This document shows, one piece after another, positions 1-30,748 of a stretch of DNA of 30,748 nt (within the stretch, counting starts at the first letter, position 1; every line of letters starts with the position of its first letter). The DNA lies in assembly GCA_036257075.1 (NCBI GenBank), contig DATAGF010000183.1:1-30748 (forward strand), in the 5' to 3' direction. This stretch comes from Miltoncostaeaceae bacterium (GTDB lineage Bacteria > Actinomycetota > Thermoleophilia > Miltoncostaeales > Miltoncostaeaceae). The translations under genes and the position numbers were made by a program. The notes beneath the pieces are model-generated. The model searched no databases. It was not told where the DNA came from and was given only the letters and a program-made list of their open reading frames with translations.

Positions 1-1
1 G

Positions 2-274
2 CGTCTTGGGGTCGAAGCCGCCCAGCGGCAGCAGCCGCAGGTAGCCGGCGTCCTCGACGTGGCTGACCATGAAGCCGATCTCGTCCATGTGGGCCGACAG
101 CATCAGGCGCGGGCCGCCGCGCCCGGCGCGGCGGGCGACCAAGCTCCCGAGCGGGTCGACCGTGACCTCGTCGGCGATCGGCTCCAGCTCGCGGCGGGCG
201 ACCTCGCGGATGCGCTCCTCCCGCCCGGGGGCGCCCGGGGTCTCGCACAGCTCGGCCAGCAGGTCGATGTTCAC
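2..274 (-). CDS. M42 family metallopeptidase (aminopeptidase/endoglucanase-like), 5' part only, runs off the window
   Basis: My translation from GTG at 274 is MNIDLLAELCETPGAPGREERIRE...DPLGSL...LMLSAHMDEIGFMV...LGGFDP. It contains the M42 PG-x-EE and AHMDEIG motifs. Not in the ORF track because it is truncated. Confidence 0.9.
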   Translation of the reverse strand, partial: MNIDLLAELCETPGAPGREERIREVARRELEPIADEVTVDPLGSLVARRAGRGGPRLMLSAHMDEIGFMVSHVEDAGYLRLLPLGGFDPKT

Positions 275-281
275 GCGGGGC

Positions 282-287
282 ACCGTA
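282..287 (-). promoter_or_regulatory. Putative -10 box TACGGT, 7 nt upstream of the M42 GTG start (leaderless mRNA)
   Basis: Fits TANNNT with a 7-nt spacing to the start codon, and there is no SD sequence. Confidence 0.5.
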
Positions 288-317
288 GCCGAAGGGTGAG
301 CCCCGATGCGCGAAAAC

Positions 318-582
318 GAGACCCGGGCACGGTGGTGTTGACTCTTCCGGCGCCCGCCCCGGCCGAAGGCCGGTGCGCCGGTCTGCAAATGGCCCCGGCC
401 AAGGGGCCATTTGCCGCGTGAGCGGGCCCGCAAGAGGCCCGCTCCCTGCGTCGGGCCGCATCTGCGAAAACGGCGCGCCCCGGCCGAAGGCCGGAGCCGT
501 TTTCGCCGGCGCGCCCGGGCAATCCCGGTCTCAGCTGCAGTATCAGAGCTCCGAAAGCATCAGAGCTCCGAAGCCTCGGAGC
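318..582. repeat. Nested palindromic intergenic element (REP/MITE-like or structured RNA) plus a 2x17-bp tandem repeat
   Basis: Near-terminal inverted repeat GAGACCCGGG (318-327) / CCCGGTCTC (524-532). Hairpins at 347-381, 385-414 (12-bp perfect stem), 420-444 (9-bp stem) and 464-506 (11-bp stem). CCGGCCGAAGGCCGG occurs twice. Tandem AG(T/C)ATCAGAGCTCCGAA at 539-555 and 556-572. Confidence 0.7.
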
Positions 583-1383
583 TCAGTAGACCAGCCAGAC
601 GGTCAGGAAGTAGCCCGCGACCGCGCCGAACAGGAGGGCGTCGAAGCGGTCGAGCACCCCGCCGTGGGCGAGCAGCAGGCGCCCCGAGTCCTTGGCGCCG
701 GCGTCGCGCTTGAGCATCGACTCGAAGAGGTCGCCGAGGTAGGCCGCCGGGCAGATCGCCAGGCCGAGGATCAGGGACTCCCAGCCGCTGATCCAGTCCA
801 TGTAGAGCCCGGCGATCCAGACCGCGAGCGTGCCCGCTGCGAGCCCGATCACCGCGCCCTCGACGGTCTTCTTCGGCGACGTGCGGGGGGCGATGGGGGT
901 CCGGCCCCAGAGGCGCCCGCCGACGTAGGAGGCGGTGTCGAAGACCCAGACGCCGATCAGGACGTTCACGACGGCGGCGGCGCCGTGCGGCAGCTCCCTG
1001 GTGAGCACGAGGGCGCCGAGCGGCAGGCCGAGGTAGACGACGCCGAGCAGGGTGGTCGACATGCGGGTGGTGATGTCGTCGCGGCGGGGCAGGATCAGCC
1101 CGGCCACGGCGACGAGCACGAGGCTGAGCGCGAGGCCGAGGACGACGCCCCGGTCGCCGGGGTCGTAGCCCCAGGCGAGGAGCACGATCAGGATCGTGCC
1201 CAGGTAGCCGGCCCAGCGCAGCGGCCGCTGGGCGGCCGTGAGGCTGTACAGCTCGTAGAGGCCCAGGACCCCGATGGCCGCGGCAACGATGGCGAAGGGG
1301 GCGCCGCCGATCGCCACGACGGCGATCGCGATCGCGATCCCGGGGATCGCGATCGCGAGCCGGCTCGCGAGCGCGGGGTTCAC
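583..1383 (-). CDS. cdsA: Phosphatidate cytidylyltransferase
   Basis: Multi-TM protein with DTASY, SPKKTVEG, GDLFESMLKR, KDSG and HGGVLDRFD motifs. Follows uppS. Confidence 0.95.
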   Translation of the reverse strand: MNPALASRLAIAIPGIAIAIAVVAIGGAPFAIVAAAIGVLGLYELYSLTAAQRPLRWAGYLGTILIVLLAWGYDPGDRGVVLGLALSLVLVAVAGLILPRRDDITTRMSTTLLGVVYLGLPLGALVLTRELPHGAAAVVNVLIGVWVFDTASYVGGRLWGRTPIAPRTSPKKTVEGAVIGLAAGTLAVWIAGLYMDWISGWESLILGLAICPAAYLGDLFESMLKRDAGAKDSGRLLLAHGGVLDRFDALLFGAVAGYFLTVWLVY

Positions 1384-2147
1384 CGCCCGCCGAAGCGGCG
1401 GTGGCGTCGCGCGTAGTCCGCGAGGGCCGCCTCGAGGTCCTCGGGCGAGAAGTCCGGCCAGAGCCGGGGCGAGAAGTACAGCTCGGCGTACGCCGACTGC
1501 CAGAGGAGGAAGTTGGACAGGCGCTGCTCACCGCTCGTGCGGATCACGAGCTCGGGGTCGCGCAGGTCGGGCCCGTAGAGGAAGCGGGCGAACTCGGCCT
1601 CGCCGGCGTCGGGGCCGCACTCGGCGGCGAAGCGGCGCGCCGCGTCCAGGATCTCCTGGCGGCCGCCGTAGTTCATGGCGATGAACAGCCGCAGGCGCTC
1701 GTTGCCCGCCGTGAGGGCCTCCGCCTCGGCGATCTTGGCCCGCAGCGTCTCGTCGAGGTCCTCACAGCGCCCGATGAAGCGGATCTGCACCCGCTCCTCG
1801 TGGAGCTCGGGCACCTCGCGGTCGATCAGCTCGCAGAAGAGCCCCATCAGGTCGTCGACCTCGTCGAGGGGGCGCGACCAGTTCTCGGTGGAGAACGAGA
1901 AGACCGTCAGGTCCTTGATGCCGGCGTCGCCGGCCGCCCGCACGACGCGCTTGAGCGCCCGCGCGCCCGCCCGGTGGCCGGCGCCCACCGGCAGGCGGCG
2001 GACGCGGGCCCAGCGGCCGTTGCCGTCCATGATGATGGCGACCGACGACGGGACCTCGGTGAGGCCCGCCGGTCGCTCCTGGGGCTCGCTCGCCCGCCTG
2101 AGCCCGAGGACGGAGCGGGCGGTGCGCAGCCGGGTTCGGATCGTCAC
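1380..2147 (-). CDS. uppS: Undecaprenyl/polyprenyl diphosphate synthase
   Basis: IIMDGNGRWA, FSFSTENWSR, NYGGRQEI and RTSGEQRLSNFLLWQSAYAE motifs. Confidence 0.96.
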   Translation of the reverse strand: MTIRTRLRTARSVLGLRRASEPQERPAGLTEVPSSVAIIMDGNGRWARVRRLPVGAGHRAGARALKRVVRAAGDAGIKDLTVFSFSTENWSRPLDEVDDLMGLFCELIDREVPELHEERVQIRFIGRCEDLDETLRAKIAEAEALTAGNERLRLFIAMNYGGRQEILDAARRFAAECGPDAGEAEFARFLYGPDLRDPELVIRTSGEQRLSNFLLWQSAYAELYFSPRLWPDFSPEDLEAALADYARRHRRFGGR

Positions 2148-2160
2148 CCTCGGCCCGCCG

Positions 2161-2718
2161 TCAGACCTCGAGGATCTCGGCCTCTTTGCGGGCCATGAGA
2201 TCGTCGATGGCCTTCACCTCGGCGTCGGTGAGCTTCTGCACCTCGTCCTGGCCCCTGCTCAGCTCGTCGCGCGACAGGTCGCCGTCCTTCTCCGCCCGCT
2301 TCAGCTCGTTAAGCACGTCGCGGCGCACGTTGCGCACCGCCACCCGTGCCTCCTCGGCCATCTTGTGCACGAGGCGGACCATCTCCTTCCGCCGCTCCTC
2401 CGTGAGTTGGGGCACCGGCAGCCGGATGATCTGGCCGTCGTTGTTCGGCGTGAGACCGAGGTCGGACTCCATGATCGCCTTCTCGACCGAGGCCATGATG
2501 CTGCGGTCGTACGGCTGCACGGTGAGGAGCCGCGGCTCCGGGGCGTTGATGGTCGCGAGCTGGTTGAGCGGGGTGCGGGTGCCGTAGGCCTCGACCGTGA
2601 CGCGGTCCAGCAACCCGGTCGACGCCCGCCCGGTGCGCACGGTCTGGAACTCACTCGCGAGGGCCTTCACCGCGCCCTCCATCCGCCGTTTCGTGTCCTT
2701 CAGCCGATCCTCATCCAC
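2161..2718 (-). CDS. frr: Ribosome recycling factor
   Basis: RTGRAS, NNDGQIIR, LTEERRKE and RVAVRNVRRD motifs, 185 aa, conserved gene context. Confidence 0.97.
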   Translation of the reverse strand: MDEDRLKDTKRRMEGAVKALASEFQTVRTGRASTGLLDRVTVEAYGTRTPLNQLATINAPEPRLLTVQPYDRSIMASVEKAIMESDLGLTPNNDGQIIRLPVPQLTEERRKEMVRLVHKMAEEARVAVRNVRRDVLNELKRAEKDGDLSRDELSRGQDEVQKLTDAEVKAIDDLMARKEAEILEV

Positions 2719-2736
2719 CGCCGCCCCCTCGATCGG

Positions 2737-3507
2737 TCATTCCGTGACAACCATCGTGCCGACCTGCTCGCCGTCGAGCAGCCGCCCGATGTTGGCCTCG
2801 TCGCTCATGTTGAAGACGAAGATTGGCAGCCCGTTGTCCATGCAGAGCGTCAGGGCGGTGGTGTCCATCACCTTCAGGCCGCGCTCGATCGCCTGCATGT
2901 GGCTGATCCGCGGGATCAGCTTGGCGTCGGGGACCTCGCGCGGGTCGGCGTCGAGCACGCCCTCGACGCGGTTCTTGGCCATGAGGATGCACTCGGCGCC
3001 GATCTCCAGCGCGCGCAGCGCGGCCGTCGTGTCGGTCGTGAAGAACGGGTTGCCCGTGCCGCCGGCGAAGATGACGACCCGGCCCTTCTCGAGGTGGCGG
3101 ATGGCGCGCCGACGGATGTAGGGCTCGGCGACCTCCTGCATCGCGATCGCCGACTGCACCCGGGTCGTGAGGCCCAGCTTCTCGAGCGCGTCCTGGATCG
3201 CCAGCGCGTTGAGCACGGTGGCGATCATGCCCATGTAGTCGGCCGTCGCGCGGTCCATGCCGATCGCCATGCCCTGGAGGCCGCGGAAGATGTTGCCCGC
3301 GCCCACGACGATCGCCACGCCGACGCCGCGCTCCACGGCGTTGTGGACCTGCCGGGCGATGGCCGCGATGCGCTCCGGGTCGATGCCGTAGGGCTCGTCG
3401 CCCATCAGGGCCTCGCCGGAGAGCTTCAGCACCACCCGCGAGAAGGCCGGGCCGCCCGCGACGGCGGCGGCCCGCGCACCGTCGCCCGGGGCGGAGCTAC
3501 TGGCCAA
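2737..3507 (-). CDS. pyrH: UMP kinase
   Basis: [38 protein letters not shown] and KVMDTTA motifs. The TTG start overlapping the tsf end is uncertain. Confidence 0.96.
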
Positions 3508-4102
3508 GCTCGAAGAGGCTGAAGCGCCGGATGGTGATGTTCTCGCCCAGGCTCCCGGCCGCCTCCGCCCGAAGCTCCTCGATGGTGCGCGGCTTCTTCT
3601 CCCCCTGGTCCCGGACGTACTCCTGGTCGAGGAGGCAGATGGACTTCAGATGCTTGGCCAGCTTGCCCTCGACGGCCCGCTCGCGCGCGTGCTCCGGGAT
3701 GTCCTGGGCCTGGGCCTCGTAGATCGCCCGCTCGGCGGCGATGTACTCCTCCGGGACCTCGTCGCTGCTCACGAAGCGCGGCTTGAGCGCCGCGATGTGC
3801 AGCGCGATCTCGTGCACGAAGTCCTTGAACTGGTCGGTGCGGGCGACGAAGTCGGTCTCGCAGTTCACCTCGACCAGCACGCCGACCCGGCCGCCCGCGT
3901 GGATGTAGCTGTCCACCAGGCCCTCGTTGGCGGCACGGCCGGCTCGCTTGGCGGCGTCGGCGAGCCCCTTGGTGCGCAGGGCGGTGGTCGCCGCCTCGAT
4001 GTCGCCGCCGGCCTCCTCGAGCGCCCGCTTGCAGTCCATCATCCCGGCGCCCGTCCTCTCGCGCAGGTCCTTCACCAGCTGGGCAGGGATGGCGGTGCTC
4101 AC
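3497..4102 (-). CDS. tsf: Elongation factor Ts (short, about 201-aa form)
   Basis: [23 protein letters not shown] and [10 protein letters not shown] motifs. The GTG start at 4102 overlaps the rpsB TGA (GTGA); the upstream part of the track ORF is spurious. Confidence 0.96.
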
Positions 4103-5079
4103 GCGGTGTCCTCTCCGTCGGCGGCCGGCGCGGCCTCGGTGGCCGGCTCGGCCGGCGTGGGCTCGGGCTCGGGAGCCTCGGGGGCGGGCTCGGGGGTCGC
4201 CTCGGGAGCGGGCTCGGGGGTCGGCTCGGCGACGGGCTCCGGGGTCGCGTCGGCGGCGGGCTCCGGGGCGGGCTCGGGGGTCGGCTCCGGCTGGGGCGCC
4301 TCCGGCGCCGGGGCCTCGGCGGCCGGCGCCGGGGGCTCGGGCGCCCCCTCGTCGCCGGCCGGCGCCTGGCCGTCGGCCGGGATCCCGGACGCCGGGACCC
4401 GGGCCTTGCCCTCGATGATCGCGTCCGCGAGCGCGCCGACGATCAGGTTGCACGAGCGGATCGCGTCGTCGTTGCCCGGGATGACGTAGGTGGCCTCGTC
4501 CGGGTCGCAGTTGGTGTCGACGAGCCCGATGACCGCCAGGCCGAGGCGATTGGCCTCACGCACCCCGATGGCCTCCTTCTTGAGGTCCACGATCACCACC
4601 GCGTCGGGCAGGCGCTGCATGTCGGCGACGCCGCCGAGGTTCGTCTCGAGCTTGGTGAGCTCGCCCTCCCGGGCAAGGCGCTCGCGCGTCGGGAGCAGGT
4701 CGAGCTGGCCCTCGCGCTTCTGGTTGCGCAGCTCGTGGAGGCGCCGGATGCGCTGGGAGATCGTTCCCCAGTTCGTCAGCAGCCCGCCCAGCCAGCGGTG
4801 CGACACGTACGGCATGCCGGCGCGCGCCGCGTGCTCCTGGATCGCGTCCTGGCACTGCTTCTTCGTCCCGACGAAGAGGACGGTGCCGCCGCGCTCGGCG
4901 ATGTCGCGCACGACGTCCATCGCCTCCTGCAGGAGCACGATGGTCTGCTGGAGGTCGATGATGTAGATGCCGCCGCGCTCGCCGAAGATGTAGCGCTTCA
5001 TCTTCGGGTTCCAGCGGCGGGTCTGGTGCCCGAAGTGGACCCCGGACTCCAGCAGTTGCTTCATGGTGACGGTGGCCAC
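4099..5079 (-). CDS. rpsB: 30S ribosomal protein S2 with a Pro/Ala/Glu-rich C-terminal tail
   Basis: [30 protein letters not shown] and [10 protein letters not shown] motifs. Confidence 0.98.
4110..4390 (-). repeat. Low-complexity coding repeats ([10 protein letters not shown]-like) in the S2 tail
   Basis: Repeated GGCTCGGGG(G/A)(T/C)CG-type units encode PEP(T/A)PE motifs. Confidence 0.75.
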
Positions 5080-5226
5080 GGGCGGCTCCCTGGGCTGCGG
5101 TTTGGCGTGTCGGGCGCCGGCGCGGGCCGATGGACCGAGGGCGCGCGTCGTCGGGGACGCCGCGCCCCGGCACCGCCATCTGGCGGGTTCGCGCCGGGGA
5201 GAGGGCCGGATGTGCTGCGGCCCGCG
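5080..5226 (-). promoter_or_regulatory. Putative rpsB 5' leader (S2 autoregulatory structure)
   Basis: About 150-nt GC-rich leader after the -10 box TAACAT (5227-5232). Contains GCACATCCGG...GGTGCC.GGGG...AAACC segments that resemble rpsB leaders as I recall them; not confirmed with a covariance model. Confidence 0.5.
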
Positions 5227-5232
5227 ATGTTA
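5227..5232 (-). promoter_or_regulatory. Putative -10 box TAACAT of the rpsB-tsf operon, overlapping the rluD TAA stop
   Basis: TANNNT match at the expected position upstream of the leader. Confidence 0.6.
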
Positions 5233-6165
5233 GCGCGCGGGCGCTTCCCCTCGCGCACGGTCCAGCGCCGCCTGCAGGTCGGCGGGGAGGGGGCTCTCGA
5301 CCTCGACCGGCTCCCCCGTCTCGGGATGCGGGAAGGCGAGGCGCCCGGCGTGGAGGAACTGGCGGTCGAGGCCGAGCGTCTCGGGCCGCCGCCCGTAGAC
5401 CCGGTCGCCGACGACGGGGTGGCCCACCGACTCGAGGTGCACGCGGATCTGGTGGGTTCGCCCGGTCTCGAGGCGCGCCTCCAGCAGGGAGAAGCGGCCC
5501 AGTTCCTCGAGCCGGCGGAGGTGGGTGACGGCCTCACGGCCGTCCGCGGCGCCCACGGCCATGCGCGTGCGGGCCCGCCGGTCGCGCCCGACCGCCCTGT
5601 CGATGGTGAGGGCGGGCGGCGCGGCGCCGTGCACGAGGGCCAGGTAGCGGCGGTCCACCAGGCGGTCGCGCATCATCCGCTGGAGGCGGCGGTGGGCGCG
5701 CTCCGAGCGGGCGACCACGAGCAGGCCCGAGGTGTCGCGGTCCAGCCGGTGGACGATGCCCGGGCGGGCCGGGTCCTGGCCGCCGGCGATGTCGCGCGCG
5801 ACCAGGCCGTGCACGAGCGTGCCGGCGCGGTGGCCGGCGCTCGGGTGCACGACGACGCCGGCCGGCTTGTCGACCACCAGCAGGTGGTCGTCCTCGTAGC
5901 GCACCGTCAGGGGCATGTCCTCCGGCTCGATCCCCGCCGGCGGGGGCGGCGCCGGGCGCACGAGCACCGACTCGCCCTCGGCGAGGAGGTGCCGCTTCGG
6001 GACGGCCCGCCCGTCCACCAGGACCCGCCCGGCCTCGATCAGGCGCTGCGCCTCGGCGCGGCTGCCGACCTCGGCGAGCCCGCCGACCACCGCGTCGAGG
6101 CGGCGGCCGGCCTCGCCGGCGCCGACTGCGAGCCGGACCGGAGGCGGGTCAGCCCGCTCGCTCAT
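5230..6165 (-). CDS. rluD: RluA/RluD family 23S rRNA pseudouridine synthase with S4 domain
   Basis: RLDAVV S4 motif, VVDKPAGVVVHP, GIVHRLDRDTSGL, LETGRTHQIRVH and GDRVYG motifs. ATG at 6165, downstream of lspA. Confidence 0.93.
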   Translation of the reverse strand: MSERADPPPVRLAVGAGEAGRRLDAVVGGLAEVGSRAEAQRLIEAGRVLVDGRAVPKRHLLAEGESVLVRPAPPPPAGIEPEDMPLTVRYEDDHLLVVDKPAGVVVHPSAGHRAGTLVHGLVARDIAGGQDPARPGIVHRLDRDTSGLLVVARSERAHRRLQRMMRDRLVDRRYLALVHGAAPPALTIDRAVGRDRRARTRMAVGAADGREAVTHLRRLEELGRFSLLEARLETGRTHQIRVHLESVGHPVVGDRVYGRRPETLGLDRQFLHAGRLAFPHPETGEPVEVESPLPADLQAALDRARGEAPAR

Positions 6166-6691
6166 CCTCCTCGCCCCCCTCGCCGTCGCGCAGCAGGCCG
6201 AGCACGATGAGGACGGCGCCGGCCGTGATGCCGAGGTCGGCCACGTTGAAGGCCGGCCAGCGGGCGAAGTCGATGAAGTCGGTGACCGCCCCGTGGGCGA
6301 GGCGGTCGATGAGGTTCCCGAGGCTGCCCCCGACGAGCAGGCCCGCCCCGATGGCGACGGTGTTGTTGCGCGCGACCAGCCCGGCCAGCGCGATGGCGAT
6401 CGCGCACAGGGCGAGCACCGTGAGCACGGCGATCGCCGACTGGCGCCCCGGGAAGAGGCCGAAGGCGATGCCCTCATTGGTGACCCGCGAGACGTCGAAG
6501 CCGGGGAAGACGTCGACGACCTCCCGCGGGGCGAGCGTCTCGCGGATCAGGGCCTTGGAGATCTGGTCGAGGACCAGCACGAGCAACGCGAAGACCGCGA
6601 ACCGCCACCAGCGGGCCTTGGCCTGGCGCCGGCGGCGGCGCTCGATGGCCTGCAGCACCGCGTCGCGGGTGGTCGGCTTGGCCGAGGTCAC
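6149..6691 (-). CDS. lspA: Lipoprotein signal peptidase II
   Basis: LDQISK, NEGIAFG, GNLIDR, VTDFID and AFNVAD motifs. GTG at 6691 overlaps the yggU TGA. Confidence 0.94.
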   Translation of the reverse strand: MTSAKPTTRDAVLQAIERRRRRQAKARWWRFAVFALLVLVLDQISKALIRETLAPREVVDVFPGFDVSRVTNEGIAFGLFPGRQSAIAVLTVLALCAIAIALAGLVARNNTVAIGAGLLVGGSLGNLIDRLAHGAVTDFIDFARWPAFNVADLGITAGAVLIVLGLLRDGEGGEEDERAG

Positions 6692-7029
6692 CGCGCCCCC
6701 TCCCGGGCCTCGCGCCCGTCGGCGCCGATGGCGGCGACCAGCCGGGCGGCGATCCGCTCCGGGTCGCCGTCGATCTCGACCAGCTTGCGCGCGCCGCCCG
6801 ACCCGCGCCGGATGCGCGCCGCCGGCGCGCGCAGCCCCGCCGCACCCGCCAGGTAGGCGCACAGCGCCCCGTTTGCGCGGCCCTCGTGCGGCGGGGCGGC
6901 GATCTGGACCCGCAGCGCCCCCGCCTGGACGCCCACGGCGCGGGTCGAGCGCGAGCGCGGCACGGCCTTGACCGCGACCGTCACCCCGTCGTCGCGAACG
7001 GTGAGCCAGGGGGGGAGCGGGGCGGTCAG
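6688..7029 (-). CDS. yggU: DUF167/YggU family protein (CTG start at 7029, or GTG at 6984)
   Basis: VKAVPRSR, LRVQIAAPPHEGRANGAL and GGARKLVEI motifs, next to yggT. Confidence 0.85.
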   Translation of the reverse strand: MTAPLPPWLTVRDDGVTVAVKAVPRSRSTRAVGVQAGALRVQIAAPPHEGRANGALCAYLAGAAGLRAPAARIRRGSGGARKLVEIDGDPERIAARLVAAIGADGREAREGAR

Positions 7030-7298
7030 AAGTTGTCCAGGAGCGCCAGGACGAGGTTGCGGAGGATGTACAGGACCAGCAGCGCCACGATCGGCGAGAG
7101 GTCGAACATCCCGAGCGGCGGGATGATCCGCCGGAAGAAGCCGAGGAACCACTCGGTGCTCTGGTGGACGAAGTCGAAGATCGCGCGGGTCCAGCGGGAG
7201 CTCGGCGCCACGGGCAGGAACGACAGCAGGATCCGGATGAAGATCACGATGATGAACACCGTGAACAGCGCCGAGATGTAGGTCTCCAGTTGGTCCAC
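7026..7298 (-). CDS. yggT: YggT/YlmG family membrane protein
   Basis: IRILLSFLP, TEWFLGFFRRIIPPLGMFDLSPIVA motifs, two TM helices, 90 aa. Confidence 0.93.
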   Translation of the reverse strand: MDQLETYISALFTVFIIVIFIRILLSFLPVAPSSRWTRAIFDFVHQSTEWFLGFFRRIIPPLGMFDLSPIVALLVLYILRNLVLALLDNF

Positions 7299-7362
7299 GG
7301 AGAGGGAGCGTACAGCGGGCCTCCGGCGGGCCCGCGACGAAGGGCATCGTCATGATCGGCCC

Positions 7363-8508
7363 GTGACCGCGCTGCGCGAGACCCTTCAGCGGCACGTCGA
7401 CGGGGGAGCGGTGGCCGGGGCCGTTGCCCTGGTGGCCCGCGGCGACCGCGTCGCCCTCGAGGCCGTCGGCTCGGCCGGCCTCGAGGGCGACTCTCCGATG
7501 GCCAGGGACTCGATCTTCCGGCTCGCCTCGATCACCAAGCCCATCGTCGCGGCGGCCGTGATGATGCTGGTCGAGGACGGCCTGATCGCGCTGGACGACC
7601 CCGTCGCCGAGTGGCTGCCCGAGCTGGCGTCGCCGAGCGTGGTCCGCACGCCCTCGAGCCCGGTCGAGGACGTCGTGCCCGCGAGGAGGCCGATCACGGT
7701 GCTCGACCTGCTCACCTCGCGGGCCGGCTACGGCTTTCCGTCGGACTTCTCGCTGCCCGCGGTGCAGCTGCTGTTCACGGTCCAGCGGGACGGGCGCCGA
7801 CCCCAGGTCCCCCCGCCCCCGGACGAGTGGATGGCGGCCCTCGCGCGCATCCCGCTCCTTCGCCAGCCGGGCGAGGCGTGGCTCTACAACACCTGCTCCG
7901 ACCTCCAGGGGGTGCTGGTCACCAGGGTCTCGGGGAGGCCGCTCCCCGACTTCCTCGCCGAGCGCCTGTTCGAGCCGCTCGGCATGGCCGACGCCGCGTT
8001 CTGGGTGGAGCCCGGCCGGCTCCACCGCTTCACGAGCTACTACAGGGCCGGGCAGGAGGGCGGCCTGGAGCTCGCCGACGCCCCGGACGGGCAGTGGAGC
8101 CGCCCGCCGCCGTTCCCGTCCGGCGCCGGGGGCCTGGTCGGCACCGCCGATGACTGGCTCGCCTTCGCCCGGATGCTGCTCGCCGACGGGACCGCGGGCG
8201 GTCGCCGGCTGCTGTCGCCGGAGTCGGTGCGCCGCATGACCACCGACCACCTGACCCCCTCACAGCGCGAGGGCGGCGCGCTGTTTCTTGAGGGCCAGGG
8301 CTGGGGGTTCGGCGGCTCGGTGGACGTCGCCCGCATCGACCCCTGGAACGTCCCGGGCCGCTACGGCTGGGTCGGCGGCACCGGGACGTCGGCCCACATC
8401 GTGCCGTCGGCCGGCGCGGTCGCCATCCTGCTCACCCAGATCGCCGCGGCCGGGCCGACGCCGCCCGAGCCGATGCGCGACTTCTGGCGCCACGCCGCCG
8501 GCGGCTGA
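7363..8508 (+). CDS. Serine hydrolase, beta-lactamase/class C esterase family
   Basis: SxxK (FRLASITKP), LLTSRAG, YxN-like (WLYNT), GAGGLVGTADD and YGWVGGTGT motifs. Confidence 0.9.
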   Translation: MTALRETLQRHVDGGAVAGAVALVARGDRVALEAVGSAGLEGDSPMARDSIFRLASITKPIVAAAVMMLVEDGLIALDDPVAEWLPELASPSVVRTPSSPVEDVVPARRPITVLDLLTSRAGYGFPSDFSLPAVQLLFTVQRDGRRPQVPPPPDEWMAALARIPLLRQPGEAWLYNTCSDLQGVLVTRVSGRPLPDFLAERLFEPLGMADAAFWVEPGRLHRFTSYYRAGQEGGLELADAPDGQWSRPPPFPSGAGGLVGTADDWLAFARMLLADGTAGGRRLLSPESVRRMTTDHLTPSQREGGALFLEGQGWGFGGSVDVARIDPWNVPGRYGWVGGTGTSAHIVPSAGAVAILLTQIAAAGPTPPEPMRDFWRHAAGG

Positions 8509-8514
8509 GCGGCC

Positions 8515-9321
8515 TCAGAGCTCGGCCGACCTCCGCGCCGCGGCCAGCACCGCGTCGGCCACGTGGGCGCGCACCGCGCCGCGCTCCAGGACGGCGAGGC
8601 CGGCCAGCGTCGCGCCCGCCGGCGAGCTGACGCGCTGGCGCAGGAGGGCCGGGTCGGTGCCGTCCGCCAGCAGCGCCGCGGTCCCGGCCAGCACGGCGGC
8701 GGTGAGCTCGCGGGCCTGGGGCCGGGCGAGGCCGGCCGCGACCGCGCCCTCCTCGAGCCCCTCGGCGACCAGCGCGAGCAGCCCGGGGCCGCTGCCGGCC
8801 AGCGCCGTCGCCGGGGGGAACAGGCCCTCCGGCAGGGGCACGACGGCCCCGAGCGGGCGCAGGAAGGCGGTCAGCTCGGCCTCGCGCGCCGGGTCGAGGC
8901 CCCGCGTGGCCAGCGCCACCACCCCGGCACCGTGTCGCACGGCCAGGTTGGGCATGGTGCGGGCCAGGGCGGCGCCGGCCGCGGCGCCCGCCAGGCGGTC
9001 GAGGTCCCAGCCGGCGATGACCGACAGGAGCACTGCGCCCGGCGCCATCGCGCGGGCGACCTCCGGCAGGGCCTCGGCGGCGTCCTTCGGCTTGACGGCG
9101 ACGCAGACGAGATCGGCGCGCGCGGCCTCCTCGAGCGGCGCCGGCCGCCCGCCGACGTCGGCCACGGCGGCCTCGAGCGCGGCGGGCACGGCGTCGGCCA
9201 GCGCCAGCCGCTCGGCGAGGCCGGGGTGGCCCCGCATCAGGCCGGCCGCCAGCGCCCGGCCCATGGCGCCGGCGCCGACCACCCCGACGCGCGCCGGCCA
9301 GCCAGCCGCTCGCTCCCCCAT
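8515..9321 (-). CDS. proC: Pyrroline-5-carboxylate reductase
   Basis: GAGAMG, VKPKD, RTMPNL, TALAGSGPG and VSSPAGAT motifs. Confidence 0.92.
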   Translation of the reverse strand: MGERAAGWPARVGVVGAGAMGRALAAGLMRGHPGLAERLALADAVPAALEAAVADVGGRPAPLEEAARADLVCVAVKPKDAAEALPEVARAMAPGAVLLSVIAGWDLDRLAGAAAGAALARTMPNLAVRHGAGVVALATRGLDPAREAELTAFLRPLGAVVPLPEGLFPPATALAGSGPGLLALVAEGLEEGAVAAGLARPQARELTAAVLAGTAALLADGTDPALLRQRVSSPAGATLAGLAVLERGAVRAHVADAVLAAARRSAEL

Positions 9322-9890
9322 CAGTACTGGTTGAAGAAGCCCTTCTCCAGGAGGCGGGCCCGCTCCTCGGCCGACACCTCGACGTTGCGCGGCGTCAGCA
9401 TGAAGACCTTGTCGGCCACCCGCTGCATGCCGCCGTCGAGGGCGTAGGTGAGCCCGCTGGAGAAGTCGATGAGCCGCTTGGCGAGGTCGGTCTCGGCGCT
9501 CTGCAGGTTGAGGATGACCGGAATCGTCCCCTTGAACTTGTCGGCGATCTGCTGGGCGTCGTTGAAGCTCTTGGGGACCACCAGGTGGACCTCGGCAGGC
9601 TGGCCCCGCGACTCGACCGAGCGCATGGGCGCCGGCCGGCCGCGCGCCGGCTCCTCGGCGAAGATGTCGTCGAAGTCCGGCTCGCGGCGGCGCGGGCCGA
9701 GGCGGCGGACGTTGGGCCGCTCGCGGTAGCTGCGCTCCAGGTCGTCGTGCGCCGGGCTGCGCCGGTCGCGGTCGCGGTCGCGCTCCGGCTCCTCGTCGTA
9801 GCGGTCGTCGTCGTAGTCGTCGTAGTCGTCGGCCTCGTCGGCCATGCCGAAGTAGACGAGCGTGCGGTGCCAGAGGTCGCTGACGGCCAT
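9321..9890 (-). CDS. sepF: Cell division protein SepF
   Basis: PKSFNDAQQIAD, VILNL and KRLIDFSSGLTYALDG motifs. The N-terminus resembles the amphipathic helix followed by an acidic linker. Confidence 0.96.
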   Translation of the reverse strand: MAVSDLWHRTLVYFGMADEADDYDDYDDDRYDEEPERDRDRDRRSPAHDDLERSYRERPNVRRLGPRRREPDFDDIFAEEPARGRPAPMRSVESRGQPAEVHLVVPKSFNDAQQIADKFKGTIPVILNLQSAETDLAKRLIDFSSGLTYALDGGMQRVADKVFMLTPRNVEVSAEERARLLEKGFFNQY

Positions 9891-10604
9891 CTACGCCCCT
9901 CGGGATGTCGTGATCTGGGCCTTCTCGAGGATCCCGCGGCCGACCCGGACCTTCGTCGCACCCTCCTCGGCGGCGACCAGGTAGTCCTGGCTCGTCCCCA
10001 TGGAGAGGTCAGACAGGTCGTGACGTCCCCGCCACTCCGCTGCCAGCTCCTCCGCCAGGCGGCGGACGGCGACGAAGTGGGGCCGGCTGAGCTCCGCGTC
10101 GGTCTGAAACGGTGGCATCGCCATCAGGCCACCGACAACGAGGTCGGTGTGCTCCGACACATCCTCCATGAACGCCCGAAGCTGGGGCGGCACGATACCA
10201 CCTTTGGTCGATTCCCCGGCGACGTTGACTTCGACGAGGACCCGCGTGGGACCTTCCGAGCGCGCCCCGATGGCCTCCGCCAGGCGCGCCGAGTCGAGCG
10301 AGTGCAGCAGCCGCACCAAGCTGATCACCTCGCGGGCCTTCTTGCGCTGCAGGTGCCCGATGAAGTCGTAGGTCAGCCGGTCGCCCGCGGCCTCGCGGCG
10401 CGCGCGGAGGTCCTGGAGGCGGTTCTCCCCCACCACCTCCACGCCGGCCTCCAGCAGCGCCTCCGTCTGGTCGACGGGGATGTACTTGCCCGCCAGCACG
10501 AGCTCCACCGAGCCGCGCGGCCGCCCCGCGCGCCGGGCGGCCTCGTCGAGCCCCTCGCGCGCCTCGCGGAGGGCCGCCCGCAGGGCGTCGGGGTCGATGA
10601 TCAC
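9891..10604 (-). CDS. yggS: YggS/PLPBP pyridoxal phosphate homeostasis protein
   Basis: LAGKY, GENRLQD, FIGHLQRKK, GLMAMPP, LSMGTSQDY and EEGATKVRVG motifs. GTG at 10604 overlaps the pgeF TGA. Confidence 0.94.
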   Translation of the reverse strand: MIIDPDALRAALREAREGLDEAARRAGRPRGSVELVLAGKYIPVDQTEALLEAGVEVVGENRLQDLRARREAAGDRLTYDFIGHLQRKKAREVISLVRLLHSLDSARLAEAIGARSEGPTRVLVEVNVAGESTKGGIVPPQLRAFMEDVSEHTDLVVGGLMAMPPFQTDAELSRPHFVAVRRLAEELAAEWRGRHDLSDLSMGTSQDYLVAAEEGATKVRVGRGILEKAQITTSRGA

Positions 10605-11353
10605 GCCGCCGCCCACACCAGGCCCCCCTGGCGCCCGCAGGCCTCGCCATCGCGGCGGTGCGAGTAGAAGCGGGCGGCCTCGCAGCTCGTGCACGCCTCG
10701 ATGGTGACGACCGCGGCCTCGGGGACGCCCTCGGCGACCAGCGCGGCCCGCGCGGCCGCGGCGAGGTCCACCGCCGGCGGCCGCAGCACCGCCTCCCCGA
10801 AGGCCGCCGCGAAGCGGTCGCGGACCGCTTGCGACACCGGGTAGCAGCAGGGCCCCACGCCCGGGCCGATCGCGGCGCCGAGGCGCTCGGGCCGGCCGAG
10901 CGAGCGGACGGCCTCGCCGAGGACGCCGGCCACCAGGCCGCGCCAGCCGGCGTGGGCGGCCGCGACCGCCGGCTCGTCGCGCCGCCACAGCAGCACGGGG
11001 AGGCAGTCCGCGCCGAGCACCATGAGGCCCAGCCCCGGCGTGCGCGTCGCCAGGCCGTCGCCCTCGGGCCAGCCGCGCAGGGCGCCGGTGAACCGGCCGG
11101 GCGCCGACGGCGCCTCGAGCGTCCTCACGCGCGCGCCGTGGACCTGGCGCCCGAGGCTCACCCCGTGGGGGTCGATGTCGACCGCCTCGCATACCCGGCG
11201 GCGGTTGGCGCGCACCGCGGCGTCGGCGTCGTCGCGGTCCGAGCCCAGGTTCAGCTCGTCGAAGGGCGGCGCGCTGACGCCGCCGCGGCGGGTCGTGAAG
11301 ACCGCCCGTGCCGGCGCGCCCGTCGCCACCTCGATCAGCTCCGGCGCGCTCAC
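10601..11353 (-). CDS. pgeF: PgeF/YfiH (laccase-domain, purine nucleoside-processing) family protein
   Basis: FTTRRGGVS, QVHG, ADCLPVLL, HAGWRG, GPCCY and FYSHRR motifs. GTG at 11353. Confidence 0.92.
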   Translation of the reverse strand: MSAPELIEVATGAPARAVFTTRRGGVSAPPFDELNLGSDRDDADAAVRANRRRVCEAVDIDPHGVSLGRQVHGARVRTLEAPSAPGRFTGALRGWPEGDGLATRTPGLGLMVLGADCLPVLLWRRDEPAVAAAHAGWRGLVAGVLGEAVRSLGRPERLGAAIGPGVGPCCYPVSQAVRDRFAAAFGEAVLRPPAVDLAAAARAALVAEGVPEAAVVTIEACTSCEAARFYSHRRDGEACGRQGGLVWAAA

Positions 11354-12501
11354 CGCCCCTCCCGCGCGACCCGCAGCGCCAGCGCCAGCTGCTCCTCGGG
11401 CCCGCCGACGCGGCCGTCCAGCAGGGCCGCGCGCACCACGGCGAGGGCACGCCCGATCGCCGGGCCCGGCGGGATCCCCGCCCCGACGAGGTCGGCGCCG
11501 CGCACCGCCGGCTCGCGGTCGCGCCCGTGGGCCCACCAGCCGGCGACCGCCTCGGCGCCCCTCGCCAGCGCCCCGACGGTCGTCGCCGGAGGGGCCGCCC
11601 GCAGAAGCCGGTCGACCTCCGAGGGGGCGATCCCCGCCTGCAGGCGCTCCGCGAGCTCGCCGCCCGCGCGGCCCTCGGCGCCCAGCGCCCGCGCCCAGCC
11701 CGGGATCGCCGTGCGCGCCAGCGTCTCGGGGTCGAGCGCCTCCCCCAGCCGCAGCGGCCAGGCCGGCAGGTCGGGCGCACCGGGGCGGGCCAGCGCGTCG
11801 TCGATGGCCGTGAAGCGCTCGCGCAGCCCGCCTCCCCCGGGGCCAGAGAGCCACGGCACGCCGAGGCTGCCCAGCAGGGCCAGGCCGCTCGGGGCCGTGG
11901 GCTCCTGCGCCAGGCGCGTCAGCTCGTCGGCGACCCGGGCGCCGGCCGGATCGAGCGCCGGCGCAGCCTCGCGGGCCGCGGCGGCCGTCTCGCCGTCGAG
12001 CAGGAAGCCGAGCCGAGCCGCGTAGCGGGCCGCCCGCACAAGGCGGCTGGGGTCCTCCTCGAAGGCGTCCGGCCGCAGGGCGCGGACGATCCCCGCCTCC
12101 GCGTCGGCGGCGCCCCCGTGGGGGTCCACCAGCTCGCCGGCACCGGCGCCGGACAGGCGCTGCGCCATGGCGTTGATGGTGAAGTCGCGGCGCGCCAGGT
12201 CGTCCGCCAGGGTGCCGGGGGCGACCTCGGGGAGCGCCCCGGGCCGCGCATAGCGCTCCCGCCGGGCGGTGACCACGTCCAGGTGGTCGCCGTGGGGCAG
12301 CTCGATCGCGGCCGTCCCGAAGCGCGGGTGGGCGATCACGCGGCCCCCGAGCTCGCGGCCCAGCCGCCTGGCGAGCGGGAGGGCGTCGCCCTCCACGACC
12401 AGGTCGAGCTCCGTCCCGGCGGGGCGGCCGAGCATCGCGTCGCGCACCGCGCCCCCCACCACGCTCACCTCGCCCTCGAGGTGGGGCGCCACCCGGCGCA
12501 C
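11350..12501 (-). CDS. Class II tRNA nucleotidyltransferase (CCA/A-adding type), no HD, CBS or DHH domains
   Basis: VGGAVRD, ELDLVVEGD, DDLARRDFTINAMA, DPHGG and FEEDPSRLVRAARY motifs. The start is uncertain. Confidence 0.87.
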   Translation of the reverse strand: MRRVAPHLEGEVSVVGGAVRDAMLGRPAGTELDLVVEGDALPLARRLGRELGGRVIAHPRFGTAAIELPHGDHLDVVTARRERYARPGALPEVAPGTLADDLARRDFTINAMAQRLSGAGAGELVDPHGGAADAEAGIVRALRPDAFEEDPSRLVRAARYAARLGFLLDGETAAAAREAAPALDPAGARVADELTRLAQEPTAPSGLALLGSLGVPWLSGPGGGGLRERFTAIDDALARPGAPDLPAWPLRLGEALDPETLARTAIPGWARALGAEGRAGGELAERLQAGIAPSEVDRLLRAAPPATTVGALARGAEAVAGWWAHGRDREPAVRGADLVGAGIPPGPAIGRALAVVRAALLDGRVGGPEEQLALALRVAREGR

Positions 12502-12536
12502 GAGGGGGTGCGCGGCCAGGAGCGCGAGGGCGGGGC

Positions 12537-12542
12537 TAGGAT
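12537..12542 (+). promoter_or_regulatory. Putative -10 box TAGGAT, 7 nt before GTG 12550 (leaderless)
   Basis: TANNNT match with 7-nt spacing to the start codon. Confidence 0.55.
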
Positions 12543-12549
12543 CGGTCTC

Positions 12550-12801
12550 GTGGCCTACGACCCGGTCTCCCGCAAGCTGCCCGCCGCAGCCCCCATGTCG
12601 CCCGAGCTGGTGGCCGCCTTCGCGCGCTTCGAGGGGCTGACCCTGTCCGAGCTCCAGGCCCGCTTCGACGACGCGCAGGCGCGCTTCCGCGCCTGGGTGG
12701 AGGACCCCGTCAACGCCGGGCGCCCCATCTCAGAGGCCCCGGACTACGTCGACCGCATCGCCCTCGACAGCCTGATCGAGCGCCGCACCTGGGCCGAGTA
12801 G
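12550..12801 (+). CDS. Small hypothetical protein (83 aa; 68 aa if ATG 12595 is used)
   Basis: Fills the gap between cca and ridA, has strong GC3 codon bias and a leaderless -10 box. It is the C-terminal part of track ORF 11308..12801. Confidence 0.72.
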   Translation: MAYDPVSRKLPAAAPMSPELVAAFARFEGLTLSELQARFDDAQARFRAWVEDPVNAGRPISEAPDYVDRIALDSLIERRTWAE

Positions 12802-12821
12802 CGACGGGGGCCACCGCGCCG

Positions 12822-13217
12822 TCACCCCGCCGCGACGACGGCGACGGCCTCGATCTCCACCCGCGCCCCCAGCGGCAGCGCCGCCACGCCGACGGTCGCG
12901 CGCGCCGGCGCGTGCCCGGAGAAGGCGTGGGAGTAGACCTCGTTCATGGCGGCGAAGTCGCCCGCGAGGTCGATGAGGTACACCGTCGTCTTGACGACGT
13001 CGGCGAGCCCGGCGCCGGCTTCGGCCAGGATCGCCGCCACGTGGCGCAGCGCCAGCGCGGTCTGCTCGCTCACGTCCTCGGAGACGAGCTCGCCCGTCGT
13101 CGGGTCGACGCCGAGCTGGCCCGACACGAACACGATCTCGCCCGTCGCGGCCGCGGCCTGGCTGTAGGGGGCGCCGTCCACGGGCGCGGGCGCGGCCTCC
13201 GTGCGGATGGTCCTCAC
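12822..13217 (-). CDS. ridA: RidA/Rid family enamine-imine deaminase
   Basis: PYSQA, VSGQLG, VVKTTVYL, FAAMNEVY, PARATVGV and VEIEAVA motifs. The start is GTG 13217 (leaderless spacing) or 13226. Confidence 0.92.
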   Translation of the reverse strand: MRTIRTEAAPAPVDGAPYSQAAAATGEIVFVSGQLGVDPTTGELVSEDVSEQTALALRHVAAILAEAGAGLADVVKTTVYLIDLAGDFAAMNEVYSHAFSGHAPARATVGVAALPLGARVEIEAVAVVAAG

Positions 13218-13227
13218 GACGGGCACG

Positions 13228-14580
13228 CTAGCGGACGCCGGCTGGCGACCAGGCAGCGAGCGCCCGGCGGGCGCGCGGCACCCACCAGGCGAGCTCCTCG
13301 CGCGCCCACGCCCGCTCGGCCGGGTCGGGGTTCACGACGGCGCTGTGGCCGAAGATCCAGCCGTACTGGACGAGCCCTGAGAGCAGCCCGACGTCGAGGG
13401 CCTTCCGGTCCTCGGCGTCGCCGCGGGCGCGCCGGAAGTCCTCGACGATCTGGTCGCGGGTCGCGTCGATCCGCCAGGCGCAGTGCACGAGGTACCAGCA
13501 GAGCTCGACGACGGGGTGGCCCTGCGTCGCCAAGCCCCAGTCGATCAGCACCACCCGCCGCCCGTCCATGCCCAGGTGCTCGTCCCGCAGGTCCCCGTGC
13601 AGGAGCGTGGTGCCCCGTGCCGAGAGCCAGTCCGCCAGCGCCTCGGGGTGGGCGAGCACCGCCAGGACCGGGTCGGCCACGTCCCGCGGGACCACCGTCG
13701 CGAACGCCTCCCATGCGGCCTCGAGCTGGTTCGGCAGCAGATCGAGGCCCGCGCGCTCGCGCTCCGCCACCTGGGGCGACAGGACGTCCAGGCGCCGGGC
13801 GAGGCTCGCGGCCGGTGGCACCCGCACCCCCCAGAAGGCCCTCCACATGGCGTCGACGGCCGCGAGGACCTGGGCGCTCTGATCGCGGCTGACGCGTGCC
13901 TCGGCCGGCCAGAGCCGGTCGGAGACGTCCCGCATGAGGATCCACCACGCGCCGTCCGCCCACTCGGCGTCGATGAGCGTGTGCTCGAGCGCGGGCGGGA
14001 TCCGCGCGGTCCAGCCCTCGGCGACGAGCGCGGCCTCGCGGCCGCGGTCGCCGGTGTGGACGGCGATCCACCCGCGGCCCGGGACGGTGCGCTTCGCCAC
14101 GAGGCGGCGCCCGTCGGCCATGCCCACCCCGACGAGGGCGTCGCCCGACCAGCCGCTCGAGACGATGGGCCGGACGTCCGCGACCCGGCCGTGGCGTGCC
14201 AGCAGGGCCGGCGGTGGCGCCGCCTCGGCCGCCGCCAGCTCGGGGGCGGCGCTCCTCGGGGGCGCGCCGTAGATCCAATGGGCCGAGATCCGGCCCGTCC
14301 GCGTGTGGAGGTAGTGACGCTCCCGCACGACACGCCGCTCGCCGGCGCGCTCGAGCCAGACCGCGGCTCCGCCGGGGTGCTCGGCGGCCGACCACTCGAC
14401 GATCCGGGCCGGGTCGCCGTACCACTCGGCGAGCCGGTCCGCGATTGCCTCGCGCCCCACCGCCCGCACCCGGGCGCCGGGGAGCCCGGCGTCGAGGGTC
14501 GCGTCGTCGGCGTACGACTCCACCAGCGGCCCGACGACGCCCCGCTCGAGCGCAACGCGCAGCAACCTCGTCGGCGTCAC
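13228..14580 (-). CDS. Fusion of an N-terminal SnoaL/NTF2-like domain and a C-terminal aminoglycoside/choline kinase-like phosphotransferase
   Basis: The N-terminus (YADDATL...GREAIAD, R-HY...GRISAHWIY) resembles SnoaL-like domains. The C-terminus has LVAKR, GREA, LLHGDLRDEH and LIDWG kinase motifs. GTG 14580 overlaps the upstream TGA. Confidence 0.75.
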   Translation of the reverse strand: MTPTRLLRVALERGVVGPLVESYADDATLDAGLPGARVRAVGREAIADRLAEWYGDPARIVEWSAAEHPGGAAVWLERAGERRVVRERHYLHTRTGRISAHWIYGAPPRSAAPELAAAEAAPPPALLARHGRVADVRPIVSSGWSGDALVGVGMADGRRLVAKRTVPGRGWIAVHTGDRGREAALVAEGWTARIPPALEHTLIDAEWADGAWWILMRDVSDRLWPAEARVSRDQSAQVLAAVDAMWRAFWGVRVPPAASLARRLDVLSPQVAERERAGLDLLPNQLEAAWEAFATVVPRDVADPVLAVLAHPEALADWLSARGTTLLHGDLRDEHLGMDGRRVVLIDWGLATQGHPVVELCWYLVHCAWRIDATRDQIVEDFRRARGDAEDRKALDVGLLSGLVQYGWIFGHSAVVNPDPAERAWAREELAWWVPRARRALAAWSPAGVR

Positions 14581-15401
14581 CGCCGTCCCGACCCGATGAC
14601 CGCCCTCGCCGGCAGCTCGAGACCGCCCCCGGACCTGTAGAGCTCGAGGCGGTGCTCCAGGGCCGCCCGCACCCGCTCCCGGACCTCCGGCGGTTGGCGC
14701 AGGATGGTGGTCGACGTGCGCACGGATCCGCCGAGGACCCCCTCCCAGAGCTCGTCGCCGTCTCCGCACCGGGCGAGGGTCTCGATCCGCTCCACTCGCG
14801 CCTCGCGGAGGCCGGCGCCGCGCAGCAGGCCCAGCATCTCCTTCCGGTCCGCGAAGCGGTAGGAGTCGGGCCCGCCGGCAAGCTCGGGCGGCGGGGCGAC
14901 CCCGACCTCGGCCAGCGCCTCGGCGACGATCCCGAGCCAGCGGTTCCGCACGGGAGGCTCCCACACGGAGAGCGCCAGCGCGCCGCCGTGCGCCAGGACC
15001 CGGGCCAGTTCGGCCACGGCCGCCTCGGGCGCCGGCAGGTGGTTGAGGACGAAGCCGCCGACGCACGCGTCGAAGCTCCCGGCCGCGAACGGCAGCGCGA
15101 CGACGTCCGCCTGGGCGAACGTCAGCTCAGGGAGCCGCCGCCGCGCCTCGGCCAGCATCCCCGGCGCGACGTCGACGCCGGTGGGCCTCGCGCCCCGCTC
15201 CGCCGCGAGGCCGCAGACCACCCCCGGTCCGCAGCCGGCGTCGAGCACCCGCGAGCCGGCGCCGACGGCCGCGGCATCCAGCAGAGGCGCGGCCAGTGCG
15301 AGCGTGATCGTGGCGGTCAGGCGGTCGTAGGCGGCCGCCCGCTCGCTCCAGCCGGAGGCCTCCAGTGCGGTGAAGCGGCGCTGTTGGTCAGTCAGCGACA
15401 T
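14577..15401 (-). CDS. Class I SAM-dependent methyltransferase
   Basis: VLDAGCGPG motif I, GVDVAPGML, ADVVALPFAAGSFD and ELARVLAHGG motifs. ATG at 15401. Confidence 0.92.
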   Translation of the reverse strand: MSLTDQQRRFTALEASGWSERAAAYDRLTATITLALAAPLLDAAAVGAGSRVLDAGCGPGVVCGLAAERGARPTGVDVAPGMLAEARRRLPELTFAQADVVALPFAAGSFDACVGGFVLNHLPAPEAAVAELARVLAHGGALALSVWEPPVRNRWLGIVAEALAEVGVAPPPELAGGPDSYRFADRKEMLGLLRGAGLREARVERIETLARCGDGDELWEGVLGGSVRTSTTILRQPPEVRERVRAALEHRLELYRSGGGLELPARAVIGSGRR

Positions 15402-15444
15402 GGGGGCACGAGGATATGACGACCGGCGTGGCAGGATGGTCGCC

Positions 15445-16200
15445 GTGCGCATCGCAGTGATCGGCGGGACCGGGCTGGTCGGGCGCCACACGGTCGACGC
15501 CCTGGCGCGCGACGGCCACGAGCCGGTCGTGGTCGCCCGCTCGCGGGGCGCCGACCTCGCGACGGGCGAAGGGCTCGACGACGCCCTGACCGGGGCGGAC
15601 GCGGCGATCGACGTCACGAACGCCTACGCGGCCGACGCGGACGAGGCGCGGCGCGCGTTCGGGGCCATGACCGAGCGCCTTCTCGAAGCGGAGGCGCGCG
15701 CCGGCGTGCGCCATCACGTGCTCCTCTCCATCCTGGGGATCGACCGCCTCGAGGGGAACGCCCACTACGCCGGCAAGCGCCGCCAGGAGGAGCTCGTGGA
15801 GGCCGGCCCGGTCCCCGCCACGATCCTGCGCGCAACCCAGTTCCACGAGTTCGCCGAGATGGTCGTGGACCGGGCCATCCGCGACGGCGTCGCCCAGATC
15901 CCGCCCCTGCTGGTGCAGCCGGTCGCCGCGGCCGACGCCGCCCGGGCCCTCGCCGAGGCCGCCGCGGGCCCGCCCCAGGGGCGCGCGCCCGACCTGGCAG
16001 GGCCGCGGCCCGAGGACCTCGTCGACATGGCCCGCAGGGCCCTGGCCGCGCGCGGCCGCCGGGTGATGCTGGCCCCGACCTGGCGGGGGGGCGTCTTCGG
16101 CGTCGAGGCGGCCGGCGAGGCGATGCTGCCCGGCCCAGGCGCCCGCCTCGCGCCGACCACGTTCGACGCCTGGCTGGAGGAGTCGGCCGCGAGCGCCTGA
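15445..16200 (+). CDS. NAD(P)-binding atypical SDR / NmrA-like protein
   Basis: MRIAVIGGTGLVG Rossmann motif, HYAGK and LRATQFHEF motifs. The start is GTG 15445 or ATG 15436. Confidence 0.88.
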   Translation: MRIAVIGGTGLVGRHTVDALARDGHEPVVVARSRGADLATGEGLDDALTGADAAIDVTNAYAADADEARRAFGAMTERLLEAEARAGVRHHVLLSILGIDRLEGNAHYAGKRRQEELVEAGPVPATILRATQFHEFAEMVVDRAIRDGVAQIPPLLVQPVAAADAARALAEAAAGPPQGRAPDLAGPRPEDLVDMARRALAARGRRVMLAPTWRGGVFGVEAAGEAMLPGPGARLAPTTFDAWLEESAASA

Positions 16201-16208
16201 GCGCGGCG

Positions 16209-16964
16209 CTACATGCGGACCGGCACGCCGGCGCCGGCCATCGCCTCCTTGACCTGGGCGATGGTGTAGACGCCGTCGTGGAAGACCGAGGCCGCCAGCA
16301 CGGCGTCGGCCCCCCCCTCGGCGACCGCCGCGGCGAAGTGCTCCAGGCGGCCGGCGCCGCCCGAGGCGATGACGGGCACCGGCGCCGCTTCGGCCACCGC
16401 GGCCAGCAGCTCGACGTCGAAGCCGTCCTGGGTGCCGTCCCGGTCCATGCTCGTGACCAGCAGCTCCCCCGCGCCCCGCTCGGCGGCCTCGGCCGCCCAG
16501 GCCACGGCCTCGCGGCCGGTGGCCAGGCGCCCGCCGTTGAGGAAGACCTCCCAGCCGTCCCCGCCCGCTCGCCGCTTGGCGTCGATGGCCACGACCATGC
16601 ACTGGGCGCCGAAGCGGTCGGAGCCGCGGGAGATCACCTCCGGGTCGCGGACGGCGGCCGAGTTCAACGACACCTTGTCGGCGCCGGCCGCGAGCACCTC
16701 GCGGATGTCCTCCTCGGAGCGCAGGCCGCCCCCGATGGTGAAGGGGATGAAGACCTCCTCGGCCGTCCGCCGCGCCAGCTCCACGATGGTCCCCCGCCCC
16801 TCGTGGCTGGCGGTGATGTCGAGGAAGACCAGCTCGTCGGCGCCCTCGCGGTCGTAGCGGGCCGCGAGCTCCACCGGGTCGCCGGCGTCGCGCAGGCCCA
16901 CGAAGTTGACGCCCTTCACGACCCGGCCGCGGTCCACGTCAAGGCAGGGGATGACGCGGATCAC
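16209..16964 (-). CDS. hisF: Imidazole glycerol phosphate synthase cyclase subunit
   Basis: [41 protein letters not shown] and IASGGAG motifs. Confidence 0.97.
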
Positions 16965-17704
16965 GCCCGGCTCCGCTCCGCGAGCGCCTCGAGCCCCTCG
17001 GCGACCGTGAAGCGGCCCTCGTAGAGCGCCCGCCCCACGATCACCCCGGAGAGGTTGGCGAGCCGGAGCTCGCGCAGGCGGCGCAGGTCGTCGAGCGACG
17101 AGACGCCGCCCGCCGCGATGATCTTGAGCGGCGGGACGGCCTCGGAGACGCGCCGCAGCGCGGCCAGGTTCGGCCCCCCGAGGGTCCCGTCGCGGTTGAT
17201 GTCCGTGTAGGCGAGGCGACGCACGCCGGTCCTCACGAGCTCGGTGGCGACGTCGACCGCCTCGCGGTCGGAGAGCTGGGTCCAGCCGTGGGTCGCAAGG
17301 CGGCCCTGGCGGGCGTCCAGGCCGACGACGAGGGCATCCCCGAGCCGGTCGATCGCCCACTCGAGCAGCGTGCGGTCCTCCACCACCGCGGTCCCCACGA
17401 CGACGCGGTCCACGCCGGTGGCCAGGGCGGTCTCGATCGCGGGTCGCGAGCGCAGCCCGCCGCCCAGGTGCACCGTGCCGGGAAACGCGGCTGCGATGCT
17501 CGCCACGGTCGCGGCGTGCACCGGCTCGCCCTGGCGGGCGCCGTCGAGGTCGACGACGTGGAGCACCGAGGCGCCGGCCTCGGCGAAGGCCCGGGCCTGC
17601 GCCACCGGGTCCTCGCTGAAGACGGTCGGCTGGGCGAAGTCGCCGCGCCGCAGGCGCACCGCGCGGCCGTCCTGCAGGTCGATGGCCGGATAGAGGTCGA
17701 TCAC
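16961..17704 (-). CDS. hisA: ProFAR isomerase
   Basis: [42 protein letters not shown] and GRALYEG motifs. Confidence 0.96.
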
Positions 17705-18405
17705 GTGGCGGTGGCGGCGCCGGTCGCCGCGCGGATGCCGGCCAGCCAGCGACCGAGCAGCGCGAGCCCGGCCGCGCTGGACTTCTCCGGGTGGAACTGG
17801 AGCCCGGTCACGCCCGGCCGGCCCGCGGCCGCGCAGAACTCGACGCCGTGGCGGGCGCGCCCCAGCACCAGGGCCTCGTCCTCGGGCTCGGGCGCGAAGC
17901 TGTGCACGAAGTAGTAGGTCGCGTCGGCCGCGCGACCGCTCTCCGGCCCAAGGCCGCTCTCCGGCGACCACGCCACCTCGCTCCAGCCGATGTGCGGCAG
18001 CTTGCGGTCGGTGCGGAGGCGCCGCACCGGGCCCGGCAGGACTCCCATGCCCGCGACCCCCGGGCTCTCCTCGCTCTCGGCGAAGAGCAGCTGGAGGCCG
18101 ACGCAGAAGCCCAGGATCGGCACCCCCTCGTCGGCCGCGCGCAGCACCGCTCGGTCGAGCCCGTGCTCGCGGATCCGCCGCATGGCCTCGCCGAAGTGGC
18201 CCACCCCGGGCAGCACGACGGCGTCGGCGCCGGGCACGTCGGCCGGGTCGCCGGTCACGCGGACGTCCGCCCCCAGCAGCTCGAGCGCCTTCGTGGCGCT
18301 GCGCAGGTTGCTCACGCGGTAGTCGAGGACGGCCAGACGGACGGGTGGGCCCTCCTCGGTCATGGCGCCTCGGGCGGGCGCGACGACCTCGTCGGGCCGT
18401 GTCAC
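17701..18405 (-). CDS. hisH: Imidazole glycerol phosphate synthase glutaminase subunit
   Basis: PGVGHF, GFCVGLQ (catalytic Cys), YFVHSF and QFHPEKS motifs. The start is GTG 18405 (overlapping the hisB TGA) or ATG 18363. Confidence 0.95.
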
Positions 18406-18989
18406 AGAGAGCCCTTGGTCGAGGGGATCCCGGCCACCCGCGGGTTCGGCGCCGCCGCGGCCGCCAGCGCGCGCGCCACGGCCTTCACGCTGCCCTCGAT
18501 GGCGTGGTGGGCGCCGCCGGGGGCCAGCAGGCGCACGTGCAGGGTCAGGCGCGCGTGGTTGGCGAGGCCGCGCAGGAACTCGCCCAGCGCCTCGGTCTCG
18601 AACCCGCCGATCACCACGTCGGGCAGAGGGACGTCGACCGCCGCGAAGGGGCGCCCCGACAGGTCGATCGCCGCCTGCGCCAGGCACTCGTCCATCGGGA
18701 CGACGGCCGAGCCGTAGCGCTCGATGCCGGCGCGGTCGCCCAGCGCCTCGGCCAGGGCCTGCCCCAGCGTGATGCCGACGTCCTCCACCGTGTGGTGGCT
18801 GCCGGTCTCCAGGTCGCCCGTCGCCGCCACCTCGAGGTCCACCAGCGAGTGGCGGGCGAGGAGCGTGAGCATGTGGTCGAAGAAGCCCACGCCGGTCGAC
18901 ACGTCCGACAGCCCGGACCCGTCCACGTCGATGCGCACCCGCACGTCGGTCTCGCCGGTGGTCCGGCGCACCTCGGCCCGGCGGCTCAC
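18402..18989 (-). CDS. hisB: Imidazoleglycerol-phosphate dehydratase
   Basis: RTTGETD, FFDHML, HHTVEDVGI, PMDE, HHAIEG and PSTKGSL motifs. Confidence 0.97.
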   Translation of the reverse strand: MSRRAEVRRTTGETDVRVRIDVDGSGLSDVSTGVGFFDHMLTLLARHSLVDLEVAATGDLETGSHHTVEDVGITLGQALAEALGDRAGIERYGSAVVPMDECLAQAAIDLSGRPFAAVDVPLPDVVIGGFETEALGEFLRGLANHARLTLHVRLLAPGGAHHAIEGSVKAVARALAAAAAPNPRVAGIPSTKGSL

Positions 18990-20251
18990 GGCCGCATCCT
19001 CGCCTCGGCGGAGCGCCGGTGCATCGGGAAGCCCTCGGCGTCGGCCAGCGCCGCCAGGTGCGGCGTGAGCGCCTCCACCGCCTCGTCGGTCATCTCGACC
19101 ACCGACATCCTCCGCAGGAACGTTGTGGGCCCGAGGGCCGACGCGTGGCGCGCGGCGCCCCCCGTGGGCAGGACGTGGTTGGAGCCCGCGACGTAGTCGC
19201 CGAAAGCGGTTGCGCAGTTGGGCCCCACGAACACCGCGCCCGCCCGGGTGATCTCGGCCGCGACCGCCTGGGGGTCGCGGGTGGCGACCTCCAGGTGCTC
19301 CGGGGCGAAGGCCTCGGCCAGCTCGATCGCCAGCGGCATGCTGGCACACTCGACCAGGGTGATGGGGCCGACGGCCGCCGGCAGGCGCTCCAGCGCCCCC
19401 GCGACGGCCTCCACGACCTCGGGGTCGTCGCTCGCCAGGACGGCCGGCGAGTCGGGCCCGTGCTCGGCCTGGGCGAGCAGGTCCAGCGCCATCGCGTCCG
19501 GGTCGGCGCTGGCGTCGGCGATGACCATCACCTCGCTGGGCCCCGCGAGCCCGTCGATCCCGACCGTCCCCGCCACCTGGCGCTTGGCCTCCTGCACCCA
19601 GGGGCTGCCCGGCCCGACGACCACGGCGACGGGCGCGATCGTGGCGGTGCCGTAGGCGAGCGCGCCGATGGCCGCCGCGCCGCCTGCGGCGTAGACCTCC
19701 TCGACGCCCAGCAGCCCGGCCGTCGCGAGGATGGCCGCCGACGGGCGGCCGTCCTCGCCGGGAGGGCTGACCACGGCGATCCGCCCGACCCCCGCGACCT
19801 GGGCGGGGACCGCGGCCATGATCAGGCTCGAGGGGTAGGCGGCCCGCCCGCCCGGCACGTAGCAGCCGGCCGAGTCGACCGGCACCCGGCGCACCTGGAT
19901 CCGCTGGCCGTAGGGCAGGCCGACGTGGCGGTCGTCGGGCAGCAGGGCCTCGGCGACGATCCGCACCTGGGCGGAGGCGGCCACGATCGCCGCGCGCAGG
20001 TCGTCATCGAGGCGCTCGGTCGCGCGCTCGATGGCCGCCGGCGGGACGCGCAGGCGCTCGTGCGTGAAGCCGGCGCAGTCGAAGCGCCGGGCCGACTCCA
20101 CCAGCGCGTCGTCCCCCCGCGCGCGCACGTCCTCGAGGGTGGCGGCGACGCCCTCGCGCAGCCCCTCGACATCAGCGTCGGCGCGCAGGGTGTGCGCGAT
20201 CGCCTGGGCCCCGCCGGCCCGCAGGCGCGCGCGGCGCGGCGGGCCGCTCAC
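18986..20251 (-). CDS. hisD: Histidinol dehydrogenase
   Basis: YVPGGRAAYPSS, GIDGLAGPSEV, DLLAQAEH, PEHLE and GDYVAGSNHVLPT motifs. Confidence 0.96.
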   Translation of the reverse strand: MSGPPRRARLRAGGAQAIAHTLRADADVEGLREGVAATLEDVRARGDDALVESARRFDCAGFTHERLRVPPAAIERATERLDDDLRAAIVAASAQVRIVAEALLPDDRHVGLPYGQRIQVRRVPVDSAGCYVPGGRAAYPSSLIMAAVPAQVAGVGRIAVVSPPGEDGRPSAAILATAGLLGVEEVYAAGGAAAIGALAYGTATIAPVAVVVGPGSPWVQEAKRQVAGTVGIDGLAGPSEVMVIADASADPDAMALDLLAQAEHGPDSPAVLASDDPEVVEAVAGALERLPAAVGPITLVECASMPLAIELAEAFAPEHLEVATRDPQAVAAEITRAGAVFVGPNCATAFGDYVAGSNHVLPTGGAARHASALGPTTFLRRMSVVEMTDEAVEALTPHLAALADAEGFPMHRRSAEARMRP

Positions 20252-20313
20252 GCCGCCGCCCGACGAGTCGCCGCGCCGCCGAGAGCGCGGGTACGACGAG
20301 GAGGGCGCCTCAT
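20248..20313 (-). CDS. Possible 21-aa mini-ORF (MRRPPRRTRALGGAATRRAAA) bridging hisG and hisD
   Basis: Its ATG overlaps the hisG TGA and its TGA overlaps the hisD GTG, but codon usage is atypical. Confidence 0.3.
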   Translation of the reverse strand: MRRPPRRTRALGGAATRRAAA

Positions 20314-20939
20314 GGGGCCTCCCGCTCGAGCCGGTCGGCCAGGCGGTCGACGGCGTCCGCCCGCAGGGTCTGGCTGACGCGGTTGGCGATCAGGCGCGCA
20401 GACGAGGCGAAGAGCTCCTCCCGCTCGACGAGCCCGTTCTCGCGCAGGGTGCGGCCGGTGTCCACGAGGTCGACGATGCCGTGGGCCAGCCCGACCAGCG
20501 GCGCGAGCTCCACCGAGCCGTTGACCTTGACCACCTCGGCCTGGCGGCCGGTGGCCGTGAAGTGAGCCGCGGCGGTCACCGGGTACTTGGTGGCGACGCG
20601 CACCGCGCCCAGGTGCTCCAGGGCCGCCGGGGTGGGGTCGTCGCCGGCCGAGGTCGCGTAGACCATCCGGCAGCGGCCGAAGCCCAGGTCGAGCAGCTCG
20701 TAGACGTCCGGGCCCTGCTCGAGCAGCACGTCCTTGCCCACGATGCCGAGGTCGGCCGCGCCGCTCTCGACGTAGGTGGGCACATCCGAGGGGCGAGTGG
20801 TGATGTAGGTCGTGCCGTTGCCGGCCGCCACCACAAGGCGGCGGCCCGCGTCGCGCAGCGGCGCGACGTCGAGCCCGGCGCGCCCGAGGGCCGCGACGGC
20901 GCCGTCGAAGAGGGCGCCCAGCGGCACGCAGATCCTCAG
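20310..20939 (-). CDS. hisG: ATP phosphoribosyltransferase, short form (non-canonical start likely)
   Basis: RPSDVPTYVESGAADLGIVGKDVLLE, LGFGRCR, ATKYP, GSVELAP and IVDLVDTGRTLRENGL motifs. The conserved first strand LRICVP lies upstream of the first GTG (20927). Confidence 0.95.
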   Translation of the reverse strand: MRICVPLGALFDGAVAALGRAGLDVAPLRDAGRRLVVAAGNGTTYITTRPSDVPTYVESGAADLGIVGKDVLLEQGPDVYELLDLGFGRCRMVYATSAGDDPTPAALEHLGAVRVATKYPVTAAAHFTATGRQAEVVKVNGSVELAPLVGLAHGIVDLVDTGRTLRENGLVEREELFASSARLIANRVSQTLRADAVDRLADRLEREAP

Positions 20940-22185
20940 GTCGGCGATGACACGGCCTCCTCGAGCCGGGCGACTCCCGAGCGCCGCTCGCCCGTCAGGC
21001 GGTCGAGCACCGCGTAGCCGTCGCCGGCCGCCCGGGCCACGAAGCGCCAGCCGTCCGCGGCGGCGAGGTCCTCGGCGCGGTCGTCGTCGGCGGCCGACAG
21101 CGCGACGACGGCGACCCCGGCGCGGCGCGCGGCGGCCGCCGCCGCGGGGTCGTCGTCGAGACCGCCCACGAGCACCACCCCGTCGCGGGGCGGCGCCGGC
21201 GCGGCGCCTGCGGTCATCAGCGCGCGGTGGAGGGCGTCGAGCACGATCGCGAAGCCGACGGCCGGCCGCGCGCGGCCGAAGCGGCCGCCGAGGCCGTCAT
21301 AGCGACCGCCCATGGCGACGGGCTCGCCGACCCCGCGCGCGTAGGCCTCGAAGACCACGCCGGAGTAGTACGGCCAGTCGCGCATCACGCCCAGGTCGAC
21401 CACGACGGCGTCGCCGGCGCCGTGCTCGCCGACGAGCGCCAGCATCCGCGCCATGCGCTCGCACGCGGCGGCCGCGCCGGGCACCCGCTCGCCGATCCGG
21501 TCCAGCACCTCGGCGCCGCCGCGCAGAGCGGGCAGCCGCTCCACGAGCCCCGCCGCAGGGCCCTCCGCCGCCCCCCGGGCGAGGCGCCGCCATCCCGCGA
21601 CGTCACGGGCGGCCAGGGCCGCGCGCAGGGCCGCCCGCAGCTCGGGGTCGGCGACGGCGCCCTCGAGCACCGCCCCCGTCAGCGACACGTCCGCGACGCC
21701 GATCGTGAGCCCCTCCAGCCCGGTCGCGGCGAGGCTGTCGGCCAGCAGGGCGATCGCCTCGGCGTCGGCTCCGGGGCCGTCGGCGCCCACCAACTCCACC
21801 CCGGCCTGGCGCTGCTCGGAGGCGCGCGGCCGCCCGACCGGCGGCGGCCTGAAGGCGCGCGCCAGGTAGAACGCCCGCACCGGGCCCGGGTGGTCCGCCA
21901 TCCTGGTCGCGACGAGCCGCGCCACCGGGATCGTGAGGTCGGGTCGCAGCACCAGCACCCGCCCGTGGTCGTCGAAGAGCCGGAACGCCTCGCGCAGCCC
22001 GCCCTCCTGGGCCCGGTCGATCACCTCGGCGAACTCCAGCACCGGCGTCATGATCTCGCGGTAGCCGTAGCGGGTGAAGCGCTCGCGCAGGGCGGCCTCG
22101 ACCGCCCGCAGCTCCTGGGCCTCCACCGCCAGCACGTCCCTGCCGCCGGCGGGCAGCGCCCCCGGCGGGATCTCACTCGCGGTCA

Positions 22186-22189
<4 letters not shown>
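20936..22189 (-). CDS. hisZ: ATP phosphoribosyltransferase regulatory subunit
   Basis: HisRS-like paralog with GYREIMTPVLEF, LRPDLTIPVAR, QAGVEL, YYSGVVFE and GGRYDGL motifs, directly upstream of the short hisG. Confidence 0.93.
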
Positions 22190-23472
<1,283 letters not shown>

Positions 23473-23480
23473 GTCCCCGG

Positions 23481-23486
23481 AAGCTA
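23481..23486 (-). promoter_or_regulatory. Putative -10 box TAGCTT for leaderless murA-his, overlapping the upstream TAG stop
   Basis: TANNNT match, 8 nt before GTG 23472. Confidence 0.5.
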
Positions 23487-24650
23487 GCAGGAGGACAGCG
23501 CCGCGATCCCCGCGGCCAGGCGGGCCACGTCGGCCTCGTCGGTGAAGAAGCCGACCGAGGCCCGGAGCGCCTCCGGGCGCACGAGCGAGCGCACCACGAC
23601 GCCCCTGGCGGCGAGCTTTGCGGCCGTCTCGACGGGGGCTCTCCCGGCCACGGTGAAGGTCACCAGGCCCGCCTGCGGCCCTGGCGGGGTGAGCACCTCG
23701 ACGCCGTCGATCGCGGCCAGCGCCCGCCGCGCCGCGGCCTGGGCCTCGCGGACCCGGCCGTGGATCCACGGCCAGCCCAGCCCCGCCAGCCACGCCATTG
23801 CGGCATCCCAGGCCGCGAGCAGGGCGGCCGGCCCCGTGGACGCCTCGTAGCGGCGCGCGCCCGGCTGGGGCTCCATCGCCCCCTCCTCGCCGTGCGCGTC
23901 GCCGCCCGCGGCGCTCTCCAGGCCCGCCACGGTCACGTCGATGCGCTCCATGGCCTCCGGGCGCACCCAGAGCACCCCGAGCCCCTCGGGCCCGAGCAGC
24001 CACTTGTGGGCGGGGAAGGCGTAGGCGTCGGCGCCCAGGGCCGCCGCGTCCACGGGAATCGTGCCGACTGCCTGGGCGCCGTCGACGACGACCAGGGCGC
24101 CCGCCGCGCGGGCCGCGCGGGCGGCGCCGGGCACGTCGAGCACCGCCCCGGTCGACCAGGAGACGTGCGAGAGCGCCACCAGGCGCGTCCGGGGCCCGGC
24201 GACCTCGCCGACCGCCGCCTCCAGGTCACCGCCGGCGCGCTCGGCACCGATCACCCGCAGGCGCGCCTCCGAGCGCCGCGCCACAACGGCGAGCGGCACC
24301 GTGAGGCCCGGGTGCTCCAGGGCCGTCGTGACGATCTCGTCGCCGGGGCGCCAGTCGATGCCCCAGGCGGCGAGGTTCACGCCCTGGGTGGTGTTGGCGG
24401 TGAGGGCGACGGTCTCAGGGCCGGCCCCGACGAGCTCCGCCGCCGCCGCGCGGACCGCCGCCGCCCGGGCCGCGCTGCGGCCGAAGCCCTCGAGGCTCCC
24501 GCGAGCCCGCGCGGGCGTCTCCGCGGCCCAGTCGGCCAGCGCCCGCGCCGCCGGCAGGCAGAGGGGGCCGATGGCGCCGCTGTTGAGGTAGGTCGTGGAC
24601 GCCAGCACGGGCAGCTGGGCCCGCACCTCGGCCAGGTCGGGTGGCGTCAC
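23484..24650 (-). CDS. PLP-dependent class V aminotransferase-fold enzyme (cystine C-S lyase/CefD/EgtE-like)
   Basis: YLNSGAIG, LEHP, LSHVSWSTG, VDGAQAVG, AHKWLLGPEG and LRAS motifs. It lacks the C-terminal catalytic Cys loop of IscS/SufS. Confidence 0.87.
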   Translation of the reverse strand: MTPPDLAEVRAQLPVLASTTYLNSGAIGPLCLPAARALADWAAETPARARGSLEGFGRSAARAAAVRAAAAELVGAGPETVALTANTTQGVNLAAWGIDWRPGDEIVTTALEHPGLTVPLAVVARRSEARLRVIGAERAGGDLEAAVGEVAGPRTRLVALSHVSWSTGAVLDVPGAARAARAAGALVVVDGAQAVGTIPVDAAALGADAYAFPAHKWLLGPEGLGVLWVRPEAMERIDVTVAGLESAAGGDAHGEEGAMEPQPGARRYEASTGPAALLAAWDAAMAWLAGLGWPWIHGRVREAQAAARRALAAIDGVEVLTPPGPQAGLVTFTVAGRAPVETAAKLAARGVVVRSLVRPEALRASVGFFTDEADVARLAAGIAALSSC

Positions 24651-24692
24651 GCGGGGCAGGCTCGCACACCGGCCGCGCCGCCACCGGGGCCG

Positions 24693-24722
24693 TTGCGTCC
24701 CCCCCGGGCCGATCGATATAAC
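24693..24722 (+). promoter_or_regulatory. Near-consensus primary-sigma promoter TTGCGT-N18-TATAAC, 7 nt before ATG 24730 (leaderless)
   Basis: Both hexamers are read directly from the sequence and form an AT-rich patch in very GC-rich DNA. Confidence 0.7.
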
Positions 24723-24729
24723 GGCCTCG

Positions 24730-24987
24730 ATGAGGCTCCTGCGAATGATGCCCGGCTACGGGGAGACCCTGATCGCCGAGGGCGACCCGCTCCAGGCGGA
24801 CGAGCGCGAGCGCCTCCTGAGCGAGTTCCGGCGCCAGCTGGACGAGGGCATGTGGGCCGCCGTCCCGGTCGCCGACCCCGGCACCGGCCGGCGGGAGGCG
24901 GTCCTCGTCACGGACTTCGACGAGATCCCGGAGGACGCCGAGCGCGTGCTGTTCTGGCCGCGCGCCGCCGGCGGCGGCGTCTCCTAG
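24730..24987 (+). CDS. 85-aa putative beta-grasp (ubiquitin/MoaD/ThiS-like) protein ending ...VLFWPRAAGG-GVS
   Basis: High GC3 and a promoter upstream. The C-terminus IPEDAERVLFWPRAAGG parallels the MoaD-type L.DGDEV..FPPV.GG. Confidence is for the CDS; the fold is an inference. Confidence 0.8.
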   Translation: MRLLRMMPGYGETLIAEGDPLQADERERLLSEFRRQLDEGMWAAVPVADPGTGRREAVLVTDFDEIPEDAERVLFWPRAAGGGVS

Positions 24988-24994
24988 GCGCGCG

Positions 24995-25663
24995 GTGGGC
25001 GGGCTCGGGGTCGTCGTCCTGGTCGTGACCTTGGGCGCGCTCGCGGCCGTCATGGGCCGCCCGATGCTGGGGCGCCGGCTGCGGACGCGCGGCCGGCGCA
25101 GTGCGCTCCCCTCCTGGATCCGCGAGCCGCCCCTCCCGCCCGAGGAGGCCGAGCAGCGCTCCCTGGAGCTCCTGCGCTCGGTCGTCAACGAGGACGAGTG
25201 GGCGCAGTTCTGCGAGCTCGGCTTCATCTGCGTCATCGGCCGCCGGGCGCCGCGGCCGGGCCGGCCCGCCGGCGGGCCGCCGCGCTACCGCTACCTGATC
25301 TACCCCCACCTGCCCGTGGTCGCCCTGCTGCCGCGCTCGATGGCGCCGGTGCGCGAGTACTGCGTGCAGTTCCCGGAGCGCGGGGGCGAGGGCGAGGGGA
25401 CGCCGCTCCTCCCCAGGGGCGACGACGTGCTGGCCAAGTGGATGACCCTGCGCGCCGACGAGGACCGCCTGCTGTCGTACGCGAACGTCGGCAACGCCGG
25501 CTGCCAGGTGCCGCTGAGCCGCATCGAGCGCGACATCGCGCGGCTCGAGCGCTGGACCGCGCGCGCGCGCAAGGATCAGAACGGCGGCTCGGGCTCCCCC
25601 GCCGGCGGCTCGCCGGGGGCGGCCGGGAGGTCCTCGGCCGTCAGCTCCTCGATCCTGCGCTGA
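24995..25663 (+). CDS. Hypothetical protein with an N-terminal TM helix and a Cys-containing soluble domain
   Basis: Starts 7 nt after the small GG protein and has high GC3. Hydrophobic stretch GLGVVVLVVTLGALAAVM; notable segments RYRYLIYP, EYCVQFP, LPRGDDVLAKW and DEDRLLSYAN. The last 29 codons overlap xseB antisense. Confidence 0.82.
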   Translation: MGGLGVVVLVVTLGALAAVMGRPMLGRRLRTRGRRSALPSWIREPPLPPEEAEQRSLELLRSVVNEDEWAQFCELGFICVIGRRAPRPGRPAGGPPRYRYLIYPHLPVVALLPRSMAPVREYCVQFPERGGEGEGTPLLPRGDDVLAKWMTLRADEDRLLSYANVGNAGCQVPLSRIERDIARLERWTARARKDQNGGSGSPAGGSPGAAGRSSAVSSSILR

Positions 25664-25833
25664 GCCGCGGCCAGGCGCTCGCGGCAGGCCGCCAGGTAGG
25701 CCTGCCCCCGCTCGAAGAGGGCCACGGCCTCCTCGAGGCCGACGTCGCCGCCCTCGAGCCGCGCGACGACCTCGTCGAGGCGCCGCAGCGCCTCCTCGAA
25801 GGTGAGCGGCTCGGGGGTCTTCTCGGCGCTCAG
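25576..25833 (-). CDS. xseB: Exodeoxyribonuclease VII small subunit (CTG start)
   Basis: TFEEALRRLDEVVARLE, LEEAVALFERG and RLAAAQRRIEEL motifs. SD GGAGG lies 5 nt upstream of CTG 25833. Confidence 0.93.
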   Translation of the reverse strand: MSAEKTPEPLTFEEALRRLDEVVARLEGGDVGLEEAVALFERGQAYLAACRERLAAAQRRIEELTAEDLPAAPGEPPAGEPEPPF

Positions 25834-27029
25834 GAGGGCCTCCCCGCCGCCTTCGCGGCCACGCGCCCGTCCCTGAGCTCGAGCTCGAGCTCCTGCCCGG
25901 CCGCCACGACCGCCGCGTCGGCGAGCACGCGGCCGTCGCCGGCATCGCGCACGATCGCGTAGCCGCGCGCCAGCGTACGCCGCGGCGAGAGCGCGCCCAG
26001 CAGGGCCTCGGCCCGGTCCACGCGCTCCCCGGCCGCGGCGGCCGAGCGGCGGAGGGCGGGCGCCAGCCGGGACGCCAGGCGCTCGGCCCGGTCGCCCGCG
26101 AGCTCGCCGCGGCCGCGGAGCGCCCGCGCCAGGGAGGCGGACCGGCCCCGCAGCGCCTCCTCGGCCCCCGCCCGGGCCCGCAGCAGCCCGCGCGCGACCG
26201 CGGCCCCGGCGTCGGCGAGGTGGGTCTCGACCGCCTCGCGGCTGGGCACGACGGCCGCCGCCGCGGCGGTGGGCGTGGACACGCGCACGTCGGCGACCAG
26301 GTCGCACAGGGTGACGTCGCGCTCGTGCCCGACCGCCGAGACGACCGGCGTCGAGGAGGCGGCCACGGCCCGGCACACCGGCTCGCCGTTGAAGGCCATC
26401 AGGTCCTCGAGCGAGCCCCCTCCGCGCGCCACCACGATCACCTCCACCTCGGGAACGGCGTCGAGGTGGCGCAGCGCCCTCGCGATGAGGCGCGGCGCGT
26501 CGTCGCCCTGCACCGGGACCGCCACCACGACGACGTCCGCCTCGGGCAGCCGCGCCCAGACGTTGGTCAGGACGTCCTGGCGGGCCGCGCCGTCGGCGCT
26601 GGTGACCAGGCCGATGCGCCGCGGGAGCATCGGCGGGCGGCGCTTGCGAGCCGGGTCGAGGAGGCCCTCGGCGGCCAGCCGGCCGCGCAGCTCGCCGACC
26701 TGCGCCCGCAGGAGCCCCTCCCCCACGAGCTCGAGGCGCTCCACCCGCATGCTCACCTGTCCCCGGGCCCGCCAGAACTCCATCCGCCCGTAGGCCTGCA
26801 CCAGGGCGCCGTCTGCCGGCTTGTGCGCGAGGCGCTCGTACACGATGCCGTTCATCGACGCGTCGATGGCGTGGCCACCGCGAAGGGTGAAGCGCACCTG
26901 GCTGCGCGACGGGCGCAGGTCCTGGACCTCCGCCTCCACCCAGAACGAGCGCAGGCCCTCGAACATCGACGCCAGCCGGGCGCTCACCTCCTCGACCGAG
27001 AACACCCTCCGGCCGCCGACGACCTTCAC
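25830..27029 (-). CDS. xseA: Exodeoxyribonuclease VII large subunit
   Basis: IGLVTS..GAARQD, VQG, RGGGSLEDL..FN, SAVGHERD and TPTAAA motifs. GTG at 27029. Confidence 0.95.
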   Translation of the reverse strand: MKVVGGRRVFSVEEVSARLASMFEGLRSFWVEAEVQDLRPSRSQVRFTLRGGHAIDASMNGIVYERLAHKPADGALVQAYGRMEFWRARGQVSMRVERLELVGEGLLRAQVGELRGRLAAEGLLDPARKRRPPMLPRRIGLVTSADGAARQDVLTNVWARLPEADVVVVAVPVQGDDAPRLIARALRHLDAVPEVEVIVVARGGGSLEDLMAFNGEPVCRAVAASSTPVVSAVGHERDVTLCDLVADVRVSTPTAAAAAVVPSREAVETHLADAGAAVARGLLRARAGAEEALRGRSASLARALRGRGELAGDRAERLASRLAPALRRSAAAAGERVDRAEALLGALSPRRTLARGYAIVRDAGDGRVLADAAVVAAGQELELELRDGRVAAKAAGRPS

Positions 27030-28363
27030 GGCAGCAGCGCGTCGACGATCTCGGCCGCCCGCCCCCCGCTGGCGACGGCGCCCTCGATGGACGGGTGGGT
27101 GGTGAGGTCGCCCGCGAGCGACAGGTTCTCGATCGCCGTGCGCGGCCCCGGCAGCTCGCGCCGGACGCCGCTCAGGGGCCGGTACTGCGCGAAGGGGTGC
27201 TCGTACACGTCGATGAGCTCGGCGAGCTCGTCCCAGTCGTAGCCCGGGGTCCAGCGGCGCACCAGGTCGCGGGTCGCCTCGGCCAGGCCGTCCGGGCCGC
27301 CGTCCTGGGTGGTGACCCGCGTGGCCAGCAGGATGTGGGGCCCCTCGGGGGCGCCCGGCCGGGTGATGTTGGTGGTCTGGCAGAGCAGGTCCACCCGGGG
27401 GGTGCCGGGCGGGTCGCGGTCGGCGTTGAGCAGGATCACGCGGCCGCGGTAGAGCGGCGTGCGCAGGGCGAAGGCGGCCGTCGCCGAGGACGCCGGCTCG
27501 CTCGGCAGTCGGCCGGCCGAGTCGGCGTCGAGGGGCTGGAGCAGGCGCGCGGCCGCCGGCGCCTCGGCGGCGAGCACCACCTGGCTCGCGGCGATGCGGC
27601 GCCCGTCGTCGGTCGTCACCGCGGCGACGCGGCGCCCCGCGGCGTCCGGCTCGAGCGCCGCCGCGCGGACGCCGAGCTCGATCGTCCCGCCGGCCTGGCG
27701 CACGGCCGCCGAGGTCCACTCGGCGATCATGCCGAGCCCGTCGCTCGGGATCGCCGCGGGCCCGCGCGCCAGCATGCGGACCAGGAAGCGGAAGTAGCCG
27801 GGGTCGGCGCCGAGCGAGCGGTCGAGCAGGATCGTCCCGAACAGGGGCCGGAAGACGTCCTCGATCGCGTCGTCGGAGAAGCCCCGGGCCCGCAGGAAGG
27901 CCTCGGTGCTCAGCCCCTCGTCGTCCTGGGCCAGCAGGGTCTCGGCCGGCCGGGCCACGGCCTCGGCCGCCAGGGCGGCCAGCCGGCGGCGGTCGGCGCC
28001 GCCGAGGCCGGTGAAGCGCAGGGTCGCGACCTTCGAGGTGCCGAGGCGATGGATGGTCCCGTCGCCGTGCACGAAGACCGCGCCGCCGCTCACGGGCCGG
28101 AGGTCGCGGCGCGGGATCCCGACCGCCCGCATCAGCTCGCGGGTGCGGGGATAGGCCTTGAAGACCACCTGGAAGCCGCGGTCGACGGGCCGGCCGCGGT
28201 GCCAGACGGTGCGCGCCCGCCCCCCCGGCGCCTCCTCGGCCTCGACCAGGTGGACCGAGCGGCCGGCCTTGACCAGCCCGTGAGCGCAGGCGAGGCCCGC
28301 CAGGCCCCCGCCCACGATCACGCAATCGAGCCCCTCGCCGCGGCCGCTGGGTCGCGTCGTCAT
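27026..28363 (-). CDS. FAD-dependent oxidoreductase (amine oxidase/phytoene desaturase-like superfamily)
   Basis: IVGGGLAGL, E....GGR.RT, DRGFQV, LAGD and SIEGAVASG motifs. ATG at 28363. Confidence 0.9.
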   Translation of the reverse strand: MTTRPSGRGEGLDCVIVGGGLAGLACAHGLVKAGRSVHLVEAEEAPGGRARTVWHRGRPVDRGFQVVFKAYPRTRELMRAVGIPRRDLRPVSGGAVFVHGDGTIHRLGTSKVATLRFTGLGGADRRRLAALAAEAVARPAETLLAQDDEGLSTEAFLRARGFSDDAIEDVFRPLFGTILLDRSLGADPGYFRFLVRMLARGPAAIPSDGLGMIAEWTSAAVRQAGGTIELGVRAAALEPDAAGRRVAAVTTDDGRRIAASQVVLAAEAPAAARLLQPLDADSAGRLPSEPASSATAAFALRTPLYRGRVILLNADRDPPGTPRVDLLCQTTNITRPGAPEGPHILLATRVTTQDGGPDGLAEATRDLVRRWTPGYDWDELAELIDVYEHPFAQYRPLSGVRRELPGPRTAIENLSLAGDLTTHPSIEGAVASGGRAAEIVDALLP

Positions 28364-29325
28364 CGGGGCGCGATGGTACCAATGCCCTCCCGGTCGGGAG
28401 CCGGCGCGTCGAGCGCGGCGCACAGCTCCACCGCGCAGTCGATGAACGTCCGCGCCGCCCGCGACAGCGCCCGGTGGCGGTGCCAGGCGAGCGCGACCCG
28501 GCGCGGCGGCAGCGCCTCGGCCGGCGTGAGCATGACGACCTGGTCGTCGTTCGGCTCGACCGCAAGCGCCGGCATCAGGGCCGCCGCCATCCCCGCCCCG
28601 ACCAGCCCCTGGACCGTGCCGTTGTCGTCCGAGCGGAAGACGACGTTCAGCTCGATCCCCCGGCTCCGGAGCAGGCGCTCGATCTGCTCGCCGGCGAAGC
28701 AGTGGCGGCTCCCGATCAGCGGGATCTCGCCCAGCTCGGCGAGCGTCGGCGGCCGGCCCGCAAGCGCCAGCGGCGAGCCGGCGGCGGCGACCACGAAGTA
28801 GGGGTCGCGCATCAGCTCGACCGCCTCGAAGGGGCCGCCGGCCAGGGGCAGGACCGTGAAGGTCAGGTCGGTCTCGCCGCGCTCGAGCTCGTCGAGCAGC
28901 TCCTGGTCCGAGGCCGACTCGGTGAGCAGGACCTCCACGCCCGGGCGGTCGACGACGAACCGGCGCACCAGGTCGGGCAGGATCCGCGCGCCGACGCTCT
29001 GGTAGGTGCCCACCCGCAACGTGCCCGCGTCGCCGGCCGAGAGCGCCTGCAGGTCGGCCCAGGCCGCCTCCATGCCGGCCACGACCCGCTCGGCGTGCCG
29101 CAGCAGCACCTCGCCGGCCTCGGTCAGCGAGACCCGGCGCGGGCCGCCGGGGCGGTCGATGAGCCGCTCGCCGACCGCGCGCTCCAGCGTGCCGATCTGC
29201 TGCGAGACCGCCGACTGCGTGTAGCCGAGGCTCGCGGCCGCCGCGCCGAAGGAGCCCTCGCGGGCGACGGCGCGGAGCGCCGCCAGGTGGCGGACCTCGA
29301 CGCGGAGCCATCCATCACGTTCCAT
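28360..29325 (-). CDS. LysR family transcriptional regulator
   Basis: HTH segment RHLAAL..VAREGSFGAAAASLGYTQSAVSQQI..LE, plus LRVGTYQS and VGAGMAAALMP. The start is ATG 29325 or 29331. Confidence 0.95.
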   Translation of the reverse strand: MERDGWLRVEVRHLAALRAVAREGSFGAAAASLGYTQSAVSQQIGTLERAVGERLIDRPGGPRRVSLTEAGEVLLRHAERVVAGMEAAWADLQALSAGDAGTLRVGTYQSVGARILPDLVRRFVVDRPGVEVLLTESASDQELLDELERGETDLTFTVLPLAGGPFEAVELMRDPYFVVAAAGSPLALAGRPPTLAELGEIPLIGSRHCFAGEQIERLLRSRGIELNVVFRSDDNGTVQGLVGAGMAAALMPALAVEPNDDQVVMLTPAEALPPRRVALAWHRHRALSRAARTFIDCAVELCAALDAPAPDREGIGTIAPR

Positions 29326-29328
29326 GAT
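29314..29328. promoter_or_regulatory. Putative LysR recognition box ATCA-N7-TGAT (T-N11-A) over the lysR start
   Basis: Interrupted palindrome ATCAcgttccaTGAT read directly; it matches the known LTTR box format. Confidence 0.55.
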
Positions 29329-29412
29329 CATCCTGAACGCTAACTGGATTTGTCCTTATCGCCAAGCCGCGCGAGCCTTGGAGGTAGGTGAACCGGCGAT
29401 CAGGGAGACGCG

Positions 29413-29802
29413 ATGTACGGCGGTCCGAGGGATTGGGAGCGGCCCCCCACCAGCGCGCGGGAGCGCGACGAGCTCCTCCACCGCGCCGTCCTCCAGGCGG
29501 CCGTCGCGAAGCGGCGCAGGGCTCGCTGGCGGGCGCTCGCACGCCGGGTTCGCGGCGGGCTACGCCCGTCCGTACACGGGGAGCGCGGCGCCGGTCACGG
29601 CGCTCGCCTCGGGGGAGGTCAGGAAGCGGATCACCTGCCCGATCTCCTCGGGTTTCACCCACCGGGCGTGGTCGGCATCCCCCTGCGCCGCCCGATTGGC
29701 CGGCGTGTCGATGACGCTCGGCAGGATGCAGTTCACCGTGACGCCGTCGTGCTTCACCTCCTCCGAGGCCGCCGTGACCAGGGCGATCAGCGCGGCCTTT
29801 GA
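29413..29802 (+). CDS. Possible small Arg-rich protein divergent from lysR; its 3' part is antisense to the SDR
   Basis: GGGAG SD 5 nt before ATG 29413. The first roughly 50 codons lie in otherwise empty DNA, but the remaining 243 nt overlap the SDR. Confidence 0.4.
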   Translation: MYGGPRDWERPPTSARERDELLHRAVLQAAVAKRRRARWRALARRVRGGLRPSVHGERGAGHGARLGGGQEADHLPDLLGFHPPGVVGIPLRRPIGRRVDDARQDAVHRDAVVLHLLRGRRDQGDQRGL

Positions 29803-30258
29803 CGCGGCGTAGGCGCTCGCCCCCGCGAACGGGCGCAGCGCGGCCCGGCTCGAGACCGCCACCACGCGCCCGCCGCCGCGCCGCACCATGGCCGGGAGGA
29901 ATGCCCGCATCGCCAGCGCGGCGCCCCGGACGTTGAGCTCGACCTGCCGGTCCCACGCCTCCAGGTCCAGCGACGCCACCGGGTTCTCGTCGTGGTAGCC
30001 GCCCACCAGGTGCGCTAGCGCCCACACCCCGTCGCCGGCGTCGAGGTCGGCGGCGAGCGCCGCGAGCTCGCCGGCGTCGGTGACGTCCACCCGGCGCAGA
30101 TCGGCGTCGGGGCCGAGCACCTCGCGGGCCCGCTCGACCTCGCGCTCCACCACCCACGTCACGACCAGCCGCCGGCCCGTCTCCTGCAGCACGCGGCACA
30201 CCCCGAGCCCGAGGCCGCCCGTCCCGCCCGTGACGACGATCGCCCCGCCCGTGGCCAC
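29560..30258 (-). CDS. Short-chain dehydrogenase/reductase
   Basis: VVTGGTGGLG, VAVSS, YAASK (YxxxK) and VNCILPSVIDT motifs. GGAGGAG SD before GTG 30258. Confidence 0.93.
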   Translation of the reverse strand: MATGGAIVVTGGTGGLGLGVCRVLQETGRRLVVTWVVEREVERAREVLGPDADLRRVDVTDAGELAALAADLDAGDGVWALAHLVGGYHDENPVASLDLEAWDRQVELNVRGAALAMRAFLPAMVRRGGGRVVAVSSRAALRPFAGASAYAASKAALIALVTAASEEVKHDGVTVNCILPSVIDTPANRAAQGDADHARWVKPEEIGQVIRFLTSPEASAVTGAALPVYGRA

Positions 30259-30279
30259 GCCCGCTCCTCCCGTCGACGA

Positions 30280-30315
30280 CGAAGGCCGCCGGACCATACC
30301 GTCCCGCGGCCTTCG
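30280..30315 (-). terminator. Hairpin downstream of 5S rRNA, with no U-tract
   Basis: 10-bp stem CGAAGGCCGC/GCGGCCTTCG with an inner GGAC/GTCC pair, about 15 nt after the 5S 3' end. Confidence 0.45.
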
Positions 30316-30329
30316 CTCCACTCAATCAA

Positions 30330-30447
30330 TCCCGGCGGCGACCTACTCTCCCGCGAGCCTTCGCTCGGAGTACCATCGGCGCTGAGGGGCTTAACGACTC
30401 TGTTCGGAATGGGAAGAGGTGTGACCCCCTCGCTACGGCCACCGGGA
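30330..30447 (-). rRNA. rrf: 5S rRNA
   Basis: The reverse complement contains CCCATTCCGAAC, GTTAAGC, GCCGATGGTACT and GAGAGTAGG; about 118 nt with paired ends. Confidence 0.97.
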
Positions 30448-30502
30448 ACCCGTGAGGGTCGTACCCTCAAGACTGCATAGCGGCATTCGGTGCGCTCTGA
30501 AC

Positions 30503-30748
<246 letters not shown>

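Follow-up and report, generated by a model that had tools for sequence, protein, structure and literature searches.

Do two adjacent genes of a Miltoncostaeaceae bacterium, the first of which encodes a small protein with a Gly-Gly tail, specify a carrier or modifier system with a partner at the membrane? The genes lie in the window that we analysed, by which we mean the whole 30,748-nucleotide stretch of contig DATAGF010000183.1, and a sequence-only reading had taken the first product (ORF1) for a divergent ubiquitin-like modifier or sulfur carrier and the second (ORF2) for its membrane-anchored partner. Our findings indicate that the pair is probably an undescribed carrier or modifier system. 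As to its kind, the reading that we prefer, and hold tentatively, is that ORF1 and ORF2 constitute, by analogy with MoaD and MoaE, a carrier-plus-partner pair that is activated in trans.

The window has a GC content of 77%, which leaves open frames on every strand. ORF1 (85 amino acids; 24730-24987 on the plus strand, with its ATG at 24730) ends in F-W-P-R-A-A-G-G followed by G-V-S, and its stop codon is separated by 7 nt from the GTG start codon of ORF2 (222 amino acids; 24995-25663 on the plus strand). The two-gene layout that had been proposed is exact in its coordinates, and both frames have the composition of coding DNA, with GC contents by codon position of 0.78/0.48/0.99 for ORF1 and 0.74/0.57/0.99 for ORF2; the overlapping antisense and out-of-frame ORFs lack such a pattern. 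This codon-position signal, together with hundreds of homologues (1130 for ORF1 and 340 for ORF2), excludes the idea that the two are chance ORFs in GC-rich DNA. Note that the last 88 nt of ORF2 (25576-25663, plus strand) overlap the 3' end of the convergent xseB gene. Because the coding signature is lost there (GC by codon position falls to 0.93/0.59/0.83), and because many ORF2 orthologues stop soon after an R-W motif, the last 29 residues of ORF2 are probably an accident of the overlap that lies outside the functional core. As had been noted, the pair sits on the opposite strand to its housekeeping neighbours: murA (EPSP_synthase family) and a class V aminotransferase gene upstream, and xseB (identified by Pfam Exonuc_VII_S) and xseA downstream, are all on the minus strand. 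The divergent aminotransferase gene starts 79 nt from the ATG of ORF1.

A promoter-like element at 24693-24722 (plus strand) comprises a -35 box, TTGCGT (24693-24698), an 18-nt spacer and a -10 box, TATAAC (24717-24722), that ends 7 nt before the ATG of ORF1. The sequence-only reading called this promoter near-consensus, which is too strong, as a generic sigma-70 scan, which requires T at the last -10 position, found no promoter at the locus; the arrangement itself is conserved in the family. In particular, TTGCG(T/C)-N17/18-T-A-(T/G)-A-A-C occurs 7-9 nt before the ATG at six own-family loci (L010, which is that of the window, L009 and L013-L016), and CATAAT-like boxes occur 6-9 nt before the start codon at eight loci of distant families. 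(At other loci the box lies ~45-55 nt upstream and is accompanied by a GGAG-like site, making these leadered.) Conservation of the box across loci supports both a genuine promoter and, in line with the leaderless start that had been suggested, a leaderless mRNA; because the box is conserved across families, the pair appears to have its own promoter even where it lies downstream of thiD.

What kind of protein is ORF1? AlphaFold2, run on the ORF1 alignment, gave a model (pLDDT 88, pTM 0.78) with strands at residues 2-7 and 10-17, a helix at 23-38, strands at 41-48 and 55-60, a short turn, a strand at 72-77 and a disordered tail at 81-85, in agreement with the beta-beta-alpha-beta-beta-beta order that had been guessed. 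Ubiquitin has the same elements in the same order at almost identical positions. This mirroring of ubiquitin favours one alternative to our preferred reading, namely that the pair performs ubiquitin-like conjugation, with ORF2 being a very divergent membrane-anchored E2-like enzyme that would carry ORF1 as a thioester on Cys123 and hand it on to a protein or, in the manner of Atg8 lipidation, to a membrane lipid; for reasons that are given below, we consider this unlikely. Structure searches with Foldseek against the PDB returned Raf RBD, DIX, ubiquitin, ISG15, SUMO and PB1 structures, all of them weakly (E of at least 0.1, TM 0.3-0.47), Swiss-Prot models gave the same beta-grasp picture, and the matches in the ESM Atlas were RA domains (TM 0.51-0.57 over 75 residues). 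The order of the elements and match lists that are nearly all beta-grasp fit the proposed beta-grasp fold, but the scores are weak, and it is the uniformity of the lists rather than any single score that weakly suggests a beta-grasp-like fold for the modelled protein.

Profile searches did not connect ORF1 to known carriers. There was no match to Pfam or NCBIfam at E ≤ 10; a six-frame PF02597 scan of a cassette-bearing genome (G005) found five other genes and not the ORF1 homologue; the ORF1 profile reached only 187 clusters among 1.84 billion representative proteins, ThiS and MoaD not being among them; the ORF1 and ORF2 profiles found nothing below E 0.5 among PDB sequences; and searches of the ESM Atlas with ORF1 and ORF2 returned own-family clusters only, a ThiS-named cluster having a score of 0.78, which is below the level of a lead. 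When the ORF1 superfamily (alignment A6) was compared by hhalign with 26 bona fide ThiS-family proteins from the window's genome and its relatives, the probability was 1.1% and only residues 69-82 were aligned, D-A-E-R-V-L-F-W-P-R-A-A-G-G being set against D-G-D-E-I-T-I-L-P-A-V-A-G-G. Thus, in these alignments the likeness of ORF1 to MoaD and ThiS is real but limited to the last strand and the tail. Of the suggestion that ORF1 is a divergent modifier or sulfur carrier, the Gly-Gly tail and the beta-grasp-like order of elements stand, and homology to ThiS/MoaD is not detectable. The lack of detectable ThiS/MoaD homology in the Pfam, PF02597 and hhalign comparisons counts against a sulfur carrier; the tail motif, D-x-E/D-R-V-x-F-[FW]-P-x-A-x-G-G, which is the only part to align with the ThiS-family carriers of the same genomes, counts for one. 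(A role for ORF1 in place of ThiS in thiamine synthesis is unlikely, given that G005 keeps a typical 66-amino-acid ThiS and four other PF02597 genes.)

The ORF1 homologues are all unnamed and carry the source labels Thermoleophilia, Miltoncostaeaceae and Solirubrobacterales. Among 32 close homologues 36 columns are invariant, including F-W-P-R-A (residues 75-79) and Gly81-Gly82 (codons at 24970-24975, plus strand), and the two glycines, which are invariant in the alignments of both of the families described below, are present in 32 of 32 close homologues and in 30 of 30 genomes drawn from five GTDB families. The tail of distant families reads R-V-I-F-F-P-(R/K/P/Q)-A-(A/S)-G-G. The PRAAGG-GVS ending of ORF1 is thus as had been described, and the Gly-Gly is conserved at or near the end of its homologues. 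In the model the tail around the Gly-Gly is predicted to be disordered (pLDDT <50). The residues after the Gly-Gly, which in ORF1 are specified by codons 83-85 (24976-24984, plus strand), are unconserved and number 0-9 in the 30 genomes and up to 12 in metagenomic homologues; eight of the 30 proteins, all of family A, to which ORF1 belongs, terminate exactly at the Gly-Gly. The canonical ThiS-family carriers of the clade likewise have one to four unconserved extra residues at this position. Three distant relatives of ORF1 without a Gly-Gly (P0355, P0379 and P0387, which end in F-L-R-R-...) have no ORF2-like neighbour. That Gly-Gly is invariant in all members with a partner, and that the three relatives without it are without a partner, counts for a sulfur carrier; it suggests that Gly-Gly and partner occur together, the absence side of the comparison consisting of these three loci on short contigs.

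Linkage of the two genes was anticipated from the layout of the locus, and it is strict. At 29 of 29 loci for which DNA was available an ORF2 homologue lies directly downstream of ORF1 on the same strand (30 loci were taken; the contig of the thirtieth ends before the position of ORF2). Among 201 genomes of the class, 43 carry one copy of ORF1. ORF1 is present in 14 of 36 genomes of its own family and in 12/13, 12/17, 3/3 and 1/1 genomes of four other GTDB families; in a further four families of the class no ORF1 homologue was found among 126 genomes. In a phylum-wide sample the superfamily occurs in 10 of 301 genomes, all of them inside the same class. In four GTDB families the pair belongs to a conserved same-strand string consisting of ffh, rpsP, trmD, rplS, lepB, rnhB, a gene for an Mg-chelatase-type ATPase (Pfam Mg_chelatase/ChlI), dprA, thiD, ORF1, ORF2 and ilvD, and the 20-kb neighbourhoods in 14 genomes hold housekeeping genes only, with no secretion genes found linked to the cassette. 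(ThiD-ORF1 'fusion' proteins in the representative library derive from frameshifted contigs and confirm only that the genes are adjacent.) Gene order indicates that in its own family both genes moved together to the site between the class V aminotransferase gene and xseB. Because it changed location as a unit, the cassette is, as judged from these comparisons, self-contained; it is also single-copy and vertically inherited. Its single copy and its vertical inheritance within a conserved housekeeping string rule out a toxin-antitoxin system or a mobile element.

Weak second matches to ORF1 in two genomes revealed a related pair. The matching proteins are of 74 amino acids, share 38% identity with ORF1 and have L-R-R-P-I-A-G-G as their very C-terminus; within 12-18 nt downstream, both genomes encode a protein of 228-234 amino acids with two membrane helices, and comparison of its C-terminal domain with the ORF2 profile by hhalign gave a probability of 81.5% (E 1.1e-5); this domain retains the Cys and the LP-x-GD, DE and AN motifs of ORF2. 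The same pair occurs in four more genomes, with gaps of -1 to 11 nt. In 17 aligned members of this family (family B) the Gly-Gly is invariant and every protein terminates exactly there. Family B is abundant in Solirubrobacterales, and its members among the best matches listed are all of 74 amino acids. (The 'MazF' label on one member is a source annotation without support.) On the strength of these alignments and gene orders, family B is a paralogous cassette that is new here.

What does the partner look like? None of the 340 ORF2 homologues has a Pfam domain. ORF2 begins with a predicted hydrophobic membrane helix (residues 3-20, nt 25001-25054, plus strand; pLDDT 87-88), and because this is followed by an Arg-rich stretch, the positive-inside rule would place the remainder of the protein, including a conserved core (residues ~41-187, nt 25115-25555, plus strand) that follows the Arg-rich linker, in the cytoplasm. 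In an alignment of 38 sequences that includes distant orthologues and two paralogous partners (A5), G76, C123, L139, P140, D143, E156, N164, G169 and R179 are invariant. Cys123 (codon at 25361-25363, plus strand), which is present in 38 of 38 sequences, is the sole cysteine invariant across both partner families, Cys79 and Cys170 not being conserved, and four further family-B partners also show the C, LP-x-GD, DE and AN motifs.

These features bear on the possibility, introduced above, that ORF2 is E2-like. In ORF2 a segment Y-P-H-(K/L)-P-(I/V)-V-A is followed 12-15 residues downstream by the invariant Cys, an arrangement reminiscent of Y-P-F-K-P-P ... Cys in E2 enzymes. The extra residues after the Gly-Gly of ORF1, moreover, resemble those of ubiquitin-type precursors. 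Against this, ORF2 has no Pfam match to the UQ_con, RWD or Prok-E2 families at E ≤ 10, a six-frame Prok-E2_B scan of cassette-bearing genomes found nothing, and comparison of ORF2 with two actinobacterial Prok-E2_B proteins by hhalign gave a probability of 0.1%. In addition, the HPN motif is absent, and His105 is missing from the family-B partners. The AlphaFold2 model of ORF2 alone is too poor for fold comparison, its pLDDT being 54 overall and 30-37 at residues 110-170, and searching for related folds with it gave nothing informative.

An invariant Cys in ORF2 and variable residues beyond the Gly-Gly of family A are also what would be expected if ORF2 were a cysteine peptidase with specificity for Gly-Gly, its role being to mature ORF1 or to set free the C-terminal tail of ORF1 as a product, an idea that fits with the presence of the tail in the predicted interface described below. 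We regard it as very improbable: family-B proteins and 8 of the 30 family-A proteins end at the Gly-Gly and still have a partner with the Cys; the tails, where they occur, are unconserved and often just one to three residues long; and the two partner families have no invariant His in common.

We modelled the complex of ORF1 with residues 40-200 of ORF2, using a diverse alignment for each and taking the median of three runs alongside three controls. An interface was predicted, with an ipSAE of 0.69 versus 0.01 for the best control. This score is reached by 58 of 80 solved complexes and by 2 of 110 mismatched pairs, counts that hold only roughly here because our own alignments were used. On the side of ORF1 the interface comprises residues 4, 6-15, 39-46, 54-59, 74 and 76-82, i.e. 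the tail through Gly82, and on the side of ORF2 it comprises residues 43-65, 123-129 (the Cys loop), 136-140, 143 and 146-164. The model backs binding, and it places the tail and the Cys123 loop in one interface, the residue lists being given per chain and not as pairs. Both the sulfur-carrier and the E2-like readings draw on this model, the latter through the presence of tail and Cys loop in the same interface.

The same model can be read in another way, namely that ORF1 and ORF2 form an obligate non-covalent heterodimer, in which ORF1 would be a beta-grasp adaptor or regulatory subunit of ORF2 and its tail a flexible docking peptide that undergoes no C-terminal chemistry. With 109-120 confident contacts, the predicted interface is a large one that takes in most of the invariant residues of ORF1, as would equally be expected of a permanent non-covalent complex, a point that counts against the sulfur-carrier reading. 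Furthermore, tails of 0-12 residues after the Gly-Gly are tolerated, E1, E2 and JAB genes are not linked to the cassette, and many beta-grasp proteins, such as YukD, are not conjugated according to the 2006 survey of prokaryotic ubiquitin-like proteins (PMC1779556). AlphaFold2 failed to fold the conserved middle of ORF2 alone, with the values given above for residues 110-170, and ORF2 reaches a pLDDT of 80-82 within the complex, a contrast that, coming from different programs and alignments, need not mean folding on binding. What speaks against a mere docking peptide is that two glycines are strictly invariant across two paralogous families, which is more than such a peptide usually needs, that family B always terminates exactly at the Gly-Gly, and that the invariant Cys of ORF2, together with its invariant Asp, Glu, Asn and Arg, resembles an active site. 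On balance we view the heterodimer as nearly as likely as our preferred reading.

If the Gly-Gly end is activated, which enzymes might do so? As had been reported, there is no E1/ThiF/MoeB, E2 or JAB gene in the window. The sequence-only reading had proposed that ThiF and JAB genes be sought in the rest of the genome, and both were found away from the cassette: contig C256 of the window's genome (a metagenome-assembled genome that is 74% complete) encodes a ThiF, a ThiS-family carrier that ends in GG plus A-R, a PALP (cysteine-synthase-type) enzyme and a Prok-JAB. This arrangement corresponds to operon type 4c of Iyer et al. 2006 (PMC1779556). All cassette-bearing genomes have a ThiF-family E1; note that we dropped this co-occurrence as evidence, since E1 is near-universal in the class (192 of 201 genomes). 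In no genome is an E1 near the cassette, and several cassette-bearing genomes carry just one. The sole E1 of G137 and that of G119 are rhodanese-ThiF fusions, which are of the sulfur-transfer type. Prok-JAB was found in 10 of 10 cassette-bearing genomes checked, always far from the cassette; it lies ~2 kb from an E1 gene in five of the ten and 5-50 kb away or on a separate contig in the others. E1 and JAB genes lie megabases from the cassette.

These findings allow our preferred reading, that of a MoaD/MoaE-style pair activated in trans, to be put in terms of steps. Adjacent genes would supply a small subunit with the Gly-Gly and the large subunit to which it belongs, the activating enzyme being encoded elsewhere. 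The JAB peptidase of the genome would trim the residues after the Gly-Gly, a rhodanese-fused ThiF-type E1 would adenylate the terminal glycine and convert it to a thiocarboxylate, and the tail would then insert into ORF2, where Cys123, with D143, E156, N164 and R179, might use the activated group or pass it on at the membrane's inner face. In this clade it is plausible that trimming precedes activation, because its canonical carriers have the extra residues noted above and adjoin E1, PALP and JAB genes. We give weight to a sulfur carrier because no E1 is available other than one of the sulfur-transfer type; that the sole E1 in several cassette-bearing genomes is a rhodanese-fused, thiocarboxylate-making enzyme also argues against E2-like conjugation. 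The presence of JAB in the genomes checked and of E1 in every cassette-bearing genome, with the single E1 of G137 and that of G119 rhodanese-fused, counts for a sulfur carrier, as does the complex model together with neighbours that hint at sulfur or thiamine metabolism in two independent contexts (four GTDB families have thiD upstream of the pair and ilvD downstream of it; the own family has the divergent class V aminotransferase gene). Counting against it, no E1 or JAB is linked to the cassette, and the presence of E1 is unspecific. The thiD and aminotransferase neighbours hint weakly at sulfur or thiamine metabolism, weakly because the pair has its own promoter. A bolder idea, which we regard as a long shot, is a minimal ubiquitin-like system at the membrane in which ORF2 alone, without a dedicated E1, would bind ORF1 through its Gly-Gly end to Cys123 and transfer it to a membrane lipid or an envelope-facing protein, in which case the pair would be a bacterial counterpart of the Atg8 type or would embody a new activation chemistry.

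As far as curated families and source annotations go, ORF1 and ORF2 match no family and are both labelled hypothetical. In the literature we found no description of the ORF1-ORF2 module and no paper linking Thermoleophilia with ubiquitin-like proteins, and the passages on actinobacteria and on membranes in the 2006 survey of prokaryotic ubiquitin-like proteins (PMC1779556) do not describe it. If the Gly-Gly end is activated, the pair would add a new branch to the ubiquitin-type and sulfur-carrier systems of prokaryotes. Such a branch would unite carriers that profile searches fail to connect with ThiS/MoaD and a membrane-anchored cysteine enzyme of an entirely new kind, and its cassette has been duplicated, both paralogues being found in a single class of actinobacteria from soil and sediment. 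It would also mean that Gly-Gly carrier systems can escape domain databases, and would point to a product, sulfur-containing or conjugated, that is formed at the membrane. If the association is merely non-covalent, the pair would still be a clade-defining two-protein module with a predicted interface.

How does the pair compare with systems that are known? MoaD and MoaE are specified by adjacent genes for a Gly-Gly subunit and a large subunit into which its tail inserts, with the E1 encoded elsewhere, and the ThiS, MoaD and CysO systems in general use PF02597 carriers, an E1 of the MoeB, ThiF or MoeZ kind and JAMM peptidases such as Mec or QbsD. Like these carriers, ORF1 is a small, beta-grasp-like protein of ~80 amino acids with a flexible tail of the form hydrophobic-hydrophobic-P-x-x-x-G-G; like MoaD, its gene adjoins that of a partner predicted to receive the tail, the E1 being encoded elsewhere; and like QbsE and the canonical carriers of the same genomes, it has extra residues after the Gly-Gly. 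Its sequence shows no homology to ThiS and MoaD beyond the last 14 residues, and unlike MoaE, ThiG and CysM, ORF2 belongs to an unrelated new membrane-anchored family with an invariant Cys. The pair also differs from ThiS/MoaD pairs in being restricted to one actinobacterial class and in being known here from sequence and models alone.

With ubiquitin/E2 systems (the bacterial E1-E2-JAB operons of PMC1779556, and the Bub/Bil type, to which the structural match 9eav belongs) ORF1 shares the order of its elements and a Gly-Gly tail with extra residues, and ORF2 shares a single Cys that looks essential and is predicted to contact the tail. Unlike bacterial E1-E2-JAB operons, the locus has no neighbouring E1, E2 or JAB gene, and ORF2 fails the sequence tests for an E2 and lacks HPN; unlike mobile defence islands, the locus is vertical and single-copy, with core-genome-like synteny. 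In contrast to YukD, which lacks a conserved terminal Gly-Gly and belongs to ESX/type VII secretion loci, ORF1 has an invariant Gly-Gly and is not linked to secretion genes, yet it resembles YukD and EsaB in being a small beta-grasp-like protein that occurs with a membrane protein, possibly without conjugation.

ORF2 (222 aa), the membrane-anchored partner of the Gly-Gly protein encoded by ORF1, is encoded on the forward strand, and its gene overlaps the convergent xseB gene by 88 nt (window 25576-25663). The ORF2 orthologues of the window's own family share the C-terminal sequence S-A-V-S-S-S-I-R-R; judging from codon-position GC, this stretch probably mirrors, in antisense, the conserved end of xseB and is not a functional tail. 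On the other side of the cassette, 79 nt from ORF1 and divergent from it, lies a class V aminotransferase gene (window 23484-24650, reverse strand). This divergent pairing is conserved only inside the window's own GTDB family.

Three distant relatives of ORF1 (P0355, P0379 and P0387; loci L051 and L052) lack the GG end and terminate in F-L-R-R-..., and contain a Cys-Cys or Cys-Arg-Arg loop. Their genes are solitary or are located ahead of an ABC ATPase gene. The representative library also holds long proteins that appear to join ThiD to ORF1 or ORF1 to ORF2 (P0282, P0342, P0344, P0296, P0350 and P0373); we rejected these as natural fusions because they come from frameshifted, error-rich contigs and carry Arg-rich out-of-frame stretches.

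In genome G119, the paralogous family-B cassette (around L054:4149-4370, reverse strand) comes after a LuxR-type response regulator and two large ORFs of 564 and 539 aa, which may encode a sensor kinase and a membrane protein. A metallo-beta-lactamase-fold gene follows the cassette. In G041, the family-B cassette adjoins leuS.

Contig C256 of the window's own genome contains, at about 8500-10800 (L002, L006), a cluster of a ThiF E1, a ThiS-family carrier, a PALP (cysteine-synthase-type) enzyme and a Prok-JAB peptidase. The carrier ends in GG plus A-R, and 1-4 residues past the GG are common in canonical ThiS-family carriers across the window's clade, which implies that trimming by JAB would be routine for these carriers. 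In two cassette genomes, G137 and G119, the sole E1 is a rhodanese-ThiF fusion (L094:103-1284, forward strand; L095:983-2170, reverse strand) with the rhodanese domain N-terminal to ThiF, whereas the usual domain order of MoeZ-type fusions is the opposite.
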